Virus record (IMG/VR): IMGVR_UViG_3300045988_114759
Reading direction: 5' to 3' (one strand)
DNA from: a virus
DNA length: 64,000 nt
Shown: piece after piece, positions 1 to 64,000 of the stretch
Position numbering within the stretch: position 1 is the stretch's first letter
How the letters are laid out: each line of letters opens with the position of its first letter
Program-made: the position numbers and the translations under genes
The notes under the pieces: generated by a model
What the model was told of the DNA's origin: nothing
Seen by the model: only the letters and a program-made list of their open reading frames with translations
The model's database searches: none

Positions 1-151
1 AGACACAGACACGTTATCAGTGTACGTACATAAGTTATTGGCATAAGAGATACTGGCCCTGAAAACGTCCCGTATTTGATTTCGATCGTAAACGCCTCCA
101 GTTTTCTTCATCACATCATCTATAATATGTGACTCAAATGATATAGGGAAA

Positions 152-613
152 TTATTCTTCGGCATCAGCATCAAAAGTTTTCTTTCTGTAAAATAAAGAA
201 ACCAATGCACATTGATCCCTGGAACCTTCCAATACAAAAAGACGGCGCATGTTCTCTATATCCGGACACAAACACCTGGTCCTGTAATTCCCCTCCCTGT
301 CAATCAATATACCTCTTTTCTTCATCTCCGTATCCAAAACCGATACATATTGAAGATCGGTACTGAAACAATGAGAAAACTTCTTCTTGGTATCATAAGA
401 ATACCCAAACACAAAATAATAAGCAAGAAGATTTAAATGTCTTGCGTCTATAACATTCTTCTCATTGCCTGAAGCCATAAGATACCCGTTATAAAACAGA
501 AGTATCTTCTTAGCCATATCCACCGTGTCGGAATAAGGCACTAAAAGCCTATAGGCTCTATTACTAACATCTTTATTATCACACTCTTTCATCCGATTAT
601 AGTTTTGATACAA
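152..613 (-). CDS. hypothetical protein
   Basis: 153-aa ORF at the left edge. It is the only minus-strand ORF before the plus-strand block. No recognisable motif. Confidence 0.4.
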   Translation of the reverse strand: MYQNYNRMKECDNKDVSNRAYRLLVPYSDTVDMAKKILLFYNGYLMASGNEKNVIDARHLNLLAYYFVFGYSYDTKKKFSHCFSTDLQYVSVLDTEMKKRGILIDREGNYRTRCLCPDIENMRRLFVLEGSRDQCALVSLFYRKKTFDADAEE

Positions 614-881
614 AGATAAGGATTAAGAATTTATAAATATAAAATTAACGTATTTTATGACAACAGATTCAGGATTTATCCCGATATTTGCACTGTGGCA
701 TTAAAAAAATAAGTTTTTGTTGTTTGATTCTTGAATTTTGTTTCTACATTTGTAGCGTGTCACAGATGTAGAGACAAAATAAAACAAAATACAAGATATT
801 AAGTGTTATGTTTTGTTGATTTTTGTTCTTCATCATCTGTGACGGGGTTTTGGGGATTATCTGCAAAAAGACACAAATCGG

Positions 882-2495
882 ATGGATATCCCCAAAAATC
901 CATCCGATTTTTTTTTGTTACAGATTATGAAGTTGCAATTAGGTAGAAATATTAACATAAGTCTCAGACTTTTGGAACAGTGGTCAGATGATCCGCTATT
1001 CATGGAATTGTATGCTTTATACTGTATGATAAAAATCTCCCGCCGGGATTCGAGAATAAGATTCAAAAACCAGAAAGACCTTCTTCACAAACTTGGAATC
1101 GGGTATTCGAAGTTCAAGAACATGACAGGACATCCGATGTTCGATGAGCTATTCCGTATGACGGATAGTACGTTCGTTGCAAGAAGGTATCGTGTTAATG
1201 GCGTACAACTTACTCTCGGATGTGGGAAAGTGAATCTTCCAAAGAATAGGATTTTAATTAAGATAAAGAAAAATGAAATAACAAACCATGAAAAGGTCCT
1301 TGACAGGATAAGAGAGGCGATGTTTGTTAATTTAGTCAGAAACAATGAGTCTGTACTGAACAGTGGAGAGACAAACTCTCAGGCTGATGTCGTAGACGGA
1401 AGCCACTCGTATTATGGATTAATTGATTCGACGATAAGTAATAAAACAATTGCCTTGTACTTGAATGTAGGACTAACAAAAGCGAAAGAGCTTGTCAGTA
1501 TGGCGATACAAGACAAGCTCGTAAAAAGGTTCGAAAACGTACAATTTATAACATACGTAGATAATCCTCGTGCTTACATTGAAGCAAACGAACATAACTA
1601 CCCAATAGGTAAGCTAATTCCGGTATATAGGCATGGAGCCGTTTTCTGGCAAATAGCAAATACCTGGACCTTGTATAAAAAAGGAGCAACAAACAGATGG
1701 TATTTTGGAGAAAAGGATATAGAGAAAGAGGAGAAAGAAAAAGTAAGTAAGAAAGACGATTTCAATTTCTTCTTAAAAGACAACACTCATATCCTACGTT
1801 TCCTAAACGCAGATGAAGTTGTTTCCGAAGATGGCGAAATCCTTGGCATAGATCGTAAAAAGACAAAAGAAGAAGAAGCAAGGTCATTAGCTTCTGCTAT
1901 GGCTAAAGAAGCGCACAAAGACTTCTGGGACGGATATGAGCGAAGTACACAAAACCAGATTGTAAGAAAGTACTATCGCGCTATCATAGCAGAAGATAAG
2001 AAGCGCAGAATGGACATGTTCTTAAACCGTCTTAAACAATCATACGACAAGGTTAGTGGATGGAGTAAGGAGAAGATAGCCACAGTAAAAGCAGGCCTGG
2101 CTGATGCGGAAGCCTGCTGTGCTGAGGTAGGGACGTCCGTTGCCGGGGTCTGCGGTATGGTAAGTAGGAGAATGAAATCCTATAACAATATTGCTCCTGA
2201 CAAAAAGGCAGGTTTTAATGAGGTACGGGATATGTATGCTGAGTTCGCCGGCGAGATGGCTAAAGCGGTGGGATCGGTAAGCGAAGACATCTATACGTAT
2301 GTTAAGGCAGAACAGTTTAAGGAAAAGATAGAGAATATGGATATATCTGCCCAATCATTACCTAATATTAGTATAACAGTAGACAATGATAAAGAATTAG
2401 ATGGTGAATCTGTATTCAAGGATATACCATTTGAAGAGCTATCATTCTATAATGATACCTATCTTTATCCTATATCTCAGTATTCATCATTGTAA
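882..2495 (+). CDS. hypothetical protein (537 aa, K/E-rich)
   Basis: Long uninterrupted ORF preceded by an AT-rich promoter-like region at 640-880. No catalytic motif recognised. Confidence 0.45.
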   Translation: MDIPKNPSDFFLLQIMKLQLGRNINISLRLLEQWSDDPLFMELYALYCMIKISRRDSRIRFKNQKDLLHKLGIGYSKFKNMTGHPMFDELFRMTDSTFVARRYRVNGVQLTLGCGKVNLPKNRILIKIKKNEITNHEKVLDRIREAMFVNLVRNNESVLNSGETNSQADVVDGSHSYYGLIDSTISNKTIALYLNVGLTKAKELVSMAIQDKLVKRFENVQFITYVDNPRAYIEANEHNYPIGKLIPVYRHGAVFWQIANTWTLYKKGATNRWYFGEKDIEKEEKEKVSKKDDFNFFLKDNTHILRFLNADEVVSEDGEILGIDRKKTKEEEARSLASAMAKEAHKDFWDGYERSTQNQIVRKYYRAIIAEDKKRRMDMFLNRLKQSYDKVSGWSKEKIATVKAGLADAEACCAEVGTSVAGVCGMVSRRMKSYNNIAPDKKAGFNEVRDMYAEFAGEMAKAVGSVSEDIYTYVKAEQFKEKIENMDISAQSLPNISITVDNDKELDGESVFKDIPFEELSFYNDTYLYPISQYSSL

Positions 2496-2752
2496 TGTTT
2501 GGTACTTGAGAGAGGGTCTGTTCTTAGTAGTCGCCGACAGAGCCGAAAAACGATAATCTCGTAGAATATCGACGGAAACACCCGTTAGCCACCACTATGC
2601 CATAACCATATCTATACGAAATCATATTACTGTCTGATCTAAAACTACTTATCCAACTTATTATTTCTTTTTAATCCTAATTAATTCATTTTATATTTTA
2701 GGTTTTATTTTATTTTCATACTTTTGTTTTGTAGAACAAAATCAGAAAAAAG

Positions 2753-5236
2753 ATGGCTATAAGTTACGACAAAAAAATCATGGAGTGCGTTCTTCGTTCA
2801 GTTATGTCCGAAGGTAATGTCGCACAAGGAAAGGCTATTAAGTCTATTTGTAAGTCACCAAAACCGCTGTTTATAACCGGTAAAGGAGGAAGTGGAAAAG
2901 CACAGCCTTTGTATGCTAAAATTTTAACGCCAGATGGTTTTAAGAATATGGGGGATATAAAGGTTGGTGATAAAGTTATGGGCGCAGATGGTAAACAACA
3001 GACTGTATTGGGTGTGTATCCACAGGGAATTAGACCTGTATATAAGGTAACTATGAATGATGGTTATTTTACATATTGCGATGAAGAGCATTTGTGGTCA
3101 TATAGATTATCCAGTCATTATGGTAAAACTCCATTTTCGAGATGCAGTACACTAAAAGAAATTATAAGTACAGGTATCAGGAAGAATGTTAAAATAAAAA
3201 ATGGTGAAAAACAGCCGTTAAGATATGAAATTCCAGTGTGCCGACCTATAGAATATGAAGAAAAGAAATTTTCTATACATCCGTATGTATTGGGAGTTTT
3301 TATAGGTGATGGGAGTTTAAATGGTAATATGGCTATTTTTTCTTGTTCTGATTCTGATGTAGAAATAAGAAATAGAGTAGAGTCATTTCTTGGAGAAGAT
3401 TTTCTATTGAGTAAAAAAAAGGAACATCCAGCCATCACATGTCCTCAATACAGTGTGATTCAAAAAAATCATACAAAAGGTGGTGGGTTTATAAATAGGA
3501 TAAAGGATTTAGGACTAAATGTTACGTCTGGGTATAAATTTATACCAGAAGAATATAAACTTGGCAGTATCGATCAGAGAATGCATTTGTTAAATGGTTT
3601 AATGGACACCGATGGAACATGCTCGAAAGAAAGAAATAGATTGACGTATTCTACTACAAGCAAGAGATTGGCTGAAGACATTGTTGATCTTGTACAGTCG
3701 TTAGGTGGAATAGCTAAGATAAATACGCTTTTTAGACCTGATAAGAAATACGTGTATGAATATACCGTAAGAATAAAAATGTACGATAATGCATTTACAT
3801 TAAAAAGAAAAAAAGAAAGATATGTTCCTAATCCGGCAAGAGTTTCAAGGTATATAGAAAGCGTGGAAAAGGTAGATGATTCTGAATGCGTATGTATAAA
3901 AGTATCAAATAAAGACGAGTTGTATATAACAGATAATTATATTGTAACTCATAATACTACTTTCCTTAAGCGTATTATACCGGCATTAAAAAATGCGGTT
4001 GTTGTAGCTCCTACAGGTGTTGCTGCTGTTAATGCAGGTGGTCAAACCATTCATTCATTTTTTAGAATAGGAATGCAGCCGTATATACCTGAAATACGAA
4101 AAGGCGCGTTTATGGATAATTGCGAATATAAATTCAACGGAGGTTCGGAAAAGATTTTACAGAATATAAAGTATCTTATCATAGACGAGATTTCTATGGT
4201 TCGCCCTGATCTTCTTGACAACGTAGCTGATATACTTCGTCATGCAAGAGGAGACAAGGACCCGTTTGGCGGCGTGAAACTTATTATGGTAGGTGATTTA
4301 TTTCAACTTCCGCCAGTAATTAAGGAGGATTTTTTTAGAGAAATATACGATACATCTTACTTCTTTAGCTCCAAGTCTCTAATGGCTTCTGGTATGGAAA
4401 TGGTTTCTTTTGAAAAAATATACCGTCAGAAAGATGAGAAGTTTATTAGTGTCCTTAATAAGGTGCGTGAAGGGCAGATGGATGATGATGTATTTGATAC
4501 AATAAACAGCAGATGTATTCAGTCTGATAATAATCAAGGATATGTTGAGATTGTAACTACCAACTCAAAAGCTACGGCTATTAACGAAATGAGAATATCA
4601 TCGTTACCAGGCTCTTTAAGAAAATTAGAAGCTGTTATAAACGGTGATTATCCTAAAGATGCTCCGGTTGAAAAAACTCTTTTCTTGAAAGAAGGATCAA
4701 GAGTTATGATAACAAGAAACGGAGGAGAGTACTTCAATGGCTCTCTTGGTACTGTATTGTCTATAAAAAGGGGGGAGATTGAAGTAGTCCTTGATAAACC
4801 GAAAGATGATGAGCATACTAAGGTTGTTATAACACCATGTTCGTTTGAGAAAGTAAAATACGTAAGAAACGGATATAAGATAGAATCTGAAGTAGTAGGA
4901 GCTATTATTCAGTATCCTATAAAAATAGGTTATTCTATCACGATTCATAAAGCCCAAGGCCTGACATTGGATGCGGCTATGATGGACGTATCTAATTCTT
5001 TTGAAACAGGACAGCTATATACGGCTCTTTCAAGAGTAAAGTCTCTTGATGGATTATATCTTCGTCAACCTATTCCTAAGACGGTAAAAACCAGCGATCA
5101 GGTGGTGATAAACTTCTATAAAAGGACTCTTGGTAATGGAGGTATTGTGAAACCGGTTCCAATGGAAGAGCTTGAAAAGTCAATGATTAATTTGTCAACC
5201 GGATCTGAAATAGATTTTGCAGAGTTTAATTTATAA
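2753..5236 (+). CDS. Pif1/RecD/Dda-like SF1 DNA helicase precursor, interrupted by an intein
   Basis: The Walker A motif GKGGSGK|T is split by a 352-aa insertion. After the insertion come the motifs APTGVAAVNAGGQTIHSFF, LIIDEISMV (Walker B), MVGDLFQLPPV and SITIHKAQGLTLD, which are typical of Pif1/RecD (AAA_30 + UvrD_C_2). The spliced product would be about 475 aa. Confidence 0.8.
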   Translation: MAISYDKKIMECVLRSVMSEGNVAQGKAIKSICKSPKPLFITGKGGSGKAQPLYAKILTPDGFKNMGDIKVGDKVMGADGKQQTVLGVYPQGIRPVYKVTMNDGYFTYCDEEHLWSYRLSSHYGKTPFSRCSTLKEIISTGIRKNVKIKNGEKQPLRYEIPVCRPIEYEEKKFSIHPYVLGVFIGDGSLNGNMAIFSCSDSDVEIRNRVESFLGEDFLLSKKKEHPAITCPQYSVIQKNHTKGGGFINRIKDLGLNVTSGYKFIPEEYKLGSIDQRMHLLNGLMDTDGTCSKERNRLTYSTTSKRLAEDIVDLVQSLGGIAKINTLFRPDKKYVYEYTVRIKMYDNAFTLKRKKERYVPNPARVSRYIESVEKVDDSECVCIKVSNKDELYITDNYIVTHNTTFLKRIIPALKNAVVVAPTGVAAVNAGGQTIHSFFRIGMQPYIPEIRKGAFMDNCEYKFNGGSEKILQNIKYLIIDEISMVRPDLLDNVADILRHARGDKDPFGGVKLIMVGDLFQLPPVIKEDFFREIYDTSYFFSSKSLMASGMEMVSFEKIYRQKDEKFISVLNKVREGQMDDDVFDTINSRCIQSDNNQGYVEIVTTNSKATAINEMRISSLPGSLRKLEAVINGDYPKDAPVEKTLFLKEGSRVMITRNGGEYFNGSLGTVLSIKRGEIEVVLDKPKDDEHTKVVITPCSFEKVKYVRNGYKIESEVVGAIIQYPIKIGYSITIHKAQGLTLDAAMMDVSNSFETGQLYTALSRVKSLDGLYLRQPIPKTVKTSDQVVINFYKRTLGNGGIVKPVPMEELEKSMINLSTGSEIDFAEFNL
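2900..3955 (+). mobile_element. intein carrying a LAGLIDADG homing endonuclease, inserted in the helicase P-loop
   Basis: The insertion starts with Ala right after GKGGSGK and ends with ...IVTHN, followed by Thr (+1). Removing it restores the GSGKT Walker A motif. It contains two LAGLIDADG blocks (LGVFIGDGSL and LLNGLMDTDGTC). A Hint-like N-terminal region reads KILTPDGFKNMGDIKVGDKV. Confidence 0.75.
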
Positions 5237-5247
5237 AAAATATAGTT

Positions 5248-5559
5248 ATGAAATTTGGAGAAGCTTTAGAAGAAGTAAAAAAAGGTGCGTTGATTGCACG
5301 TGCCGGATGGAATGGTAAAGGTATGTTCGTATTCCAGCGCCCGGAAGATTGGTTGTCCACTGATATGATAGTTAATAAAGTAAAGTCATTGCCGGATTCG
5401 TTAAAAAAATACGTAAACGATTATTATGACGTAACTGAAACCAACATGATTAAATTTTGCGCTTATCTGTGCATGAAAGATGCTAACGATAATATCGTAA
5501 ACGGATGGTTAGCTTCGCAATCAGATATGTTGGCTGATGATTGGATGGTTGTTGGTTAA
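5248..5559 (+). CDS. hypothetical protein
   Basis: 103-aa ORF starting 12 nt after the helicase stop. No motif. Confidence 0.4.
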   Translation: MKFGEALEEVKKGALIARAGWNGKGMFVFQRPEDWLSTDMIVNKVKSLPDSLKKYVNDYYDVTETNMIKFCAYLCMKDANDNIVNGWLASQSDMLADDWMVVG

Positions 5560-5629
5560 GATAACTTAGTTTATCACCGCTTTATTTTTTTATAAATCAA
5601 TTAATTATTCACTTTTAAAAATTACAGTT

Positions 5630-5830
5630 ATGAAAACAAAAGAAGAAAAACAAAAGAAGTTTGTGACAGAATTTGATATAAATGGAGAAAAGTATGGTGG
5701 ATATATTTATGCTACAACTTTTTCCGAAGCTGAAGATTTTGTTAGACAAAGAAAAGCAACAGAGAAAGTTGTAGGTGGTCCGTGTTTAGAACAAGAAGAA
5801 ATTAATCGTCTTTATAACCATTCCTCTTAG
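5630..5830 (+). CDS. small protein, member of a duplicated gene family (paralog at 54471-54635)
   Basis: 66-aa ORF. The first ~45 aa (MKTKEEKQKKF.TEF.ING.KY.G.I.AT...EAEDFV.Q..ATE.VVG) and ~60 nt upstream are near-identical to the copy at 54.4 kb. Confidence 0.5.
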   Translation: MKTKEEKQKKFVTEFDINGEKYGGYIYATTFSEAEDFVRQRKATEKVVGGPCLEQEEINRLYNHSS

Positions 5831-5905
5831 AATTTTCAATAATCCTTGTTTGTTGGCATAACCTTGAGATGGTGATACTATAGTATATAAGTACCTAATA
5901 AGAAT

Positions 5906-6778
5906 ATGGCAAGAGTAGATAAAATATTTCAAGACAATTTGGCTCTTATAATGAGCCAGCCGCGGGAAGAGGTAAAGCGACCGGTCTACGGTGACGGGAC
6001 AGGCGTCAAGGTGAGGCGTATCCTGCAAGTATGCAACCAGTACGATCTTCGTCGGGAATTTCCTCTTGGTTCGCTGAGACCTACTAATTTATGGAAGGCT
6101 ATAGATGAGGTGATCTGGATATGGAGAAAGAGAAGTACTGATTTAAAAGATCTTCATTCTCATATCTGGGATCAGTGGGCTGATGATAATGGAAAGATAG
6201 AAGGATGTTATGGAGATATGGTGAACAGACATGTTTATATGGATACCGGTAAAGCTCCAGAGGGTATGATAGACATCCATGATGGTCTTTACGGTTTTCT
6301 TAACCAAACAGACTTCATTCTTTGGTCACTCAAGAATGATCGTTCATCAAGAAGAATAGTAGCATCCATGTTCGATCCTGAAACCAATGGACTAAAACCT
6401 CTTCAAGAATGTGCGTTTCAGATTAATTTATCTGTTAAAGGAGATGAGCTGTATATGACGCTTTATCAGCGCAGCCAGGATGCTATTGTTGCCGGTCTAT
6501 GGAACGTAGCACAGTACGCGGCGTTGATGATGATGTTTGCTCACGACGCAGGCCTGAAGCCGGCTATTTTTACGCACTTCATTCAAGATATGCACGTATA
6601 TGACCGGCACGAAGAGCAGGCAAACGAACTCCTTTGTCGATCCCCCTTCGGCCCGGTTCCGCAGGTTACTATCTCGTCTCGTATGGAAGGGAAAGGATTT
6701 TATGATTTTGTAGCTGATGATTTTGAGGTATGGAATTATGAACCGAAGGAGCAAATCAAATTCGAAGTAGCAAAATGA
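5906..6778 (+). CDS. thymidylate synthase family protein (ThyA / dUMP hydroxymethylase-like) with divergent active-site motif
   Basis: Aligns with ThyA along its length: IWDQWADDNG matches IWDEWADENG, SRRIVASMFDPE matches SRRIIVSAWNP, LYQRSQD matches LYQRSCD, and WNVAQYAAL matches FNIASYALL. The Asn of the uracil-specificity position is retained. The catalytic Cys is present, but in an E-C-A context instead of the canonical P-C-H. Confidence 0.8.
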   Translation: MARVDKIFQDNLALIMSQPREEVKRPVYGDGTGVKVRRILQVCNQYDLRREFPLGSLRPTNLWKAIDEVIWIWRKRSTDLKDLHSHIWDQWADDNGKIEGCYGDMVNRHVYMDTGKAPEGMIDIHDGLYGFLNQTDFILWSLKNDRSSRRIVASMFDPETNGLKPLQECAFQINLSVKGDELYMTLYQRSQDAIVAGLWNVAQYAALMMMFAHDAGLKPAIFTHFIQDMHVYDRHEEQANELLCRSPFGPVPQVTISSRMEGKGFYDFVADDFEVWNYEPKEQIKFEVAK

Positions 6779-7077
6779 AAATAAGCATAGACAGAAGAGC
6801 CAAAATGATTCCTATTATGGAAATCAGTTCCGGCGATGAAGTTAATATCGGAGGTTTTGATTATGTTGTTGAAAATATACTTCCATGTAGGAAAGGATCT
6901 TATTCAGATGCGTATGGAATTAGGTTGGTCATGTCTTCTTACAAGCATGGCCAACTTGTAAGGAAAGTAGATAGTGTTTTTTCTATCGATTCTATTTTAG
7001 TATTTCTCCCTAAAGGAGATTCTGTTGTAGTAGAGTGCTCTTATAGAGAACTGGAAGAATGTTTCCCTAAAATATAA
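6775..7077 (+). CDS. hypothetical protein
   Basis: 100-aa ORF. Its start overlaps the upstream stop (ATGA). Confidence 0.4.
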   Translation: MKISIDRRAKMIPIMEISSGDEVNIGGFDYVVENILPCRKGSYSDAYGIRLVMSSYKHGQLVRKVDSVFSIDSILVFLPKGDSVVVECSYRELEECFPKI

Positions 7078-7082
7078 TTACA

Positions 7083-7331
7083 ATGACAGGCGAAGAAAAA
7101 TGCAACCGATGTGAGCAGTTTAGACCGAACGGTCTCACTGACTATCCATGTAAAAGGATTCCATCAAGGAACTGTCCTTGGTTTATAAAAATATCGGATA
7201 AGAAATACAAAAAGATTCTTGCCGATAGGGTGAAAAGAATTAAGGAGAATGAGAAACTTAAGCAGGAGATGATGAAAGATCAGGATCTTGTTGAAGAAGT
7301 AAAACAAAACACAAAAAGACTAATGCAATGA
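7083..7331 (+). CDS. hypothetical protein with a Cys cluster
   Basis: 82 aa. The N-terminus reads CNRCEQ...CKRIPSRNCPWF (4 Cys). The C-terminus is a charged helix. Confidence 0.35.
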   Translation: MTGEEKCNRCEQFRPNGLTDYPCKRIPSRNCPWFIKISDKKYKKILADRVKRIKENEKLKQEMMKDQDLVEEVKQNTKRLMQ

Positions 7332-7762
7332 AAAAGGAAAATATAAAACCAGAAGAAGTGGAAGTCGTTATTCCTAAAGAAGTAGAAGCTATTAATATAT
7401 GTGGAGATATCGATAGTTTTATAAAACACATTATATATATCAGCTTGGATAAGGTAAGTAGTGATAGGGCGTTTGTCAATAACGATATTCTGTATATGGT
7501 TACATACGCATCTATAAAAGGTAAAAATATACCCGTTGGTGTATTAGCAAAACAAAAGGAAGCTAAATCAGAAGATATCGCTATGCCGTTTGAGGATATT
7601 GGAAGGGACGTAAATGTCGTGTATCCCATTGAAATAGGAAAGATGTTTAAAGGTTTTTACATTCTTAGTAACGGCTCTGTAGCTATTGATTACAAACTTA
7701 CGGACAATGGAGGTTTTGACGATGATGACAGCATTGGCAAAATTGACATGAATTTAAATTAG
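7328..7762 (+). CDS. hypothetical protein
   Basis: 144 aa with an ATGA overlap to the upstream gene and an acidic C-terminus. Confidence 0.4.
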   Translation: MKKENIKPEEVEVVIPKEVEAINICGDIDSFIKHIIYISLDKVSSDRAFVNNDILYMVTYASIKGKNIPVGVLAKQKEAKSEDIAMPFEDIGRDVNVVYPIEIGKMFKGFYILSNGSVAIDYKLTDNGGFDDDDSIGKIDMNLN

Positions 7763-7769
7763 TGTAGGC

Positions 7770-8303
7770 ATGGTATTATATATAGCAGCAGATCCGGGAA
7801 AAGATGGAGCTATAGCTTGCATAGATCAAGACAGCAAACTAATATCTAGAATCTCAATTCCAAGAATAGCAAATTCAGGACCGGTAGACTTGACTAAAGA
7901 ATATATTTTTTGCCGGGATACGATCGTAGAAAACAATCCTGATAGGGTAGTGTTTGTCATAGAGGACGTCCACGCCCTGTACGGGGTCAGCACGTCCTCT
8001 ACAGCTTCTCTCATGGAGAACAAAGGCCAACTGCATGGGCTGTTCCTATCCCTCTGTATGGCATTTCCGGACATAAGTTGCTCCGTTAATTTCATAGCCC
8101 CTAAAACATGGCAGAAATTAGTTTGGACGCATTCTGATAAGGTTATGGAAGCCAGTAAGGTAAATACTAAGAAAACGTCATTAGCTTGCGCTAAAAGGCT
8201 TTGGCCAAACGATACGTTTGTTAAAAATGAAAGATGTAAGACCGCTCATGACGGTATAGTTGACGCAATGCTGATAGCAGAAGCAGCAAGAAGAAGTATT
8301 TAA
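7770..8303 (+). CDS. RuvC-like Holliday junction resolvase
   Basis: IAADPGKDGAIACID resembles the RuvC N-terminus (catalytic Asp). VFVIEDV supplies a Glu. The C-terminal HDGIVDAMLIAEAA matches the RuvC DAADALAIA motif. Confidence 0.7.
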   Translation: MVLYIAADPGKDGAIACIDQDSKLISRISIPRIANSGPVDLTKEYIFCRDTIVENNPDRVVFVIEDVHALYGVSTSSTASLMENKGQLHGLFLSLCMAFPDISCSVNFIAPKTWQKLVWTHSDKVMEASKVNTKKTSLACAKRLWPNDTFVKNERCKTAHDGIVDAMLIAEAARRSI

Positions 8304-8400
8304 TCTATTTTAAATCATTTTAAATCCAATTAATTCAAAATTAGATTTTAAAATAATACATTTGCAGTGTTAGATAGTCATAATCGTAAGTTTTAAAAAA

Positions 8401-9510
8401 ATGAAAGTAAGAGTTCCTGGCATACTAATGAATGAGAAACTTTCAAGCATTTCAAAGATGTTTGATAAGGTCTTAAAGGATTGTGTCACATCGAATATAA
8501 AAATTACTTTATATTTTGATCATATCCGGATACAAGCCATGAACGAACGTATAACATATACGGATGATATTTTCGATGTGAATACTGATATTTCTTGTGA
8601 CCATAAGTTTTCTCTTTTAGTAGATGCCGGGACTCTTATTTCGTTTTTTAAAAATCATAACCAGGATATAGAGATAGAGATTAAAAACGATTACAGTATC
8701 GTTTTTAAATACGATAGAGGATCTTTTTCTTCTACTTGGATTGAGGATAAGGCTTTCCCTGATTTCTTTTATCCTGTAGGTGATGGTATTCGTGTTATGA
8801 GCTCGTCTTTCATTCAGTCTATGAAAAGATCTTTTGCGTTTGTTGGATCGGATGAATTTAGACCGGCTATATGCTCGATTCTTCTTAATGTGAAGAAGGA
8901 CTATATTGACATTGTTTCTACTGATATGTTCCGTCTGTTTATAAACAGGAAAGAGTATGCTAATGCAGTAGAAGAAAGGTCGATTATGCTAAGCGAGGTC
9001 GCGGCTTCCATCTTATACCGCTTTCTATCTGATAAGGATACGGAGATCAGTATTTCCACAGATGGTGTTAGGACGTTCTTATGCTTTGATAATGTAATTA
9101 TATCGGATATGAACGTAGAACAACAGTATCCTAACTACGAATACGTATGTAATAAATTCGAAAAATCTTCGAGTGTTAAGTTCGACAGGGATTTGCTTAT
9201 ATCGGTTCTTAATTCCATGACTTTAGTGGATAATGTTGTCAATGTTAAGGTAGATAAAGAAAACGGCATAACAGTAATGTCTGAGGATTTTGGAAATAGA
9301 AAAAAGATAATGGAATCAATGCCTTTGAATGCGCTTGAAGGCCCGTGTTTTAATTTTTCTATCGGTAAGGAAAATATACTTTCATCCGTAAAATCTCTTA
9401 TAAAAGGAGATACTGTTATGGATTGGTCTGATCAGTATAAGATGATAAAGATGTTCAATCCTAAATACGAATCAACATACGTCTTAAATCAAACATTGTA
9501 TAATCTATAA
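8401..9510 (+). CDS. DNA polymerase sliding clamp (beta-clamp/DnaN-like)
   Basis: Its 369 aa is close to the 366 aa of DnaN. Three DnaN-like segments are visible: WIEDKAFPDFF vs LPAADFPNLDDW, FRPAICSILLNVKKDYIDIVSTDMFRLF vs VRYYLNGMLFE...TDGHRLA, and QYPNYEYV vs RFPDYRRVLP. A TAcaTTTG -7 box lies upstream. Confidence 0.6.
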   Translation: MKVRVPGILMNEKLSSISKMFDKVLKDCVTSNIKITLYFDHIRIQAMNERITYTDDIFDVNTDISCDHKFSLLVDAGTLISFFKNHNQDIEIEIKNDYSIVFKYDRGSFSSTWIEDKAFPDFFYPVGDGIRVMSSSFIQSMKRSFAFVGSDEFRPAICSILLNVKKDYIDIVSTDMFRLFINRKEYANAVEERSIMLSEVAASILYRFLSDKDTEISISTDGVRTFLCFDNVIISDMNVEQQYPNYEYVCNKFEKSSSVKFDRDLLISVLNSMTLVDNVVNVKVDKENGITVMSEDFGNRKKIMESMPLNALEGPCFNFSIGKENILSSVKSLIKGDTVMDWSDQYKMIKMFNPKYESTYVLNQTLYNL

Positions 9511-9522
9511 AAAAACAATAAT

Positions 9523-10470
9523 ATGGCTTTTAGAGAAAACAGAAATTTTGGTACAACTTATTATCTGTATATTAATTCAGATGGTAACTTGTATGAAAAA
9601 AGTAACGAACCAAAAGAAGGTTTTGTTCAGCACATAAATCCTAATAGCGGTCAGCCGGCGGGATATTGGAAAGAGTATTATAATGGAGTAGTTGGATACA
9701 TTAACTACATCGGGTTAAAGTTAAGCTCTTTCTCTAATGGAAATACTATTACTAATTTCCTTATCGTATTAAAAGATTACGAGCTTAATGAAAACTATTG
9801 TATTTCCATACCTCTCGTCAATCAAAAAGGAAATATCAAGGGCTTTGTTAAGAGCTTCGTAAAATACTACGAAAACATCGATTTCAGTCGTGAAATTTAT
9901 TTCAATGTCTTTAAGAAGAAGAAAGATGACGAGTTTGGACCTTCGGAGCTTATTATCGCATATGCCGGAGTAGACGGAGAAAAAGATCAGCTTGTTGAAC
10001 GTTTTTATAAAAAAGGCGTAAATGGTTGGCCTGACCCTGTTGAAGTTACAGGATTTGATGGCAAGAAAAGCCTCGATTATTCAGCTCAAAACAACTTTAC
10101 TTATCAGAAGATTACTGAATATTCAGACAGGTTCAATGCTTCTATTAAAGATATCAGAGCCGGTATAATGGCTAAATTAGGTTTAGGAGGAAATACTCAG
10201 CAAGAGCCTACAGCTCCTCAGACTTATACCCAGCAGCCAGCCGAGCCTCAACAGGTTCAACAACCTCAGTCTGTTCCGAGTGCTATTCCGTATCAAAATT
10301 ACCAACAGCCTGCTCAACAGCCAGCACAGTATCAGGCACCGGCTCAGCCTGCTGCACCTGCCCAGGCGCCTACTACAAGGAGCACCAAGCCTCAGCATCA
10401 GACGCAGCCACAGCCGCAAGCACAGATGCCGAACCTCCCTCCTATGGAAGAAGATGACCTTCCATTTTAA
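9523..10470 (+). CDS. single-stranded DNA-binding protein (SSB) with Q/P-rich linker and acidic DDLPF tail
   Basis: The C-terminus ...PPMEEDDLPF matches the conserved SSB tail (DDDIPF). It is preceded by a long Gln/Pro/Ala-rich low-complexity linker, as in bacterial SSBs. The N-terminal domain is divergent. Confidence 0.65.
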   Translation: MAFRENRNFGTTYYLYINSDGNLYEKSNEPKEGFVQHINPNSGQPAGYWKEYYNGVVGYINYIGLKLSSFSNGNTITNFLIVLKDYELNENYCISIPLVNQKGNIKGFVKSFVKYYENIDFSREIYFNVFKKKKDDEFGPSELIIAYAGVDGEKDQLVERFYKKGVNGWPDPVEVTGFDGKKSLDYSAQNNFTYQKITEYSDRFNASIKDIRAGIMAKLGLGGNTQQEPTAPQTYTQQPAEPQQVQQPQSVPSAIPYQNYQQPAQQPAQYQAPAQPAAPAQAPTTRSTKPQHQTQPQPQAQMPNLPPMEEDDLPF

Positions 10471-10480
10471 TATAAACATC

Positions 10481-10516
10481 AGCCCAGGAGAATAACATCT
10501 CTTGGGCTTTTAAAGA
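10481..10516 (+). terminator. putative intrinsic terminator after ssb
   Basis: Hairpin agcccagg...cttgggct followed by TTTT. Confidence 0.4.
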
Positions 10517-10755
10517 TTGTGTAGAATGATGGTAGAAATAGTTACAAGATTTCCCCTTATTAAACTTCGTAGGAAAGTGACAGAAGAAAGGATTATGGCG
10601 AAGCATGGGGATAAATTATGTATGATCTACTCAGAAACCAGAGAAAAATATAAGCAAGGAGATGAGTGGGTCGATGATCCTAATGATGCAGACATAAGTA
10701 CTTTTCGTGAGTGTTATGAATCAACGAAGGATATAAAAAAAGAAGGTATTGTTTA

Positions 10756-11427
10756 TTGTACTATAAAAATATAGATATGGATAAGTTAGAAGATATTGAA
10801 AGACTTCTTTCTGAAAAAGAAGATAATAAGAAGGATACTGTTTCTAAAAAGAACAACAAACGTAAAAAAGAAGATAAGGTCGTTAATAAAATACCTGAAT
10901 CGTATTTGACTCCAGGTTATCAGAAGACTGTGAAGGTAGGTATTAAGAAACTGTACCCTGATGTCGTTGCACCTGAATACAAACATGATGGTGATGCATG
11001 TTGTGATATTCGTGCATATAGAGTGGTGAAGATGGTGAATGACATGGGAGTGGAAATAGATGTTCCTTCCGATTTTGAATCAATTACCTTATATCAAGGT
11101 TATTCTGTTAGAATAGGAACAGGATTCAAGTTGAATATACCAGAAGGATGGTGCGTGAATGTAGAAGGAAGATCAGGATTCTCTTTTGACGAGGGAGTGG
11201 TAGTTACTAACGCGCCCGGTAAATGCGAATTTACTTACAAAGGAGAGTATATGGTTAATCTTACTAAAGTCAATAAAAAACCGACCGTAATCCATAAAAA
11301 CGATCGAATAGCTCAGATGGAAATCGTTCCACAATACAAAATGGTATTGGAAGAGGTGACAGATATTGAGGTAGAAGACGGAAATGAACGTGGAGAAAAA
11401 GGTCTTGGTAGTTCCGGAGTTAAGTAA
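10756..11427 (+). CDS. dUTPase (trimeric dUTP pyrophosphatase-like)
   Basis: All five dUTPase motif equivalents are present in order: GDACCDIR (M1), EGRSGFSF (M2, RSG), TYKGEYMVNL (M3-like), NDRIAQMEI (M4, R.AQ) and ERGEKGLGSSG (M5, RGxGGFGSTG-like). Confidence 0.65.
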   Translation: MYYKNIDMDKLEDIERLLSEKEDNKKDTVSKKNNKRKKEDKVVNKIPESYLTPGYQKTVKVGIKKLYPDVVAPEYKHDGDACCDIRAYRVVKMVNDMGVEIDVPSDFESITLYQGYSVRIGTGFKLNIPEGWCVNVEGRSGFSFDEGVVVTNAPGKCEFTYKGEYMVNLTKVNKKPTVIHKNDRIAQMEIVPQYKMVLEEVTDIEVEDGNERGEKGLGSSGVK

Positions 11428-11439
11428 TATTTAAATATT

Positions 11440-12162
11440 TTGAAAATGAGCATGTTAGGTTTTACATTCATCACAGACAGCAAGCTTTCAATGTACAAGG
11501 AGAAAGCTATTAAATCCGAAAATCTTGCAAAAGAAATTGAGGAAATACAGGATAAGGTAGATTTTTACAAGGAAAGGCTTTCCGAACTTAAGTCAAATAT
11601 CGCTTCAAAGGATAAAGAGATTTTATCTATTGGCAAAGATCTTTCTACGTCTAAGGAAAAAATTGACTCCTTGAAGGAAAATCAGAAAAAACTGATAAAA
11701 AGCGTCAAGAAGAAAACGGAAGAATTTGACGCTATCAATGCTGATCTTGACAAAGCCAAATCTGATCTTGATGAGGCTAATTACAAAATCAGAAACTTGG
11801 AAGAAAAGAGAAACAGTATCTCATCTGACTTAAAAAAGAAATCAAATGAATTGATTGAGGCCAGGATCAGAATCGGAGATTTGGAAAATGAGGTTTCGAT
11901 TGGAGCTAAAACAATACAGGAGTTGGAATCGAAACTGAAATTAATGCAAGTAGAATTAAGAGGATACCAAATAGGTATAATCGGTAAAGACAAAAATGAT
12001 GTCGCTGAGCCGGAATTGAATAAAGATGGGGAGACAGATAAAGATGTGGCTGAGCCGGAGAAGACTGATGAAAATAATGAATTTAAGTCTGATGTTATTC
12101 CTGAGACGGATGTAGTTCAGGAAGAGGCCGGTGATATAGTGGAGTCAGAAAAACGAAGCTGA
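11440..12162 (+). CDS. coiled-coil protein
   Basis: 240 aa with strongly heptad-like K/E/L-rich sequence (KLKLMQVELR, SELKSNIASKDKEIL). No enzymatic motif. Confidence 0.45.
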   Translation: MKMSMLGFTFITDSKLSMYKEKAIKSENLAKEIEEIQDKVDFYKERLSELKSNIASKDKEILSIGKDLSTSKEKIDSLKENQKKLIKSVKKKTEEFDAINADLDKAKSDLDEANYKIRNLEEKRNSISSDLKKKSNELIEARIRIGDLENEVSIGAKTIQELESKLKLMQVELRGYQIGIIGKDKNDVAEPELNKDGETDKDVAEPEKTDENNEFKSDVIPETDVVQEEAGDIVESEKRS

Positions 12163-12310
12163 AAAAGTAAAAGACACTAAAAAGAAGAAGAAAAAGAAGT
12201 AGGTATTTTAATCCTTTTTATATTTTAAGGTTTGCCATATTTTAGGTTAGTACTTAACTTTGCGTTGAGAGAGAGTTTTTTAATAAAGTGAGTATCTAAA
12301 ATTAAGTCCT

Positions 12311-12336
12311 ATGAGTAGGTATCTGAAAAGATACCT
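12311..12336. promoter_or_regulatory. perfect 11-bp-arm palindrome (agtaggtatct gaaa agatacctact) upstream of the HNH gene
   Basis: Seen directly in the sequence. Located 25 nt before the 12362 start codon. Could be an operator or terminator. Confidence 0.4.
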
Positions 12337-12361
12337 ACTTGTTCTATAATTAATCAATAAA

Positions 12362-12868
12362 ATGAGTAGATTAGTAGAAATTAAAGGATATGATGGAGAT
12401 TATTTTATTTCTGATTGCGGAGATGTTTTTTCTTTTAAATCAGGAAAGAGTAAGATCTTAAAGAAAAGGATAAATCAAGGAGGATACTATTATGTTAATT
12501 TATATAAAAATGGAAAGTATAAATCATTTTGTATTCATAGATTGGTCGGTATTTACTTTGTTGATAAATATGATGAAAATTTAAATGTTTTAAATCATAT
12601 AGATGGAAACAAATTAAATAATAACTATGATAATCTTGAATGGTGTACACTTTCTTATAATACTAAGGAAGCCATAAGATTGGGGCTGTTTAAAATAAGA
12701 AAGGGTGAAGAGTCAAATTTATATAGTGGAAAGATAAATAATGATGTGGCTAAAACGATAAGGGATATGAGAAATAATCGCAATATGTCTTATGGAGAAA
12801 TAGCCGATATTTTTGATTTATCACGCGCTACCATAATTAATATTTGTAAAAATAGGATTTATACATAA
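12362..12868 (+). CDS. HNH homing endonuclease (free-standing)
   Basis: The HRLV...NHIDGNKLNN.YDNLEW.TLSYN pattern (HNH with conserved His/Asn) fits. The C-terminal helix-turn-helix-like tail and the position next to the tRNA cluster are typical of phage HNH endonucleases. Confidence 0.7.
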   Translation: MSRLVEIKGYDGDYFISDCGDVFSFKSGKSKILKKRINQGGYYYVNLYKNGKYKSFCIHRLVGIYFVDKYDENLNVLNHIDGNKLNNNYDNLEWCTLSYNTKEAIRLGLFKIRKGEESNLYSGKINNDVAKTIRDMRNNRNMSYGEIADIFDLSRATIINICKNRIYT

Positions 12869-12875
12869 ATTTTAT

Positions 12876-12955
12876 CCGGTAGTATCCCCTCAAGCTTATA
12901 CCTTGTAGAAAGGGTAGTTGGTTACACGTGGGTTCAAATCCCTCCTACCGGACCA
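12876..12955 (+). tRNA. tRNA-like gene with encoded CCA; anticodon unresolved
   Basis: Acceptor stem ccggtag/ctaccgg. T-arm gtggg-TTCAAAT-ccctc. Discriminator A plus CCA. 45 nt lie between acceptor and T-arm, 4 more than a class I tRNA. The D-arm region lacks the usual GG and no clean anticodon stem was found. Confidence 0.45.
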
Positions 12956-12956
12956 C

Positions 12957-13027
12957 TGTCCAATGGTGTAGTGGTAGCACAACAGATTTTGGTTCTGTTA
13001 GCGGAGGTTCGAATCCTCCTTGGATAA
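12957..13027 (+). tRNA. tRNA-Gln (anticodon TTG)
   Basis: Acceptor tgtccaa/ttggata, with the U1-A72 pair typical of bacterial tRNA-Gln. Anticodon stem acaga/tctgt with loop ttTTGgt. T-arm ggagg-TTCGAAT-cctcc. Confidence 0.7.
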
Positions 13028-13097
13028 CAATAAGTTTTTGTGTAAAGTGTTAATTATCTCAGTGTTTGCGGTGTGCGAACATAGCAAACATGAATCT

Positions 13098-13169
13098 GGC
13101 CCATTAGTTTAACGGATAAAACCTTTGAGTCCTAATCAAAAGTTGCCTGTTCGATTCAGGCATGGGCTA
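13098..13169 (+). tRNA. tRNA-Arg (anticodon CCT)
   Basis: Acceptor ggcccat/atgggct. D-arm gttt-aacggat-aaac. Anticodon stem tttga/tcaaa with loop gtCCTaa. Variable loop agtt. T-arm gcctg-TTCGATT-caggc. Confidence 0.75.
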
Positions 13170-13172
13170 CAT

Positions 13173-13244
13173 GGCTTGTTGGATGAGTGGTTTAGTCAGG
13201 GGTCCGCAAAACCTCGTATGGCGGTTCGATTCCGCTACAAGCCT
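13173..13244 (+). tRNA. tRNA with GCA anticodon (Cys-like) and unusual C at position 33
   Basis: Acceptor ggcttgt/acaagcc. D-loop contains GG. Anticodon stem ggggt/acctc with loop ccGCAaa. Variable loop gtat. T-arm ggcgg-TTCGATT-ccgct. C33 in place of the near-universal U33 makes the identity uncertain. Confidence 0.55.
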
Positions 13245-13261
13245 CTAAAAAAAGTAAGACA

Positions 13262-13702
13262 ATGAACTACCCAGAGCAACAAATGCTTAAGATCCTTAAT
13301 AGGGATCTGTTAAGTAATCCGATGTATGTTATTAACAATCTTCATATATATGATTGGGAATCTGACTTCCTGGCCATAACAAGATCATTGTACGCTTATG
13401 AAGTAGAGGTTAAGATGTCTAAACAAGATTTCTTTAACGACTTCAAAAAGGATAAAAAACATAAGGTTCTTAAAGACGGCATTATTAAGGTAGGTGGTGT
13501 CATAAGCTATCCTCCAAACTATTTCTACTACGCCTGTCCTCCTAATATGATTGACGTAAGTGAAGTTCCGTCTTATGCCGGGCTGATTTATGTCGATGTT
13601 AGTAAAAATAGGAAGAACGTCGTTAAAGTAGCACCTTTAATTCATAGACAGAAGTTTGATGTAGTGGGTAGGAAACTGGTGGATAAGTTTTACGATCTTT
13701 AA
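13262..13702 (+). CDS. hypothetical protein
   Basis: 146-aa ORF immediately after the tRNA cluster. Confidence 0.45.
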   Translation: MNYPEQQMLKILNRDLLSNPMYVINNLHIYDWESDFLAITRSLYAYEVEVKMSKQDFFNDFKKDKKHKVLKDGIIKVGGVISYPPNYFYYACPPNMIDVSEVPSYAGLIYVDVSKNRKNVVKVAPLIHRQKFDVVGRKLVDKFYDL

Positions 13703-13782
13703 CAAAACCCCTGCTTTTAAGCAGGGGATCAATGATTCTTTTATTCATATATGTATTTTTTAATAATTGATTCTGATACCGG

Positions 13783-14115
13783 TTGCAGAAATGCAGGGGT
13801 TCCATACGTTTGTATCCAAGAATCCCATTTGCTTTAGCGATGGGAGTATGTCAATACAATATGCTCACTTGGAAGAAAAGAGCTATTTCAAACGTGTATG
13901 CTGACCCAGCCAAGGAGAGAGAGAAAGGCGTGCGTGCCGGGGCTGAGGCTGTGAGGAAGTCGGCCTGGGATGCGTTCAGGGCGCAGTGCCCGCACATTGC
14001 TTTCCCCTATGGAAATGAATTTCCGATGTGTGACGATCACGAACAAGATCATCCCATGAGAGACTGCATTCTTCAGTGTGAAAAAGGTAGAATATTTAAA
14101 AACAAATTAAAATGA
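13783..14115 (+). CDS. hypothetical Cys/His-rich protein; the 5' end lies inside a dispersed repeat
   Basis: 110 aa. The first ~25 codons fall within the ~60-bp repeat also present, inverted, at 23.8 kb. The C-terminus is Cys/His-rich (CPHIAF...CDDHEQDHPMRDCILQC). Confidence 0.35.
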   Translation: MQKCRGSIRLYPRIPFALAMGVCQYNMLTWKKRAISNVYADPAKEREKGVRAGAEAVRKSAWDAFRAQCPHIAFPYGNEFPMCDDHEQDHPMRDCILQCEKGRIFKNKLK

Positions 14116-14381
14116 GCACCCCACGTGAATTAAGCAGGATAGCTAATAGGATAGCCGGTAAGATGACTGATGATGGATGGGTCAGCCCCGGTAGGAAGAA
14201 TCTTGTCTCCGATAAGAAGGTTATGGAATTAATAGATTTGATCTTTAATGAAATATGGAGGGAATTAGATGACGGGAAAAGAGTCCATATCAGAAAACAG
14301 ATGATTTTAAAAAAGATTTTTGTCAGTAGGCAAAAAGATAAATACTACATACAATGCATAGAAAAAAGGGACGCCAAATAG
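14112..14381 (+). CDS. hypothetical protein
   Basis: 89 aa with an ATGA overlap to the upstream ORF. Confidence 0.4.
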   Translation: MSTPRELSRIANRIAGKMTDDGWVSPGRKNLVSDKKVMELIDLIFNEIWRELDDGKRVHIRKQMILKKIFVSRQKDKYYIQCIEKRDAK

Positions 14382-14398
14382 ACGCCCCTTTTCTTTTT
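14366..14398. terminator. bidirectional hairpin terminator at a convergent gene junction
   Basis: The aaaaggg...ccctttt stem sits between the + gene ending at 14381 and the - gene ending at 14412. It is followed by a T-run on the + strand and an A-run on the - strand. Confidence 0.5.
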
Positions 14399-14411
14399 CT
14401 GTAAGTAATTG

Positions 14412-15068
14412 TTATTTCATTACTTTCCTTACCAACTTAGAAACAGCTTGCGTGATAGTCCACCTTATGTTAGCACTAACATTGATAGTCTGAGAAGTAC
14501 CGTTTGCATCCAAGTTAATTACCTCCTTGTCTAATTTCAAGAACGGATCACCTGCTGTCTGGGTAATAACCGTATTAGCTGTCTGACCACCAGCGGTCGT
14601 CACCTCAAGAGTATTTACCAGATCGTTTGTATTAGTGTTCGCTGCAATACCGGAGAATACGATACTGAAAGCAAAGCCCTCTGTTGCACCAGGGTCGTTG
14701 GCAATAGCAGCGCCGTTGCTGGTATCCTTGCCTGCCGCCCGATAACTGGCAGGCATTTTCAGCGTCAGAGGATGAGTCTTGTCCGGAGTTGAGGAGAACG
14801 TTAATTTAGTTGAGTTACTTGTACCGTTGATCGTTACAGTACCACCTTCTTTTCCTACGGATACAGTAGAATCTATTTTTACAAACTCAGCTGCCGCAGC
14901 TTGGTTTATGGTAACACTTTTCTTAACTCCCCCAGATTCGGCGCCAAATTCTACTTGTTGCGTGCGTCGTGTACGACCTTCGTATTTTTCACCTGATACG
15001 GTAACCGCCTGATTACCATCACCTGATCCCGGATTGAAGGTTACAAAACCTATTTTCAATTCTGCCAT
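14412..15068 (-). CDS. structural protein with bacterial Ig-like (BIG2-type) domain
   Basis: 218 aa, Thr/Gly/Ser-rich. The C-terminal segment LKLDKEVINLDANGTSQTINVSANIRWTIT resembles BIG2 domains found in capsid-decoration and major tail proteins. Confidence 0.5.
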   Translation of the reverse strand: MAELKIGFVTFNPGSGDGNQAVTVSGEKYEGRTRRTQQVEFGAESGGVKKSVTINQAAAAEFVKIDSTVSVGKEGGTVTINGTSNSTKLTFSSTPDKTHPLTLKMPASYRAAGKDTSNGAAIANDPGATEGFAFSIVFSGIAANTNTNDLVNTLEVTTAGGQTANTVITQTAGDPFLKLDKEVINLDANGTSQTINVSANIRWTITQAVSKLVRKVMK

Positions 15069-15311
15069 AACATAAATAATTTTGTAGTTAATTAATATCT
15101 TGACAAAGATAGATTTATTATACGAAAATCATATTATTCATGTTTATAAATTAAAAGTTATCTTTATCCCAAAATAAGACAATCATGAGAAGAAGATTTT
15201 TTAACAAAATAGGGGGGCGGTCTCCCTACTGATAATTTTATAGTTTTTGATAAATCTGTATCAGATCCTGCTAATATAACAATAAGCGAAGACTTCGATT
15301 TTTTATATAGG

Positions 15312-16298
15312 TTGATTACCAGTGGCTTCTATAGAGTTCTTTGCAAGAGCGCTATGGGAGGAGGAGAGGTTTTTGTATGTAGGTTGAAGGAAGACAACAG
15401 CAATTTGTATCTTGATGGCAGTCCGGCTGTTCTTACCGGAGAAGAAGGTGATGTGATGGTCGTTTTCTTAGAATTTTGGTATAAGTGGTATAAGGTGGAT
15501 GATAATAGATTTCTTTATCATTTTGCTGATCATGATATCGACGGTACTTACATTCATGTCCCGCAATCTCTTGTTGGAGCATATAAAGGATATGTGTCTT
15601 CAAATAGACTATATAGCTGGAGTGATGTTACTCCTACGACGAACGTATCATTATCTGATTTCAGAAGTTACGCAAAAGCACGTGGTACCGGTTTCCAGGT
15701 GATAGATTTTCAACAACATTGTGTGATTGCTATGATGTTGTATGCTAAGTACAAAACACGTAACCTGCAAGGCGTATTAGGACCCGGTGGCGCAACCGGT
15801 GGTGCGGCTACAACAACGGGAAGCAGCAACGCAACCGGTGGTGCGGATACCGAAAACGAAAGTTCAAAGTATGTTTGCGGCTTAGGACTTGAAGGTGTAT
15901 TTGGCGGTATCTGTGAATGGGTTGAAGGTGTAGAAATAAACAACCGAGTTTGGAAAATCACCGACCCGGACGGTTCGACTCGCAATGTGAACGCCGAGAC
16001 TTTCAGCGGTTGGATAATAAATATAGCAGCCGAAAATGGTCCGTTTTTTGATGTGGTGCCGACACAAGTTGGCGGTAGCGATTCCACGCATTATTCAGAT
16101 TACTATAGTCGGACATCAGACAGCTCCCTTGTTTTGGCGCGCTCCGGTTACCGCTCGTGTCCGACTGGCGGCGTGGCGTATACGGATGCGGCTTACGATG
16201 CGTCGGACATGGATTCGAGCTACGGTTCTCGTCTTGCTTTCCACGGAACCATATCCGAATTGGCTCCAAGGCAATTCAAAAGATTACCCGTATTATAA
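15312..16298 (+). CDS. glycine-rich putative virion/tail-fibre-like protein
   Basis: 328 aa with a G/T/A-rich stretch (GPGGATGGAATTTGSSNATGG), then a Ser/Tyr/Asp-rich C-terminus. No enzyme motif. Confidence 0.45.
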   Translation: MITSGFYRVLCKSAMGGGEVFVCRLKEDNSNLYLDGSPAVLTGEEGDVMVVFLEFWYKWYKVDDNRFLYHFADHDIDGTYIHVPQSLVGAYKGYVSSNRLYSWSDVTPTTNVSLSDFRSYAKARGTGFQVIDFQQHCVIAMMLYAKYKTRNLQGVLGPGGATGGAATTTGSSNATGGADTENESSKYVCGLGLEGVFGGICEWVEGVEINNRVWKITDPDGSTRNVNAETFSGWIINIAAENGPFFDVVPTQVGGSDSTHYSDYYSRTSDSSLVLARSGYRSCPTGGVAYTDAAYDASDMDSSYGSRLAFHGTISELAPRQFKRLPVL

Positions 16299-16378
16299 TA
16301 TCATATTTTAATTGTTTTTTAAATTGTATTGTTAATATTATTACGTATATTTGCGATACAATTTAAAAACATTATATC

Positions 16379-16801
16379 ATGAAGATAAACTTTTTAAGCA
16401 GTAAGGTTTATGTAGGTTCTAAGACAAAAGAAGCTAAAATCAGAAAGCTTTCTATTAGCAAAGATCGGATTATGACCATATCGGTAGATAACCTGAAATG
16501 GATGGGTATCGAAGATGCGGTTCTGATTGGTATGGAAGAAGGAGCTGAGTTTAAAGGGGTGTTGGATTCTAATTTGTATATAGCTCCTTCTAAGGTAGAA
16601 GACGAGAGATCGTTTTTATTAAATAAACAAGGTGAGAAATATAGACGTATTTACCTCCGTGATGTACTGTCTTCGCTGGGTTGGGATATCGGTGATAATA
16701 AGTATGCGGTTTATGATATTGTGAAGATTAAGGACGAAGATGGTGTGTTCTGCCTGGTTCCGAGAGAGATTAAGAAAAGCAAGTTTGAAAAAGGAGAATG
16801 A
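16379..16801 (+). CDS. hypothetical protein
   Basis: 140-aa ORF. Confidence 0.45.
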   Translation: MKINFLSSKVYVGSKTKEAKIRKLSISKDRIMTISVDNLKWMGIEDAVLIGMEEGAEFKGVLDSNLYIAPSKVEDERSFLLNKQGEKYRRIYLRDVLSSLGWDIGDNKYAVYDIVKIKDEDGVFCLVPREIKKSKFEKGE

Positions 16802-16802
16802 T

Positions 16803-17360
16803 ATGGTACAAGATATTGATATAAAATCCAAACGAATATTATTGTTTGATTTTGATGGAACGCTTATAGAAACCGCTTCTGGGAATACGTTCGCTACAGA
16901 CTTGACAGATATGAGGATTAAGATGGATGTGGTGAATAAGGCTCTTGACCTCATGTAGGAGAACGGTGTTAAGGTATTTGCTATCGTAAGCAATCAAGGA
17001 GGAGTAGAAGCTGGGTTTGTTTCTGGAGCTGATATTGAAGCTAAGATAGAATACGTACTGAGGTGCGTACATGATCTGGCGGTAAAGAGAGGCATAAGAG
17101 GCGTCTTGTATGAAAAAAGGTTGTGTTATTCAAATGACGAACAAAATCCGATGAGGAAGCCTAACACGGGCATGATTGATGATATTCTTATGAAGTGTAA
17201 AGACACGGTAATGCGCGGTATGAACTTCAGTCAACTTAAGGGATGTTCGTTGATGGTCGGGGACGCCAGTGGTCTGCCAGGTCAGTTCTCTGATTCGGAT
17301 AAGGTATGTGCTTATAATGCTGGTATTGACTATATGGATAATTACTACGTTTTTGGATAA
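16803..17360 (+). pseudogene. HAD-superfamily phosphatase interrupted by a single in-frame TAG at 16956-16958
   Basis: Motif I LFDFDGTL (DxDGT). After the TAG, the same frame continues with motif II IVSNQGG, motif III RKPNTGMI and motif IV MVGDASGL. The order and spacing resemble GmhB/PNK-type 3'-phosphatases. The ORF table splits this frame into 16740-16958 and 17106-17360. Confidence 0.6.
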
Positions 17361-17682
17361 AGATCTTGATTTAGAATATGTATTGTCCAAAGAACATACA
17401 AGTGAAGGAATAGTTATTTTAAATAATGGCTATATATATATCCTTGAAAATCCATATGGTGTTGGTCTTAATATAAAAATCACTTTAAAAGATTTTTATA
17501 AGATTGAAACCGATGATGGAAAAAATGCAACCGTAGATGATGTGCTGAATATAAGGATTGATAAAGATCGGAATTTCAATTCATATAGTGATGTTGTAAA
17601 GATAGAGGTATTAGAAGACGGTAGTATCAAATATATAAGTTTGTATCATGAAAGTAAAGAAAGCAGCGATAGTTTATCATAA
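17269..17682 (+). CDS. hypothetical protein (start uncertain)
   Basis: ORF in another frame overlapping the 3' end of the HAD gene. There is no internal Met after residue 17, and a TTG start near 17353 is possible. Confidence 0.3.
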   Translation: MVCQVSSLIRIRYVLIMLVLTIWIITTFLDKDLDLEYVLSKEHTSEGIVILNNGYIYILENPYGVGLNIKITLKDFYKIETDDGKNATVDDVLNIRIDKDRNFNSYSDVVKIEVLEDGSIKYISLYHESKESSDSLS

Positions 17683-18607
17683 ATCGGATTTAGATGGCGT
17701 TGTATCGGCAGCCATCGCAACCATGTACGAAAACAGTAAAGACAGGGATGTTATTTATATCCCGTATTCGTATGAAGATGATGTTAAGAAAGTTACCAGC
17801 AAGGTGAGTGACTTAGATGTTGTTTACGTTCTTGACGTGTCTTTTGGAGCCGATTCTAAAACGGTTTTCAAGAAGTGGCTTGATGAAGGAAAGAGCCTGA
17901 TGTGGATAGATCATCATAAGGGGATTATCGAAGATAGTAAGACATGGGGGTTCGTAGTTCCAGGGTTGAGGAGAGTCGGTACCGGTGCGTGCGCACTTGC
18001 TGCCGACCTGCTGATGGGGAAGGTGCCGGCGATCGTCCGGTGTCTGTCAGACTACGATGTGTGGAATAAAGAATCCGGTTTAGGCTGGGATACGGTAGTA
18101 GCTGTCCAGTATGCCTTGAGATCAAAAATTCGATTGAATGTGTTAATAGCATTGTCGTACTTGTATGATCACTTTAAAGAAAATATGAAAGACAATGAAA
18201 TTGATCTTATTTTTTATGATCTTGCTAAAGAAGGACGTGCTATAATTAACTACATGGCTGGTAAAAACGAAGATGAGGTAAGTAGGTGTTCGTTCGAAGC
18301 GCACGTCGATGAGGTGAAGGTTGTAGCGATGAATACCGCTGAATCAGGTTCTAAGGTATTTGATTCTCTTACACCGGACTGGTTAGACGGTAGAAAAATT
18401 AAAGCTTTGATGCCATTCTGTATCATGCCAGGTGGAAAAGTTAGGTTCTCTCTTTACAAATGCGTAGAAGACGGCGTAGATTGCTGTGAGGTAAGTAAGA
18501 GATTCGGTGGTGGAGGACATGCCGGTGCTGCTGGATTCGTTATAGACGTATCAAGCGACCAATTTAAGGACTTCCTTGAAAACCACAAACTTACTTCAAT
18601 TCAATAA
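17648..18607 (+). CDS. DHH-DHHA1 phosphoesterase (NrnA-like nanoRNase / pAp phosphatase family)
   Basis: N-terminal YHKSDLDGVVSAA (DHH motif I). MWIDHHKG (DHH motif). C-terminal GGGGHAGAAGF (the GGGH signature of DHHA1). Confidence 0.8.
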   Translation: MKVKKAAIVYHKSDLDGVVSAAIATMYENSKDRDVIYIPYSYEDDVKKVTSKVSDLDVVYVLDVSFGADSKTVFKKWLDEGKSLMWIDHHKGIIEDSKTWGFVVPGLRRVGTGACALAADLLMGKVPAIVRCLSDYDVWNKESGLGWDTVVAVQYALRSKIRLNVLIALSYLYDHFKENMKDNEIDLIFYDLAKEGRAIINYMAGKNEDEVSRCSFEAHVDEVKVVAMNTAESGSKVFDSLTPDWLDGRKIKALMPFCIMPGGKVRFSLYKCVEDGVDCCEVSKRFGGGGHAGAAGFVIDVSSDQFKDFLENHKLTSIQ

Positions 18608-18617
18608 ATTAATAAGG

Positions 18618-18662
18618 TCGTGTTTTAAATAGGATTGGTTTCTATCAATCCTATTTTTTTTT
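18618..18662 (+). terminator. intrinsic terminator after the DHH gene
   Basis: The 9-bp stem aataggatt/aatcctatt is followed by T9. Confidence 0.6.
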
Positions 18663-18679
18663 GTGTTGCGTGGAGAGGC

Positions 18680-19045
18680 GGGTGTGATGATGATAAAATG
18701 AGAAATAGGTTTGTGCGATGGGAGAGAAAGACAGAAATAGGTTTGTGTGATGTGGGAGAAAGACAGAAATAGGTTTGTGTGATGTGGGAGAAAGACAGAA
18801 ATGGGTTTGTGTGATGGGAGAGAAAGACAGAAATGGGTTTGTGTGATGGGAGAGAGGGGCAGAAATAGGTTTGTGTGATGGGAGAGAGAAAGACAGAAAT
18901 AGGTTTGTGTGATGGGAGAGAGGGGGTGTGATGATGATAAAATGAGAAATAGGTTTGTGCGATGGGAGAAAGACAGAAATAGGTTTGTGTGATGGGGGAG
19001 AGGGGGGGGGGAAATAGGTTTGTGTGATGTGGGAGAGGGGGTACC
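18680..19045. repeat. tandem direct repeat array (~10 imperfect copies of a ~32-35-bp unit GAAATAGGTTTGTGTGATGGGAGAGAAAGACA); iteron-like
   Basis: Counted directly in the sequence. Copies vary by gtg/gcg and by gggagag length. The array lies in a ~900-bp non-coding region followed by AT-rich palindromes. Confidence 0.85.
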
Positions 19046-19519
19046 TATCACGAACCTCCCGCCCCCGAAACGCGTTTTCTACCCCACACCCCCCTTCGCT
19101 TGAAAACCGGAAACGCGTTTTTACCTCAAACCTACAAACTCTCTGATTATCAATCATTTATTTAAATTATTGATAATCAATGTGTTATTATAACATATTG
19201 ATTATAAGCCACTTAAATAAGCATATATCCCACATATTAATGTACGCGTGTAATACCGCTCCTGTATGTTTTTTATAACTTGCTGATAATCAGATAATAT
19301 AATCGAAATTAATACAAATTAACAAAAAAAAGATAGCATATATATTTGTAATATTGATAAATGTCGTATATTTGCGTCGTGATCGAGAGAGATCGCAAGT
19401 TAACATGATGAGCCTATATAGTGTACCCGTTGGGCTAACTATATATGTATCTGTTAATCGCCTGCGTTGTGGGCTATTGAATTGAATATCACTTGTTTAA
19501 CAAATAAATACATAATGTT

Positions 19520-20047
19520 ATGATTACGAAAAAAAACATTAACAAGCTACAGAACGCTGTTATCAAAGAAAATGCTGCAAATTTGGTTGGTGCCGTAAAG
19601 TTATACAACGCTTTATTTGCAAATGGAGCTGATCTCAAGGCTATTTGCAAGGCCTTGGAAATACCAGCCGAATATGCTGTAAAGGTTGCATCTCTCGCTA
19701 AAGATAAAAAACGTCTGGTAGCCGTGTGTAGCCAAATGTTACCAAAGGTTGGCGATACCTTCGTAAAATTTACCTTGTATTCTAAAATATACAAAGATAG
19801 TAAGGTTAACAAGGAAAAAGGTATCGAGAATAAAGAGGTGAAAAATATCGCCTACGGTGAAGAGTATAAGCCTTTTGGGTTTGCTTCTCCCGAACCTTTG
19901 GAAGGTAAGAACAGCGCAAAGTGGCTCACTCGTGAAACCGACGAGTATAGAGCTACTTATGTAGCGACACGAATCGCTTCTTACTCAATCCGTACCATCG
20001 CAAAGTGTGTAAGTGAATACCTCGCACATGAAAGCAACCAGCAGTAA
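19520..20047 (+). CDS. hypothetical protein
   Basis: 175-aa ORF after the repeat/AT-rich region. Confidence 0.45.
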   Translation: MITKKNINKLQNAVIKENAANLVGAVKLYNALFANGADLKAICKALEIPAEYAVKVASLAKDKKRLVAVCSQMLPKVGDTFVKFTLYSKIYKDSKVNKEKGIENKEVKNIAYGEEYKPFGFASPEPLEGKNSAKWLTRETDEYRATYVATRIASYSIRTIAKCVSEYLAHESNQQ

Positions 20048-20544
20048 CAAGGCACGGAGAGCGCCGTTAAGCTCTCCAAAGGTTTGACGCGTACCGTTAA
20101 ACGTGTCTGTACGCCGTTGTCAGTGGGTGCACGTCCCGCGTATGCTTTAGACTGAAGCTGACAAAATAGAGAGTTATTTTACATATTGGAGATAGATATA
20201 CCATTGCCCTTGCCGTTGGCAATTAAAGGGCCGGTATTACTGCATGGACTATCCGAATAGGTATGGTTTATGTTAGGTATGTGAGTATAGTTTAGAAAAT
20301 ATACCGTTGTACGAGGTTTGTCTCCGTTCGGGAACGTGTCTTACTTGCCTACACGTAAAATAGGACAAGGCTGTAGATTAAATTACAGGGTATGAGCATG
20401 TAACCTATCATGTAGGAGCATCTTATATCAAAACGCAAGGACACAATCGCCTTTATTTGTGGCTAAATTGTGTAGCAGACGGAAAATATAATAACAACAT
20501 AGTACGGGCCTGTACGCAAGAACTACGTACTAATTACGGGCTGT

Positions 20545-20608
20545 TGGTTGTAGCATAAAATCTCTATAGGATAGGAATGCGTGTCCGGTTCGATTCCGGA
20601 GCAACCTC
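20545..20608 (+). other. tRNA-3'-half-like element (T-arm tccgg-TTCGATT-ccgga plus acceptor-like stem tggttgt/gcaacct), too short to be a full tRNA
   Basis: Only 32 nt separate the acceptor 5' strand and the T-stem, where about 41 are needed. The element lies immediately upstream of the small ORF at 20632. Confidence 0.4.
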
Positions 20609-20631
20609 TAAATTATAAACAATATAATAAC

Positions 20632-20838
20632 ATGGAAAGGAAATTTAAATCTTATATGGTAGACGTCCGCGGTCTGTCCAGGAAAGAAGCTAAAGAAAAG
20701 CGGAAAAGAGCGTATCGTGAATTTATGTTGTATCGTGATCTTAAAGAAGCGTATCATGCCGATACCGGAAAAGAAAAGTGCAAGCGTAAAGTTCATACGT
20801 CAAGAACGTACGTTAAGGAAAATATAAACAGTATTTAA
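20632..20838 (+). CDS. small basic protein (68 aa)
   Basis: The ATG at 20632 is preferred over the GTG-initiated extension listed from 20581, because that extension reads through the tRNA-like element. Confidence 0.4.
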   Translation: MERKFKSYMVDVRGLSRKEAKEKRKRAYREFMLYRDLKEAYHADTGKEKCKRKVHTSRTYVKENINSI

Positions 20839-20842
20839 ATAG

Positions 20843-20885
20843 GAATAGGGTTGTTTCGAATATCGGAGCAGCCCTATTTTTGTAT
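20843..20885 (+). terminator. putative intrinsic terminator
   Basis: Stem atagggttg/cagccctat followed by TTTTTG. Confidence 0.4.
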
Positions 20886-21204
20886 CCTACTCTTTCTATT
20901 TACGGGTAGGATATTCTGAGAGTGAACACGACGACAAACAAGGTAGGAATGCGTATATTGGTTCAAATCGAAACAAAAATAAGGCTGTTTGGATATAATT
21001 CCGGTATTTTGTCTATATCATGTCGTTAAAATTGGTCTAAAACGAAACTTTAGGCGGTTTTCTGACCCAAAATAGGGCGTCAGATGCCGCCTTTTTCGTC
21101 TCTATGGATTGAAAATTAGGCTTATTGTATTTTTCTTAAAAATGAGGTATGCTTGATTATCAATTAGTTAGATTTTATAATCCCCGTATTTTCGGGCATA
21201 CTTA

Positions 21205-21390
21205 TTGTATTTTTTTTATTTTATGTGGTGGTTTTTATTAGTGGCTGACTTGTATTTTCTGTCGGTTGGTATTCGTTCTATGTTAGAGTACGGGCCGGAT
21301 CAGTATAATATCGTAATGGTCTTTTGCTTTTCTTTATTGGCTTTGATTATAGGCTTAAATATCTATCTTGATAGGAGGAGCAGACGGTAG
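21205..21390 (+). CDS. small membrane protein (2 predicted TM helices)
   Basis: 61 aa with two hydrophobic stretches (FMWWFLLVADLYFLSVGI and VMVFCFSLLALIIGLNIYL). Confidence 0.3.
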   Translation: MYFFYFMWWFLLVADLYFLSVGIRSMLEYGPDQYNIVMVFCFSLLALIIGLNIYLDRRSRR

Positions 21391-21576
21391 GGCGTGTGCT
21401 GAAGACTCTCTATTCTCTCTATGGAATGATATTATCTCCAAACACCCCACACTTCATGCCAGAGTATAAGCTTGTAGCGCTCTTCGTATGCCGGTAGTGA
21501 GGCGGTAGGGCGCAGGTTCTATGCGGAAAGATAGAGGATTAGACGGGGTGGGATTGGGGGAGAGGGAGGGCACTCT

Positions 21577-21850
21577 CCTCCAACAAAATTCAATAGATCA
21601 GAGCTTTAAAACAGCCAACAAAACTCAATAGATCAGAGCTTTAAAACAGCATTTTGTGGTTTCTTCCAACAAAATTCAATAGATCAGAGCTTTAAAACAG
21701 CCAACAAAATTCAATAGATCAACGTTTTAAAACAGCATTTTGTAGTTTCTTCCAACAAAATTCAACAGATCAACGTTTTAAAACAGCATAATGTAGGATT
21801 TTCCAACAAAATTAAGACTTACAGCGTTTTTAAAACAGTATTCTGTAGGT
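21577..21850. repeat. second tandem repeat array (~7 copies of ~35-bp unit CCAACAAAATTCAATAGATCAGAGCTTTAAAACAG, alternating with CATTTTGTGGTTTCTT spacers)
   Basis: Counted directly in the sequence. Preceded by the G-rich tract gggtgggattgggggagagggaggg at 21545-21570. Confidence 0.85.
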
Positions 21851-21920
21851 AAGAGTTAAGGACTGCATTATGTGAGTATTTTTTTTAATCGGAATGTATA
21901 ACAATTAAAACATAAACAAC

Positions 21921-22181
21921 ATGAACGTATATGACTTTGCGCCTGACTTAGATTTGAGTAAGGAGGGAGAAGGTTCTATTTTTGGAGTGAAAGGAATAGA
22001 AGGTAGTGATGGTATAGTATATGCTAAGGTAGTTAGCTGTGCAGAAGTTAAGGATTACAGTTGTGATAGGTGTATTTTTTATGATTGTTATAAGGATAAA
22101 TGTTTGTTATCGCGTAGTAATAGTTGTATAGATGGAGACTGGTGTTGTAGGTACGAACAGGCTGCCATAGAGGGGGAGTAG
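21921..22181 (+). CDS. small cysteine-rich protein (10 Cys in 86 aa)
   Basis: C...C..C....C....C......C....CC pattern. Possibly metal-binding. Confidence 0.4.
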   Translation: MNVYDFAPDLDLSKEGEGSIFGVKGIEGSDGIVYAKVVSCAEVKDYSCDRCIFYDCYKDKCLLSRSNSCIDGDWCCRYEQAAIEGE

Positions 22182-22213
22182 GCGGCGCCTTGGGCTAAGG
22201 CCTGCGGTTGTAG

Positions 22214-22537
22214 GTGGAACGTAGGTCGGAGCAGAGCCAGGACAGTTTATTGTGGAACGTAAAAAGAAAAAAGATGGAAAGGACAATACATTATATTTGG
22301 ATAAATTGGGTATCTTCTACAGGTTCGGAAAGTAGTAGGCTAATAAGCAACAGGTCTATGCCGGTATCAGATGCCAAAGAGATGATATTAAGAACGAGTG
22401 CTAAAGAATTGCTTAAATACAGACCGAGTTGGTTAAAGGACTGTGTTCGTATTAGTGTAAGTGCACAGGATATTACGACCGGAGAGATCCTGTATAGAAG
22501 AACTATAAACATAAAGAAGAAGGAGATAGCGATATGA
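22214..22537 (+). CDS. hypothetical protein
   Basis: 107-aa ORF. Confidence 0.4.
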   Translation: MERRSEQSQDSLLWNVKRKKMERTIHYIWINWVSSTGSESSRLISNRSMPVSDAKEMILRTSAKELLKYRPSWLKDCVRISVSAQDITTGEILYRRTINIKKKEIAI

Positions 22538-22656
22538 AAAAGGCATTTAAGATATTTTCTATTATGTTTGTCATAGAAATAGTGCTGATAGCTATTTTAG
22601 ATGCTATGGCGTAAGTGAGAAAAATTTCTTCATTAATTTTCTTATGCTTTAAACAG

Positions 22657-22684
22657 AGTGCTCCCGTCTGCGAAGATCGGAGCA
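22657..22684 (+). other. hairpin with conserved loop GTCTGCGAAGAT (copy 1)
   Basis: The gtgctcc...ggagcac stem shares its loop sequence with the terminator hairpin at 27145. Confidence 0.4.
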
Positions 22685-22693
22685 CTTGCTTTA

Positions 22694-22738
22694 TGGGATT
22701 CATGGTGCGGTAGGTCGGTTCGATTCCGGCGATCTCAC
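22694..22738 (+). other. tRNA-3'-half-like element (gtcgg-TTCGATT-ccggc T-arm, tgggatt/gatctca acceptor-like stem)
   Basis: Only 13 nt separate the 5' acceptor-like strand and the T-stem. The element sits immediately upstream of the ORF at 22768. Confidence 0.4.
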
Positions 22739-22767
22739 ACAACATTAAAAACAAAGGAGGAAAGAAA

Positions 22768-23109
22768 ATGAAAGATGGCATTAAATTGCATCCAGAACAC
22801 GGATTGAATCCGTCTATAGAAGTCTGCATGATATGTGGCGAAGAGATGGGGATTGCTTTATTAGGGAATAACATCAAGGGGCAGGCGCCGCATCATATAT
22901 GCACGGGCGAAGTATGTGACAATTGCAAAAAGATAATAGATGATGGAGGTTGTTTTATTATCGAAGTCGAGGATGGATCAGATCAAAAGAATCCGTATCG
23001 TACAGGAAGATATTGTGCGATAAAGAAAGAGGCGGCAAAGAAAATGTTTGGACAGGAGCATAATATTGTGTACATGGAAAAGTCTGCGTACAATCTAATA
23101 ATACCATAA
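22768..23109 (+). CDS. zinc-binding protein (CxxC...HH.C...C..C)
   Basis: 113 aa with the motif CMICGEE...HHICTGEVCDNCKK. Preceded by an AAAGGAGG ribosome-binding site. Confidence 0.45.
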   Translation: MKDGIKLHPEHGLNPSIEVCMICGEEMGIALLGNNIKGQAPHHICTGEVCDNCKKIIDDGGCFIIEVEDGSDQKNPYRTGRYCAIKKEAAKKMFGQEHNIVYMEKSAYNLIIP

Positions 23110-23210
23110 AAATGAAGAGAGATATGTTTACAAAAGAAGAGCGATTATTCATATGGAAAAAGGTATATGCTGTATCATAGAGGGGATGACGCGGCGTGCC
23201 GGTATGTATG

Positions 23211-23245
23211 TGTCGGTTCTGGTTCGATTCTGGGCATCTCACAAA
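23211..23245 (+). other. degenerate third copy of the TTCGATTC..GG/ATCTCACAAACA motif
   Basis: Shares TTCGATTC and ATCTCACA(A/C)AACA with the 22694 copy. Sits upstream of the ORF at 23264. Confidence 0.35.
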
Positions 23246-23263
23246 CAATAAAACAAAAGAGTT

Positions 23264-23494
23264 ATGAGAATATACAAGAATGATATTATAAAGGCGTCAG
23301 CGATAAACACCGGCGCAGACAGAGGTGTGTTACTGTGTTCAATAACAGATTCAGGATTCACGTCTATAGCGGGCGTAATATCGGCTGTTAAGGATAAGTT
23401 ACCAGGCAAAGATCATAAGAAGATGATTTTTGAAATACGGAATGATGGAAGAAACGAATATGGTAGATATAATAATTGTGGAGGAAAAATATGA
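23264..23494 (+). CDS. hypothetical protein
   Basis: 76-aa ORF. Confidence 0.35.
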   Translation: MRIYKNDIIKASAINTGADRGVLLCSITDSGFTSIAGVISAVKDKLPGKDHKKMIFEIRNDGRNEYGRYNNCGGKI

Positions 23495-23766
23495 AATACA
23501 GAGGTCTGTTGCTCCCTATGATATTAGCTGCAATGTGCGGAGATGATGCCTTTGTGCTAAATACTAAAAGGGGAAAAGGAATGCAATCTACATATAGAAG
23601 AGAAAAGATTGTCAGAACAGAAAAAGAATTTGATATTAATGGTACTAAAGTAATGGCATACTCAAGAAAGGATGCCATTAAGAGATTAAAACATAAGAAG
23701 TGGAAAACGTATTTTTATGTTAATGTTAGTTTTTTCATTTTTATTGAAAGGAGCGCCGGCCCGTGA
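23476..23766 (+). CDS. hypothetical protein
   Basis: 96-aa ORF overlapping the previous stop. Confidence 0.35.
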   Translation: MWRKNMKYRGLLLPMILAAMCGDDAFVLNTKRGKGMQSTYRREKIVRTEKEFDINGTKVMAYSRKDAIKRLKHKKWKTYFYVNVSFFIFIERSAGP

Positions 23767-24003
23767 AGGTATGCGCTCTTTGTATTTGTATAATGCTTGA
23801 CATACTCCCATCGCTAAAGCAAACGGGATTCTTGGATACAAACGTACGGAACCCCCGGTTTTACAATCGTTGGAATCACCCGCACTTTCCAACTCGGAAA
23901 TGCCCTTCCGAGGTCGCAAGACAGGGCAAATATAATGTTTAATTATCATCTGACACATAAATGGGATCAGTATTACCATTAAATAACATAAAACAATAAT
24001 AAT

Positions 24004-24258
24004 ATGACAGATAATAACATAGATGTGAATATCGTACCTGTAAGGAATGGCGCGAAACGTGTTGTGGTATCATATTACCATTATTCACGCAAGGGCAAAA
24101 ATCATATGAGTTCCCAAACGGATTACGTTTGGGAAACAAAGAATGAAGAAATGTTTAAATACTTTGAGGCCAGGAGGACAAAAGTATTTTATAGTCAGAT
24201 TCGTGCCATGTGTAGATTCTATGGCAAGAAAAATGTACGTAAATACAAAAAGCTATGA
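24004..24258 (+). CDS. hypothetical protein
   Basis: 84-aa ORF. Confidence 0.35.
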   Translation: MTDNNIDVNIVPVRNGAKRVVVSYYHYSRKGKNHMSSQTDYVWETKNEEMFKYFEARRTKVFYSQIRAMCRFYGKKNVRKYKKL

Positions 24259-25064
24259 TATTAAAAACGACAACCAATGAGTTTTGTTTCATTAACGTAA
24301 GTTTCTATGAAACAATAGCAGATCCTCGCTATTTCTTTGAACAGGATTATGAAGAGATGCCGGAATATGAGGAAGAATCGGATTTTGATTTTGATTCTTA
24401 TTGCAATAAGTTTATTCCTTTTGTACAGGAATGGGCGAATAAGGTGGGCGAACGCCTTTATGAATATGGTGTGAATAACATAAAGGTAATATCGGTCGGA
24501 CATCCAAATGAATACAATTATGGTACCGATTGGATAAACGTAGAGGTAGAGTTTTGTGATGAATGGAGGCAAAAGATGTTATCTAACATTGGTAAGATTG
24601 TTAATGATGATAAATGCGAGAAGTATGCGGAGGCTAATTATCGGTCGGTATCAGGATGCATCTTTTTAGGACCTGAAGATTTAAAGGAATTTGAAAAGAA
24701 AATAATAGAAAGAAAGTCAGATTCGGGATATGATGCAACAATATTATTAAATATGTATCTAACTTTGGCTTTTGTAAAAGAATTTGGATTTAAAGCCGGA
24801 GAAGCGTGGAGTGAAATAACAGAATATGCTTACGGATGTTTATCGTATTCCGATTTTGCAACAACAGAGATGCTTATACCGGAAGGTTCGGAGCATTTAT
24901 TCAAAGACATTTACACGGCAAAGGCCGACGAATTATATCATCATGTCCTGGATAAATTCGGATGGGCGTGGCGTGATCCGAAATATAAATCAGAAACAGA
25001 ATTATGCTCGATGTTAAAATGGGCAAAAGAAAAAGGCTTGACCATTGAAGAGTTAAGTATTTAA
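24255..25064 (+). CDS. hypothetical protein (269 aa)
   Basis: ATGA overlap with the upstream ORF. No motif. Confidence 0.45.
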   Translation: MILKTTTNEFCFINVSFYETIADPRYFFEQDYEEMPEYEEESDFDFDSYCNKFIPFVQEWANKVGERLYEYGVNNIKVISVGHPNEYNYGTDWINVEVEFCDEWRQKMLSNIGKIVNDDKCEKYAEANYRSVSGCIFLGPEDLKEFEKKIIERKSDSGYDATILLNMYLTLAFVKEFGFKAGEAWSEITEYAYGCLSYSDFATTEMLIPEGSEHLFKDIYTAKADELYHHVLDKFGWAWRDPKYKSETELCSMLKWAKEKGLTIEELSI

Positions 25065-25091
25065 TTGTTAAACATAAGGCAGTAGTGGTGC

Positions 25092-25376
25092 GTGAGTATA
25101 GGTGCTGCCGTTAAAATATTTTATAAGATGAAAAAAGAAGAGATTCAAACTATTTTATACACAATCAAAGAAGGAGACAGTATTAAAATCAAAGTACAAG
25201 ACAAAAGTGAAGAGATAAGATTGCGGGATCATGTAAGAAGAACGCAGAAATACGGATACAGGTTTTGTTTGTCTCATTTGCATGATGGAATTTTCTATTT
25301 GGAGAAGTTGGAAGAGGGAGATAAAGATAAATACTATAGAGTAATAAACAGAGGAAATGGAAAGACCGGAGTATAA
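25092..25376 (+). CDS. hypothetical protein
   Basis: 94-aa ORF. Confidence 0.35.
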   Translation: MSIGAAVKIFYKMKKEEIQTILYTIKEGDSIKIKVQDKSEEIRLRDHVRRTQKYGYRFCLSHLHDGIFYLEKLEEGDKDKYYRVINRGNGKTGV

Positions 25377-25600
25377 TAAGCTACGCAAAATGGCTAAGAC
25401 TACCCCAGGTCTGATAGTGGACGAGGCGCAAAACATGATGCGTGTATCGCTATACGATAATGGGGAACTTAAGAAGGTGGCAGTAGTAATGAAATGCGAT
25501 TCTTTTTTACAGTCAAAAAGTAACATAGAAAAGATAATGTTATTATCATCTTCCATAGAAGATAGAAAAAACAAAGAAAAAAATAAAACAAAATCAGAAA

Positions 25601-25984
25601 ATGAACAGAATAACAAAAATAAGAGAAGAAATAGGAGGAAAACAGGTTGATTTGACCTTTTACGGGCGCTTTTGCAGCCTTATCGAAGATGATAGAAAGA
25701 TAATACTAAGGGCGATAAAAAACGGTCGTAAGAAGGGCGTAATTGGAGCCATTCAGCCTGGGAGACATGATAGAATTTGGACCACATGGTCTATTGCTTT
25801 TGATGATTTGAAGGTAGGGGATACGGTAGAGTTCAGTACATCTGGAAAATACAATCCCGGATTTCATGCTACGGAAAAGTATGTAGGGTGTGTAGAATGG
25901 ATAAAAGGATCGGAATGTGCGATAAAAACCGGCAATGGAATGGCGGTAGTATTAATTAAACACATAGAAAGGGTAGTAAAATGA
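25601..25984 (+). CDS. hypothetical protein
   Basis: 127-aa ORF. Confidence 0.4.
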   Translation: MNRITKIREEIGGKQVDLTFYGRFCSLIEDDRKIILRAIKNGRKKGVIGAIQPGRHDRIWTTWSIAFDDLKVGDTVEFSTSGKYNPGFHATEKYVGCVEWIKGSECAIKTGNGMAVVLIKHIERVVK

Positions 25985-26265
25985 TGGGGTTGAGAGAATT
26001 TGTAGAACTTTTTGACAAGAATGAAGTAAAGAATTTGTTTAATGCATTGTCTTCATGTATAGAATACGTAAGGATAGATTTGCATGTATTTAATATAGGT
26101 GCTCATGTTGCGTGTCTGTACAGTAATGATCCTGAATTGCTTTCACAGGCAGAAGGTTGTAATGTGAATATGATAATAGAGGTACCCTACTTGTTTGAAG
26201 CATTTATGGAATACGCTTCACCGGAACTGAAAGCTTATTATGATGAACTAACAAAAGAAGTATGA
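25981..26265 (+). CDS. hypothetical protein
   Basis: 94 aa with an ATGA overlap. Confidence 0.4.
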   Translation: MMGLREFVELFDKNEVKNLFNALSSCIEYVRIDLHVFNIGAHVACLYSNDPELLSQAEGCNVNMIIEVPYLFEAFMEYASPELKAYYDELTKEV

Positions 26266-26744
26266 AAGAGGAAGTAGAACGGATAAAGAAGTTGGTTGGC
26301 ATAGATCATAACAGATGGGAGCAACCTTGTACATGTGATAAATGCAAGAATATGTGTAAGGTTCCTTGTATTGGTACGCCAAAAGACATAGAAGCTATCA
26401 TAGATGCAGGATATGCTGACAGGCTAAAAGAGACAATGTGGATGGTGGGGTATCTTGCAGTGAAAGAAAAACCAATAACGATGATCCAGCCAACAAAAAA
26501 AGACGGGTGGTGCGCATTCCGCCAGCCGGACGGTCTCTGCGAGCTGCATGACCGCGGACTAAAGCCGACTGAAGGAGTTCTGGCTTCTTGCAAGGTGGTT
26601 GAAGAAGACGATATTCCAACATACGAGACATCCGTACTTAGAGCGGTAGCCCACGAGTGGGTTAAGATAGAGAACTTCGCAACTATAATGAGGGTCGTTT
26701 TTAAATACTTGCATTACAATGAACGTAGAGAACAAGATAAATAA
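26262..26744 (+). CDS. Cys-rich protein (CTCDKCKNMCKVPC N-terminal cluster)
   Basis: 160 aa. The N-terminal cluster of 5 Cys plus later Cys/His suggests metal or Fe-S binding. Confidence 0.4.
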   Translation: MKEEVERIKKLVGIDHNRWEQPCTCDKCKNMCKVPCIGTPKDIEAIIDAGYADRLKETMWMVGYLAVKEKPITMIQPTKKDGWCAFRQPDGLCELHDRGLKPTEGVLASCKVVEEDDIPTYETSVLRAVAHEWVKIENFATIMRVVFKYLHYNERREQDK

Positions 26745-27123
26745 GATAGCTAAGATCTTAAAAGAAAAAGGATTTATTGTGTATAAGAAAGGCGGAAAGG
26801 AACCAGGTGTGTTTTACGCCAAAGAAGGTGACAGCCGGATAGGATTCGTTTATCCCAACAACGGATATATATACGACAGGATAAAGATGTGGTCTTTTTC
26901 AAGGATATATAAACCACATAAGAAAACCGGATCTTCGTGTTTAATGTGTGTCAGCGACGAATTTACTATAGAAAATGCGATTAAGAACATAGGGGATAGA
27001 CTGTGGGTAAATTATATAAAAGATGGTAACGGAAAACGACCAGAAGAATATAAAAATATAAGAGAATTTGTTGGTAGCTTCACTAAATTCTACAACTCTG
27101 TAGAATTAGTTGAGGTTAAGTAG
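26719..27123 (+). CDS. hypothetical protein
   Basis: 134 aa. Confidence 0.4.
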   Translation: MNVENKINKIAKILKEKGFIVYKKGGKEPGVFYAKEGDSRIGFVYPNNGYIYDRIKMWSFSRIYKPHKKTGSSCLMCVSDEFTIENAIKNIGDRLWVNYIKDGNGKRPEEYKNIREFVGSFTKFYNSVELVEVK

Positions 27124-27144
27124 TTTTCCATGTAAGTTAGTTAC

Positions 27145-27181
27145 CGGCACTGGTCTGCGAAGATAGGTGCCGTTTTTTTTA
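27145..27181 (+). terminator. intrinsic terminator; hairpin loop GTCTGCGAAGAT, then T8
   Basis: The cggcac...gtgccg stem is followed by TTTTTTTT. Downstream comes an AAAGGAGG ribosome-binding site and the ATG of the next gene. Confidence 0.65.
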
Positions 27182-27201
27182 TTCAAGAAAGGAGGACAAA
27201 G

Positions 27202-27453
27202 ATGGAGAAAAGAGACAAGAAGATACCTTATGAGGTAGTCATACAGGAAAGAAAAAGGGTGGATTTATACGGTAACATAGTGTATTATATCCATTGGTTT
27301 GATAAATATGGGTACAATATCACAAAAGAATGGAAATTTTGGAGCAAGGGCCCGAAAAAGAAATACGATAGAGTTAATCGTTATCTAACGGATAGTTGGC
27401 TGAAGGAATACTGTGGGAATAACAATTTAAAGATAAGTAGAATAAAGGAATGA
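27202..27453 (+). CDS. hypothetical protein
   Basis: 83 aa with a strong AAGGAGG ribosome-binding site. Confidence 0.45.
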   Translation: MEKRDKKIPYEVVIQERKRVDLYGNIVYYIHWFDKYGYNITKEWKFWSKGPKKKYDRVNRYLTDSWLKEYCGNNNLKISRIKE

Positions 27454-27782
27454 AAACGATAAAAGTAGACAAAGTGATATTATATTACATGGATCGGGTA
27501 GACCCTGACGGGAACTTATACCGGTTCTATGTGTATAAAGGAATGGCATCTGAAATAGAATACTTTTGCACTGAAGAGGCAGGTAATATGACCATACCAA
27601 TCGGAGAAGGAGAGTATGTCAAGATCGTACCAAAAGAAATAGAGAAAATACCGGTAAGGGGATATAGGAAGCTTGCTGGAATATGGAATTGTGAAACATG
27701 TAACGGGAAGGGATGGCATAGGCTTTTTAATTATTTCAAATACAAGCCAGACATATGTTATATTAAAAAACATAGGGCGTGA
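27450..27782 (+). CDS. hypothetical protein
   Basis: 110 aa with an ATGA overlap. Confidence 0.4.
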   Translation: MKTIKVDKVILYYMDRVDPDGNLYRFYVYKGMASEIEYFCTEEAGNMTIPIGEGEYVKIVPKEIEKIPVRGYRKLAGIWNCETCNGKGWHRLFNYFKYKPDICYIKKHRA

Positions 27783-27962
27783 TAAAAATGGAAACACAAG
27801 ATATGAAGTATCATTATTTAATGCCACTATGAATGTGACAAGGTATTTTAATCTGTGGAGAATGAAGCCAGGGATGCATGCTATGATAACAAACGAGTAC
27901 GGAGTCTTGGATATTATAAAAGAAAAATTCGATAACATAAATATAGTGGAATATAGTGGAAT

Positions 27963-28160
27963 ATGGATATAAATAAAAAGAGTAGAAAAGATTATGAGAA
28001 GTTTCTTAACTCAATATCTCCAGATAGAGACGATGAGGCATGGATCATTGGAGGAAAGAACAGGTATTGCGGTAGAGAGAATTATGGCACTATGATCAAA
28101 AGGTATGATCCTATTGGTTTTAATGTAGGATACAGGGAGTGGGTAGAACAGCCAGAGTAA
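27963..28160 (+). CDS. hypothetical protein
   Basis: 65 aa. Confidence 0.3.
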   Translation: MDINKKSRKDYEKFLNSISPDRDDEAWIIGGKNRYCGRENYGTMIKRYDPIGFNVGYREWVEQPE

Positions 28161-28405
28161 GGCGGCGCCCGTCCTGCCATGAGGCCAGCCTAGCTGTTCG
28201 TGGCCAGGGCCATACATTAATCAGATAGTGAACGGCGAAAACAATACATAAAATGGGAAACGAATTAAAACTTAACAGCGCAGAAGAAGCAGAAGTAATT
28301 TTAAGAAATGGTGGCTGATTATAAAGGTCGCATATATGAATATTACGAGTTCAAGAGAGAGGTCATTGATAAGATAAGATAATTATATACCTAAAATAAT
28401 AGTTT

Positions 28406-28720
28406 ATGACATTCAAAGAATTTATGAAAGAAGTGGGCTATAACCTACTGACTACCTTTTGGGAAGATTTTAGTATAGCCGACAAGTATGGTATAGTAGG
28501 TGTCAAAGATACCTACAGACGTGCGTTTAGCGAATGGAAAGACGATTATAAGTTCTTCACGGAATTAACGCTCGTATTGAATCATAAAATCTGGCAGCAT
28601 TATGAAAGCAATCGTGAACTGGCTGCATTGTATGACCGGTTGTGGCGAGAAGCTGACGAGTATGCCATGAGCAACTTTAAGGGAGAAGAACTTGATTATT
28701 ATTACAGAATAACTGATTAG
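28406..28720 (+). CDS. hypothetical protein
   Basis: 104 aa. Confidence 0.4.
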   Translation: MTFKEFMKEVGYNLLTTFWEDFSIADKYGIVGVKDTYRRAFSEWKDDYKFFTELTLVLNHKIWQHYESNRELAALYDRLWREADEYAMSNFKGEELDYYYRITD

Positions 28721-28911
28721 CTATGTTATACCCGTTTTCATTGACGCTTGACTTATATATACAAGCCGAATCGTTTGAAGAAGCCAAGAAATTAGCAGAA
28801 GCATACGTACAAGATGCTTCGTTAGATACAACTGACTATCCGGAAATAGTACAGGATGTGTTGGAAGTGGCAGAGTATGGAATAATTGATGTAGAATAAT
28901 AAATTAATATT

Positions 28912-29187
28912 ATGACAGCAGCAGAAAAATTGCGTATGGAAATAGCGCAAGAAGCACCATTTAGTAAGGACGAATTTATTAGTAAAATCTCTCGTCTAAT
29001 TAAGGCGTATGGATATGCAAGTTTTATTTGCGACAAGCATATTCGAGAAACCGATGTATCGCCTAACGGTAACACGATTCGTATGGTACATGAACAGATA
29101 GCAATTGATTTTGCTCGTTATGAGGGTTTCTTAGTATCATACAAACATAACAGTTATGGTGTTAGATATATAGTATTCACTCTTTGA
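28912..29187 (+). CDS. hypothetical protein
   Basis: 91 aa. The 3' end abuts the third copy of the dispersed repeat. Confidence 0.4.
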   Translation: MTAAEKLRMEIAQEAPFSKDEFISKISRLIKAYGYASFICDKHIRETDVSPNGNTIRMVHEQIAIDFARYEGFLVSYKHNSYGVRYIVFTL

Positions 29188-29373
29188 CATACTCCCATAG
29201 CTAAAGCAAACGGGATTAAAAGAATGTAGCAGGGAAGAGGCATTTGACATCATTCAAGGGTGGGCTAAAGAGTTTGCAGAGGAATATGGGAATTGTGATT
29301 TTGATGGATCATACTATGATGAAATAGATGCATTTATCGAAGAAAAATTAAGAACTATTTAAAATATAAAGAC

Positions 29374-30183
29374 ATGGAAGACGATCTTATTACAACAAAA
29401 GAAGTAGGCGATTATCGAATTAAAGTGTATTATTGCCGTGATTCAGAATGTCCTATAACTAATTGGGGTTTGTTTGGGTCATTCTTTTTTGAATACTCAG
29501 ATACACATCGATTACATGATGAATGCAATTGGAAAACTTTCTTCTACGATAACAAGCATGATCTTAGAGATGTTATTGATGCTATTGTAATGAAGCATAT
29601 AGAACAGAAAGACATTGTAAAATATTTAAAGAAAGGGGAAGCGAATGGGATCTCATTCACATACAACAGAGGTGGCAATGTATGGGAGTTGAAACATAAG
29701 ACAAGTCTATATATAGGTCAAGAGTTTTCACCAGGTGATTTGAAGGACTTTGATTGCAGAGGAGAATTAATAGAGGATCTGGATGATGAAGACCTGTTAG
29801 ATATCATATCCAAATATGGAAAAGATGTGGTAGCTATAGAGTGGTCGACAAGGGGTTATAATCAAGGTGATTATATAAAAGGGATAGCATACGTTACAAA
29901 AGAAAAATATGATAATGAAGTCTGCAACAAAGAAGGAGACTGGAAAGAAGATTGTGCCAAGATTATAGATAATGAGGTAAAGTCCATAGGTATGTGGATG
30001 TGGGGAGATGTAAAAGGGTACGTTCTTGAAAAGAAGGTAGCATTTACCAAGAAATACAAAGACGAATCAAGAGAGGATGAAGATTGCGAAGAATGGGAAG
30101 AGGTTGATTCTTGCTGGGGATGTTACGAGGAGACAGATGAATTGATAAAGGAAGTCATGATAGAGAATGGCTTAGAAGAATAG
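29374..30183 (+). CDS. acidic hypothetical protein (269 aa)
   Basis: Asp/Glu-rich, with Cys pairs (CRDSECP...CEEWEEVDSCWGCYE). Confidence 0.45.
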   Translation: MEDDLITTKEVGDYRIKVYYCRDSECPITNWGLFGSFFFEYSDTHRLHDECNWKTFFYDNKHDLRDVIDAIVMKHIEQKDIVKYLKKGEANGISFTYNRGGNVWELKHKTSLYIGQEFSPGDLKDFDCRGELIEDLDDEDLLDIISKYGKDVVAIEWSTRGYNQGDYIKGIAYVTKEKYDNEVCNKEGDWKEDCAKIIDNEVKSIGMWMWGDVKGYVLEKKVAFTKKYKDESREDEDCEEWEEVDSCWGCYEETDELIKEVMIENGLEE

Positions 30184-30251
30184 GTTGTGTATGCTGATGC
30201 CATGAGTGATTTTATCCAGAAATTATATAACTACATTTAATAACATATCTT

Positions 30252-30644
30252 ATGAAAACACAAGAAGAATATGCACTTGAAATTGACGAAATAGTTCGCC
30301 GGGATGTGGAGAGTCGCCAGAGCGACTGGTTTAAAATCGACAAGGAGATATTTATGCAGCCAGAGAATAAGAACAAGGCATTTATTTTGGGAACCCGGAA
30401 GACCGGATGTGATTTAATAATACTGGGTGGCACTAATTGTGATGAAGGTAGTATGGATTGGCTTTTTGGGAGTCTTGGCAATGAAAATTTCTATGTATGT
30501 AAGCCGCTATCTTTCTATAAATCACAACAAGAAATCCAGAAAGTAAATCCGCTTTATGCTTTCAAGGTGGCCACTGCTTATTTTAGAGAACAAGGGAAGG
30601 TTCCGGTATTTGAAGATAGTAACTGTAGATTAATAAAACTATGA
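30252..30644 (+). CDS. hypothetical protein
   Basis: 130 aa. Confidence 0.4.
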   Translation: MKTQEEYALEIDEIVRRDVESRQSDWFKIDKEIFMQPENKNKAFILGTRKTGCDLIILGGTNCDEGSMDWLFGSLGNENFYVCKPLSFYKSQQEIQKVNPLYAFKVATAYFREQGKVPVFEDSNCRLIKL

Positions 30645-30877
30645 GCATAAAAGTAATAAGATACAGGTTGCCCTCTTATTGGGCTTGCCCGTTAATCAAT
30701 GATGATTACACTGGATTAACGGATGAAGAATGTGAGGAAATCCAACGCTTCTTGGAAGCAGCAGAAGGTTATCCGGTAGATGTAGATTTGGAAACACAAG
30801 GGTTTTACCGTTGTAATGACGCAGGAACACTTCCCGGAGAGTGTGCAGATTTTATTTTTCATAAGTGTAATGATTAA
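30641..30877 (+). CDS. hypothetical protein
   Basis: 78 aa with an ATGA overlap. Confidence 0.35.
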   Translation: MSIKVIRYRLPSYWACPLINDDYTGLTDEECEEIQRFLEAAEGYPVDVDLETQGFYRCNDAGTLPGECADFIFHKCND

Positions 30878-30888
30878 ACTAAAATAAT

Positions 30889-31722
30889 ATGGAAACTACA
30901 AACAAACTGTTTTATTCAGGTACAAAATTCTTTACAGAAAATGAAGAAGATTATAGAATAACAGTTAGAATCTCTTTGGATGATGACTGCAAAAATAACA
31001 TATGCGACTGGAGCATAACAGCCGACGTTGACTGGAAAAACAAGCATGGAAAATATGAGGATTACTTAGGAAGCTGCTGCCACGATGAAGTCGTAAAACA
31101 TTTTCCGGAATTGGCGAAATTCATATCGTTGCATCTTTGTAACCATTATGGTGCTCCTATGCATCCGGTAGAAAATGGCATATATCACGTTAGAAGAAGT
31201 GGTATGTCTGTGGCAATGGAGTATTTGCGTATATCAGAACAAGAATGCGTAGAATTATATAAAGCCTCTGAGGATAAGATGTATTTCAAGTATCTGCTTT
31301 TCAGTCTTGGAATCGTAGATAGATGGAAAAGAGAATCAGAAGAACTTATTGCGGAACTTGAAAAATTGTGTGGCAAGAAATGGGTAAATCCGTATATGCC
31401 GGAAAAGGAAAGGTTTACTTTGACATTAACGGACGAGGAACGTTTGCTTATTGAAGAGCGCATTAAAGCTGGGTATTATTCCGCAGAAAGTATCGAAAAA
31501 CGTAGGGAAGAGACTCATAAGGCAAAGATGTTGAAAAAGCGTGCTGAAATTTGTGAGCGATACGATAAGAAAATCAGACAAGCAGAAGCAGAAAAGAAGA
31601 TAATGCTCTGTGTGTTTGATTATGGATTGCCAATTAATAATGTTATATATTATCCTCACACGAACACTTTGTCTTTCAACTGGAACGGTTATGGAGAAAA
31701 AAATCACACAGGAAGAGTTTGA
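30889..31722 (+). CDS. hypothetical protein (277 aa)
   Basis: Contains Cys/His pairs (CKNNICDW...CCHDE...HLCNH). No confident family assignment. Confidence 0.45.
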   Translation: METTNKLFYSGTKFFTENEEDYRITVRISLDDDCKNNICDWSITADVDWKNKHGKYEDYLGSCCHDEVVKHFPELAKFISLHLCNHYGAPMHPVENGIYHVRRSGMSVAMEYLRISEQECVELYKASEDKMYFKYLLFSLGIVDRWKRESEELIAELEKLCGKKWVNPYMPEKERFTLTLTDEERLLIEERIKAGYYSAESIEKRREETHKAKMLKKRAEICERYDKKIRQAEAEKKIMLCVFDYGLPINNVIYYPHTNTLSFNWNGYGEKNHTGRV

Positions 31723-31772
31723 TGATTTTGTGAATAAGGTAGACCGCTCTCAATTGCCAGAAGATATTAGGT

Positions 31773-32087
31773 TTGAGCTTAAATAAAATACAGGATATGG
31801 AAAGATTGAATTTTGAAACATTGTTTCGTATCGTAAGATGGGATTACAACCGTTGTTTTAAGGATGAGTCGTTAGACAAGGATTTGTTCGTGGAAAAATA
31901 TGGGAAAGTTATGGGTGAACATTATTATAACAAGTTCGTTCATGAGTTTGACGGGAACATCCTGAAGATGATTGGTTACTTCAGAGGTTCCGAAAAAGAG
32001 GGGCAAGTCTTCTGCGATATGATAACCGAACGTATTGAAAAATACGAAAAGAGAATGTCATATGATAAAGGTAAGTTAAACAATTAA
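31773..32087 (+). CDS. hypothetical protein
   Basis: 104 aa. Confidence 0.4.
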   Translation: MSLNKIQDMERLNFETLFRIVRWDYNRCFKDESLDKDLFVEKYGKVMGEHYYNKFVHEFDGNILKMIGYFRGSEKEGQVFCDMITERIEKYEKRMSYDKGKLNN

Positions 32088-32099
32088 AAAGATATTTAT

Positions 32100-33161
32100 A
32101 TGAACAATTCAATGGTCGCTCACTTGTGGGCTCATGAACAAGAAGAATCAGCATTAGGGAGCAATTTCTTCTTTGAAGGTACAAGTATTTATTCTTATGG
32201 GCATCACTTTGAAGTCGGAAGAATAGTAAAAAACAAACAAGGGAAGAAAGCATACCTGATAAATGAAGATTATTATTCTGCTACCACGAGCAAACATCAA
32301 TGCTATGTTCGTAATGCGATACCAACTTGGGCAATGGTTTTCAGTGTAGGGGATAATATATCGGATACTGGTAATATGAGGTTCGTTGCCAGCAAACTGG
32401 AATCAATTAAGAAGTCTATTGAAAAATACAAAAGAGCTAAAACAGAATTATCTTATACAGATATTTGGGGCGCTTTTGGGAATATGATGGATTACATTCA
32501 GTTCTTTAACATGGGAACTGCTAAGAGTATCCTTAAAAAGAGTGCTAATGATTGGCTTGGAACCAATCATGAATTATCCAAGAGCGAAGATAGTATCAAG
32601 CGTAAGCACGTACATGAATTAAAACGCATCTTTCAAATTTTATTGGATCATCAAGGATTAAAAGTGTTAGGGACCGTAAATGTGATTGTTGATGAAGTTT
32701 GCGGGGAAGGTACATGGATTAAGTATTCAGAAAGATCTGAAAGATGGAGAAAGGGTGAGGAAGAAAGAGAAAGAATAAAATTAGAGAGATTAAGAAAGGA
32801 AGAAGAAGCCCGTTACAAGGATTTTGATGAAAAACTGGAAGAGTGGAAGTCAGGAGAAATCAATTTCTTGAATACACCTTTCTATATTCCTGGTGAAAAA
32901 CCTAACGCCTGGATTCGTATAAAAGGAAATATTATTGAGACAAGTAAACAGATAAAGATTGGAATAGCAGAAGCCAGAAAACTGTGGCGGGCTGTGTCGG
33001 CAATGCACCGGGGCGCAGAGTTTCAGCACGGTCTGGTGGAGGACGTCACCGGTCACCAGTGGAGTCTAAATCGGTACGAAAACGATTTGCTAACCGCTGG
33101 ATGTCATAGGATAGCATATAACGAAATGGAGAGAATAGCAAAACAACTGGGATGGGTGTAA
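32100..33161 (+). CDS. hypothetical protein (353 aa)
   Basis: Long ORF with a charged coiled segment (RWRKGEEERERIKLERLRKEEEARYK). Confidence 0.45.
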   Translation: MNNSMVAHLWAHEQEESALGSNFFFEGTSIYSYGHHFEVGRIVKNKQGKKAYLINEDYYSATTSKHQCYVRNAIPTWAMVFSVGDNISDTGNMRFVASKLESIKKSIEKYKRAKTELSYTDIWGAFGNMMDYIQFFNMGTAKSILKKSANDWLGTNHELSKSEDSIKRKHVHELKRIFQILLDHQGLKVLGTVNVIVDEVCGEGTWIKYSERSERWRKGEEERERIKLERLRKEEEARYKDFDEKLEEWKSGEINFLNTPFYIPGEKPNAWIRIKGNIIETSKQIKIGIAEARKLWRAVSAMHRGAEFQHGLVEDVTGHQWSLNRYENDLLTAGCHRIAYNEMERIAKQLGWV

Positions 33162-33437
33162 GTAGCCCATCTTATTTTATTAATCACATAATTAAAAACA
33201 AGAAAAATATGGAAAATTCAATTGTTGTTCCGTTTGATTTAAATACGGCGAGAAAAATTAAAAGCGGAGAAATAGAAGGTTCGGTATTAATTGATAATAT
33301 TGAAATAGAATTTGTATATGAGTCGAAAGACTGTGCAGGTCCTTATAATTTGCTTTTTGTAAAAAAAAGATGGATATGGGATAAGTGCTATATATGCCAA
33401 CACGGAAGGTTGTATTATTGGCGGCACCACTCTGGAA

Positions 33438-33950
33438 TTGAGGGTAGAGGCTGGAGCGTATTTCAAGAAAGGAGATGTATTAACAAGCACTAAAGGATGT
33501 CAATTTATATATGATGGACTTATTGCCAAAGGGGTAATGGGAAGTATATGTGGAATGACAATATCTGGAGATATTGAATTTGATCATAACAAATTATGGA
33601 CTGATGTGTATGGAGAAGATAAAAATCGGCATGTAAGAAAGGCTATAGAAGAAGAGAAGAAATTTTTAGCAGAAAAGATTATAAAAGCCGAAGACAGTAG
33701 AAAAATAGATATAATAAAACGATATTTAAGTGAATATGAGTATCTATTAGATGAGATGCCGAAACATGACTTCAAACCATTTGAACGAGTGCTGGTGAGA
33801 AGAACTAACCAAGAGAGGTGGAAATTGCATTTATTCTCCAGAGGATCAGGAATATATGAAGAATTTGAATGTTTGGGAGGCGTAACATTCAGTCAGTGTA
33901 TCCCATACGAAGGGAACGAACATCTTTTAGGAACCAATAAAAACAAATAA
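33438..33950 (+). CDS. hypothetical protein
   Basis: 170 aa. Confidence 0.4.
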   Translation: MRVEAGAYFKKGDVLTSTKGCQFIYDGLIAKGVMGSICGMTISGDIEFDHNKLWTDVYGEDKNRHVRKAIEEEKKFLAEKIIKAEDSRKIDIIKRYLSEYEYLLDEMPKHDFKPFERVLVRRTNQERWKLHLFSRGSGIYEEFECLGGVTFSQCIPYEGNEHLLGTNKNK

Positions 33951-34036
33951 GATTATGGAATATAAAATGGTAACAATCCCGTTTGATTTAGAAACGGCGA
34001 AAAAAAATAAACATAGGGGAAAGAGTAGGTCAGATT

Positions 34037-34489
34037 GTGACAGAGAAAGGACGAAATAGAGCAGAAATCGTATATGAAGACAATTCATCAATTTATCCGT
34101 TATTGGTTGTAATTCATTCGATTTCTGTATCAGCAGATTGGTTTTCTGCTACAGGAAAAGCAATTAGCAGCGAAAATAGCCTCCTTCTTGAAGTCCCGGA
34201 ATATACTACATTTAAAGATGGAGATGTGTTAAGCAACAAAGATGGAAGTTATATTTTTATTTTAAATATACATGGGAAATATTTAACATCTTTGTATGCG
34301 AGTCTTGCAGCGGGAACAAGTCTTAATATATCGGATAATTTGGCTGCACACGAAAACCACATAGAATGTTATAGACTTGCAACAGATTCGGAAAAACAGA
34401 AGATGATTAAAGCGTTAAAGAAAAGCGAAAATCCTAAAGCAAAAGAATATCTGAAACGCTTCTTCGGGATTAAAGAAGAGCCGAAATAA
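34037..34489 (+). CDS. hypothetical protein
   Basis: 150 aa. Confidence 0.4.
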   Translation: MTEKGRNRAEIVYEDNSSIYPLLVVIHSISVSADWFSATGKAISSENSLLLEVPEYTTFKDGDVLSNKDGSYIFILNIHGKYLTSLYASLAAGTSLNISDNLAAHENHIECYRLATDSEKQKMIKALKKSENPKAKEYLKRFFGIKEEPK

Positions 34490-34572
34490 GTCTGTATATA
34501 GACAAAGGGCTTGTTGGTAAGGGTATTCCAATTGAAGCTAAAAATTGGAATATAAAGAACGAAAAAGAAGTC

Positions 34573-35094
34573 GTGTATCCAAGAACGGGAGTTCCAGTAT
34601 TTATGTTAAAAGATGTCGGCATCGGTTTTAGAACCATAGAAGGTGCAACTGAGGTGGCTAATTTGCTTGTTAAATATAATGCATTTAAAATAGAATCAAG
34701 GTTTCTGACAGGATCGTATGAACAGTTTTGGATCATAAAAGAAAGTGTTTGCCCGGCTATTAAAGGGGAAGCGGGGTATAGCAAAGAAGAGTTTGATAAG
34801 GTAAACAAGGAAAACCAAGATCCAGAATTGGAAAGTATAAATTCCTTCAATAACACTTTGAAAAATGCCAATGAAATTAAAGACAGGGTGTTGAAATACG
34901 TGTACAACATAAAACAAGAGCGTTCATATAACAATGACCTGGTTGGTATCTTTGAAAGGTATAAAGATATAGCAGACGGTGATATGGAGGTAGCTATGAA
35001 TTTTATTAAGGAGGCCTATCCATTCAATGAAGAAACAGAATCGTTTATCAGGAAAAAGTTTGACATGCCTATGCCGGACGAATCAAAAGAGTAG
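34573..35094 (+). CDS. hypothetical protein
   Basis: 173 aa. Confidence 0.4.
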   Translation: MYPRTGVPVFMLKDVGIGFRTIEGATEVANLLVKYNAFKIESRFLTGSYEQFWIIKESVCPAIKGEAGYSKEEFDKVNKENQDPELESINSFNNTLKNANEIKDRVLKYVYNIKQERSYNNDLVGIFERYKDIADGDMEVAMNFIKEAYPFNEETESFIRKKFDMPMPDESKE

Positions 35095-35117
35095 TAATTA
35101 AGCTAAATTAAATCATT

Positions 35118-35426
35118 TTGAATCTTTTTTATTATCAAAAGACATATCTTTGTCCAAAAAAAACAAACAAAATGGAAGAAAAAGAGATAAAAGAAGCTAT
35201 GATTGAAGCCCTGACGCACTTAGAGGGGTGTAAGTATTTCGTAGCCACGATAGTAAATGAAGAGGAAAGAAGATTTGATATGAGCCTAAGAATGTCACAG
35301 CATCAATTGGCGTTAATTATAAAAGGCATCTTATCTAATAATGAGATGATGATGATGGATGTTTTGCAGTGGTGTTCTGAAAGATTTAAAAACAGTATAG
35401 AAAAAGGAAAGAAATCAACTAATTGA
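35118..35426 (+). CDS. hypothetical protein
   Basis: 102 aa. Confidence 0.35.
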   Translation: MNLFYYQKTYLCPKKTNKMEEKEIKEAMIEALTHLEGCKYFVATIVNEEERRFDMSLRMSQHQLALIIKGILSNNEMMMMDVLQWCSERFKNSIEKGKKSTN

Positions 35427-35908
35427 ATATTAATACAATGAATCGCTGGTTTGAAATTACGGTAAAAGCCGAGATTGATAATATCGAGAACGGCAAAAAA
35501 AAGAAAGTAACTGAAAAGTATTTGGTGGATGCCTTGTCTTATACAGAGGTAGAATCAAGATCGTTGGAGATCTTTAAGGATTTGTACAATTCTTTCGAGG
35601 TTGTAAAAATTAACCCTATTAAAGTGTCAGAAATCTTTTTCAACGGAGAAGCTGAGTACTGGTATAAGTGCAAGGTGAATTACATTACACTGGATGAAAA
35701 GAAAGGTAAAGAAAAGAAAACGCCATGCTATATGTATGTCCAAGCCGGCAATCCTAAAGACGCCGAAGCTGTGTTGACTAAAGGTATGCAGGGTACGTTG
35801 GGAGACTGGAATTGCGAGTCTATTGCTGAAACAAAGATCATTGAAGTGTTTAAATACGATCTGCAAAAAGGTGTAGAAAAATTGGGAGAAAAGAAAACTG
35901 ATGAGTGA
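35423..35908 (+). CDS. hypothetical protein
   Basis: 161 aa with an ATGA overlap. Confidence 0.4.
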   Translation: MNINTMNRWFEITVKAEIDNIENGKKKKVTEKYLVDALSYTEVESRSLEIFKDLYNSFEVVKINPIKVSEIFFNGEAEYWYKCKVNYITLDEKKGKEKKTPCYMYVQAGNPKDAEAVLTKGMQGTLGDWNCESIAETKIIEVFKYDLQKGVEKLGEKKTDE

Positions 35909-36131
35909 TGTTGTTTCCCGTGTAGCACTTGCGACGGCAATTGTATTATTGGTAGTAGCGGGTGCTACTTTGTTGATAGTGATTAAGACCGAAGAAGTAC
36001 CGAGATGGTTAATGAACTTACCATATACGTTGTCTTTAACGGCGGTATCTTTTTCAATTATATCACTTGTATCGAAATATAAAGAGTGGAAAAGAAATTG
36101 TACGTCTGCGAAAGATGCGGACGAAAAGTGA
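35901..36131 (+). CDS. small membrane protein (2 TM helices)
   Basis: 76 aa with hydrophobic stretches VALATAIVLLVVAGATLLIVI and LSLTAVSFSIISLV. Confidence 0.35.
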   Translation: MSDVVSRVALATAIVLLVVAGATLLIVIKTEEVPRWLMNLPYTLSLTAVSFSIISLVSKYKEWKRNCTSAKDADEK

Positions 36132-36598
36132 TGATAAGAAGTCATGGCTTATGCCAGGCTTGCAGGAGCAAAGAGTTGACTCCGAAGAAAAAAGACAGAA
36201 TTACATCCATTAAAAACAACAGCAAGAAGAAAAAGTTAGAGAGCCCGGATTTATCCGGGTTTTTTCGTCTTATGCTGGAGGAGTTGAATAGTATTCGAAT
36301 GTCTATGACCGGTAAGGCTATTCATTTTCCTACAGTATGTAACGTATGTCACATACTTCCAAAAAGGATATATAAGTCGGTTGCCACTTGCAGAGATAAT
36401 ATAGTTTTTCTACATGAATCGGAGCATACGGTATTCGACATGTATCTTGACAGGATGGAATTTGATAAACTTGAAACAGAATTTCCTTTTGTGTGGAAGT
36501 ATGCGGTAAAGAAGGTACTGGATATGGAAAACAGGGGAATGATTAAAGAAAGAGGTAGGTTGATTATTGAAATAATTGACAGGTATAACCCCAAATAG
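36086..36598 (+). CDS. zinc-ribbon protein
   Basis: 170 aa. The N-terminus reads CERCGRK...HGLCQACRS (CxxC...CxxC). Later Cys/His residues follow. Confidence 0.4.
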   Translation: MEKKLYVCERCGRKVMIRSHGLCQACRSKELTPKKKDRITSIKNNSKKKKLESPDLSGFFRLMLEELNSIRMSMTGKAIHFPTVCNVCHILPKRIYKSVATCRDNIVFLHESEHTVFDMYLDRMEFDKLETEFPFVWKYAVKKVLDMENRGMIKERGRLIIEIIDRYNPK

Positions 36599-36945
36599 TA
36601 TTAAACCAATATAATTCTATTATAAAAGTTTAATACATCTCTTTCAGAGATCGGGTTATTAGCCTAAGTGTTGAAACAAACACTACGTTATTTGAGAATA
36701 TATAGTTACCTACGGATGTTTGCCCAAGTCTGTAGCTCTAAGGATGGTGATTAAACAGGAGTAGTGTATTTGACGAAACAGTGTTGCCATTATATAAAAC
36801 CTCTTATAACATTGGCGATGGGTACTAACAGGATGAAATATTCCTGACTTATCCCTAACGGGATTTACATCTACCAAGGAGACCGAAAGGTCTCCGAGGG
36901 GATGTATTAAAACAGATGAGTAGTTTTAAATATATTTAATAGAAT

Positions 36946-37131
36946 ATGGGATATGAGAAAAAAAAATATAAGGTTACGATAGAAGCTGACGATGAAGTTA
37001 TTTTCATTGCCAACATAAAAAGAGGAGATAGTGAGAGATTGATTGATTTTGAGAGAGCGGCCGCAGATATTGATGAGGCTGTAACTGTGTTGTATTATGT
37101 TAAAGAGGAATTAATTGAGAAATTGAGATGA
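36946..37131 (+). CDS. hypothetical small protein
   Basis: 61 aa. Confidence 0.3.
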   Translation: MGYEKKKYKVTIEADDEVIFIANIKRGDSERLIDFERAAADIDEAVTVLYYVKEELIEKLR

Positions 37132-38447
37132 TAGAAGAAAAGATTAAAATATTAACAGATTTAGGGTTTGTCCCTATGGTGGAAGGAGTAGAAAATACGT
37201 TGTTTAGAATGAACGATGTTGTGATGTCGGTGTCAGATCCTAACCAAACACCAGAGCAGTTGAAGAAGGAGGTTATGTCTTTAATAAAGAACAGAGACAT
37301 AGCGGAAAGAGGTGGACAGGTTCCAGTAGTTGAAGAGCCGTCGCCTGAGCCAGAGCAGGCCCAGAAGGAGGAACCGGTAGCTCCGGCAGAGGAAGCTGCT
37401 CCTAATCCTGGAGAAGAAGATTCGAATCCGTTTACAGAAAATCAGGAAACGTTAGAGCCGTTTTATATCTGCGATGAGTTAAAGAAGATCGAGACTCCCA
37501 AATTCGTAAGATTGACATTAGACGGTAATCGTTTTTATGTAAGAAAGATGGACGATGGGACAGCCAAGATATACGCCTCGGTAACAACCATGATTAGAGA
37601 CGGATTCGTAGATGACAAGACGGCTCTTCAAGAATGGAGACAGGAGATGAGGATGATTGGTCGCAATCCGGAAGAAGTATCAGAATATGATGCAGATAAA
37701 GGAACGATCATGCACTACTTATACGGATTGTACCTAACAGGTAGAGATATGGTCTTAAATCGAAGTTTTATAGTTAAGACCGTACAAGAAGGTAAGCTGA
37801 AGATATCGAAAAAGAATCTTGACAAATTCTTTGGTAGCATAGATGATCTTGACGATATGATTGTCAGAGTTATGAAGTTTGCTAAGTTTTGTTCGGAGTA
37901 TAAGGTTAAGCCGATGATGATTGAAAGGATATTATCATTAGAAGATTATTTGGTAGCTACGCCGATAGATGCGATGGTTAAAATGACATTCAAATACAAA
38001 GAAGAAGGTTATTTTGGAGCCGTGTATCAAAGGGCTACGGGGCAGTTCAAAAAAGGAGATCCGAAGAAGGAAGTGAGAGAAGTGGAGAAAGAAGAGATTG
38101 TTATCTTAGATTTTAAATCAGGTGACATACGAAATGAACATGCTTTTCAATTGGAGGCTGAAAGGAGAATGGTTAAAAACTGGTACGGAATTGATGCACG
38201 TATTATGAATTTTTCTCCAAAAAGCACGAACAGTAAAGGTTATACGCTAAAAGAATGGTCTGATAAAAATGCTGCTATGGAGAAAGCGGACTGTGTGTTC
38301 CAACAAGGGATGTTGAATCATATCAGAAAAGATAAGAGGTTCAAAGTGAGAAAAGGAGTGCTGAATATCAATAAGCCATACAATGAAGAGGATCATATTG
38401 TTGTATATGATATTGCTGAGGAAATGTCTAAAAGATTCGTAATCTAA
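37128..38447 (+). CDS. putative PD-(D/E)XK-family nuclease with N-terminal P/E-rich linker
   Basis: 439 aa. Residues ~60-110 form a Pro/Glu/Ala low-complexity linker. The C-terminal segment EIVILDFKSGD shows a D...(D/E)xK-like arrangement. Family assignment is tentative. Confidence 0.35.
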   Translation: MIEEKIKILTDLGFVPMVEGVENTLFRMNDVVMSVSDPNQTPEQLKKEVMSLIKNRDIAERGGQVPVVEEPSPEPEQAQKEEPVAPAEEAAPNPGEEDSNPFTENQETLEPFYICDELKKIETPKFVRLTLDGNRFYVRKMDDGTAKIYASVTTMIRDGFVDDKTALQEWRQEMRMIGRNPEEVSEYDADKGTIMHYLYGLYLTGRDMVLNRSFIVKTVQEGKLKISKKNLDKFFGSIDDLDDMIVRVMKFAKFCSEYKVKPMMIERILSLEDYLVATPIDAMVKMTFKYKEEGYFGAVYQRATGQFKKGDPKKEVREVEKEEIVILDFKSGDIRNEHAFQLEAERRMVKNWYGIDARIMNFSPKSTNSKGYTLKEWSDKNAAMEKADCVFQQGMLNHIRKDKRFKVRKGVLNINKPYNEEDHIVVYDIAEEMSKRFVI

Positions 38448-38453
38448 AGAATT

Positions 38454-38804
38454 ATGAAAAGAAAAATTAGAAGAACCGGGGAGATAATAGACGTAATCAC
38501 CTTCAGTGGTTCAACTATAAGGAGTGATCATGATAAAATACAGTTCTACGACAGTAACGGAAGTGTGATAAATGAGAGTTTAAATTATTATCTCGATACC
38601 CTTCCTGTGGATGATGAAAACAAAGATGTAGACTGGGAACAACGTAGATTCGATCTTGTTAAGGCTTATTCTATTGAGTTTGTTAAAGCACAAAATAGAA
38701 AAGGTGAAATAGATTGCGGAGTATATGTACCAGATGTGGTGTCATGGTCTATAACTATAGCAGATAGAATCATAGAAGCAATGAGAGGAGTTAAAAATGC
38801 TTGA
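38454..38804 (+). CDS. hypothetical protein
   Basis: 116 aa. Confidence 0.4.
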   Translation: MKRKIRRTGEIIDVITFSGSTIRSDHDKIQFYDSNGSVINESLNYYLDTLPVDDENKDVDWEQRRFDLVKAYSIEFVKAQNRKGEIDCGVYVPDVVSWSITIADRIIEAMRGVKNA

Positions 38805-39810
38805 TTTTAGAAAATATGAAAACGTACCTAGGTTTCAACTTGACCGCAGACCCGGCAGGAGCCGACTGAAGCTAACCTGCCCGGCCTGCGGGAAAGGCCG
38901 GTGCCTTACTCCTTATATTGATGTGGCAACAGGTCAGATTGTTGGAAACGAGTTCGGAAGATGCGATCATGAACGGACTTGCGGTTACGATAAACGACCT
39001 ACCGGTAAGGATGTAGGTGACAAAGATCTTTGGATTTCTGGGAATAAGTGTATAAGAGCTTATCGTCCTCCTGTAAACCCTGATGTTGTAAATTACATAC
39101 CTTTTAGCGAGTTTGAGAGGACTGTGGTTCCAGATGATAGAAATACTGTATTTAGATTTTTATCGTCTCTATGGGGAAAAGAAAGGGTATCTGACGTATT
39201 TAGAAGATATCATGTCGGAACAATGGACTTATGGGGATGGAAAGGGTGTTGTATATTCTGGCAGATAGATAAGGACTTTGTATGTAGAACCGGCAAGATC
39301 ATGGACTTTTATATAAAGACCGACAGCCAGGGGAATGAGATTGATGTAAAAAGAGTGAAGGAAAAAGACGGTGACAATGAGCGACCCCATGTCATGTTTT
39401 ATCACTCATTGCATGCAAGAGACTTCTTGTTTAGACAATGCCTGTTCGGAGAACATCTTCTGAGCCAGTATCCGGATAAGGTGGTTAATCTGGTGGAATC
39501 AGAAAAGACGGCTATTATATGCGCTGTGAATAAACCAGATGAATTATTTGTGGCCACCGGAGGGTTGCAGAATCTAAGGCCGGAAGTGATAGATGTTTTA
39601 AAAGATAGAAAGACTGTAGCTTTTCCGGACAAAGGACAAGCATTTGATACATGGAGTAAAAAGATAGATGGAATGATGATGAAGTCAAGGATAAAAGTAT
39701 CGGACTATCTTCAAAATGTTGAAAATGTAGGAGATGGAGATGATGTGGCAGATTTGATAATTAGTAACAAGGTAAAGGAAAAATATCATGAGCCTGGATG
39801 TTTATATTAA
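38797..39810 (+). CDS. DNA primase (zinc-binding domain + TOPRIM)
   Basis: N-terminal CPACGKGRC...CDHERTC zinc ribbon. TOPRIM-like block VVNLVESEKTAIICAV...VATGGLQNL...VAFPDKGQAFD, with an acidic Glu in ESEKT and the DxD-equivalent PDKG. Confidence 0.6.
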   Translation: MLDFRKYENVPRFQLDRRPGRSRLKLTCPACGKGRCLTPYIDVATGQIVGNEFGRCDHERTCGYDKRPTGKDVGDKDLWISGNKCIRAYRPPVNPDVVNYIPFSEFERTVVPDDRNTVFRFLSSLWGKERVSDVFRRYHVGTMDLWGWKGCCIFWQIDKDFVCRTGKIMDFYIKTDSQGNEIDVKRVKEKDGDNERPHVMFYHSLHARDFLFRQCLFGEHLLSQYPDKVVNLVESEKTAIICAVNKPDELFVATGGLQNLRPEVIDVLKDRKTVAFPDKGQAFDTWSKKIDGMMMKSRIKVSDYLQNVENVGDGDDVADLIISNKVKEKYHEPGCLY

Positions 39811-40138
39811 GAACAAGAAGAAAGAAGATCGTGAATGGGTTGCAAACATTACCCACAACATGAACAAGATGGCACAAAGAATATTCGTATCAGAAAATAA
39901 AGAAACGCTATACGATTATGTTTGGAGACCAGAAGAATTGGGTAGGGAAATAGATACCGATGAGATGAAGAATGTACTTACAAAAGGTATATGTATTATG
40001 ATCTCTAAGAGAAAAAGTCTTTTGAGATACGAGCCGAAAAACGGATGGGGGTCTTATGATTCATTTCTTAAGTTTCTTATCGAATATAAAAAGGCGTGTG
40101 AAGATAATTCAGGTTATATAATTGAAGCAAGTAGATAA
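39788..40138 (+). CDS. hypothetical protein
   Basis: 116 aa. Confidence 0.4.
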   Translation: MSLDVYIKNKKKEDREWVANITHNMNKMAQRIFVSENKETLYDYVWRPEELGREIDTDEMKNVLTKGICIMISKRKSLLRYEPKNGWGSYDSFLKFLIEYKKACEDNSGYIIEASR

Positions 40139-40397
40139 CATGGAAAATTACAAAAACACTTTAAACGAGGTAGTGGTGATCGAATCGTCACCAGAAACGT
40201 ATTTTGTTTACGCTATTCGTAATGCTATTCGTATCTCTAAATGCGCGTATCCGACAGCCAAGAAAGTAATTTTCAAAAGAGAGGACGTAGAGGTAGAGAT
40301 CTCAGAAATGGAAACTGAAAGCAGTTTGTATGAAAAGTTTAAAGAAAAACAAAAGAATAGGGTATGGAACTTAATGAGCGCCAACAACGGATTTTAA
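40122..40397 (+). CDS. hypothetical protein
   Basis: 91 aa. Confidence 0.35.
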   Translation: MKQVDNMENYKNTLNEVVVIESSPETYFVYAIRNAIRISKCAYPTAKKVIFKREDVEVEISEMETESSLYEKFKEKQKNRVWNLMSANNGF

Positions 40398-40930
40398 GAG
40401 GCGAAATTTGTCCTTATTGCGGAAGAGAAACCGAGTTGGTCAATGCCGATAAAATATATAGCAGAAAAGGCTTAGGGATGGTTATGATGTGTAAACCATG
40501 CAACGCTTATGTCGGTGTTCATGAATCAGGGCCGAATAAGGGAAAAGCTAAAGGCCGGCTTGCGGGCCCATCACTAAGGTCTCTTAAAATAAGAGTCCAT
40601 GCCGAACTTGACAGACTGTGGTCTACGCCGGAAGAACAGGAAAGGATGTATAAAGATTTATCAGAATTTCTCTCTATACCGGAAGAATATACGCATATAG
40701 GCATGTTCGGTGAGAAGACGATGGGGAAAGTCTTTCAGTTCTGTCATATAAATAAAGAACGATCAGGTTCGAGGATAGAATGGCATAAACCTGGAGATAA
40801 GTGTCCTAATAAGAATAATCAAATAGTGTCAGGGAGTAGTGCATGCAGGGGATGTCCTGAGTATCTTCATGATGAGAAAGACGGATATGTTTGGTGTGAT
40901 CCTGATATGAGCTACGGCAGGTTGAAATAG
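40364..40930 (+). CDS. zinc-finger protein
   Basis: 188 aa. The N-terminus reads CPYCGRE...CKPCNAY. The C-terminus reads CRGCPEYLHDE...C. Confidence 0.4.
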   Translation: MELNERQQRILRGEICPYCGRETELVNADKIYSRKGLGMVMMCKPCNAYVGVHESGPNKGKAKGRLAGPSLRSLKIRVHAELDRLWSTPEEQERMYKDLSEFLSIPEEYTHIGMFGEKTMGKVFQFCHINKERSGSRIEWHKPGDKCPNKNNQIVSGSSACRGCPEYLHDEKDGYVWCDPDMSYGRLK

Positions 40931-40982
40931 GGCGCGAATTGCCTATCTTTGTGCTATTATTAATCAAAAAAAATATAAGCAC

Positions 40983-41261
40983 ATGGGTAGATCGACAGAG
41001 TACTACAGGACTCATCCCGAAGCCAGGAAGAAAAAGGCTAAAAAAGACAAGGAGATAAATGCCAGACCGGAACAGAAAGCCAAACGCCGGGAACTTGGTC
41101 GTAAAAACTACGAAACGGACAAGAAGAAGGGCAAGGGCTGGAGGAAAGGCAAGGATTGTTCTCATACCAAGAACGGTCTTAGGTATAAATCAGTAAAAGC
41201 TAATAGGGGATCCAAGTCGGATACGAAAGGTGACAAAAATGCAAGAGGAGATAGCAAATAG
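40983..41261 (+). CDS. highly basic small protein (about 45% K/R)
   Basis: 92 aa. Overlaps the start of the DnaB-like gene by 30 nt. Confidence 0.3.
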   Translation: MGRSTEYYRTHPEARKKKAKKDKEINARPEQKAKRRELGRKNYETDKKKGKGWRKGKDCSHTKNGLRYKSVKANRGSKSDTKGDKNARGDSK

Positions 41262-42363
41262 GATAGATATAAGAAGGATATTCAAGACCTCTAAACAGGT
41301 TATGGAAGAGGCGTATGAGAATATCTTAAAATACAGGCGGGGAGAACTTATCCCCGCTAAAACCGGATACGATTATATTGACGAGGCTTTGCTTGGAGGC
41401 ATTTTCCCTCAGCATGCTATTGCCATAGGAGCCCGGCCATCTGTAGGTAAATCGTATGTGGCTCAAAAGATATTGAAAAATGTGATGAATCCGATGATTA
41501 ACCCGCAAGCAGAAGATTATTTTCTTGTCAATTGCGAGTTCGAAATGAATCCTCAAGATCTTCTTCTTCGCAGAATGAGCCAGGATATGAAAAAGCGGGC
41601 TCCTGAAATATTAAGAAGGCAAGATTCTAATACGATAGAAGAGACGAGAATGTTTGAAATCCTTCAAGGTGAAATCAGAAATAATATAATATACATTGAT
41701 GCTCCATGTACGGTAAAAGAGTTTGAGGCGGCTGTGTATCATATAGCTACTAAACATAAAGACAAACGTCTTATAATATTTAAAGTCGATCATATTGCTT
41801 TGATAAAAAGAATGGGATTGGATCCTAAGTCGGCTATAGATGATTTGGTGGCGGTAATAAATGAAGCCAAATTAGTGTATAAAAACATATTTTTTCTCAT
41901 TATATCCCAATTCAACAGAGAAATAGAAGGACGGATAAAAAGTCCCCAAGAGCAGCCTCCGCGTCTTTCTGATTTTTACCAATCTGATACGTTGGGACAA
42001 CTATGTACGTTAATGATAGGCTTGCATAATCCTCGCAGATACGGGCTGGATAAGTATATGATATTTGGAAAAGATTGGTATCAGACTCTTGACCGGTTTA
42101 AAACTGAAAACAAAACATCATTCAGGACAGCCGGACTGGTGTTTCATCATATACTGAAGGTAAGGCAAGTTAGTATGGAAGAGCTTACTAATACAATCCA
42201 CCCAGAGATCCTGCCGGGGCATGGATGGATGTACGGGGAGGGAGGGACGAAGTTCGTGAACCCCAACCAGCCGCCGACGCCGCCCAAGCTCTATACTGTG
42301 GAAAACGTTACGAACAATCAAGATCAAGAACAAGAGGTAAAGGAAGAACAGTCAGTATATTAA
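41230..42363 (+). CDS. DnaB-like replicative helicase (RecA-fold C-terminal domain)
   Basis: Walker A AIGARPSVGKS matches DnaB (AARPSMGKT). Walker B-like IIFKVDHIALIK is present. The N-terminal DnaB domain is reduced. Confidence 0.6.
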   Translation: MTKMQEEIANRIDIRRIFKTSKQVMEEAYENILKYRRGELIPAKTGYDYIDEALLGGIFPQHAIAIGARPSVGKSYVAQKILKNVMNPMINPQAEDYFLVNCEFEMNPQDLLLRRMSQDMKKRAPEILRRQDSNTIEETRMFEILQGEIRNNIIYIDAPCTVKEFEAAVYHIATKHKDKRLIIFKVDHIALIKRMGLDPKSAIDDLVAVINEAKLVYKNIFFLIISQFNREIEGRIKSPQEQPPRLSDFYQSDTLGQLCTLMIGLHNPRRYGLDKYMIFGKDWYQTLDRFKTENKTSFRTAGLVFHHILKVRQVSMEELTNTIHPEILPGHGWMYGEGGTKFVNPNQPPTPPKLYTVENVTNNQDQEQEVKEEQSVY

Positions 42364-42376
42364 AAAAAAGAAACGT

Positions 42377-42979
42377 ATGAGACTTACCGTAGAAGAAAAC
42401 GAATACCTGATAAGTAAGTTCCTTTTGGTTCTTACTGAGTTCGCAGGGGATGAAAGAGAGATGTTTTTAATCAACTCCATACACGACAAGGCGGTGGCGG
42501 ATATGAATTATCGTCTTCCGTCTTTAATAAGCAGAGAACGCAAAAGACGAGTTATTGAGCTCCTTAAAGAAGGAACCAAAATAATCAAGGACTTTTCCGG
42601 CTATGCAGGTGATATGGGTATGATTAACGAATACGATCGTTTAAAGAAAGAAATAGGAACCGTCCAAGATCAGCTTGGTGACGTAGAAGGTCAACTTCGG
42701 GCAGCCGGCGAAGTAATCAAAAAAGAGCTTGATATGATTGCTGACCGAATCAAAGAAGATCTTCTCGACCGAGAGCTGGCTAAAAGTAATGCCGAGGCTG
42801 AAAGAAAAGCCAAAGTAGATCCGAGATATGAAGTAGCTTTAGGTGATTATAAGGAGATGCTGGAAGTGATTTTTACAACCAGAAACAAGTATTCTACGGT
42901 AGATTCTGTACATGATGATCTTCGTCAGTCGGTGTCTACCGGTAGAAATTCGATTATCAAAGAAGGGTACAACAGTTAA
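42377..42979 (+). CDS. coiled-coil protein
   Basis: 200 aa with charged heptad-like segments. Confidence 0.4.
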   Translation: MRLTVEENEYLISKFLLVLTEFAGDEREMFLINSIHDKAVADMNYRLPSLISRERKRRVIELLKEGTKIIKDFSGYAGDMGMINEYDRLKKEIGTVQDQLGDVEGQLRAAGEVIKKELDMIADRIKEDLLDRELAKSNAEAERKAKVDPRYEVALGDYKEMLEVIFTTRNKYSTVDSVHDDLRQSVSTGRNSIIKEGYNS

Positions 42980-43207
42980 AAAACAAGGAGGAAATATGGA
43001 AAAGAAGGAATTTAAAGTAGGAGAAGTGTTTGATGCCGGACTTGTGAGATTAAAATGTGTGGATGCTCCAGAGCCAGACTTAGGATGTGAAGGATGTATA
43101 TTTAATGACCACATTACATGCGGGTCGGTAGATGTAGTCGCAGGCCCGTGTAATCACGTAGAGAGGGAGGATGGTAAGGATGTTATTTTTATTAAAGCTG
43201 ATTAGGC

Positions 43208-43921
43208 ATGTACATCAATTTCAGACAACTTGCAGCATCAGACATGACTCCTAATGATCTGGCTAATCTTCTTGCTATAAGACAGAAGGATACGGTTATG
43301 ATCGAAGCCATGCCGGAAGAAGATGCTGGGAGGTATATAGAGCTTGGCCTGGTTGAGAAATTAAAATCAGGCGTGATGAGATTGACCAACAAAGGAACGT
43401 CTTTTGTGAATTATATAGAGACGCCGGAGATGACAGACGAGGTTCTGGAAACGTTGAAGATTATGATAGGAATGTACGAATCATATTCAAAAGACATAGG
43501 TGCCAGCAGAAAAGAAGCAGAATCCAGATTGTGTTGGTTTATGGGTAACACCTCATTCAAGAAAGAGGTCATACTTCAGGTAACGGAATCTTATATAGCA
43601 GAGTCAGGAGATTATACAATGAGCTTATGTAACTTCATATGGAAACCGCCTTCTCAGGCTTTTTCAGTCCATATGAACCTTAAAAATTCAAAGCTCTTTG
43701 ACTTAATAGCTGAAAAATTTAAGATCGCTACCGAACCTTATTTGGAGTCTAAGAAGAATAAGGAAATGGATTGGTTGTTTGCCGTATCTAAATTGCCTAC
43801 GCCGCCAGCTAAAGGCAATCCGGATTATTTGTTTACCGGAAGTTCTGAAACAGACAAAGAGCGATTGAAAAACATAAAAACGTATTTATTTAACAAAATT
43901 AGAAAGCAATGGAAAAAGTAA
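43208..43921 (+). CDS. hypothetical protein
   Basis: 237 aa. Confidence 0.45.
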   Translation: MYINFRQLAASDMTPNDLANLLAIRQKDTVMIEAMPEEDAGRYIELGLVEKLKSGVMRLTNKGTSFVNYIETPEMTDEVLETLKIMIGMYESYSKDIGASRKEAESRLCWFMGNTSFKKEVILQVTESYIAESGDYTMSLCNFIWKPPSQAFSVHMNLKNSKLFDLIAEKFKIATEPYLESKKNKEMDWLFAVSKLPTPPAKGNPDYLFTGSSETDKERLKNIKTYLFNKIRKQWKK

Positions 43922-44150
43922 GAATCAGAAAGATAATAGAGGATATAATTATTACTCAGTTTCTTAATTCGGAAATAGATATAGTTCATGAAGAAGATGT
44001 GACGTTTAAAGAACTTGGATTAGATTCTATTGATCAAATTGAACTGGAAATGATGGTGGAACAAAAAATTCAATATTGTTATTATTGATTATGATATGGA
44101 GACCATCAAAGATATGACTGATCTTGTTTACAAAATAATAACAGAAGGAT

Positions 44151-44645
44151 ATGGGAAGTGACATAATTTTATGCATGGCTTTAATAGCGTCATTTGCTTT
44201 CGTTATACAGTTTTTGTTGTCGATATTAGGATCTGATCTGGATACGGATATTGATATTGATGATGCTTCTGATTTAAGTATGTCTTTGTCGGACATCATA
44301 TCATTCAAGGGCATAACACATTTTATTCTTGGATATAGCTGGACTACCTACTTTTCGGGTTCCCATTTAGTAGGGGTTGTGATAGGGTCGTTTTTCTTTA
44401 TCGTTTTGTTTTACGTATATAAGTTACTTTTTAAGTTAAAGCAAGAAATGGTGTACGAATGTCCGGAAGATTTAAATGGCAGAGAGGTGGAGATAGTGTT
44501 TAGATCAGGGAAGAATCATTATATGGTAAATATTTCGAAAAATGGAAGACAGGAGCAAATGAGAGTAAGATGCTTGTCTGGAAAAACTTACAAAAACGGT
44601 GACAAGGTGAATATAAAATACGAAGAAGGAGAATTAATTATCTAA
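44151..44645 (+). CDS. NfeD-like membrane protein (YqiJ/YuaF family)
   Basis: 164 aa. The N-terminal half has hydrophobic helices (ILCMALIASFAFVIQFLLSIL and VVIGSFFFIVLFYV). The C-terminal ~70 aa has a short beta-rich OB-like tail (EVEIVFRSGKNHYMVNI...GDKVNIKYEEGELII), as in NfeD. Sits directly upstream of the flotillin gene. Confidence 0.6.
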   Translation: MGSDIILCMALIASFAFVIQFLLSILGSDLDTDIDIDDASDLSMSLSDIISFKGITHFILGYSWTTYFSGSHLVGVVIGSFFFIVLFYVYKLLFKLKQEMVYECPEDLNGREVEIVFRSGKNHYMVNISKNGRQEQMRVRCLSGKTYKNGDKVNIKYEEGELII

Positions 44646-44676
44646 TTTTTTTATCAACAATTAAATTTTAAAAGTT

Positions 44677-46470
44677 ATGACAACAATTATGTACGTGTCA
44701 CCCATCTTAGCTGTAGTGATTATTTTGACAATCATCGGAGTCTTATCAAGGTATCGTAGATGTAAGCCTAATCAGGTCTTGGTCGTTTATGGTAAGACAG
44801 GTGGAGAGAAGAAATCGGCGAAATTATATCATGGTGGAGCAGCATTCGTGTTGCCTATTATCCAAAGCTATGATATTTTATCTATGGAGCCTATGCAAAT
44901 AGATTGTAGGCTTACCGGTGCTTTGTCATCTCAGAATATTAGAGTAGATGTGCCTACAACTATTACAGTAGCTATCAGTACAAATCCTGAAATCATGCAA
45001 AATGCAGCAGAAAGACTTTTGGGGATGGATACCGAATCTACTGAAAATCTTATTACAGACATCGTTTACGGTCAGATGCGTTTGATTATTGCCGAAATGA
45101 CAATCGAAAAACTTAATTCTGATAGGGATGAGTTTTTGGATAAGGCAAGAAAAAACATTGATAACGAACTTAATAAATTGGGTCTTTATCTTTTGAACAT
45201 TAACATCAGTGACATCAGAGATGAAGCCGGCTACATCATGAATCTTGGTAAAGAGGCTGAAAGCAAGGCTCTGAACGAAGCACAGGCTAATATCGAAGAA
45301 CAGGAAAAGCTGGGTGCTATTAAGATTGCTGTACAACAGAAGGAAAAAGAAACGGCTGTAGCTAATACCCAAAAAGAGCAAGAGATTCAAATTGCCTATA
45401 CTGAAAAAGAAAAAGAAACGGTAGTAGCTGAAACAAAGAAAGAAAAAGAAGTAGCTTTGGCTTTAACCGATAAAGAAAAACAGATCGGTGTAGCTCAAGC
45501 CGATAGAGATAGGGCTGCGGCTATAGCAAAGACTTTGGCTGACAAGGAATCAGCGATTGCAAGATCTAAGGCGGAACTTGAAGTAAACAAAGCTGAAGCC
45601 GAAAGAATGGAAGAAGTTGGAAAGAATAAAGCTGAAGCTGACAAACAAGCAGCTATAGCAATACAAGACTCTGAAGCTCAGATTAAGAAAGCTGAGGCTG
45701 AGAAAAATGCTTCTGTAGGCTACAACAATGCCCAGAAAGAGGTTGCTGTATCAGAATCAGAATTGCAGGTTATCAAAGCTCAATCAGAAAAGAAAGCCGG
45801 AGAAGAGAAAGTTAAATCGGAAGCGGCTGTGAAAACGGCAAAAGAGCTTGCTGATAAAGAAGTGGAAGAAGCTAAAGCTAAGAAGGTTCAAGCTGCGCTT
45901 AAAGCTGAAAAGATTGTGCCGGCTGAAATTCAGAAGCAGGAGGCTATGTTGCAAGCTGATGCCGAGGCCGAGAAGATCAAACGCCGGGCCGATGCTGAAG
46001 CAGCAGCACATTTGGCAAAAGCAGAGGCGGAAGCAAAAGCTATTCAGATGAAGCTGGAAGCGGAAGCCGAAGGTAAGAAAAAGTCGTTGATGGCAGAGGC
46101 CGACGGATTTAAGGCTATGGTGGAAGCAGCAGAATCCAATCCTCAGATCGCCATCCAGTACAAGATGGTTAATCAGTGGAAAGAAATTGCTGGAGAACAG
46201 GTTAAGGCGTTCGAGCACATCAATCTCGGAAATATCACGGTATTTGACGGCGGTCAGAACAGCACCGGTAATTTCCTTAACAATGTTGTTAAGGCCGTTG
46301 CTCCGGCATTGGGAGTCATTGATCAGCTTCCGATTGCAGATACTTTAAAGAAGTTAAAAGGAGATGACAAAAAAAATAAATACAATGGCCCAAGGTTACA
46401 CTTGGGCCTAATTGAAGAAGCAAAAGCAGCATTTATAGATTTCCTGCCGGCAGGGACAGTGCTTTACTAA
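44677..46470 (+). CDS. flotillin-like SPFH/band-7 protein (FloT/YqiK-like)
   Basis: The N-terminal TM helix plus SPFH core (VLVVYGKTGG...AFVLPIIQSYDILSMEPMQIDC...IRVDVPTTITVAI) fits. It is followed by a long EA-rich coiled-coil (AEAERMEEVGKNKAEADKQAAIAIQDSEAQIKKAEAEKNA) characteristic of flotillins. 597 aa. Confidence 0.8.
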   Translation: MTTIMYVSPILAVVIILTIIGVLSRYRRCKPNQVLVVYGKTGGEKKSAKLYHGGAAFVLPIIQSYDILSMEPMQIDCRLTGALSSQNIRVDVPTTITVAISTNPEIMQNAAERLLGMDTESTENLITDIVYGQMRLIIAEMTIEKLNSDRDEFLDKARKNIDNELNKLGLYLLNINISDIRDEAGYIMNLGKEAESKALNEAQANIEEQEKLGAIKIAVQQKEKETAVANTQKEQEIQIAYTEKEKETVVAETKKEKEVALALTDKEKQIGVAQADRDRAAAIAKTLADKESAIARSKAELEVNKAEAERMEEVGKNKAEADKQAAIAIQDSEAQIKKAEAEKNASVGYNNAQKEVAVSESELQVIKAQSEKKAGEEKVKSEAAVKTAKELADKEVEEAKAKKVQAALKAEKIVPAEIQKQEAMLQADAEAEKIKRRADAEAAAHLAKAEAEAKAIQMKLEAEAEGKKKSLMAEADGFKAMVEAAESNPQIAIQYKMVNQWKEIAGEQVKAFEHINLGNITVFDGGQNSTGNFLNNVVKAVAPALGVIDQLPIADTLKKLKGDDKKNKYNGPRLHLGLIEEAKAAFIDFLPAGTVLY

Positions 46471-46532
46471 TTACAATATTTTTAATATGGATTTTGGACA
46501 AGATTTAGAACCAGAAGAACTGACCAAGCATT

Positions 46533-46892
46533 ATGATCAGTGTTATGGAATTGATTTTGAAACAGAAGAAGAGGAGGATGAAGAGTATGACTGATGAGGA
46601 ATTTGCATTAGATAATAAGAAAAAGGTTGTTGTAAGAAAAAGAATATCCTATTTAAACAAAGGGGATAAAGTGTGGATCGTGTCTTCCGACGGGTATCTG
46701 CTGCACACGGACGTAGTTAGAGCCGACCGAGGCCGATCTTATGTGGATATAGACGGGATACTGTATTGGAAACGTGGATTGGATGGCAAACATCGTAATC
46801 GTAACAACTACATGCAGTTCGCCATGACACCAGAAGATGGTAAGAAGTATGTCGTATATTACCCGGAAGGATTTAAAGACGATAGCTTATGA
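46533..46892 (+). CDS. hypothetical protein
   Basis: 119 aa. Confidence 0.4.
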   Translation: MISVMELILKQKKRRMKSMTDEEFALDNKKKVVVRKRISYLNKGDKVWIVSSDGYLLHTDVVRADRGRSYVDIDGILYWKRGLDGKHRNRNNYMQFAMTPEDGKKYVVYYPEGFKDDSL

Positions 46893-47908
46893 TGGTCCCG
46901 GAAACGCATTTGCTATATAAGGAGTTTAATGGTGTGAAACGTCTTGCCATATCTTATTCCCAGATAGATACGTTTCTTACTTGTCCAATGAAATGGTATA
47001 AGACTTACGTAGAGGGCAAAAGGTCTACAGAAAAACAAGAAGCTACGTCTTATGGTACGGTTATTCATAAGACACTGGAATACTTCTTCAAGAACGGAAG
47101 GCAGCCTTCTGGCAAAGACCTTGGAGAAGCAATAAGTTACTATGCTTACCAAGAAGACATACCTTGGCAATCACCGGAAAATATGATGATAGCCATGAAA
47201 CAATCTGGGGAGCTTCTTGCTTGGATTGTGGATCTGTTTAAAAAAGACGGCAATAGGTTTATGATAGCTGATAGTGATCTTAATCCTTGTGAGAAACTTA
47301 TCAGACACGGCGCTATAGCTGGAGTCGAAGAAGATTTTGTGCTGCCGTACCGCCTTCCTAAGCCAGTTGACATAAATGGGGTAATTCATACCCATGTGTA
47401 CATAGTAGGATCAGTAGACCTTCATCTGGCTATAAAGAGCAAGAACGTAATTCACCATTATGTCATAGATTGGAAATCAGGGAATAAGGTTTTTGATTCT
47501 AAGAAGTTGGAAACGAATTTACAGCATCCTATATATTCGTTTTACATCTATAGAAAATATGGTGGGGTTCTACCAGATATGAACATCTATTTCTTTACCA
47601 GAACCAGGCAGTACCAAAAGGTTAAGGTGGATGAAGAACGTAAAACAAAATCTATAGAGATGCTAAATGACACTTTATCTAAAATGTATGATTTTGAAGA
47701 TAATAGTGTAAAAACATTTCAGGCATACATCCAGGGGGCAGAAGGAGCCAGATATAGCAAGCGGCGTGCCACCCTAAGTCAGCCTGTTTCGCAAAACAAG
47801 CTACCCTGCCCGTCGGCACTGTGTTATTATTGTGACTTTGGATTACATAACAAAAACGAATGCCCTTTCTCTTCGGATTGGGATCCGTCTAAAAAGATAA
47901 AGCGATGA
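46889..47908 (+). CDS. Cas4/RecB-like PD-(D/E)XK exonuclease with Fe-S Cys cluster
   Basis: N-terminal Cys (FLTCPMKWY). Motif II Asp (GSVDLHLA). Motif III IDWKSG. C-terminal C-x4-C-x2-C ... C cluster (CPSALCYYCDFGL...NECPF), typical of the 4Fe-4S site of Cas4/AddB nucleases. Confidence 0.65.
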   Translation: MMVPETHLLYKEFNGVKRLAISYSQIDTFLTCPMKWYKTYVEGKRSTEKQEATSYGTVIHKTLEYFFKNGRQPSGKDLGEAISYYAYQEDIPWQSPENMMIAMKQSGELLAWIVDLFKKDGNRFMIADSDLNPCEKLIRHGAIAGVEEDFVLPYRLPKPVDINGVIHTHVYIVGSVDLHLAIKSKNVIHHYVIDWKSGNKVFDSKKLETNLQHPIYSFYIYRKYGGVLPDMNIYFFTRTRQYQKVKVDEERKTKSIEMLNDTLSKMYDFEDNSVKTFQAYIQGAEGARYSKRRATLSQPVSQNKLPCPSALCYYCDFGLHNKNECPFSSDWDPSKKIKR

Positions 47909-48074
47909 AATACGAGGATGTTCAAAAGTTAAGAACAAAATACCGGCAAGATCCGGAAGTCATATATCTTGAAGAGATGAGGAACGTGGCGGTACGGTGC
48001 GGAAATTTTAAAAAGGCGTTTGAGTTCCAGGAGAAACTTGAGGCTATTTGGTTTAACTACTTAAAGGGAGTGCA

Positions 48075-48398
48075 ATGAAAGAAGATCTAATATGTGGAGT
48101 AGCGATCCTTTTGTATTTAGTTTTATTATGCTTGCTCACGACAATTTTCATAAAAATAGGTGAAGCAGTAGATCGTTATAAGATGAAGAAGAAAACTGAC
48201 AAAATCAAAGTAGGTCAAAGATACGAACATAAGGGCTACTTTGAGGATCCATTTGAAAGAGGCAAGCATGTGATTAAGATATTAGACATAAAAGAAGGGT
48301 ACGCTCTATATGAGTACGAAGAAAAACTATATATACGTTCTTCTGAGAGTCTTGAAGATATTGTTAAAAAATATATTTTAATTACTGATATAAAATAA
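48075..48398 (+). CDS. small membrane-anchored protein
   Basis: 107 aa with an N-terminal TM helix ICGVAILLYLVLLCLLTTIFI. Confidence 0.4.
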   Translation: MKEDLICGVAILLYLVLLCLLTTIFIKIGEAVDRYKMKKKTDKIKVGQRYEHKGYFEDPFERGKHVIKILDIKEGYALYEYEEKLYIRSSESLEDIVKKYILITDIK

Positions 48399-48404
48399 GG
48401 GGTT

Positions 48405-48791
48405 ATGGAAAAGAAAGTCACAATCAAAGAAGGGATGGATATTTTTTACAAAAATGCAGGGAAAGATATATGGGTCTATATTGGACTTTTTGGAAATAAA
48501 GTGCTATCCATTTTAAAAAACAAAGGTGTTATTGCATGCGAAAACGATGCTGAATATTGCGTGTTGATGGATGGAGAAGATCATTTTATAAGTATAGCAA
48601 AAGACATGAGTCACGACTATTGTTGTGAGTACGTTGTAGAAAGAGCAGAAGCCTACAGAGACTACCCCTCCAAAGGTACTACATGCAGTGTATGCCTGTT
48701 TGAAGATAATGAGAATAAGGCAAGGGAGATGTTGAAAGAGGCGATAATAGAACTTTCAAAAAATAATATAATAGATTGTGATGGGCTTTGA
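48405..48791 (+). CDS. hypothetical protein
   Basis: 128 aa. Confidence 0.4.
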   Translation: MEKKVTIKEGMDIFYKNAGKDIWVYIGLFGNKVLSILKNKGVIACENDAEYCVLMDGEDHFISIAKDMSHDYCCEYVVERAEAYRDYPSKGTTCSVCLFEDNENKAREMLKEAIIELSKNNIIDCDGL

Positions 48792-50202
48792 ACTTAGACC
48801 TTACCAGAAAGAGGCAGTAGATGCCGGGCTTAAGTTTCTTACAGGAAGATCTAAGAAGCCTGGCATAATCGTAGCCCCATGCGGATGTGGAAAGAGCCTT
48901 CTGATATCCAAGATAGCACATGAAATAAATAGACCGACATTAGTATTACAGCCCTCAAAAGAGATTCTGGAGCAGAATTATGCAAAGGCCGTATCATTCG
49001 GTTCTAAACCTACTATATATTCTGCTTCATGTGGTATAAAGGAGCTGTCGGCTATGACTTATGCAACATTAAAGAGCATAAAGAAAGATGTGGTGAGGTT
49101 GAAGGATATAGGGATAGATACCTTATTGATAGACGAATGTCATTCAGGATATTCTCCTGAAGAAGGTTCTGAATTTATGGAGTTTATGAACAGGTTCCCA
49201 GAGGCGAAGGTACTGGGCTTCACCGCCACTCCCTGCCGCCTCCGAACCTACAGTTCCATGCTGGAAGGAAACTATAGCAAGCTCAATATGCTGACGAAAG
49301 ACGAGCATAACTTCTTCAAGAAAATAGTTCATGTAACTCAAATACAAGAACTAACCTCTCAAGGGTTTTGGTGTCCACTTAAGTACGAACGATGGTCGTT
49401 TGATGAATCGGCTCTGATGTTAAACAGTACCGGGGCTGAATACACCAACGAATCTATTAAAGAAAGTATTGTAAGAAATGGCTTAAACAACTCTATCTAC
49501 AAGCGCCTTCTTCAACTTATGAACGAACGTAAAGCCATTTTGGTCTGTATGGATTCTATCGAATCATGTAATAGAATATCAGAGTTCATGAATGCCAGGA
49601 TGGGAGCCATAACCGGTGTCGTAACATCGCTAACAACCAAAAAGAAAAGAGAGCAAATCATATCAGATTTCAAAGAAGGTAAGTTGAAGGTGGTTTTTAA
49701 TTATTCAACGCTTGCTACCGGATTTGATTTTCCTGAACTTGATTGTGTGATGTTTGGTCGACCAACTTTCTCATATTCAACTTATTACCAAATATTAGGC
49801 CGCGCCGTCCGCATCCATCCTGACAAGAAAGAGGCGCTGATAGTTGATTGCTGCGACAACATGAGGCGTTTCGGTCGGATAGAAGACTTGACAATCGAAC
49901 AATTCCCTTCTAAGGGCTGGTGTATGTTTGCCGGCGATCAACTTCTGTCCAATATAAGGATGGGTGATATTATTACCAAAGACGAGATCCTTCGCCGGGC
50001 AGCCTCGCTTAAATCTGTGAATGGAGATGGTAGGAGAGAGGACGATCTTGACAGTATAATAATGTGGTTTGGAAAATATGAAGGAATTAGATTCAAGGAC
50101 ATACCGGTGTCGTATTTTAGGTTCTTGGCTGAGAATATGGAAGTAAAACCAGGAGATAGAAAAGAAAAGATTATCGAATATTATAATAGGATAAAGGCAT
50201 GA
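48778..50202 (+). CDS. SF2 DEAH-box helicase (type III restriction res-subunit-like / phage DNA helicase)
   Basis: Q-motif LRPYQKEAV. Motif I APCGCGKS. Motif II LLIDECHSG (DECH). Motif III GFTATPCR. Motif VI YQILGRAVR. Confidence 0.75.
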   Translation: MMGFELRPYQKEAVDAGLKFLTGRSKKPGIIVAPCGCGKSLLISKIAHEINRPTLVLQPSKEILEQNYAKAVSFGSKPTIYSASCGIKELSAMTYATLKSIKKDVVRLKDIGIDTLLIDECHSGYSPEEGSEFMEFMNRFPEAKVLGFTATPCRLRTYSSMLEGNYSKLNMLTKDEHNFFKKIVHVTQIQELTSQGFWCPLKYERWSFDESALMLNSTGAEYTNESIKESIVRNGLNNSIYKRLLQLMNERKAILVCMDSIESCNRISEFMNARMGAITGVVTSLTTKKKREQIISDFKEGKLKVVFNYSTLATGFDFPELDCVMFGRPTFSYSTYYQILGRAVRIHPDKKEALIVDCCDNMRRFGRIEDLTIEQFPSKGWCMFAGDQLLSNIRMGDIITKDEILRRAASLKSVNGDGRREDDLDSIIMWFGKYEGIRFKDIPVSYFRFLAENMEVKPGDRKEKIIEYYNRIKA

Positions 50203-50555
50203 ACAACAAGAGAAGAAAAAAAATATCGGATGTTATTAACAATGTAAATAAGTATAAAACGGATTTTGAATACATCAAATCAAAGTTGTCAGAGTTGAAG
50301 CACAACATAAATTCAGCCAAAGATGATGTTGATATGATTTTAGACGAAGAGACTGAGGCGAGAGATAATATACCGGAATCGTTACAAGACTCAGAAAAAT
50401 ACTGGGAATCAGATCGGGCTGTAGATGATATGGAGGAGGTGGTTGATGACATGGAAGGTATTATAAATGATTTAGATGATGTGATTTCAACCATAGATGG
50501 AAGCATTAAAACTATAAATAGTTCTATTAAAGTAAATTTGGAAGGAATAATATAA
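50199..50555 (+). CDS. acidic coiled-coil protein
   Basis: 118 aa, Asp/Glu-rich, with an ATGA overlap. Confidence 0.4.
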   Translation: MNNKRRKKISDVINNVNKYKTDFEYIKSKLSELKHNINSAKDDVDMILDEETEARDNIPESLQDSEKYWESDRAVDDMEEVVDDMEGIINDLDDVISTIDGSIKTINSSIKVNLEGII

Positions 50556-50861
50556 ATGGAAACAAATGAATTAAGGGAAATACTTAAATTGTATGGTCTT
50601 CAACATGATGTTGTTATCAACAAGAGTTCAAGAAGGTATTCTATTATCTTAGATAATAACATAATAGGAACCAATCACGACAAAGAGAGGGTGGTTGTGT
50701 TCCGTCCTATACCGGAAGGGAAAAACACATTCTGCATGGAGCGAGATAGGTTCTACACGGAGTTTGAAGAAGCTTTTGATGACGATAAAGCCATAGAAGC
50801 CGTAAGACAATATTTTGAAAACAATAAAACAGAAAGTCATGAACGAAAACGAAGTATTTAG
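50556..50861 (+). CDS. hypothetical protein
   Basis: 101 aa. Confidence 0.4.
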   Translation: METNELREILKLYGLQHDVVINKSSRRYSIILDNNIIGTNHDKERVVVFRPIPEGKNTFCMERDRFYTEFEEAFDDDKAIEAVRQYFENNKTESHERKRSI

Positions 50862-51180
50862 ATTAAAGGGCAGAATAGCTATATCCAACCTATCACGTGA
50901 GGACAAAGATATGATAAATAGCATCCTTGATGGTGTCAACAAAAAGGATGAAGAGGAAAAAGGGTATATCTATACCGTGAGAGTAAAACTAAACAACGGA
51001 AAGGTTGTACATGCTACTTTATTTTTTAAAGACAAGAAAGGTCCCACATTTGAAGACTTAGAGAAGGAGCTTGATGATATGGGAGTTAAAAGTGATGATT
51101 ATAGCAATAACGGCATAATTATCATTAACCGCATTGTTATGAGCGGAGAAGAATTTGATCGCTTTGCAAAAGAAAAATGA
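50815..51180 (+). CDS. hypothetical protein
   Basis: 121 aa. Confidence 0.4.
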   Translation: MKTIKQKVMNENEVFRLKGRIAISNLSREDKDMINSILDGVNKKDEEEKGYIYTVRVKLNNGKVVHATLFFKDKKGPTFEDLEKELDDMGVKSDDYSNNGIIIINRIVMSGEEFDRFAKEK

Positions 51181-51224
51181 TGGACTATATTATTATATCA
51201 AATAATTAAAAAGACGATAAAACA

Positions 51225-51968
51225 ATGGAAAAGATGGATGATATTATTATCCCAAAGGGGGAAAGCGTGGTTATTAACAAAGATGTTCATGCTTATAAAA
51301 CATTAGTAGCCAAAAAAGGGCTTAAGGTTGTGTGTGAAAAAGATATCAAAAAAGGAGATAAGGAGGTCACGCTGTCGTATGAAGGTCGTATGGAGATCGA
51401 TATACCAGTTGATTATATACTAAAGAATGATGATGTCCTTTTCAAAGAAGGAGAATTGCTTTTTGTTAAAAAGGATTATTCTTTTAAAGATGACATTGTT
51501 CCTGGAGGAGCTATAGTTGAGTTGGCGGAAGATGTCTACAATGTAGATGTTATGGCTGTCATATATTATGAAGGGGGAAAGATTTGTATGCCCTTAGAAT
51601 TATTAGAACCTGTTAGTTCAGAAAAAAGAAATAATAAAAAAGAAGGAAAATCGGTGAAAAATGACATCATTGATGATAAACTACGATGGGATTTGCTTCC
51701 GATGGAAGAAATTGAGGATATTGTAAGAGTTTATCATGCCGGAGCCAAGAAATATGGTCCTAATAATTGGCAGAATCTTGACAACGGCTTTGAACGGTAC
51801 CGCGCTGCAATGTTTAGACACCTGATAGAATACATGAAAGGAGAAAGAGTGGATTCTGATACAGGATGTTTTCATCTTGCACAATGCGCATGGAACTGTA
51901 TAGCTATGCTGTGGTATGATAAGCACGGAAAAGGGTTAATGCCTTTAAACAAGGAGGAAAAGAAATGA
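51225..51968 (+). CDS. protein with C-terminal dATP/dGTP pyrophosphohydrolase-like (DUF550/MazG-like all-alpha NTP-PPase) domain
   Basis: The C-terminal half RWDLLPMEEIEDIVRVYHAGAKKYGPNNWQN...FRHLIEYMKGERVDSDTGCFHLAQCAWNCIAMLWY matches the phage dATP/dGTP-PPase domain pattern as recalled (R.DL.P...GA.KYG..NW...RHL...E.D.ESG..HLAH.A.N). The N-terminal half is unknown. Confidence 0.5.
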   Translation: MEKMDDIIIPKGESVVINKDVHAYKTLVAKKGLKVVCEKDIKKGDKEVTLSYEGRMEIDIPVDYILKNDDVLFKEGELLFVKKDYSFKDDIVPGGAIVELAEDVYNVDVMAVIYYEGGKICMPLELLEPVSSEKRNNKKEGKSVKNDIIDDKLRWDLLPMEEIEDIVRVYHAGAKKYGPNNWQNLDNGFERYRAAMFRHLIEYMKGERVDSDTGCFHLAQCAWNCIAMLWYDKHGKGLMPLNKEEKK

Positions 51969-52273
51969 CAAAAGAACAGCTAAATTATTTATGGGAAAAA
52001 GAGCTTCGTGCTATAAGAAATCATAAAGACAATATTGATAGAATCAAAAAAGAGTATTTCGATTCTGTTTATGGGTTAAAGAAGGGAGATAAAGTGAGCG
52101 TTTTTTACAAACGTCCGAAAGAGCCTCTTGTTGGTTTCTTTAAGAGCGTGCAAATCATGAGTCCTGGAACAGTTATATTTACAATCCAGGAAGTTAATAA
52201 AGAAGGAAGACCGGGGAGAGGATCTTATTTGGTGCATGAAGACGATTTAAGCGAAATCAAAAAAGTAGAATAA
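51965..52273 (+). CDS. hypothetical protein
   Basis: 102 aa with an ATGA overlap. Confidence 0.4.
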   Translation: MTKEQLNYLWEKELRAIRNHKDNIDRIKKEYFDSVYGLKKGDKVSVFYKRPKEPLVGFFKSVQIMSPGTVIFTIQEVNKEGRPGRGSYLVHEDDLSEIKKVE

Positions 52274-52274
52274 C

Positions 52275-52796
52275 ATGATTAAAGCAAGATTTTACATTAG
52301 AAAGGATGACTGTAACAATGATTACTGTCCAGTCAAATGGCCTATAAAATATCCATATTGGTGTAGTGCAGAATCCAGTAATTCATTTGTATTGGTGGCG
52401 TATGCTGAAGATGAAGACAGCATAAAAGAACTGTGGCCGGAGGCGTATGATATTAATGTCTTAGAGAAAGATACCGAAATTAGATTCACATTAAGATTTC
52501 CTAAGCCGGAATGGTATGAATTATATGAAGAAATGTATGATACATTTGTGTGGATTACAGACACATGTATGCAAGATGGTAAGATAAGAAAAGTAAAAGC
52601 TAAAATAGAAGATTATGATGGTACTTTATTAGCCGACACCCCTAACCGGTTCACTCCTTATACGATGGGGTATCAAGCTTTTAAAAGTAAAGAAGAAGCT
52701 TTAAAATATGCAGAGGAACAGAGAACGGACTTAATTAAGTCTCTTAAGTTACAAATACACGAACTTGAAAATCTAAAATTTGAATACGATGATTAA
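52275..52796 (+). CDS. hypothetical protein
   Basis: 173 aa. Confidence 0.4.
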   Translation: MIKARFYIRKDDCNNDYCPVKWPIKYPYWCSAESSNSFVLVAYAEDEDSIKELWPEAYDINVLEKDTEIRFTLRFPKPEWYELYEEMYDTFVWITDTCMQDGKIRKVKAKIEDYDGTLLADTPNRFTPYTMGYQAFKSKEEALKYAEEQRTDLIKSLKLQIHELENLKFEYDD

Positions 52797-53502
52797 CTAT
52801 GCAGCAAAAGCCAGAAAAGCTTATTTGATAAACAATTTCGATAAGATTCTTAACAGTCTTAACACGCTTCATTCAACGGTTGAGACCATGACGTTGTTCG
52901 TAAACGACCAGGCTTATAATTACATTCTTAAGCTAAAGGAAGTAATTAAAACCAGTCCTATGTATAAGCACAATATCAAGCGTCTTTTAAATGATATGGA
53001 CAAAGAGATAAAGAGGTACAATGCTTCTATCTACTACATAAATAAAGAGCGTAGTGAGGTTATAGCTGATATAACACAAGTTATGGAAGACTGCCTCATG
53101 CCATACATAGACAACCTGGCTGGCGCTATAAGGGCAGCCGTGTGGTCGAAGGGTGTGTCTGGGGAGCGGACGGAAGCGGCGGTCCTGGCCCTTATCGTAT
53201 CCTCCTTGGCCACGACATCAGGCAGACTTATCTCAGGTGGATATCAGATCATGAAAGAAATGGGTGGAGGTCAAGGTGGTAATCCATTTACGTTTATGAA
53301 CATTGATAAGATAAGACACTTATCTACATCATTATCTGATGCTATTACCGGTGGAAAAATAGCTCTTGAAGAAAAAGAAGCCAATGACATAACTAAGGCG
53401 ATGGATGTTTTTATTGAGAAAATGTCCGATTCAGATATTGTTGACAAAGTAATTAGCATACTCGAAGAAGCAGAATCTAAAAATAAGGAGGAACGATCAT
53501 GA
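52780..53502 (+). CDS. hypothetical protein
   Basis: 240 aa. Confidence 0.4.
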   Translation: MNTMINYAAKARKAYLINNFDKILNSLNTLHSTVETMTLFVNDQAYNYILKLKEVIKTSPMYKHNIKRLLNDMDKEIKRYNASIYYINKERSEVIADITQVMEDCLMPYIDNLAGAIRAAVWSKGVSGERTEAAVLALIVSSLATTSGRLISGGYQIMKEMGGGQGGNPFTFMNIDKIRHLSTSLSDAITGGKIALEEKEANDITKAMDVFIEKMSDSDIVDKVISILEEAESKNKEERS

Positions 53503-53690
53503 ATTACTTAGATGGGTACGTAGAAGAGGTTCTTTCCGAGCCGTATTATGATGATTACGGATCGGGAATTTTCAGGTGGTGGGTGAAAGTGTCTTACGAT
53601 TGTTATGGCATGGGAGCCGTTACTACCTTAATGTTTGATACAAAAGAAGAAGCGGAAGCGGTAAAACCAGGTTATAAATTTTTATGTTGA
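53499..53690 (+). CDS. hypothetical small protein
   Basis: 63 aa with an ATGA overlap. Confidence 0.35.
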   Translation: MNYLDGYVEEVLSEPYYDDYGSGIFRWWVKVSYDCYGMGAVTTLMFDTKEEAEAVKPGYKFLC

Positions 53691-53697
53691 AAATAAT

Positions 53698-53931
53698 ATG
53701 AAATATTTTGTTTTATTGATGACACTTGTATTATCATCATGCAAATATGATAATCAAGTTAATGACGGATGGGTTATATACGATTTAAAACCTTTACGTG
53801 GTGGATATATAATGTATTATGGTGAAGACGAAAGAGTTTCAATAGCTCACAGTAATAGGTTAATAAAATTCGTTGGGCACCAAGGGGAATACAATATAGG
53901 AGATTCCATTAAGATCGTAAAAATTAAATAA
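53698..53931 (+). CDS. putative lipoprotein
   Basis: N-terminus MKYFVLLMTLVLSSC has a signal peptide plus an LSSC lipobox-like motif. Confidence 0.45.
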   Translation: MKYFVLLMTLVLSSCKYDNQVNDGWVIYDLKPLRGGYIMYYGEDERVSIAHSNRLIKFVGHQGEYNIGDSIKIVKIK

Positions 53932-53932
53932 T

Positions 53933-54133
53933 ATGGAAAAGAATTTAAAACTCGTATGTCCGAAATGTGGCACCCCTCACCAGCCTCATTCTCCGCACAC
54001 GATGGATGCAGATGGATTTGAAAGGTGTGAGATAAGAACTATCATGGAAGACAAGGGATGGTGCTACGAATGCTCTTTTTTTGGCAAAATATGTACGACA
54101 AACACAAAGACGATCCGGGATGGGTTAGGATAG
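53933..54133 (+). CDS. zinc-ribbon small protein
   Basis: 66 aa with CPKCG...C...CYEC. Confidence 0.35.
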   Translation: MEKNLKLVCPKCGTPHQPHSPHTMDADGFERCEIRTIMEDKGWCYECSFFGKICTTNTKTIRDGLG

Positions 54134-54414
54134 ACGGTGAAAGCTGGGTGCTTAAGCCTATGGTGGAAAACGTGCCAAGAGGATGGAATGGCCTTGGATG
54201 TGGTGGAAGAAAAATGTATGTCAATATCGAAGGGAAAGGCGTTGTTGTATCAAATAACTGCTGGTGCCAAGGTGATGTTTCGGACGCATTTAAGGAACTG
54301 ATGCCTGATAATGCTACTTGGGCTACGAAGGAGGAATTTGACAAAGCTCCTGTAGTAGGATATATTATAGAAGGTATTGGTTTAGTTTTCACAGATAGGG
54401 TACATTTTTTATAA
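54058..54414 (+). CDS. hypothetical protein
   Basis: 118 aa, overlapping the previous ORF in another frame. One of the two may be spurious. Confidence 0.3.
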   Translation: MVLRMLFFWQNMYDKHKDDPGWVRIDGESWVLKPMVENVPRGWNGLGCGGRKMYVNIEGKGVVVSNNCWCQGDVSDAFKELMPDNATWATKEEFDKAPVVGYIIEGIGLVFTDRVHFL

Positions 54415-54470
54415 ATCAATTAAGATAATTATATATCTCAATTAATTATTCACTTTTAAAAATTATAGTT

Positions 54471-54635
54471 ATGAAAACAAAAGAAGAAAAACAAAAGAAA
54501 TTTTTGACAGAATTTGAAATCAACGGGCGAAAATACGCTGGTGAAATATGGGCTACTTCTTGGGATGAGGCAGAAGATTTTGTTAAACAAAAAGCTGCAA
54601 CAGAAGAAGTAGTGGGAGTTATTCCAAATGATTAA
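54471..54635 (+). CDS. small protein, paralog of 5630-5830 (54 aa; below the ORF-track size cutoff)
   Basis: Translation MKTKEEKQKKFLTEFEINGRKYAGEIWATSWDEAEDFVKQKAATEEVVGVIPND. Residues 1-10 are identical to the 5.6-kb copy and the following ~35 are conserved, with the same upstream sequence. Confidence 0.5.
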   Translation: MKTKEEKQKKFLTEFEINGRKYAGEIWATSWDEAEDFVKQKAATEEVVGVIPND

Positions 54636-54696
54636 GGCAGTTATATATACAATTCTGCATATAGATGATAGTATAGATTCTATATACAGAATTGTT

Positions 54697-55140
54697 TTAA
54701 TTGTCGAACGTAACTGTCTCCGATGTTACCACATATTCACCTATACTTCCATACGCTTTAGAATATAATTCAAGTTTTATATGAGCGGAATAGGTGGCAT
54801 ATAAAGTGCCTTGACCCAACCTGGTTATAATAGGTCTGACTATTGATGTTAGGGTCAAATTTTGAAAAGATGTAGGAGAAGGCTCTGGTTCAATATTAGT
54901 TTCAACAAGTTCGCAACTCCATGATGTATCTGAGCCGGTTTCGTAGATCTTATCTACAGGATCTCCTATTATCGTATCTGGGTACTCATGTTGCTCACTG
55001 GTGTAATTCATTACAATAGGATTATCATTGTTTACATTGTATTTTTTACCAGGAGCAGTATATAGTATTTCACGATATGTTACATATTTCTTTTCTTGTT
55101 CTCTCACTGTAAACTGGTCAGGCAAATAAAGACGTATCAA
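54697..55140 (-). CDS. hypothetical (putative virion/tail) protein
   Basis: 147 aa. Last gene of the minus-strand block, downstream of the giant protein. Confidence 0.4.
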   Translation of the reverse strand: MIRLYLPDQFTVREQEKKYVTYREILYTAPGKKYNVNNDNPIVMNYTSEQHEYPDTIIGDPVDKIYETGSDTSWSCELVETNIEPEPSPTSFQNLTLTSIVRPIITRLGQGTLYATYSAHIKLELYSKAYGSIGEYVVTSETVTFDN

Positions 55141-55426
55141 AAAACCTAAAGAAGGAGATTCTACTCTACCTATAATAAGTTTAATGTCATCCTTCTCTAC
55201 AAGCTCTTTCGTAGATTCTGTTTGTTCGCTGATAGTCTCTTTTGTATTAGATGGGACTCCTCCTTGGATACTTATAGAACCCAGACGTTGTTTTATAGAA
55301 AGAAAGGTAAATACACCACTTTGTGGAACGGTACCGACTATTTCATCATCAATGATTACCCCCCCCCTATACAGTTGCTAACTATTTGATATTCATATAT
55401 TTTTAATGATGTTTCAAATCTTCTTC

Positions 55427-55888
55427 TCATATTCCTTTTAAGTAAGTATCAGGTGCAACAAAATCACTTATTGTCTTTATTATATGTATAGTATCTATAA
55501 AATATTTATCAACATCCATAGAAAGTTGAGGACGAAGATCTGAATCGTTTGTCTTATCTGTTATATAGAAATAGTACAGAACATCCTCCAGATAAAATGT
55601 AAGATAAATATCCTCTGTGACATTTCCATTATTGAAATAGCAATTGATGCCAGACCCAGATGGAGTCATATGGCAATCTATACTTTGGGTATCTCCCATA
55701 GTACACACGTAATTGGAACTGGCAATATCAACCGCATATTTTCCAACATTTATACCACCACTTTCCCTCGATCTCGTGGTAAGTATATGAACGGCATTTT
55801 TCCAAGTGGAAAGAGGTGCAGATATACTAACGGCGAAAACGGGAATTATCGTCTGAAATAAATCATATGACAAAAACCTTCTTCTCAT
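55427..55888 (-). CDS. hypothetical (putative virion/tail) protein
   Basis: 153 aa, immediately downstream of the giant ORF on the - strand. Confidence 0.4.
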   Translation of the reverse strand: MRRRFLSYDLFQTIIPVFAVSISAPLSTWKNAVHILTTRSRESGGINVGKYAVDIASSNYVCTMGDTQSIDCHMTPSGSGINCYFNNGNVTEDIYLTFYLEDVLYYFYITDKTNDSDLRPQLSMDVDKYFIDTIHIIKTISDFVAPDTYLKGI

Positions 55889-56105
55889 TATTTTATTTTT
55901 TTTTGCAAGATAGCATTTTTTTCATAACAAAAGAAACCAGTTCTCTATCATCGCTGACTGAGAACTGATAAGAAAACAATTTCAGAAAAAATTAAACCTA
56001 CATAGCCTTTAAAGTAAGAACAAAAAACGTATAGTCTACTCTTTGACAATGCTAAGATAGCATATTAGGGCCATATTGTAGTAATATAAGCCCAATATTC
56101 TTCGT

Positions 56106-59100
56106 CTACTTGTAGCTCACATCATCGTCTCCTTCCGAATCAGGAGTGGCGCCGATGAAGAACATCATTGACTTATTGTTCGTCTGCTGCCACCAGTTAT
56201 AGGCGCGTGCTACGTCTTCCGGCGTCTTAATGTTATACCATTGTTTGATAAACGTCTGTTTAGCGAGTTGTCTAAATAACTTAGACTCACCTTTGTATGT
56301 ACCAGATGTTACTTTATCAAGTGAGTAGTTCCTGAGATCGGTGAGATCCTTCAGTTTCCGTCCCATGACAAATGGGTCATTAATGATATCCACCACATTA
56401 AGCTCCATAATAAACGGCATCTGTGAAGCTATTTCATTTATGGTTCTAAATCCTACATAAGATCCGAATTGAGTAAGCCAGCTTTCCTCGTTTTCATCAT
56501 CATCACGCCATCCGGCAAGAAGCATAGACACGGCCTGCATGATGAGGAACGTGCCGGCATAAACACTGAGGCGTTTAAGATTAGTCTTTTCCACCTCACC
56601 CATCTTATCTTTATTTTCGTTCCAGGCATCTATGATATTTTTCATACCAGGCTCGGAAGCTAAGCTAAATGTTTTAGCTATCATATTCTTTAACGTAATT
56701 GACAGCCCTTCCTCTTCTTGCATTGTCTGGAAATTGAATCCCCTTCTTTTCCACAGACGTTGAGCCGCCAGCACCAGCCATCCTCGGTGGGCAGTCATGA
56801 ACCTGGCTATCCAGTTACGTGATGCGGCGGTTCGGTTTTCTTCATTCAAAGATCCGTTACATATCTGTGACAAGCTACGAACCTGATTACGGGTTATAGC
56901 CATCTGGGTTTCAACTTCCTCAACAGTAACACCCGATCCTGGTTTCACAACCACCTTGCCGTCTACAACATCTACCATACTCCATAAAGTACGATCTCTT
57001 AATGCATCCCATTCTCTTTTTATAGTGCTCTGTTCTTTATTGCGTTCTTTTTCCATCTTGAAATCCTGGAACGTGTAGAACCGACCTTTGTAATAACGAA
57101 CGTTATCCATCGTAGCGATCATAACCTGCGGATCAAGAGGGTAGTTCATGATTTCCATAAAAGCATACATCGGTGAACGCATTAAGGTCCTGGCCGCCCT
57201 ATTATATCCGGCACCATACATACGATTTCGGATATTGAATATCCCCATTCTCTCACCTATGACATATAATTTGCTTTTTCTATCTATGTCTCCGGTTTCT
57301 GCTATACAAGATGGCGCAAGACGTGAAAACTCAGCCGATGCGTATTTAAGGGAATCTTTGCTTATATATTGTCCTACGGCAGATTCCATGATGAGGTTAA
57401 TATGACCTGTCAGAGCGCCGGTAGCTGCCACAAACGGGGACAGCGCTAAGTTCATGACCGACATAAATCTTTCAACGGCCATCATAATTCTTGTAAGGTC
57501 TACCGTATATCCTCCGATGTTCACTGTAAGTTTTTTGGTGTTCATCCTAATGCCATAATAATGATCGTTGAAGAAGTCCCTGAACATCTGATATGCTTGG
57601 GTTGCTTCAGCCTTCTTACCGCCTTCAAATTGTTTGTTCAGCAACATCTGCTCCAGTCCTTGAGCGAGCTCTATAGACTTCTGCTTTTCGTTGTATAACG
57701 ATGACTGCATCATAAGCATCGAATAAGAGTAGCCAAAATCGTGAGATACATCATCTTGGTTCTCCAATTCATATATGTAGTATTTAGGTATAGACCTAAG
57801 TCTGTCTTCCGGATCATACACTTCCCCTTGTCTGGTTTTACCGTATAGAGAATCGTCTACTCTGTCCAGGCACAGATCTGATACAAAATTACGAACCGTA
57901 TTTTTGAAGTTAATACCCAATCCTTCTATACGTTCTATATCTTGTTTTGATATCTGTGGAATAGCATACAGGTTCGGGCTCTGCTCTTTGTATAGATCAA
58001 GGGATTGTCTTTTTATTTCCTTGAGTTTTTGAATCATATTCCACTGCTCTACGTTTTTAGTAGCAACTTCATTACCGTCAGCATCATACTTGATACCAAA
58101 GTCATTGAAATACGATTCATCACGATACAGGCTTTTCTTAGGCATGCGATGACCATACCCATGATCTTTTACATAATCAGGATTACGGCCGCTATTTTCG
58201 GCTTCAGATTCAGCCACCCATGCCCTTGCAGGATCGAAAGACAGGTATGATATGTCCATGCCATAATCTTGGGTGGATGTACCGTTTTGTACGTCCTTAA
58301 CCATCTGCGCTACATCTATCTCACCTCGACCGATTTTGTCGATCATAGCCGCATATCCGGTAGGCGCCATGCGTTTATAGTACGAAAAGACCTGGCTCCT
58401 GGCAAATTCATTAACAATAGCATTAGCTTCTTCTATGCCCGCTTTTATGTCAGCTTCTATACCCTCTTCCCTTGTATTATTTAAAAATAAGCTGGCCATC
58501 TTAGCATTAACAGCATTCCTAAAATCTCTACCGTCTAATTCTTTGCTTATACCAAGCTTTTCTGACAGGTAGTTGGTTTCAGATACGGTAAACAGATATC
58601 GGTTATCAGCAGCCTTAAACAGCTTATCCCTTAAAGCCTGAATCCTTTTTGCTTTCTTCGCCGTAGTATGACGTTGTACGAACTTCCATTCTACTTCCTT
58701 GGAGTCAGCAAGAGCATTTAAATAAGACTGATTTACTTCGTTTTCGGCCTTACTGCTTTTAGTAAGGTACTTATCAATATCTTCAAGACCCACCATCTTA
58801 GCATAATCTATTAAGATAGCGTAATCGGCTTCAATAGCTTCAGATGCAGCCCTAAAAGCATCTCTTTCAGATGAGGTAAATGTCGCTTCGTTAATCTCTC
58901 CGATATCAGCCACATCTCGGTTGTTTCCGATTATTTCCTTGATAATGGCCTTATTTTTTTCTATATCTTTTACAATCGAATCCACGTCAGTCGCATCTCT
59001 ATCACTTGTCGTAGAACTAATGATATCATGCGCCATTTTAAGATACGAAGCCTTGTTATTTGATTCGGTACGTGCCGACTGCTCCGATTCTATGTCATTC

Positions 59101-62100
59101 CAAAACCGATCGTTAAATGACAGGTGCCCTCCTAGCATAAGTGTCTTCAGCGCAGCTTCTCCTCCCGACTTGCTTTGAATCGTTCTCAATTTTTGCAAAA
59201 ACGATTCTGATACGGCATTGGAAACCTTATCTGATTCTTTTCTCCAAACTTCATTTATGGCTTGTATTTCTTTAGCCATCTTAAGTTGGTCGCCGGTTTT
59301 TTCCACTCTCCTGGTTCCTACATATATGTATTCTGAAGCTGCTTCCTTACGTTGTTTACGAAGCAGTCCTTCTTCTTCGTAATTGCTGCTTTTAAAATAG
59401 GCAACTTCATCAAAATTACCACCGCTATCAATAAAAGGCTGCCTCAATATCCGTTTTTGCCTGGATAGAGCATTAAGGTATTCTTTGGTTGTTTGAGAAA
59501 CTGGATGCCCTAATTCTTCTTCAGCCTTTTTGTATATGGATTCCATTCTTGTGGCATAACTTTCACTAAATTCCAATTCTGAATTTTCAGCATCCCACTT
59601 TTCCATCTGTTCTGTATAGATCTTTTCCTGCTCGATGGTGAAAATATCAGTATTAACCCTATCGGACGATGGTTTAAATTTAGCGTTTTCAGTAACCGTA
59701 TTTCCGTCCTTGTCAACTACTTCTCTTTTAAATACGTAATTACGATTATTGTCAACCACATCACCAATTTCTTCTTCTGATATCTCTATGTTCATGGCAG
59801 TCGCAAACGCTCGCATCTGCGCCAGCTTCTTATTACGATCGTATTTAGCCATATCAAGAGCACTACGAAGGTAATTAGAAGTTTTGCCGTCTACTTTCTG
59901 AAGCAGTTTTTCAAATTCAGATTTGTTAAAACCATGCTTTTTAGCATATGCCAGGAAGTCGGATATAGCGGGCTGAGCATTCACCATCGCATTGTAATTG
60001 TCTTTGGCAATCATAGCTCCAAGAGCGTTATTGAACGGGCTGGAAGAATGCTCTAATATACCAAACCACCTACTTATCCAAGAGACATCATGTTGAACTT
60101 TGTCAAAAAATTCTTTTACTCTCTTTACCTTATCTGCCGGCACATGAAGTTCGTTCATTAACTTATCAAGCAACGTACTTTCATCAAGGTCTTGTACTGA
60201 TTTAATATCAGACTGAATACCATTGATGTCGGCAATGACGGTGTTGATCCTATTTGTATAATCCTGCTTTTCACGTTCATCAAATTCGGTACTTCTGTTA
60301 CGGATATATCCTCGAAGATCGTTCATGATCGGAAGAACCTGATTGTTGATAATATCTACGTTCTTTCGATCATTGGTATTGAAGTGAAGCTTACCGTCTT
60401 TGGTATCACCATGAAGGATGGTGTTCACCACATTGCTTAAGTATCTGACCTGAGCTTCGGCTGTGGAGATCATGCTGTTCATGGCAGCCGCCATCTCATT
60501 CTTGTCTATTTCGGTCTCTACTTTATTTATCTTATCTTCTATGGTCTTAAGCTGAGCAAGGGTCATAGACGTAGTTACAGCCCTATCAGAGCTTATCTGA
60601 CGCAAGTCTCTTAAGGTTTTTCTTAGTGATCTGATCTTAGACTCAAGAAACTTGTTCTTGTTCATAGAAGAAAGGGAGTATAATGTAAAGTCATTATCCT
60701 TTAACAGAGAAGTGTCAAATCCTTTATCTATGTCAGTAATGGCAAGATCACGAATGTTTTTAATAACGTTATTCAAATCTTGTCTTTGGGTTGATAAAGC
60801 TGATTTAAGCCAGCTTACGATTCCAGAGAAAAGCTGCCGGACGCGCCCCAGGAAGGAGGTGGGCTCTACCGGCGCCTGTGCTGTTCCGGTCTGCATCTCC
60901 CTGGCAAGGATCTTTCCAAGAATTTCTCTCCTAACAGCATTATCAAGCTCAGCTCCTTCATATACCTTACCGTATGTATTATAATACTGACCTGCATACT
61001 GGTTCCACTCTTCCGTACCTTCTACATCTTGCAGAACAGCCTCAACGGCATTCTGATCTCTGTATGCCTCTACAAGGAAGTGGGCTGTTTCTTCTACTAA
61101 ATCAGATAAAGTAGCATCTTCACCAACTGCTATTACATTATTGGCAATATCCGCCAATGCCTTAGCAGAAGGTTCGTGCCCGTATTTGGTTTGGTACTTC
61201 TCTATATAGTCGGTCATACCTATGACACTAACGCCAAGAGTTTTCAGTATCTCGACAATAGAATTTCGTTGGTCACGTTCCTGCCTGCTATAATCTGATA
61301 CGATCTTAGCTTTAGTATCAGCATAAAGATCGTTGTCTTCTAATATGAATGAAACTACAAGCGCATCAAAATGATCGTACTTGGTGTCCAATTCATTGTA
61401 TCTTCCTGACTTGAGTTCGTTCTTTATCTGCTCCCTGCTAACCCTTTCCGTTCCCCCGGTGGCGAGCCTCATAGTTACCTTACTATTATCCAACGAGCTT
61501 ATGGTTATCATACCTTGGTCGTTCATGGAAACATCGGAACCAAAATGATTACGGAGCTCGGTGTAGGATAAGGCTGAATTGAAAAGTCTAATTTGTCCTG
61601 CATGACCTTCTCCTGTAAGATAATAGCTTCTTGTTTCCGGATCGAATATCTTAGATCCTGACAAAAGACCTTTCTTTATAAGGTAGTTAATTATTCCGCC
61701 TTTTGTTGATAAAGAAGTAGAAGCAGAAGCGGTCATGACCGGTATAAAAGACTTGGGATTATTAAGAACATACTTTCCAGCCTTGTAAGTAATGTCTGCC
61801 ACGCCATCCACGGTAGATTCTTGAACGGTGCCTGATAAGAATCCTATTCTAATATCATTTCCGCCAGAGCGAAGAGCTTCTCCGTAATCTTCAAATAATT
61901 GACTACGATCGTTCATGAAAAACAAACGAGGCTCTCCGGTCTGATACGTTACACCCACAGGATTAGAATCTGTCTGTGGTAACTCTTCTGGGCTAAATAT
62001 CTTAAGACCGTCTTTTATAACCATATAATTAACACCCTTATCCTGTACCATAGATACGGGAGTGAAGTCCGAAGATATAGCATCTTGTAAATACTGCCCG

Positions 62101-62552
62101 GCGTCTATTCCAGATCCTTCCGGTACGGAAATACTTGACGGAACCATAACATCCACCAACATAATATTATCACCCAGATCTTGGCTATAGAATCCGAAGC
62201 CTGATTCTTGAATCCCATAAGTTGCATCTGATTTTGATACAAGAACAGGATTACTCATCTTAGAAGCCTTATCCAGCACCCTTTCTCTATAAGCTTCCGG
62301 AATAAGATCGATGTTGGATTTCACCTTATTGTAGGCCTGTTTATTAACAGGTACTTTCTTTCTCCAGTCGCCAAAAGCCTTTAAGAACTTATTAGAAAAT
62401 ACGGTTTTAAAAACAGTAGTAGCCCGTTCCCTGTTCTCCATAAGAGGAATAGATGCTATTTTATCAAATAACATAGACCTGTCCCCTGATCTGGTAGAGA
62501 CAGAAACAACTTTCTTTTTATTATCTCTTTTAATAATACACGTTGATACCAT
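56106..62552 (-). CDS. giant 2148-aa virion protein, putatively tail tape-measure-like
   Basis: Uninterrupted 6.4-kb ORF. It is largely alpha-helical and charged, with hydrophobic segments in the C-terminal third (LALSPFVAATGALTGHINLI and VYAGTFLIMQAVSMLLAGW). It follows three small co-directional ORFs, two of them overlapping by ATGA (chaperone-like arrangement). No polymerase or enzyme motif found. Confidence 0.4.
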   Translation of the reverse strand: MVSTCIIKRDNKKKVVSVSTRSGDRSMLFDKIASIPLMENRERATTVFKTVFSNKFLKAFGDWRKKVPVNKQAYNKVKSNIDLIPEAYRERVLDKASKMSNPVLVSKSDATYGIQESGFGFYSQDLGDNIMLVDVMVPSSISVPEGSGIDAGQYLQDAISSDFTPVSMVQDKGVNYMVIKDGLKIFSPEELPQTDSNPVGVTYQTGEPRLFFMNDRSQLFEDYGEALRSGGNDIRIGFLSGTVQESTVDGVADITYKAGKYVLNNPKSFIPVMTASASTSLSTKGGIINYLIKKGLLSGSKIFDPETRSYYLTGEGHAGQIRLFNSALSYTELRNHFGSDVSMNDQGMITISSLDNSKVTMRLATGGTERVSREQIKNELKSGRYNELDTKYDHFDALVVSFILEDNDLYADTKAKIVSDYSRQERDQRNSIVEILKTLGVSVIGMTDYIEKYQTKYGHEPSAKALADIANNVIAVGEDATLSDLVEETAHFLVEAYRDQNAVEAVLQDVEGTEEWNQYAGQYYNTYGKVYEGAELDNAVRREILGKILAREMQTGTAQAPVEPTSFLGRVRQLFSGIVSWLKSALSTQRQDLNNVIKNIRDLAITDIDKGFDTSLLKDNDFTLYSLSSMNKNKFLESKIRSLRKTLRDLRQISSDRAVTTSMTLAQLKTIEDKINKVETEIDKNEMAAAMNSMISTAEAQVRYLSNVVNTILHGDTKDGKLHFNTNDRKNVDIINNQVLPIMNDLRGYIRNRSTEFDEREKQDYTNRINTVIADINGIQSDIKSVQDLDESTLLDKLMNELHVPADKVKRVKEFFDKVQHDVSWISRWFGILEHSSSPFNNALGAMIAKDNYNAMVNAQPAISDFLAYAKKHGFNKSEFEKLLQKVDGKTSNYLRSALDMAKYDRNKKLAQMRAFATAMNIEISEEEIGDVVDNNRNYVFKREVVDKDGNTVTENAKFKPSSDRVNTDIFTIEQEKIYTEQMEKWDAENSELEFSESYATRMESIYKKAEEELGHPVSQTTKEYLNALSRQKRILRQPFIDSGGNFDEVAYFKSSNYEEEGLLRKQRKEAASEYIYVGTRRVEKTGDQLKMAKEIQAINEVWRKESDKVSNAVSESFLQKLRTIQSKSGGEAALKTLMLGGHLSFNDRFWNDIESEQSARTESNNKASYLKMAHDIISSTTSDRDATDVDSIVKDIEKNKAIIKEIIGNNRDVADIGEINEATFTSSERDAFRAASEAIEADYAILIDYAKMVGLEDIDKYLTKSSKAENEVNQSYLNALADSKEVEWKFVQRHTTAKKAKRIQALRDKLFKAADNRYLFTVSETNYLSEKLGISKELDGRDFRNAVNAKMASLFLNNTREEGIEADIKAGIEEANAIVNEFARSQVFSYYKRMAPTGYAAMIDKIGRGEIDVAQMVKDVQNGTSTQDYGMDISYLSFDPARAWVAESEAENSGRNPDYVKDHGYGHRMPKKSLYRDESYFNDFGIKYDADGNEVATKNVEQWNMIQKLKEIKRQSLDLYKEQSPNLYAIPQISKQDIERIEGLGINFKNTVRNFVSDLCLDRVDDSLYGKTRQGEVYDPEDRLRSIPKYYIYELENQDDVSHDFGYSYSMLMMQSSLYNEKQKSIELAQGLEQMLLNKQFEGGKKAEATQAYQMFRDFFNDHYYGIRMNTKKLTVNIGGYTVDLTRIMMAVERFMSVMNLALSPFVAATGALTGHINLIMESAVGQYISKDSLKYASAEFSRLAPSCIAETGDIDRKSKLYVIGERMGIFNIRNRMYGAGYNRAARTLMRSPMYAFMEIMNYPLDPQVMIATMDNVRYYKGRFYTFQDFKMEKERNKEQSTIKREWDALRDRTLWSMVDVVDGKVVVKPGSGVTVEEVETQMAITRNQVRSLSQICNGSLNEENRTAASRNWIARFMTAHRGWLVLAAQRLWKRRGFNFQTMQEEEGLSITLKNMIAKTFSLASEPGMKNIIDAWNENKDKMGEVEKTNLKRLSVYAGTFLIMQAVSMLLAGWRDDDENEESWLTQFGSYVGFRTINEIASQMPFIMELNVVDIINDPFVMGRKLKDLTDLRNYSLDKVTSGTYKGESKLFRQLAKQTFIKQWYNIKTPEDVARAYNWWQQTNNKSMMFFIGATPDSEGDDDVSYK

Positions 62553-62693
62553 GATAAAACATTTTTGTTATGAGACAAAGGTAGTTAAAAATCAAGCATA
62601 TGATAAAACAAAGCCATCTAACTTCTCAGTCTGATGGCTTAAAAATAATATGAAAAAAAAATTATAATCTGACGAAAAATCGTCAAGTTCAGC

Positions 62694-63047
62694 TTATATG
62701 TAATGCATGTACCCATCTCGGTGTATAAACCTTCCCGATTCAAAGCGCTCAATATCTTCAGGGCAAATAGAGCCCGAATCCTCTCTCCTGGCTTCAAACC
62801 AAAGCCCCGGCTTACGAATTAGGCAAGTTATGATATAATTGAAGCAATTGTGCGTAAAATGGAAAACAGATCCTACAGGGAAATACCTATCAGCTTGAAA
62901 TACGATTCTTTTTCGTTTAGTATCAAACGTGATATCTCCTACTATCTTAGCCACGTAATAGCTTCTGCCATTTAACGTTTCATCTGTTTGTGGTATCCAA
63001 TAATAACCTCTTGCCATGCCACAAATATATAAAAAAAAATCGGACAA
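62694..63047 (-). CDS. hypothetical protein
   Basis: 117 aa upstream of the giant ORF. Confidence 0.4.
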   Translation of the reverse strand: MSDFFLYICGMARGYYWIPQTDETLNGRSYYVAKIVGDITFDTKRKRIVFQADRYFPVGSVFHFTHNCFNYIITCLIRKPGLWFEARREDSGSICPEDIERFESGRFIHRDGYMHYI

Positions 63048-63227
63048 GATATATGTCCGACTTTATATTACTTTGATTCGTTTTCAAACCGCTTTATAAT
63101 AGAAGCAATATCATCACCACAAATAAACATCATTCGACGTTCTTCTTTTGGTTTATGAGACACTGGAATGGTTTTGTTTATCTTAATCTGATTCGCCAGA
63201 CCTCTACCTAAACGAATATCAACTTTT

Positions 63228-63545
63228 TTACCTTTCATGAATTATTTGTTTAAACAGACCAATTCCATCTATTATAATATGACCGCTTTGCATACGACCA
63301 TTATTAGGATTGTGTAGAAAATTGAAACCACTTTCTTTTTCCTGTCTTTCAAAAGAACTGATATCCTTTCCTCTACGGGCTCTTTCAAAAGCTTTCTTGA
63401 ACAACTTGCCTCTAAAGGTCTTGACGAGGATCTTGGTAGCGTTATTGCCGACTCTTACTATTGCTTTCCTTGCCTGGTCCTCCGAGACAAAACTGCTTCG
63501 GAAAATATACGATGCTGCTGCTTGTATGTCCTGCTTGGTAATCAT
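63228..63545 (-). CDS. hypothetical protein (possible tail assembly chaperone)
   Basis: 105 aa. Its start overlaps the stop of 63542-63892 (ATGA). Confidence 0.35.
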   Translation of the reverse strand: MITKQDIQAAASYIFRSSFVSEDQARKAIVRVGNNATKILVKTFRGKLFKKAFERARRGKDISSFERQEKESGFNFLHNPNNGRMQSGHIIIDGIGLFKQIIHER

Positions 63546-63892
63546 ATGATAAACATTTCTTTCAGAATACTGATCTTTATTCCGTATATCAATTTCATCT
63601 CATCTCTATCATATACGTCAAAAAAGGATTCACTGGGGTCCTTTGGATTTACGTTCAATTGAATTATGCAATTACCAGTATAAACCTTAAGCCTATAATT
63701 ATCGGAGTATATATTCTGCATGGTTTCAAATGTCTCAATTAAATTTTCAACAAGTGCTCTGTTAAATGAAAAAGATTCTTTACCATCACCTTTAAATGTG
63801 ATATGATCTAAATCCCTGTTGTCAAATTCATACTTTAATTGATTGCCGTCCATCATATCATAAAATATTGACTTTCTGATTATAAATCCCAT
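63542..63892 (-). CDS. hypothetical protein (possible tail assembly chaperone)
   Basis: 116 aa. First gene of the minus-strand block in this window. Confidence 0.35.
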   Translation of the reverse strand: MGFIIRKSIFYDMMDGNQLKYEFDNRDLDHITFKGDGKESFSFNRALVENLIETFETMQNIYSDNYRLKVYTGNCIIQLNVNPKDPSESFFDVYDRDEMKLIYGIKISILKEMFII

Positions 63893-64000
63893 ATTGTTTT
63901 ATTTTTTAGTTAATACAAATCTTCTGAATACAACTGTTCTCTAATGGCATTCCTATCTACCACCATCTCCTGATTATTGTTTCTAACAAGTTCAGACGCT

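Follow-up and report, generated by a model that had tools for sequence, protein, structure and literature searches.

Two adjacent genes at positions 16803-18607 of a 64,000-nucleotide stretch of viral DNA (IMG/VR record IMGVR_UViG_3300045988_114759; hereafter the window) raise the question of what a phage gains from a HAD-type 3'-phosphatase encoded next to a DHH-DHHA1 phosphoesterase. The first-pass annotation of the locus called the second enzyme NrnA-like and offered two roles for the pair, the healing of cleaved tRNA or RNA ends and the destruction of cyclic-oligonucleotide defence messengers. The pair was placed correctly, as the ATG at 16803 opens a HAD frame with a DFDGT nucleophile motif. 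The features that bear on its function are as follows.

16379-16801, plus strand: 140-aa ORF, first in the unit (ORF list and sequence)
16803-16958, plus strand: codons 1-51 of the PNK3P (HAD) phosphatase, DFDGT at codons 16-20, ended by a premature TAG at 16956-16958 (translation)
16959-17360, plus strand: rest of the HAD domain in the same frame (SNQ, K-P-N, GDASG...SDSD), to a TAA at 17358-17360 (translation, Pfam, alignment)
17340-17341, plus strand: extra A, GATAATTAC where relatives read GATATTAC (aligned base by base against L031, L006 and L013)
17341-17682, plus strand: last 113 aa of the phosphatase, a C-terminal extension displaced into the +1 frame (comparison with relatives)
17648-18607, plus strand: DHH-DHHA1 phosphoesterase, intact, 319 aa (ORF, Pfam and PHROG)
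18627-18656, plus strand: terminator-like hairpin, 13-bp stem and T-run (consensus scan, pattern match alone)
18701-18994, no strand assigned: 32-nt tandem repeats, 6.8 copies followed by 2 degenerate copies (Tandem Repeats Finder)

Positions 16379-18656 constitute one tightly packed, same-strand gene unit, because the TGA of the 140-aa ORF ends 1 nt ahead of the phosphatase ATG, the first 35 nt of the DHH gene are shared with the 3' end of the extension ORF, and a terminator-like hairpin begins 20 nt past the DHH stop; this predicted hairpin probably marks the end of the transcription unit. The unit comprises the 140-aa protein, a kinase-less PNKP-type HAD 3'-phosphatase with an apparently lineage-specific C-terminal extension, and a compact DHH-DHHA1 phosphoesterase, and it occupies the far end of the replication/nucleotide-metabolism arm of a ~145-150 kb human-gut phage related to csAssE-Sib (OR575929.1). 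The earlier description of the pair as downstream of structural genes is right locally only: immediately upstream come a tail-protein-like C-terminal ORF (15312-16298) and, on the minus strand, an ORF with a BACON domain, but the wider upstream block encodes a helicase, ThyA, RuvC, DnaN, SSB, dUTPase, tRNAs and an MmcB-like gene. The tRNA genes by the unit in the window are Gln, Arg and Cys, and an Rfam scan of 12.5-22.5 kb returned nothing but tRNAs. The 140-aa ORF matched nothing in Pfam, PHROG or PADLOC. Its identical sequence occurs on 17 contigs within a cluster of 847 members; csAssE-Sib has a gene of equal size at the same position, and no similarity was detectable to the same-position ORF of locus L090.

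The orthologous csAssE-Sib genes have the same order, orientation, overlap and neighbors as those of the window and are annotated as "polynucleotide kinase, 3 phosphatase" (WOZ57223.1) and "phosphodiesterase / NrnA" (WOZ57222.1), with identities of 84.7% for DNA, 93% for the DHH protein and ~65% for the HAD protein. The two loci differ in that the csAssE-Sib phosphatase is an intact 290-aa ORF, whereas that of the window carries a TAG and a frameshift, and in that the DHH gene is followed by a 130-aa HExxH gene in csAssE-Sib but by the hairpin and tandem repeats in the window. The finding is therefore largely ordinary, both enzyme families being well known and already annotated in a related GenBank record.

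When codon 52 was read as Gln, the HAD frame matched Pfam PNK3P (PF08645) over residues 12-178 with 76.3 bits (cut-off 22; E 2.9e-21), and with the stop read through it matched NCBIfam HAD-IIIA with 51.6 bits (cut-off 44.6), which bears out a PNK-type 3'-phosphatase at the superfamily level. More specific models were not reached: the DNA 3'-phosphatase equivalog TIGR01664 gave 73.1 bits against a cut-off of 107.65 (E 2.4e-20), Pfam HAD_PNKP (PF25109) gave 14.4 bits against 27.6, and the bifunctional kinase/3'-phosphatase TIGR01663 gave 47.6 against 502.8 bits, with the phosphatase part alone matched; nor did the ORFs flanking the phosphatase show a kinase match in Pfam or PHROG. The catalytic motifs are D16-F-D18-G-T20, S63-N-Q, K119-P-N and G153-D-A-S-G with D164/D166, and the catalytic residues are invariant in 30 homologues save position 154; the first Asp of motif IV is D, N, S or Y in intact alleles. 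Among solved structures, the PNKP phosphatase domains of mouse and human come nearest (E 1.8e-6), and IMG names for homologues include DNA 3'-phosphatase. Like mammalian PNKP (1yj5, 3zvl; the best solved sequence match) and the PNK3P and TIGR01664 families, the enzyme combines a HAD-IIIA fold with the motifs DxDxT, S/T-N-Q, K-P and GDxxG...D; unlike mammalian PNKP, it has neither a kinase nor an FHA domain and bears an unrelated, beta-rich extension of 113 aa. Where intact, the phosphatase (290-292 aa in relatives) is a real gene, as indicated by its integrity in 70 of 81 loci and a dN/dS of 0.13 for the HAD domain.

The phosphatase allele of this genome is null: the gene is a decaying pseudogene. 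The HAD ORF as written is 51 residues long and stops at codon 52, which is TAG here, CAG (Gln) in the nearest relatives L031, L006 and L013, and GAG in csAssE-Sib, so that together with the frameshift at 17340 the HAD domain as a whole has no uninterrupted coding sequence. The extra A at 17340 puts the last 113 residues of the phosphatase in the +1 frame, and the TAA at 17358-17360 is present only because of this frameshift. A C-to-T change gave the TAG at codon 52, and the 1-nt insertion that cut off the C-terminal extension came later. An alternative position for the frameshift, the T5 run at 17350-17354, was ruled out by the base-level comparison that places the extra A at 17340. With a stop after residue 51 and a frameshift, the phosphatase is inactive in this genome, and no function is to be assigned to it here.

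Could the phosphatase nonetheless be made, by TAG readthrough or Gln recoding combined with programmed frameshifting, or could both lesions be sequencing errors? CAG to TAG is the substitution expected of amber-to-Gln recoding, and the TAG allele persists in many genomes, the remaining gene being intact in 5 of the 10 TAG carriers that were fetched. Yet TAG closes at least nine other window ORFs of at least 100 aa, among them 36086-36598, which matches csAssE-Sib NinG, and 40364-40930, which corresponds by position to a csAssE-Sib zinc-finger protein; we rejected global TAG recoding on this ground, and there is no suppressor tRNA in the window and none annotated in csAssE-Sib. Carriers of the TAG are moreover enriched for further frameshifts or deletions (7/12, versus 8/77 non-carriers; Fisher p 4.7e-4), and these additional disabling lesions include large deletions. 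Sequencing error was rejected for both lesions because identical truncated products recur on many independent contigs: the 51-aa product on 25 contigs (NCBI, JGI, Logan, ENA), the frameshift-specific products of 69 aa and 121 aa on 2-3 contigs, the longest of 143,288 bp, and on L181 (67,890 bp), for a total of 25+5 contigs with exact truncated products. The frameshift allele is thus rare, and the inserted A, a single base within GATATT, lies in no conserved slippery context. Continued production of the phosphatase is accordingly very improbable.

The C-terminal extension, missing from the first-pass annotation, spans the gap between the HAD domain and the DHH gene. In csAssE-Sib, as in 42 of 81 related loci, one continuous ORF encodes it together with the HAD domain. 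Outside the lineage, a HMMER search of 1.84 billion representatives returned weak, repeat-like matches only, to giant VCBS-type proteins, which we regard as compositional; the extension appears to be specific to this lineage. It is predicted to be mostly beta and evolves fast (dN/dS 0.27-0.53), and the AF2 model of the intact homologue P0121 is of low confidence (pLDDT 61).

The second gene was likewise borne out at the superfamily level as a DHH-DHHA1 phosphoesterase, with a Pfam DHHA1 match of 31.8 bits (cut-off 25.9), a DHH match just under threshold (24.1 versus 28.1 bits) and a match to PHROG 4771, "DHH phosphoesterase", over residues 4-302 (E 7.9e-27). Pfam assigned the protein to no family besides these two domains, and by sequence family it does not belong to Acb1, Apyc1 or AcrIII-1. 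The motifs H11, D14, D16, D63, D88-H89-H90, D137 and G288-G289-G290-H291 are invariant across 44 homologues, amino acid identity is 92-97% and dN/dS is 0.11; the gene is intact, catalytically complete in its motifs and under purifying selection. It is nonetheless non-essential, having been deleted in two natural genomes (L176 and L177). The AlphaFold model (pLDDT 92.6) has a two-domain fold with a helical inter-domain linker at residues 147-214.

The label "NrnA-like" did not survive closer inspection: the NrnA equivalog NF053633 gives 12.8 bits against a cut-off of 350, and the protein's closer resemblance seems to be to NrnB or archaeal RecJ2. In IMG the exact window protein carries the name "oligoribonuclease NrnB/cAMP/cGMP phosphodiesterase", and its best PDB profile match is 6mtz, an uncharacterised H. 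pylori protein. With NrnB (B. subtilis, H. pylori) and NrnA it shares a two-domain DHH-DHHA1 architecture of ~300-400 aa, a GGGH motif and an alpha-helical linker between domains. Identity to any solved DHH enzyme is 11-19%, and the fold matches (RecJ2, pAp phosphatase, TmPDE, DhhP, NrnA) score alike, favoring no subfamily; archaeal RecJ2 (7ykv), which is ~110 residues longer, and the archaeal pAp phosphatase (8a8k) each show 14% identity, a ranking that carries no functional discrimination. In size and modelled architecture (319 aa, two domains, helical linker), the protein matches nanoRNases and pAp phosphatases and not RecJ. The substrate choice of DHH-DHHA1 enzymes is not predictable from sequence (PMC10570053). 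Those NrnB enzymes that have been characterised digest short RNA and short DNA, including a DNA 5-mer, exonucleolytically in the 3'-5' direction (PMC10570053, PMC12709177), and B. subtilis NrnB did not act appreciably on c-di-AMP or pAp (PMC10570053).

Linkage of the two genes varies among relatives. The phosphatase and DHH genes are adjacent in two clades; the arrangement of PNK3P and its extension beside DHH recurs in locus L090, where the DHH product is only 35% identical. At L087, PNK3P lies 2.6 kb from DHH. Within the largest sister clade, PNK3P is found 5 kb or less from DHH in only 2 of 90 loci, and in the main sister clade a MazZ-like dNTP pyrophosphohydrolase (dATP/dGTP diphosphohydrolase) follows DHH in 80 of 90. 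The DHH homologue of L089 sits between a PDDEXK nuclease with an ATP-dependent DNA ligase and an AAA_24 protein. In more distant relatives, genes for Acb2/Tad1-hairpin-like (L084) and Tad2-like (L086) proteins occur 2-5 kb away, together with DNA methyltransferases. The phosphatase is polymorphic by presence or absence, by null alleles and by mosaic alleles.

Our preferred reading, held tentatively at a probability of roughly 0.45, is that the pair serves nucleic-acid end unblocking and short-oligonucleotide turnover in the replication/nucleotide-metabolism arm. The DHH enzyme would be a Mn2+-dependent exonuclease/phosphodiesterase that converts short RNA or DNA oligonucleotides, which may derive from host nucleic-acid breakdown, primers and abortive transcripts, to 5'-mononucleotides for phage DNA synthesis. 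An intact phosphatase would strip 3'-phosphates that stand in the way of an NrnB/RecJ2-type 3'-to-5' exonuclease, or of polymerase and ligase, so that the pair would work as "unblock, then degrade or extend"; in this genome, with the phosphatase broken, only the second step would be left. The direction of the DHH exonuclease is an assumption. The upstream ThyA, dUTPase, SSB and DnaN genes, the MazZ-like neighbor in the sister clade and a MazZ-like gene in the window itself (51225-51968) support a nucleotide-metabolism role. The absence of PNK3P-DHH adjacency from the largest sister clade stands against it, and the Acb2/Tad1-hairpin-like and Tad2-like neighbors in distant relatives are equally compatible with an anti-defence neighborhood.

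The same two activities could process DNA ends for the phage repair or recombination machinery, with a PNKP-like DNA 3'-phosphatase working alongside a RecJ-like ssDNA exonuclease. This is suggested by the best HAD matches (TIGR01664 and mammalian PNKP, with which the IMG homologue names agree), by the MmcB-like repair nuclease, RuvC, SSB and DnaN in the window, by the nuclease, ligase and AAA_24 neighbors in L089, and by RecJ and RecJ-Cdc45 among the DHH fold matches. However, the 319-aa DHH protein consists of the two core domains and lacks RecJ's OB fold and additional domains, the RecJ models TIGR00644, NF040701 and NF053576 give 13-14 bits against cut-offs of 360-550, TIGR01664 itself falls below its cut-off, and no phage DNA ligase is annotated in csAssE-Sib, so we consider this reading unlikely. 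Somewhat less likely again is that the DHH enzyme, alone or together with the phosphatase, breaks down the cyclic di- or oligonucleotide messengers of CBASS, Pycsar or type III CRISPR systems. GdpP, CnpB and DhhP, found among the PDB matches, are superfamily precedents for c-di-AMP cleavage, and together with the membrane-associated DHH-DHHA1 nuclease of S. islandicus, which degrades cOA, they have a catalytic superfamily in common with the window protein (PMC7841402); the similarity is remote, however, and membrane, PAS and GGDEF modules are all lacking from the window protein. The anti-defence-like genes and methyltransferases near distant homologues, and phosphatase polymorphism of a kind often seen in accessory arms-race genes, also fit such a role, which has already been predicted for jumbo-phage DHH enzymes (PMC7824862) and is, as defence-signal degradation, speculation. 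Against it stand the high conservation of the DHH protein, its synteny with nucleotide-metabolism genes, the lack of appreciable activity of B. subtilis NrnB, whose family IMG names for this protein, on c-di-AMP and pAp, and a phosphatase that is dead here; PADLOC matched no defence system in the unit or its neighbors, and the neighboring small ORFs that were scanned include no known anti-defence family. We found nothing relevant in the literature on csAssE, or on crAss-like phages and DHH.

A more elaborate version makes PNK3P, its extension and DHH a two-enzyme counter-defence module, in which DHH would open or degrade phosphorylated or cyclic immune-signal oligonucleotides and the phosphatase would remove terminal phosphates. 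We find this distinctly improbable; if true, a continuing arms race with Bacteroidales hosts would underlie the circulating null alleles, the mosaic alleles, the IscB insertions and the DHH deletions, as might happen where a phage discards a gene whose product sets off a host sensor. The proposed healing of RNA (tRNA) ends after anticodon-nuclease attack, on the model of T4 Pnkp and Rnl1, fares slightly worse still. HAD 3'-phosphatases are the usual removers of linear phosphates in phage RNA-repair systems (PMC7824862), tRNA genes adjoin the unit, and the csAssE-Sib genome adds tRNA-Tyr and tRNA-Lys, located next to a Ro60-like protein, as well as a gene of the CCA-adding/poly(A)-polymerase-like kind. 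T4 Pnkp, likewise a phage-encoded HAD-type 3'-phosphatase, is however a kinase-phosphatase fusion partnered with RNA ligase 1, whereas no kinase domain and no ligase were detected here: the polynucleotide 5'-kinase domain is missing, as the TIGR01663 score indicates, and neither a Pfam scan of 27 window ORFs nor the csAssE-Sib annotation supplies a 5'-kinase, an RNA ligase (Rnl1, Rnl2) or RtcB. Within this scanning, 20 further window ORFs checked for kinase, ligase and anti-defence families gave the MazZ-like gene only. The window itself contains neither the CCA-like nor the Ro60-like gene, and the phosphatase is disabled both in this genome and in many others in circulation.

The DHH enzyme defines a widespread, conserved phage subfamily with thousands of gut-metagenome sequences and, more distantly, members in Lak megaphages, and its substrate would tell oligonucleotide recycling by large gut phages from an attack on host signaling. 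The phosphatase offers a clear natural case in which a null allele circulates and the gene then decays, with a ready comparison of carriers and non-carriers.

The repeats noted earlier downstream of the pair are present as the tandem array at 18701-18994 (Tandem Repeats Finder), directly downstream of the unit; they are context and lie outside the gene pair. Many related IMG/VR contigs stop 50-250 nt beyond the DHH stop, which points to an assembly break point or a genome end there.

The window phage DNA (G+C ~37%) is closest, among GenBank records, to csAssE-Sib (OR575929.1), a 151-kb phage from the human gut that is 84.7% identical to it at the DNA level across the region, and in whose record the virion proteins bear crAss001-style names ('ring', 'muzzle'). 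Three ORFs are tightly packed on the + strand, with a hairpin and repeats beyond them:

16379-16801, + strand: 140-aa ORF with no family match
opens at 16803, + strand: HAD (phosphatase) reading frame, 1 base after the stop of the preceding ORF
17648-18607, + strand: DHH-DHHA1 phosphoesterase (DHH) gene, 319 aa
18627-18656: 13-bp hairpin with a T-run, 3' of the DHH stop
18701-18994: 32-nt tandem repeats, beyond the hairpin

Upstream of this unit is a replication and nucleotide-metabolism block (helicase, ThyA, RuvC, DnaN, SSB, dUTPase, ATPase, tRNAs, and an MmcB-like nuclease), separated from it by a minus-strand BACON-domain ORF and one tail-protein-like C-terminal ORF; downstream are the repeats and many small ORFs without family matches. 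The similarity of the tail-protein-like ORF (15312-16298, 328 aa) to large tail proteins is confined to their C-terminal part (phrog_14959, E 9e-48; phrog_5302 'tail protein', E 8e-33); the ORF lies inside the replication arm, and the csAssE-Sib annotation shows nothing equivalent at that position. Where relatives of the csAssE-Sib type have a metallopeptidase-like HExxH gene of 130 aa overlapping the DHH stop (4298-4690 in contig L175; 2226-2618 in csAssE-Sib), the window has, at 18607-19150, the terminator-like hairpin and tandem repeats. Because many IMG/VR contigs stop no more than 50-250 nt from the DHH stop, the region after this gene is either a genome terminus or a point at which assemblies break.

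Neither enzyme family is new, and the related GenBank record already annotates both; what is useful here is the recognition of a phosphatase pseudogene, a corrected placement of the DHH protein, and population evidence for a circulating phosphatase null allele. With codon 52 read through, the phosphatase scored 76.3 bits against Pfam PNK3P (cut-off 22, E 2.9e-21), in agreement with the first-pass annotation, and exceeded the NCBIfam HAD-IIIA cut-off; its score against TIGR01664 'DNA 3'-phosphatase' was 73.1 bits, below the cut-off of 107.65. The kinase-phosphatase model aligned with the window gene through its phosphatase part only, and the nearest solved structures were those of the mouse and human PNKP phosphatase domains (E about 2e-6). 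All four motifs (I-IV) occur in the gene and are conserved across 30 homologues, except the first Asp of motif IV, which varies (D, N, S or Y) between intact alleles.

The pairing of the two genes, as first annotated, is real; the description was incomplete in that the phosphatase is disrupted here. A TAG codon at 16956-16958 interrupts the frame after residue 51, shortly beyond the nucleophile motif. The csAssE-Sib phosphatase is a single 290-aa ORF, and its last ~110 residues have their counterpart in a +1-frame ORF of the window (17341-17682). In a base-by-base comparison with the three closest relatives (L031, 99.4% identical; L006; L013), all of which (3/3) encode an intact phosphatase, the window differed by T for C at 16956 (TAG versus CAG, Gln) and by one additional A at 17340. 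The phosphatase is thus a pseudogene in this genome. Recoding of TAG was rejected, since TAG terminates at least nine other window ORFs of ≥100 aa, including a match to NinG of csAssE-Sib (36086-36598) and, by position, one to the zinc-finger protein of that phage (40364-40930). No suppressor tRNA is annotated in csAssE-Sib, and the window tRNAs are Gln(UUG), Arg, and Cys. A possible fourth (12876-12952; 28.3 versus the Rfam gathering score of 29 bits) was not called by ARAGORN; the equivalent position in csAssE-Sib is annotated as tRNA-Met. Sequencing error was rejected because the exact truncated products recur: the 51-aa product on 25 contigs from four sources, a 72-aa version on 5 further contigs, and frameshift-specific products on 2-3 contigs, among them contigs of 143,288 bp and 67,890 bp. 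We regard readthrough of the TAG, or an artefact, as highly improbable.

Further frameshifts relative to csAssE-Sib appear to affect an acyl-carrier-protein-like gene and two hypothetical genes (43954-44158; about 31640-31783; about 54079); the genome may contain several pseudogenes, or these other frameshifts may be indel errors. Relative to csAssE-Sib and L031, the MmcB-like (PDDEXK) repair gene is interrupted by a 161-nt insertion (13694-13854), which leaves it in two parts, 13262-13702 and 13855-14115. The insertion contains hairpins (CCCCTGC-TTTTAA-GCAGGGG, 13708-13727), and a 20-nt hairpin probe found no second copy in the window; Rfam gave no match. The insertion could be a small intron or a miniature mobile element.

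Across csAssE-Sib and 80 IMG/VR relatives the DHH protein is intact and 92-97% identical, and the phosphatase occurs in several states.

State of the phosphatase gene in csAssE-Sib and 80 IMG/VR relatives
Intact, with the C-terminal extension (last 113 aa): 42 loci
Intact, without the extension: 21 loci
Intact, ~1-1.5 kb away from DHH: 7 loci
Disrupted: 7 loci
N-terminus not found: 4 loci (1 of 4 merely cut by the contig end)

In the 7 separated loci, the inserted segment codes for an IscB-like PLMP-RuvC-HNH protein. This ~400-aa gene, with an N-terminal PLMP-like motif and RuvC-like and HNH motifs, lies exactly between phosphatase and DHH (L005, 2751-3977; also L017, L021, L041, and L046; degraded in L059) and clips the end of the C-terminal extension; TnpB genes are also present in csAssE-Sib. 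Phosphatase alleles are mosaic, with three HAD types and two extension types in several combinations. The dN/dS ratio was 0.13 for the HAD domain where intact, indicating purifying selection, 0.11 for DHH, and 0.27-0.53 for the extension. Ten genomes with the TAG allele were fetched, 5 without another lesion, 3 with frameshifts, and 2 with deletions that also remove DHH; with L072 and L075 added, further lesions were found in 7/12 carriers versus 8/77 non-carriers (Fisher p 4.7e-4). This excess is consistent with a genuine null allele undergoing subsequent decay, and the window shows decay at its second stage. The two deletion genomes, L176 (16,190 bp) and L177 (148,356 bp), indicate that DHH is dispensable in nature; the L176 deletion lies between microhomologies that both encode GFV, one in the HAD gene and the other in the DHH gene.

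The DHH protein exceeded the Pfam cut-off for DHHA1, fell slightly below that for DHH, and matched PHROG 4771 'DHH phosphoesterase' (E 7.9e-27); across 44 homologues, ranging down to 30% identity, neither the GGGH motif nor any DHH motif varies. An AlphaFold2 model (pLDDT 92.6) comprises a DHH domain, a three-helix linker, and a DHHA1 domain. Its fold matches, to archaeal RecJ2 (17.1), archaeal pAp phosphatase (16.6), TmPDE (14.3), DhhP (14.0), an uncharacterised H. pylori protein (6mtz; 13.7), NrnA (12.4), and RecJ (11.9), single out no subfamily. Profile scoring ruled out RecJ, and the earlier label 'NrnA-like' had to be withdrawn, as the NrnA equivalog model gave 12.8 versus 350 bits; the protein belongs to a phage DHH subfamily that is distinct and uncharacterised. 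In IMG, the identical sequence carries the name 'oligoribonuclease NrnB/cAMP/cGMP phosphodiesterase'.

While the gene identities and the null phosphatase are established, function is a matter of inference; the reading we favor, at a probability of roughly 0.45, is oligonucleotide turnover with end unblocking. The DHH enzyme would be a metal-dependent exonuclease converting short oligonucleotides to mononucleotides for phage DNA synthesis, as suggested by its compact nanoRNase size, helical linker, and NrnB-like IMG name, by ThyA and dUTPase here, and by MazZ-like genes in sister clades. The NrnB enzymes that have been characterised are 3'-5' exonucleases acting on short RNA and a DNA 5-mer (PMC10570053, PMC12709177). 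If, as we assume, a 3'-phosphate would block such an exonuclease, an adjacent 3'-phosphatase would have a simple role, unblocking the 3' end for degradation or extension. The main rival, the same chemistry serving DNA repair, seems rather unlikely. Counter-defense through cyclic-nucleotide degradation has precedents (PMC7841402) and was put forward earlier for jumbo phages (PMC7824862); activity of B. subtilis NrnB on c-di-AMP or pAp was not appreciable (PMC10570053, PMC12709177), no defense or anti-defense families were found among the window ORFs scanned, and we consider this role unlikely. Healing of tRNA ends is improbable: neither kinase nor RNA ligase turned up in the window ORFs that were scanned or in the csAssE-Sib annotation. 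In csAssE-Sib, tRNA-Tyr and tRNA-Lys have a Ro60-like gene next to them, and there is also a CCA-adding-like gene; both genes are absent from the window or outside its span.

Evidence for linkage is that the phosphatase and DHH genes are overlapping or adjoining, with one terminator-like end in common; that the order PNK3P(+extension)-DHH recurs in the distant contig L090, whose DHH is only 35% identical; that PNK3P is 2.6 kb away from DHH in L087; and that both DHH deletions (n=2) are in genomes with an already null phosphatase. Fused ORFs also occur, as rare singletons. Among 90 loci of more distant DHH homologues, PNK3P lies ≤5 kb from DHH in only 2 (L090 and L087), and a MazZ-like dATP/dGTP diphosphohydrolase is directly downstream of DHH in 80, which argues against an obligate pair. 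Two further points count against it: in L089, DHH is flanked by a PDDEXK nuclease and ATP-dependent DNA ligase on one side and by an AAA_24 protein on the other, and the MazZ-like gene of the window itself is at 51225-51968 (PF18909, E 2.3e-26), 33 kb from DHH. The remoteness of the latter, set against the adjacency in the sister clade, implies rearrangement in the window lineage. No counterpart of Acb2/Tad1-hairpin-like or Tad2-like genes was found among the window small ORFs scanned; in two distant phage contigs, such genes (L084, 11779-12024, and L086, 9244-9783, respectively; precomputed Pfam) lie 2-5 kb from the DHH homologue.

Follow-up and report, generated by a model that had tools for sequence, protein, structure and literature searches.

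The window, which is the whole stretch of 64,000 nucleotides that was analyzed, is from an epsilon-type crAss-like phage, a type common in the human gut. In the human gut, crAss-like phages are more abundant than any others, and one genus-level cluster of the epsilon group has been reported in >20% of the samples from a Dutch cohort. We know of no cultured member of the epsilon group. The record closest to the window was csAssE-Sib (151 kb), which was also the only deposited phage with similarity to the locus described here; no similarity was found among the PLSDB plasmids. The locus lies within the replication half of the genome, with genes for a helicase, a clamp, and SSB upstream and genes for a primase, DnaB, and an exonuclease downstream. 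It occupies a gap of 912 bp, in line with the ~900 bp of noncoding DNA given in a preliminary description of this DNA, between the stop codon of the open reading frame (ORF) at 17648 to 18607 and the ATG at 19520. The gene that starts there, ORF175 (19520 to 20047, plus strand), is the first gene of the right-hand unit and is conserved with a codon-position pattern. It had no match in Pfam, PHROG, NCBIfam, or PDB, and its AlphaFold model was poor (pLDDT 52).

A tandem array of direct repeats in the noncoding gap

The intrinsic terminator of the upstream DHH-phosphoesterase gene (18627 to 18664, plus strand; an 11-bp perfect stem followed by a T run) adjoins the left edge of a tandem array, designated array 1 (18703 to 19040, plus strand). 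The preliminary description had reported about 10 tandem copies of a 32- to 35-bp unit, and ten head-to-tail units of 30 to 35 bp are present, with the consensus GAAATAGGTTTGTGTGATGGGAGAGAAAGACA. Tandem Repeats Finder, a check proposed with that description, reported a period-32 array at 18701 to 18921 (6.8 copies, 91% matches, score 354) and made a second call at 18933 to 18994. In each unit, a conserved core of 19 nt is combined with a variable, purine-rich spacer, and the top strand of the array is almost free of C (~42% G, 2.5% C). The core GTTTRTGTGATGRGAGAG, with ≤3 mismatches allowed, occurred 10 times, always on the plus strand (18709, 18741, 18773, 18805, 18837, 18869, 18903, 18953, 18983, and 19018), versus 0.27 occurrences expected by chance, and a count of 10 was reached in 0 of 100 shuffles. 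It was found nowhere else in the 64 kb and likewise nowhere outside the array in the 151-kb relative. Five successive spacings of 32 nt are followed by spacings of 34, 50, 30, and 35 nt. The 50-nt step holds the second copy (18925 to 18947) of a 23-nt variant half-unit, GGGTGTGATGATGATAAAATGA, whose first copy is at 18680 to 18702 on the plus strand, a higher-order duplication.

The position of array 1 was constant in >100 relatives, and the array was present in essentially every relative that spanned the site. Its copy number (~2 to 19) and period (22 to 33 bp) both varied widely. The copy number differed ~10-fold between near-identical genomes, although collapse of short reads inflates the apparent variation, and superunits of 50, 60, and 91 bp were present in relatives. 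Among 63 distinct arrays, the 19-nt core GTTTATGTGATGGGAGAGA was kept in every unit while the ~11-nt spacer varied, and the periods clustered at 27 to 33 bp, which is about three helical turns. The preliminary description had suggested examining the unit in related phages, and this comparison bears out conservation of its core. The orientation was fixed, the right end was always ...GGGAGAGAGGGGGTACC, and the avoidance of C on the top strand was common to all genomes, including in the variable spacers. Three relatives (L001, L010, and L035) had another left flank, yet a different hairpin and T run were found at the same place. In one further relative (L060), the left flank included an odd 40 nt that was found nowhere else.

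Two overlapping minus-strand ORFs (18596 to 19051 and 18651 to 19157; 151 and 168 amino acids) cover array 1. Their frames stay open only because the complements of stop codons are missing from the top strand, and they are by-products of its C-poor composition. That array 1 is the coding repeat of a real minus-strand protein is extremely unlikely. Although both frames are open across the array in the window, multiples of 3 made up only 43% of the unit periods. The ORF was broken in most relatives, with a median of 86 amino acids for the longest stop-free minus-strand stretch in 89 relatives, for which the 168 amino acids of the window are the maximum, and the minus-strand ORFs had no Pfam match. 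These ORFs had been called repeat artifacts in the preliminary description, a judgment with which the 57% of periods that are not multiples of 3 agree. It had also named a coding repeat conserved in relatives as evidence that would count against an origin; no conserved full-length ORF was seen.

Several other identities were rejected. A chain of coupled mini-ORFs in the 32-bp units (10 codons from each ATG, with a TGATG stop/start overlap) is a coincidence, because it is lost where relatives have units of another length or an in-frame TGA. TAGGTTTG matches the -7 box of Bacteroides, which suggested promoters within the units, but GTTTAT takes its place in most relatives. A CRISPR array does not fit because the units abut and their sole variable part is the ~11-nt purine-rich tail, not unique spacers; a search for tRNAs and CRISPRs found none. 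A covariance-model search of 18500 to 22300 with Rfam 15 gave no match at an E value of ≤1. An attP site or prophage junction was rejected with two conserved block patterns, which were unmatched in 185,579 bacterial and archaeal species genomes.

Conserved DNA between the array and the early genes

Array 1 is followed by a G+C-rich, C-strand-biased, conserved block (19037 to 19140) that is noncoding and has no detectable structure. The mean pairwise column identity of the block was 0.938, versus 0.655 at the third codon positions of the next gene, ORF175 (0.903 and 0.965 at first and second positions). Conservation was 0.89 to 0.94 over the ~300 bp 3' of the array. Structured RNA or DNA was rejected for the block with fold z-scores of -0.5 on the plus strand and +0.5 on the minus strand. 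Relatives showed single-base indels in the block, and these, together with the lack of a fold signal, indicate that the constraint is on the DNA. A small plus-strand ORF (19024 to 19146) was rejected on the same indels.

A GGTACC palindrome followed by CCTATCACGAA (19040 to 19054) was invariant in relatives, and the palindrome marks a flip from a G-rich to a C-rich strand. The minus-strand reading, TTCGTGATAGG, is somewhat like a single unit core, inverted and degenerate, a likeness noted by eye and post hoc. The palindrome GAAACGCGTTTT is present at 19067 to 19078 and again, 43 bp after the first copy, at 19110 to 19121. The preliminary description had both copies of this duplicated palindrome and had the second in the right place, but its position for the first was 3 nt off. 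GAAACGCGTTTT was found nowhere else in the window, and AAACGCGTTT occurred in the 151-kb relative at only these two sites. A poly-C/AT-core/poly-C layout is visible in the sequence.

The AT-rich region at 19159 to 19358 (23% G+C) has a low duplex stability, the second lowest of any 200-bp segment in the 64 kb. This AT-rich stretch is 100 bp from array 1 and includes the upstream region of the promoter described below. The inverted repeat with 10-bp arms in very AT-rich DNA that had been described earlier was found, as TGATTATCAA at 19144 to 19153 and TTGATAATCA at 19171 to 19180. It extends to 24-nt arms with 83% identity (19137 to 19160 and 19163 to 19186) and is followed by a second imperfect palindrome (19158 to 19188 and 19190 to 19220). 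These two overlapping imperfect palindromes (19137 to 19220; single-strand fold z-score, -3.7) contain three TTGATWATCAA-like sites (19143, 19170, and 19198), ~27 bp apart, and a fourth such site is at 19282 to 19292. In csAssE-Sib, other early-region genes also had TTGATWATCAA just upstream of them, with 4 exact sites versus roughly 0.3 expected by our own base-composition estimate. Because the palindrome recurs upstream of early genes and adjoins a perfect host-type promoter, its features suit an operator no less than an unwinding element.

This predicted Bacteroides-type promoter, TTTG-N18-TATATTTG (19345 to 19374, plus strand), would serve the downstream gene. Its function is predicted from a perfect match to the consensus, and its -7 box was invariant among relatives. 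The promoter is followed by a structured 5' leader (19377 to 19519, plus strand) with three hairpins, one at 19378 to 19397, one with CCCGTTGGG at 19426 to 19434, and one at ~19460 to 19478 with the conserved loop TGCGTTGT. Compensatory changes were found in 9 of 16 predicted pairs. Array 1 is probably not transcribed, because there is a terminator at its left edge in two flank configurations and the sole promoter points away from it.

A second array, array 2 (21579 to 21849, plus strand; 35- and 51-bp unit CCAACAAAATTCAATAGATCAGAGCTTTAAAACAG), lies 2.5 kb downstream of array 1, and a (GGGAGAG)n block of variable length and a hairpin (21554 to 21583) come before it. It is hypervariable and unrelated to array 1 in sequence, so that tandem arrays are a general feature of this noncoding island. 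Contig ends were frequent in both arrays: 29 of 80 related contigs ended there, 13 in array 1 and 16 in array 2. The arrays break short-read assemblies, which results in fragmented or falsely complete genomes in this phage group, and as variable-number repeats they could serve as strain markers.

Possible functions of the locus

The locus is a selected, noncoding element that is under strong purifying selection at the DNA level. From its architecture, a replication origin appears to be the most plausible function for such a DNA-level control site. Our tentative reading is that the region from 18.66 to 19.38 kb is a cis-acting DNA control region that heads the right-hand unit of early and replication genes and acts as a replication origin. 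We infer protein binding, DNA opening, and a role in replication as follows. Array 1 would provide at least ten same-orientation sites (19-nt core, ~30-bp phasing) for one sequence-specific DNA-binding protein, which would be encoded by the phage. The protein bound to the array, together with proteins at the two GAAACGCGTTTT palindromes, would open the AT-rich palindromic stretch. This opening would be helped by transcription that starts at the host-type promoter next to it, and the opened region would then act as the phage replication origin.

The preliminary description had proposed iterons and a DNA-unwinding element as a candidate origin, and the layout, the noncoding character, the uniqueness in the genome, and the purifying selection all agree with this proposal, but neither an initiator gene nor a DnaA box was found. 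Iterons comprise at least three same-orientation repeats with a core of ~17 to 22 bp and helical phasing, and array 1 has ten such units with a 19-nt core. The hypervariable copy number of array 1 is unusual for iterons and weighs against them, as do the presence of the unrelated array 2 and the operator-like recurrence of TTGATWATCAA in csAssE-Sib. No initiator gene or partition gene was recognized nearby. ORF175 was considered as a possible initiator, but it and the other neighboring ORFs had no match in Pfam, PHROG, NCBIfam, or PDB, which is compatible with a novel initiator. No 9-mer like TTATCCACA, with ≤1 mismatch, was present in 18608 to 19519; DnaA boxes are not obligatory for phage origins.

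The preliminary description had also proposed a cumulative GC-skew analysis and regarded a minimum elsewhere as evidence against an origin at the array. There was no GC-skew switch at 19 kb in the window. In the complete genome of csAssE-Sib, the cumulative skew had its extremes at record positions 17716 and 110658, which are the two gene-strand switches, and thus not at the array. The magnitude of the skew stepped across the locus, with no counterpart or compensating step in the structural block. In all crAss-like phages, however, the skew tracks the coding strand (10.1101/2021.06.01.446427), so that GC or AT skew is uninformative about the origin and does not refute it.

A less likely but serious alternative is that the locus is a packaging or terminus signal, in which the G+C-rich block and the two palindromes are a terminase recognition or cleavage site (pac or the edge of a direct terminal repeat), the arrays on its flanks are accessory repeats, and the early genes on the right enter the cell first. 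Such a signal would be consistent with a block and palindromes that are unique in the 151-kb genome and highly conserved, with the poly-C/AT-core/poly-C layout, with two arrays that bracket a ~2.5-kb segment opening the early region, and with the proportion of contigs that end in the arrays. Pac and cos sites are usually in or next to the small-terminase gene, and T7-type ends are not. However, the array of csAssE-Sib is at record position ~2.1 kb and its putative small and large terminase genes (terS and terL) are at 20.1 to 23.2 kb, ~18 kb away. Furthermore, the contig ends were scattered within the arrays, 27 to 222 nt from the block, as expected of assembly breaks in tandem repeats, and many contigs of ~150 kb had the locus internally, whereas none had it twice. 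In favor of such a signal, among cultured crAss-like phages crAss001 has short direct terminal repeats and crAss002 packages its DNA by a pac-type headful mechanism (PMC8042965). The crAss001 record was rejected as a guide to termini, as it is circular and arbitrarily opened. A more elaborate version, which we regard as decidedly improbable, is that the two arrays bound a first-entering or terminally redundant segment of ~2.5 kb and that the C-free units and the GGTACC switch are a combined signal for packaging, entry, and the start of replication, perhaps with R-loops or quadruplexes formed by the G-rich strands. If true, this would differ from a classical iteron origin and be of a new kind for epsilon crAss-like phages. 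A purely transcriptional control region, with the palindromes as operators at which phage regulators control the early promoter, the array as an upstream platform of curved DNA or multiple sites that modulates this promoter, and no role in replication or packaging, is an equally serious alternative. Its strengths are the perfect promoter followed by a leader with covarying hairpins, the three or four TTGATWATCAA sites with ~27-bp phasing within 230 bp of that promoter, the recurrence of this motif upstream of other early-region genes in csAssE-Sib, and the antirepressor-type proteins that csAssE-Sib encodes. However, the array is upstream of the start site by ~340 to ~680 bp, well beyond the usual reach of promoter control in bacteria, neither its core nor GAAACGCGTTTT is at any other promoter in the genome, and conservation peaks in the G+C-rich block, distal to the promoter.

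The extreme variation in copy number, period, and superunits between genomes with nearly identical flanks, and the similar behavior of array 2, might instead be expected of a neutral, slippage-prone minisatellite that persists via unequal recombination and replication slippage and is homogenized by concerted evolution, with only the conserved block and the promoter being functional. This is improbable for an array that is in essentially every relative, that retains its 19-nt core in every unit type despite a drifting spacer, and whose orientation, end point, and avoidance of C are fixed in all genomes. At least ten direct repeats and a function tolerant of changes in copy number would also suit a plasmid-type centromere bound by a partition adaptor in support of an episomal carrier state like that proposed for the prototypic crAssphage. 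Carjivirus communis has been proposed to live as a phage-plasmid (PMC10983915). Nevertheless, a centromere is very unlikely, as neither a scan of ~35 window ORFs nor the annotation published for the relative gave a ParA, ParM, or TubZ-type protein, and no PLSDB plasmid was similar. There is similarly little to recommend an element acting as RNA, in which the G-rich, C-free strand is transcribed as a noncoding RNA or primes replication through an R-loop or G-quadruplex. The strand asymmetry is extreme and extends to the variable spacers, and the long intergenic regions of the crAss-like phage phi14:2, which yield abundant early noncoding RNAs, are a precedent (10.1101/2020.03.07.982082). However, a terminator is directly upstream of array 1, no conserved promoter faces it, the TAGGTTTG box of the window units is missing from most relatives, Rfam gave no match, and the phi14:2 regions are without comparable arrays.

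In the literature searched, we found no experiment on any crAss-like phage origin and no experimentally mapped replication origin or packaging site for these phages. A cis-element that is unique in the genome, conserved in the genus, and mapped to its subsites is a concrete target for experiments. It is also a target for building phagemid or shuttle tools for Bacteroides.

Comparison with known systems

The phage lambda origin (ori-lambda) and the theta plasmids P1 (oriR), R6K, and pSC101 have iteron origins. The locus differs from these in that no cognate initiator gene was recognized and there are no DnaA boxes, in a unit spacing of ~30 bp (three turns) versus ~20 to 22 bp, in a 100-bp G+C-rich block between the array and the AT-rich part, in a copy number of ~2 to 19, and in a top strand almost free of C. 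It shares with them same-orientation repeats with a ~19-bp core, helical phasing, a nearby AT-rich stretch that may serve as the meltable element, and a genome-unique site in the region of the replication genes, beside a promoter that is predicted here. Lactococcal and streptococcal phage origins, which have been shown to be functional by plasmid-borne interference or replication assays, are also intergenic, at a module boundary, and composed of direct repeats, palindromes, and AT-rich DNA. Their arrays are much shorter, and they have no sequence similarity to the locus.

Variable arrays beside a short, unique, conserved signal are also found in the repeat arrays that flank the T7 terminal repeat and in the direct-repeat arrays and pac1 of the herpesvirus 'a' sequence, viruses of the same realm with terminase-packaged DNA. 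Their signal and the block share a poly-C/AT-core/poly-C character, but the terminase genes here are distant from the locus. The F-plasmid sopC (12 direct repeats of 43 bp) and R1 parC resemble array 1 as long, head-to-tail arrays of units that tolerate changes in copy number, but no partition ATPase or adaptor gene and no plasmid similarity were found here. The locus differs from the intergenic regions of phi14:2 in its tandem arrays, with none comparable there, and in the terminator that precedes the array. The two phages are alike in that their early region starts with one small gene that has a long intergenic region on either side (10.1101/2020.03.07.982082).

Phage identity and gene map

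The only deposited phage that matched the region was csAssE-Sib (OR575929.1, 151 kb, human gut), with 79-85% identity and the same gene order. csAssE-Sib is an epsilon-type crAss-like phage (PMC11054128); a keyword search of the text of that paper found no mention of these repeats or of an origin. Related contigs retrieved by protein and DNA-pattern scans of IMG/VR numbered more than 100, and many were 140-155 kb in length. The gene map, compiled from a Pfam scan, a PHROG scan, and the annotation of csAssE-Sib, has a divergent strand switch at ~700-880 and a convergent switch near 54 kb, and the mapped genes from a helicase to an SNF2-type helicase are all on the plus strand. Left of a noncoding gap are genes for the intein-containing helicase, thymidylate synthase, a sliding clamp, dUTPase, and three tRNAs, the last gene before the gap being that for a DHH phosphoesterase (end at 18607). 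Right of the gap are ~18 kb of small genes of unassigned function, followed by genes for a primase, a DnaB-type helicase, a nuclease, and the SNF2-type helicase.

The PIF1/RecD-type helicase gene (2753-5236, +) carries an intein with Hint and LAGLIDADG homing-endonuclease domains, and its homolog in csAssE-Sib is far shorter (1428 nt). A match to HEARO (IscB-associated omega-type) RNA at 36585-36829 (+) scored 94.8 bits versus an Rfam gathering score of 83; no HNH, RuvC, or IscB family match was found in the ORFs on either side (36086-36598 and 37128-38447). TnpB-type proteins are encoded elsewhere in csAssE-Sib.

Organization of array 1

The preliminary description had proposed an iteron-type origin in which about 10 tandem repeats in a ~900-bp noncoding gap are followed by palindromes in very AT-rich DNA. 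This anatomy was borne out. The gap (18608-19519) is 912 bp. Tandem Repeats Finder reported 18701-18921 (period 32, 6.8 copies) and 18933-18994, and the core GTTTRTGTGATGRGAGAG occurs 10 times, all in one orientation and all in the array designated array 1 (18703-19040, +), with no further match in the 64 kb; the chance expectation is 0.27. A 23-nt variant segment is present at both 18680 and 18925, which reveals a higher-order duplication. The duplicated palindrome GAAACGCGTTTT is present at 19067 and 19110, but the first copy had been placed 3 nt away from its position. The inverted-repeat arms TGATTATCAA and TTGATAATCA are real, extend to 24 nt, and are overlapped by a second imperfect palindrome. 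The AT-rich DNA (19159-19358), with 23% G+C, ranks second among the 200-bp stretches of the 64 kb for low duplex stability. G makes up about 42% and C 2.5% of the top strand of array 1, a bias that flips at GGTACC (19040-19045) to 37% C and 12% G across the next 120 bp. Judged by eye and post hoc, the minus-strand reading of CCTATCACGAA, right after GGTACC, resembles one degenerate inverted unit core.

The minus-strand ORFs across the array (18596-19051 and 18651-19157) are artifacts, as the preliminary description stated. Only 43% of unit periods are divisible by three, the median length of the longest minus-strand stretch free of stops is 86 aa among 89 relatives (the 168 aa of the window is the maximum), and a Pfam scan of these ORFs gave no match, which together exclude a coding repeat. 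The ORFs are open in the window only because TTA, CTA, and TCA are missing from the top strand of its units.

Essentially all relatives spanning the region have the array in the same place, but its copy number (~2 to 19, lower bounds because short-read assembly may collapse such arrays) and its period (22-33 bp, with super-units of 50, 60, and 91 bp) vary widely. Genomes with near-identical flanks differ by whole super-units. The 144 distinct units share a conserved 19-nt core, GTTTATGTGATGGGAGAGA, and the next ~11 nt are variable yet purine-rich; all arrays compared among the relatives terminate in ...GGGAGAGAGGGGGTACC. The DNA left of array 1 is a mosaic among related IMG/VR loci (L001/L010/L035/L070, L054, and L060). 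One type of relative has an additional gene of ~130 aa, complete with its own terminator, the gene upstream of the array differs in L054, and in L060 the array is absent and an initial 40 nt with no match elsewhere is fused straight to CCTATCACGAA.

Selection and transcription signals downstream of array 1

Sequence comparisons indicate that the DNA after array 1 is under strong selection. Among 71 distinct loci, limited to those found via the neighboring protein to avoid DNA-anchor bias, mean pairwise column identity was 0.938 in the G+C-rich block (19037-19140), 0.892 in the palindrome region (19141-19230), and 0.914 in the stretch to its right (19231-19344). The corresponding values for codon positions 1, 2, and 3 of ORF175 (19520-20047, +), the first gene right of the gap, were 0.903, 0.965, and 0.655. 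The G+C-rich block has no three-base periodicity, relatives are distinguished by single-base indels within it, and it folds no better than shuffled sequence. These results place the constraint on the block at the level of double-stranded DNA. In the complete genome of csAssE-Sib, the unit core and the AAACGCGTTT palindrome are confined to the array 1 locus.

An intrinsic terminator (18627-18656) with a T-run touches the left side of array 1, and in relatives with the extra upstream gene this position is taken by a different hairpin and T-run. To the right, the Bacteroides promoter consensus TTTG-N18-TATATTTG is matched perfectly at 19345-19374, and the -7 box is invariant among relatives. With a terminator on its left and a promoter on its right, array 1 is probably not transcribed. 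The 140-nt leader from promoter to ATG (19377-19519) has three predicted hairpins, with compensatory changes at 9 of 16 predicted pairs across relatives and conserved loops (GAGAGA/AAGCGA, CCCGTTGGG, and TGCGTTGT). It had no match in Rfam and is a candidate cis-regulatory RNA. ORF175 would be served by this predicted host-type promoter and structured leader. Three to four copies of TTGATWATCAA, at ~27-bp spacing, are found in the 230 bp upstream of the promoter, and another is at 21153. In csAssE-Sib exact copies are found at 126752 and 132335, each directly upstream of the start of an early/replication-block gene, and also near a second array, array 2 (21579-21849, +, in the window). This distribution appears operator-like rather than that of a mere unwinding element.

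A sparsely coding island

Between 18.6 and 21.9 kb is a sparsely coding island in which two variable arrays bracket ORF175 and ~1.5 kb of further noncoding DNA. Array 2 has a 35/51/86-bp unit, CCAACAAAATTCAATAGATCAGAGCTTTAAAACAG, that is unrelated to the array 1 unit, and it is as hypervariable in relatives as array 1 (periods of 17-51 bp). A variable (GGGAGAG)n block comes before it, as does a hairpin at 21554-21583 (z = -2.3), both within 21530-21583. The next gene cluster lies directly downstream of array 2. The presence of two hypervariable arrays weakens the idea of array 1 alone as a special iteron set. The arrays may be boundaries of a functional segment. Many ORF175-carrying Logan and ENA contigs are ~2.7-2.8 kb, which is the array-to-array distance; the two arrays are a systematic cause of breaks in short-read assemblies of this phage group.

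Possible functions

The feature is real, noncoding, phage-genus-specific, and under selection; a composite cis-acting control region is its best description. A replication origin ranks first among the specific readings, as a tentative assignment. The layout fits that of a classical iteron origin, with a row of same-orientation ~19-bp sites, helical phasing, and an adjoining easily melted stretch, and the locus is unique in the genome, within the replication half, and insulated against read-through. However, the supporting tests that were run came out negative or returned nothing. Nothing resembling an initiator protein was recognized near array 1, ORF175 had no family or PDB match and an unreliable AlphaFold model (pLDDT 52), and the gap (18608-19519) contains no DnaA-box-like 9-mer. 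Over the whole window, 40 9-mers differ from the DnaA box TTATCCACA at no more than one position, an enrichment over the 22.2 +/- 4.3 expected (0 of 100 shuffles reached 40); they are dispersed and unclustered, most of them on the minus strand.

GC skew, which had been suggested as a check, did not support the origin. In csAssE-Sib the cumulative minimum (record position 17716) and maximum (110658) coincide with the two gene-strand switches, with the array at ~2.1 kb, and skew in the window is positive throughout 1 to 54 kb. A minimum away from the array had been named as refuting an origin there, yet it is uninformative because in crAss-like phages skew always tracks the coding strand (10.1101/2021.06.01.446427). 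Of the two sides of the locus in csAssE-Sib, the early-gene side has the greater skew magnitude, but the structural block has no matching step, and thus the difference was not read as a replication signal. The divergent gene-strand switch (~613-882) is only ~270 bp and has a second Bacteroides promoter consensus match at 723-752. In csAssE-Sib this switch is the cumulative GC-skew minimum, which makes it, by skew alone, the other conventional origin candidate.

Cultured crAss-like phages package their DNA either with short terminal repeats or by a pac-type headful mechanism (PMC8042965), and a packaging or terminus signal would fit a unique conserved block flanked by variable arrays. Among 80 related contigs found via the protein (IMG/VR loci L002-L081), 29 end within an array, 13 in array 1 and 16 in array 2. 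However, these end points are scattered, and the locus is internal in many full-length contigs and present twice in none. Assembly breakage explains the contig ends. A packaging or terminus role ranks below an origin and is rather unlikely. We consider a purely transcriptional control region to be similarly doubtful: the promoter-proximal palindromes fit, but an array 340-680 bp upstream fits poorly, and the unit motif is at no other promoter. It is improbable that array 1 is a neutral minisatellite with a functional block next to it. A centromere would call for partner genes, which were looked for and not found among about 35 window ORFs or in the annotation of csAssE-Sib. An RNA or R-loop role is at odds with the terminator upstream and with the finding that no conserved promoter faces the array; the early intergenic regions of phage phi14:2, which yield abundant noncoding RNAs, also have no arrays comparable to array 1. 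A prophage junction was rejected, as the G+C-rich block is absent from all bacterial genomes of a 185,579-species set; the block also had no plasmid similarity.

Comparison with known systems

No prior description of the array 1 element was found in the literature searched, although the kind of element is already known. The stretch after ORF175 (20050-21200) is long, with low coding capacity, and contains tRNA T-arm-like sequences (GTCCGGTTCGATTCCGGA near 20583 and the similar GGTTCAAATCGAAAC near 20960); ARAGORN found no tRNA in it, and it had no Rfam match. By analogy with the early intergenic RNAs of phi14:2 (10.1101/2020.03.07.982082), 20050-21200 may be noncoding RNA.

Follow-up and report, generated by a model that had tools for sequence, protein, structure and literature searches.

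We identified a family of 'armless' tRNA-like RNA elements, which keep the acceptor-stem/T-arm half of tRNA, in the genome of an abundant epsilon crAss-like phage of the human gut, a relative of crAssE-Sib (OR575929). The window, that is the whole stretch of DNA analysed, was the 64,000 nt of IMG/VR record IMGVR_UViG_3300045988_114759, and the three sites within it were labelled E1, E2 and E3. At every site an acceptor stem of 6–7 bp is stacked on a canonical 5-bp T-stem with a 7-nt T-loop, and an insert of 13–32 nt replaces the D and anticodon arms. The order of parts is a terminator-type hairpin, the tRNA-like fold, a conserved A-rich trailer of ~14 nt and the ATG of a small gene. These modules are located at the start codons of small genes near the genome terminus, on the same strand as all neighbouring ORFs. 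A first-pass annotation of this DNA had described a T-arm plus an acceptor-like stem before each small gene, which was confirmed, but it had missed the larger module formed with the upstream hairpin and the conserved trailer.

The features of the modules are as follows (window coordinates).

20504..20544, + strand: E1 upstream hairpin, 10-bp stem, 99.4% paired among relatives, with one pair changed on both sides and two on one side
20500–20506 / 20526–20532: E1 second helix, interleaved with the upstream hairpin (competing or pseudoknotted), 100% paired, two compensatory pairs
20546..20607, + strand: E1 tRNA-like fold, acceptor GGTTGT/GCAACC, discriminator T at 20607
20546–20551 / 20601–20606: E1 acceptor
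20553–20580: E1 central arm, GCAT..ATGC plus AUCU/GGAU
20584–20600: E1 T-arm, TCCGG-TTCGATT-CCGGA
20608..20838, + strand: E1 trailer (CTAAATTATAAAC...) and small ORF of 68 aa, ATG at 20632
22656..22687, + strand: E2 upstream terminator-type hairpin, 9-bp stem with apical GUCU-GCGA-AGAU, then UUGCUUUAU
22694..22738, + strand: E2 tRNA-like minihelix, discriminator C at 22738
22694–22700 / 22731–22737: E2 acceptor, TGGGATT/GATCTCA, 7 bp with two G·U
Between E2 acceptor and T-arm: 13-nt linker, CATGGTG plus a variable part
22714–22730: E2 T-arm, GTCGG-TTCGATT-CCGGC
22739–22752, + strand: E2 conserved trailer, ACACAAYATTAAAA
Downstream to 23109, + strand: RBS, then 113-aa ORF, ATG at 22768
23182..23242, + strand: E3 tRNA-like fold of ~61 nt, discriminator C at 23242
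23182–23188 / 23235–23241: E3 acceptor, GGGGATG/CATCTCA, 6/7 pairs
Between E3 acceptor and T-arm: 29-nt centre
23218–23234: E3 T-arm, TCTGG-TTCGATT-CTGGG
23243..23494, + strand: E3 conserved trailer (AAACAATAAAAC) and 76-aa ORF, ATG at 23264
13223, 20587, 22717 and 23221, + strand: exact copies of GGTTCGATTC, in the true tRNA-Cys, E1, E2 and E3, respectively

The first-pass annotation had placed a tRNA T-arm and an acceptor-like helix at the right three positions, and the sites greatly exceed chance expectation: four exact copies of the 10-mer GGTTCGATTC lie in the window, all on the + strand, against 0.12 expected, and none of 100 shuffles contained four or more. The anatomy bore out its view that 13–32 nt between acceptor and T-arm is too short for a full tRNA, and its start codons at 20632, 22768 and 23264 were correct, lying 24, 29 and 21 nt from the respective discriminators. 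The third site had been taken for a degenerate 35-nt copy (23211–23245); it is a full element, whose 5' acceptor strand at 23182–23188 was overlooked. The sequence ATCTCACA(C/A)AACA is indeed common to E2 and E3, but alone it does not exceed chance when two mismatches are allowed.

A structural scan of the whole window (T-loop TTYRANY, T-stem 5/5 pairs, acceptor at least 6/7 pairs) yielded only three true tRNAs and E1, E2 and E3. Because shuffled sequence gave 2.6 matches on average at the same loose threshold, the weight of evidence lies in the exact common T-arm and in the clustering of the sites. Single-sequence folding Z-scores were weak (−1.2, −0.1 and +0.6), so that thermodynamics alone does not set the elements apart.

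Conservation of the fold in related phages

Relatives were drawn from more than 100 epsilon crAss-like phage contigs, giving 33, 47 and 50 distinct variants of E1, E2 and E3. Acceptor and T stems were paired in 97.7–100% of cases while 50% of T-stem columns vary, in a set collected with a search pattern that left the 3' halves of E2 and E3 only partly free to vary. Compensatory changes were seen in T stems, the central arm and upstream hairpins. The first-pass annotation had made its reading depend on covariation or conservation in related phages, and the alignments contain both. Stems that vary yet stay paired through compensatory changes demonstrate structural selection on the fold, although the covariation represents few independent events, since the related contigs are close kin (~83–95% identity).

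The four helices of E1 were 100% paired in its 33 variants, values reached by 0/500 shuffles, with compensatory changes in the T-stem (C-G to U-A) and also in the central arm. For E2, the acceptor was 99.7% and the T-stem 99.6% paired in 47 variants, with one compensatory pair (G-C to A-U) and many changes that preserve wobble; its upstream hairpin was 99.0% paired, with three pairs changed on both sides. For E3, pairing was 97.7% in the acceptor, where contig L016 has a compensatory change from G-C to A-U, and 99.6% in the T-stem. The centre of E3 is dispensable, as 14 nt of it are absent in two contigs (L039 and L071). In this window the E3 upstream hairpin has been lost via a ~350 bp deletion, seen against contig L001, and its E2–E3 spacing of 504 nt is unique among 76 contigs with both elements.

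All three sites have the T-loop TTCGATT, satisfying the pattern T54-T55-C56-R57-A58. Among relatives this loop varies only at R57 (G/A) and at positions 59/60, as in real T-loops, the exception being one contig with a T54-to-C change. Many pairs are G·U, for example E2 3:70 and 7:66 and pairs of the E3 T-stem. These would become A·C mismatches on the opposite strand, and the fold is therefore that of an RNA of mRNA sense only.

Competing folds were considered and rejected. A 70-nt reading of E1 with acceptor GGGCTGT was discarded because that strand belongs to the covarying upstream hairpin. Relaxed ARAGORN proposed a 'tRNA-Pro AGG' at E1, for which the alignment showed an anticodon stem just 79% paired and an anticodon that is not conserved, and a low-quality 93-nt 'tRNA-Met' across E3, likewise rejected on alignment evidence. 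With wide flanks, RNAalifold chose other partners for the acceptor strands of E1 and E3. The variation is better explained by the explicit tRNA-like model; a G-to-A change at E1 position 66 leaves 7:66 paired and breaks the pair proposed by RNAalifold. An RNAfold alternative for E2 is unsupported, as its partners sit in the variable linker.

Relation to tRNA genes and to gene exchange

Full canonical tRNA calls, which the first-pass annotation had said would speak against it, were not obtained. ARAGORN at default settings found no tRNA at E1–E3 and no tmRNA; intron, mitochondrial and 80% threshold settings added low-quality calls only. No Rfam family, the tRNA model included, had a match within 20300–23500 even at E<=10. 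At the gathering score, Rfam matches in the whole window comprised only HEARO and three tRNAs, with no Y RNA or tmRNA. E1–E3 have the acceptor, 5-bp T-stem and 7-nt T-loop of a canonical tRNA; they do not have its D and anticodon arms, E2 leaving just 13 nt between acceptor and T-arm. Given the missing anticodon arm and the negative ARAGORN and Rfam results, the elements are not decoders. A tmRNA assignment was also rejected: G3·U70 is not invariant in E2 and E3, ARAGORN default and Rfam find none, and permuted 'tmRNAp' calls arose only at 80% thresholds, with implausible tags such as EKNFFINFLML. A bacterial Y RNA (YrlA-type) was set aside too, with no Rfam match and the Ro60-like gene of crAssE-Sib ~75 kb off, outside the window.

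The modules resemble hairpin–tRNA units. In other gut-phage contigs, an upstream hairpin of the same type (GUYY-GNGA-RRAU on a covarying stem) stands 2–4 nt before genuine tRNAs, and this makes it probable that E1–E3 derive from tRNA genes. The idea that the elements are remnants of tRNA genes, also raised in the first-pass annotation, probably holds for their origin; as a description of their present state it is disfavoured, because the stems are under structural selection. The true tRNA-Cys (13173–13245) ends 16 nt before an ATG at 13262, and the TCTAAA that follows it is identical to the opening of the E1 trailer. Encoded CCA is absent from E1–E3 and from all three phage tRNAs. The hairpins of the modules are well supported by the alignments, but their own tails are weak, UUGCUUUAU at E2 and UAUUUCUGUAU at E3, with no tail at E1, and none of these hairpins was listed by the terminator scan; a hairpin with the same apical motif and a T8 tail at ~27145–27185 is an ordinary terminator. 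A scan for sigma-70 promoters and terminators did not exceed background and had no hits at the modules.

The hairpin–element–ATG layout recurs in a fourth module, E4, before a DUF4494 gene in 27 contigs, and at 10 loci with a 65-nt tRNA-like element that has a stunted anticodon arm. A widespread D-arm-less tRNA-like element with anticodon UAU was also observed at 12876–12952. The crAssE-Sib paper reported six tRNAs and no tRNA-like elements; in the GenBank annotation, 'hypothetical proteins' are drawn over these RNA elements.

The region around the modules is hyperplastic. Every gene gain or loss seen around E2 and E3 has a breakpoint within ~15 nt of a module border, contig L046 is an E2/E3 recombinant, and contig L099 joins E2 to the gene located after E3. 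Module borders are, in this sense, sites where genes are exchanged. The E2 trailer stays constant while at least five different sequences come after it across genomes; the E3 trailer is conserved and is followed either directly by the 76-aa ORF or, in other genomes, by one or two extra genes. Pfam and PHROGs searches of the three downstream ORFs gave no function, the sole match being that of the E2 113-aa ORF to phrog_11852 (function unknown). It should be noted that the tRNA(CAT) slot of this window has been remodelled and adjoins an HNH homing endonuclease gene.

Proposed processing model and alternative explanations

Among the three readings offered in the first-pass annotation, punctuation by RNase P and RNase Z is the best fit to the anatomy, with cleavage as its predicted step. 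We give an even chance to the proposal that E1–E3 are tRNA-derived 't-elements' at which cuts by the two enzymes punctuate early phage transcripts. In tRNA, the retained acceptor/T-arm half is what RNase P, RNase Z and the CCA-adding enzyme recognise; in place of the decoding half, the elements have a short variable insert. In this model, the module would be transcribed within a longer + strand transcript. RNase P would cut at the 5' end of the acceptor stem, leaving an upstream RNA that ends in a stable hairpin and may be shielded by it from 3' exonucleases. RNase Z would cut after the discriminator, such that the downstream mRNA would begin with a short, unstructured A-rich leader 21–29 nt before the AUG, and a mini-tRNA of 45–62 nt, possibly CCA-tailed, would be released.

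The first acceptor pair is U-A in E2 and a G·A mismatch in E3, which counts against a role for RNase P. Either is an unusual RNase P context at +1, and minihelices are worse RNase P substrates than full tRNAs. If the upstream hairpins are efficient terminators, little read-through RNA with elements would be made. The early promoter motif of the crAss-like virion RNA polymerase is not defined (bioRxiv 10.1101/2020.03.07.982082), so that transcription units cannot be placed here.

We regard it as unlikely that the elements are instead excised, CCA-tailed and stable small RNAs acting in trans, possibly as decoys or sponges for host factors that target tRNA ends or elbows (defence toxins), or as partners of the phage RNA toolkit. 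Selection on acceptor, T-arm and T-loop matches the needs of a tRNA mimic, and the annotated products of crAssE-Sib include a Ro60-like protein, a nucleotidyltransferase of the polyA/CCA type, a polynucleotide kinase-phosphatase and a DHH phosphoesterase; in contig L037, the nucleotidyltransferase gene is followed 1.3 kb downstream by E4. In this window, however, tblastn did not find the nucleotidyltransferase, and the kinase is frameshifted. The G2-C71, G3·U70 and G4-C69 of E2 and E3 form the alanine acceptor signature, G3·U70-type acceptors being the rule for alanine identity, but G3·U70 is replaced by G-C or A-U in some variants, and alanine identity as a selected feature was rejected on that ground. 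The strict 21–29 nt spacing to start codons and the conserved trailer favour a role in cis, and the elements show no sign of independent promoters. A broader version is similarly doubtful: the acceptor/T-arm half might be the general scaffold of a hidden class of trans-acting small RNAs in gut crAss-like phages, with mRNA punctuation a mere by-product. This class would include E1–E4, the 65-nt stunted tRNA-like element and the invariant-core E0, released by the tRNA-processing machinery and CCA-tailed, possibly as decoys against tRNA-targeting host defences or as clients of the phage Ro60/RNA-repair toolkit.

A fold that remains uncleaved in the mRNA as a 5'-UTR structure could keep upstream structure away from the A-rich leader on which ribosomes load, add stability to the 5' end or serve as the binding site of a regulatory protein. 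Its constant position just before that leader, the trailer that stays whichever gene comes next, and the absence of Shine-Dalgarno sequences from most nearby genes, as expected for Bacteroidota-type initiation, are in keeping with this. A generic hairpin would suffice for such roles, though, leaving unexplained why a tRNA T-loop and a 7+5 bp stack are kept in at least four dissimilar elements, and before the ORF at 13262 it is a genuine tRNA, tRNA-Cys, that fills the corresponding position; we think this explanation quite improbable. There is a slim chance that selection acts on the DNA, either on repeat cassettes for modular gene shuffling or on single-stranded hairpins that the injected virion RNA polymerase would use as promoters. 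In crAss-like phages this enzyme has a preference for single-stranded DNA, no motif is known for its early promoters, and the breakpoints at module borders, the L046 recombinant and the L099 fusion have precedents in the PeSL cassettes (PMC2839356, PMC4122927). Against this, the G·U pairs and the pattern of T-loop conservation point to a sense-strand RNA fold, E1, E2/E3 and E4 have just ~13 nt in common, too little for efficient homologous exchange, and recombination at repeats may be incidental to the function under selection. Such a DNA-level role can coexist with RNase P/RNase Z punctuation. Least credible of all are neutral relics, whether decaying tRNA pseudogenes or 3' tRNA fragments from integrase-type insertions. 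Integrating elements often leave such fragments behind (PMC9897764), and the hyperplastic region with its remodelled tRNA(CAT) slot beside an HNH gene would suit them. However, a 5' acceptor strand that pairs and covaries is found in every element, pairing is preserved in 98–100% of alignment cells with compensatory changes, the window contains no full-length twin tRNA, and the neighbouring ORFs that were scanned show no integrase domain. An att-type tRNA 3' fragment was rejected accordingly, and the covariation largely refutes neutrality.

Comparison with known systems

The modules bear on how early transcripts of crAss-like phages start, end and are processed. They lead to predictions, precise to the nucleotide, of how mRNA would be matured by RNase P and RNase Z in a Bacteroidales phage, a process documented so far chiefly in organelles and eukaryotic nuclei, and they reveal a tRNA-derived gene layer in gut phages that escapes standard tRNA finders.

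In mascRNA/MALAT1, the MEN-beta 3' modules and the tRNA-like parts of MHV68 TMERs, a protective RNA structure lies directly before a tRNA-like fold; RNase P cleavage leaves a stabilised upstream 3' end, and RNase Z and the CCA-adding enzyme process the released RNA. These systems belong to eukaryotic nuclei or to herpesviruses, and in them a full cloverleaf-like fold is combined with a triple helix. The phage modules share the pairing of protective structure and tRNA-like fold, but with a hairpin in place of the triple helix. Bacterial RNase P processes polycistronic mRNAs and phage RNAs (P1/P7 C4, P4 CI) that mimic the acceptor/T-stem stack; to our knowledge, these substrates have no true T-loop and are not repeated modules before genes.

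Canonical phage tRNA genes resemble E1–E3 in T-arm sequence, absence of encoded CCA, trailer, distance to the next ATG and, in relatives, the type of upstream hairpin. E1–E3 differ from them in having no D arm, anticodon arm or conserved anticodon, and in being missed by tRNA finders. The PeSL promoter-terminator cassettes of T4-type phages are short and repeated between small early genes in hyperplastic regions (PMC2839356, PMC4122927). Insertions and deletions are bounded by cassettes in both cases, but PeSLs consist of an early promoter and a stem-loop without tRNA mimicry, whereas no promoter was identified at E1–E3.

The t-elements of plant mitochondria were found by a GGTTCRANYCC search and have a demonstrated role in guiding RNase P/Z cleavage at mRNA ends; they lie within mRNA precursors beside coding regions, and the excised element can gain non-templated C/A (PMC1920247). 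They are organellar, non-homologous to E1–E3 and mostly degenerate cloverleaves of ~74 nt. E1–E3, for which cleavage is predicted, have instead 13–32 nt for the D and anticodon arms, a terminator-type hairpin upstream and a conserved trailer. Both have a non-canonical tRNA-like fold with an acceptor stem and the conserved GGTTCRANYCC T-arm, and E1–E3 present the structural hallmark of the class, a sense-strand tRNA-like fold with a conserved T-arm in an mRNA precursor beside a coding region.

Three tRNA-like elements in the window

Four exact copies of GGTTCGATTC are present in the 64-kb window, where 0.12 would be expected, and none of 100 shuffles of the window contained four or more. One copy is the T-arm of a genuine tRNA-Cys, and the other three belong to the following elements, each upstream of a small ORF:

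20546-20607, + strand: tRNA-like element E1
22694-22738, + strand: tRNA-like element E2
23182-23242, + strand: tRNA-like element E3

A scan of the window for a T-loop, five flanking T-stem pairs and a further seven bases pairing at 6/7 or better with an upstream heptamer matched the three genuine tRNAs and E1-E3, and nothing else. The tRNA-3'-half-like elements reported at these three sites by the first-pass annotation are thus confirmed, and extended. Its coordinates for E1 and E2 were correct. At the third site it had recognized the T-arm and 3' strand of what it called a degenerate copy; E3 is in fact a full element of ~61 nt, because the overlooked 5' acceptor strand, GGGGATG, is present at 23182-23188.

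A search for overlooked full-length tRNAs found no supported canonical tRNA at the three sites, even under relaxed settings. ARAGORN called only tRNA-Gln, tRNA-Arg and tRNA-Cys, at 12957-13245, which were also the tRNA matches of Rfam in the window; at E≤10, Rfam returned nothing tRNA-like over 20300-23500. With thresholds lowered to 80%, ARAGORN called E1 as a 70-nt 'tRNA-Pro(AGG)'. This call was rejected: across the 33 distinct E1 variants its anticodon stem is 79% paired, its D stem 75% paired and its 'anticodon' variable, and the proposed 5' acceptor strand is part of a covarying upstream hairpin. E1-E3 are not tRNAs.

Other RNA-related features of the window were observed in passing:

12362-12868, + strand: HNH homing endonuclease gene (NUMOD4 and HNH_3), ending a few bases upstream of E0
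12876-12952, + strand: E0, a non-canonical tRNA-like gene, in a slot occupied by tRNA(CAT) in relatives
16806-17679, + strand: polynucleotide kinase/3'-phosphatase homologue divided between adjacent frames (residues 1-177 in one, 178-290 in the next); the split reflects a sequencing error, a frameshift or a pseudogene
36585-36829, + strand: full-length HEARO RNA (IscB-type guide RNA family; 94.8 bits, gathering 83)

ARAGORN makes no call at E0, which scores 28.3 bits against the Rfam tRNA model (gathering 29). Its D arm is deleted, its anticodon loop is CUUAUAC (UAU) and its variable region carries an 18-nt insertion. A 45-nt core is invariant across 62 viral contigs of different lineages; six of the seven acceptor pairs are changed on both sides with 100% pairing, as are three T-stem pairs with 91% pairing. 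ATA is the commonest Ile codon in the long ORFs of the window (307/683), which makes E0 a candidate for an unusual decoder of AUA. Three contigs (L173, L174 and L195) have mismatched acceptor stems because the 5' part of E0 is joined to the 3' acceptor strand of tRNA(CAT), pointing to recombination inside the T-arm as the means by which one allele replaced another. No IscB gene was found beside the HEARO RNA; the 439-aa ORF downstream matched exonuclease PHROGs only, and nothing in Pfam, and the 170-aa ORF upstream had no match.

Structural selection on the folds

A pattern scan of viral contigs recovered at least 119 related loci. The search pattern did not include E1, whose variants were therefore sampled without bias. 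The E1 model, comprising an upstream hairpin, a 6-bp acceptor, a two-part central arm and a T-arm, was 99.8% paired over 957 cells (33 distinct variants among the matches listed), with five pairs changed on both sides. None of 500 shuffles attained any of the five measures, and pairing fell to 36-49% when the pairing partners were slid. Compensation is visible in the T-stem (TCCGG/CCGGA to TCTGG/CCAGA to TTCGG/CCGAA) and in the central arm (AUCU/GGAU to AUUC/GAAU). In E2, the acceptor was 99.7% and the T-stem 99.6% paired (47 variants among the matches listed), and variants outside the search pattern were also paired, such as the compensatory GTCAG/CTGGC. The E3 acceptor was 97.7% paired, with a G-C to A-U change in one contig (L016), and its T-stem was 99.6% paired with numerous wobble-preserving changes.

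Half of the T-stem columns are variable overall; within the individual alignments, variation is lowest in the acceptor for E1, in the T-loop for E3 and in both of these for E2. The element centres vary freely, that of E3 having a 14-nt deletion in two contigs. Conservation in related phages thus bears the elements out, with stems 97.7-100% paired and compensatory changes present, and the folds are under selection, although the contigs are close relatives and independent substitutions consequently few. G·U pairs are frequent in the stems and would turn into A·C mismatches if the other strand were folded; the structure therefore belongs to the sense RNA rather than to DNA or antisense RNA.

Module layout, relatives and gene turnover

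The region shares 83-91% identity with crAssE-Sib (OR575929), a 151-kb phage from the human gut. Its published description (PMC11054128) places it among the epsilon crAss-like phages, counts 196 ORFs and six tRNAs, and does not mention tRNA-like elements. On the complementary strand of OR575929, E1 matches 507-576 and E2/E3 match 148.5-149.9 kb, and the elements flank the position matching its physical genome ends. All genes around E1-E3 lie on the + strand of the window. Each element forms part of a module of hairpin, tRNA-like fold, A-rich trailer and ATG. Parts of the modules are listed here together with two separate features, a tandem array and a terminator hairpin:

20500-20544, + strand: two interleaved helices upstream of E1
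E1 trailer: CTAAAT, conserved, A-rich
E2 trailer: ACACAAYATTAAAA, conserved, A-rich
E3 trailer: AAACAATAAAAC, conserved, A-rich
21579-21849, + strand: tandem array with units of 35/51/86 nt (CCAACAAAATTCAATAGATCAGAGCTTTAAAACAG...)
~27145-27185, + strand: terminator hairpin CGGCACTGGTCTGCGAAGATAGGTGCCG followed by T8, with an RBS and gene directly after

A stable hairpin precedes each element and is supported by alignment changes: one compensatory pair in E1, three in E2 and five one-sided changes in E3. The second of the interleaved E1 helices has two compensatory pairs. Their order is that of a pseudoknot; with linking loops of 0, 11 and 2 nt, however, there seems too little room for both to form at once, and the helices may be alternative folds. 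The apical motif GUYY-GNGA-RRAU is common to the hairpins of E2, E3 and E4 (a related element in another contig), and the terminator hairpin has the apex of the E2 hairpin, GUCU-GCGA-AGAU. The start codon lies 21-29 nt from the discriminator in E1-E3. The genuine tRNA-Cys is laid out similarly, its trailer being TCTAAA and the next ATG lying 16 nt further on. In other gut-phage contigs the hairpin type with the GUYY-GNGA-RRAU apex stands 2-4 nt upstream of genuine full-length tRNAs. Most simply, the elements would derive from hairpin-tRNA units that dropped the decoding half of the tRNA and retained the half recognized by processing enzymes. Neither the elements nor the tRNAs of the phage encode CCA. 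crAssE-Sib has a polyA/CCA-type nucleotidyltransferase that was not found in the window. The tandem array, within a mostly non-coding stretch (~20850-21900) matching the crAssE-Sib genome ends, could represent origin iterons, a packaging signal or early promoters.

Further family members, and one candidate, lie outside the window:

L037 10976-11037: E4, with hairpin, GGGACGA, 30-nt centre, T-arm AGCGG-TTCGATT-CCGCT and 3' strand CCGTCCC
L153 6982-7046, - strand: example of a 65-nt tRNA-like element
OR575929 72571-72648, + strand: unannotated acceptor/T-arm match just upstream of tRNA-Tyr, tRNA-Lys and a Ro60-like gene (73091-74725)

E4, carried by 27 contigs, is separated by a 26-nt leader from the ATG of a DUF4494 gene; the window has its own DUF4494 gene, which lacks E4 upstream. 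The 65-nt element came from a strict scan of 88 further loci and was found at 10, with D arm, T arm and acceptor, a stunted anticodon arm, a hairpin upstream and an ATG ~20 nt downstream. Scanning the whole crAssE-Sib genome recovered E1-E3, most annotated tRNAs and one extra match, the candidate Y-RNA-like or tRNA-like gene adjoining the Ro60-like gene; three further matches with non-consensus T-loops were taken as chance.

Gene content changes at the module borders. Among the matches listed, 76 contigs have E2 and E3 between 504 and 2209 nt apart, the 504 nt of the window being unique. In the comparison with crAssE-Sib, an extra 134-aa gene directly follows the E2 trailer and one or two extra genes directly follow the E3 trailer. 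A window-specific deletion of ~350 bp (23150-23181 versus L001 2265-2618) ends 10 nt before E3; the E3 upstream hairpin and the greater part of a 104-aa gene are lost with it. The sequence after the E2 trailer takes at least five distinct forms, and one contig (L046) is an E2/E3 recombinant. This turnover resembles that of the PeSL cassettes of T4-type phages (PMC2839356, PMC4122927). Two crAssE-Sib 'hypothetical proteins', WOZ57404.1 (L001 2541-2699, overlapping the E3 module) and WOZ57218.1 (L002 4246-4533, overlapping the E1 upstream hairpin), are probably mis-annotated RNA elements; the window does not preserve the second of these ORFs intact, having no + strand ORF ≥60 aa in 20048-20580.

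Proposed processing, rival readings and known parallels

Fold, strand, selection, modular layout and kinship with hairpin-tRNA units are established, and putative punctuation by RNase P and RNase Z, the reading favoured by the first-pass annotation, is the best-supported interpretation. RNase P would cut 5' of the acceptor stem, so that the hairpin caps the upstream RNA; RNase Z would cut after the discriminator, giving the downstream mRNA a short A-rich leader; and a mini-tRNA would be set free by the two cuts.

That these are neutral relics is largely excluded, as the covariation of the stems speaks against it. The mini-tRNAs may instead act in trans, as decoys or RNA-repair clients, or the modules may be uncleaved 5'-UTR structures or may serve at the DNA level in shuffling or as promoters; each of these readings is compatible with punctuation. 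We treat gene shuffling as an accompanying property and not the primary function, because other variable slots further downstream lack modules. No motif is known for the early promoters used by crAss-like virion RNA polymerases (bioRxiv 10.1101/2020.03.07.982082), so that transcription units cannot be placed here, and a role of the modules as DNA-hairpin promoters is conceivable, though less likely.

For a phage group that is highly abundant yet little understood, the modules yield predictions that are exact to the nucleotide and easy to test, and they point to tRNA-derived genes overlooked by standard tools. Their order of hairpin then tRNA-like fold parallels the MALAT1/mascRNA arrangement. 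Plant-mitochondrial t-elements, found by the same GGTTCRANYCC search, coincide with mRNA ends and gain non-templated C/A (PMC1920247); they are the closest documented analogue of E1-E3, which differ in being phage-borne, armless and modular.
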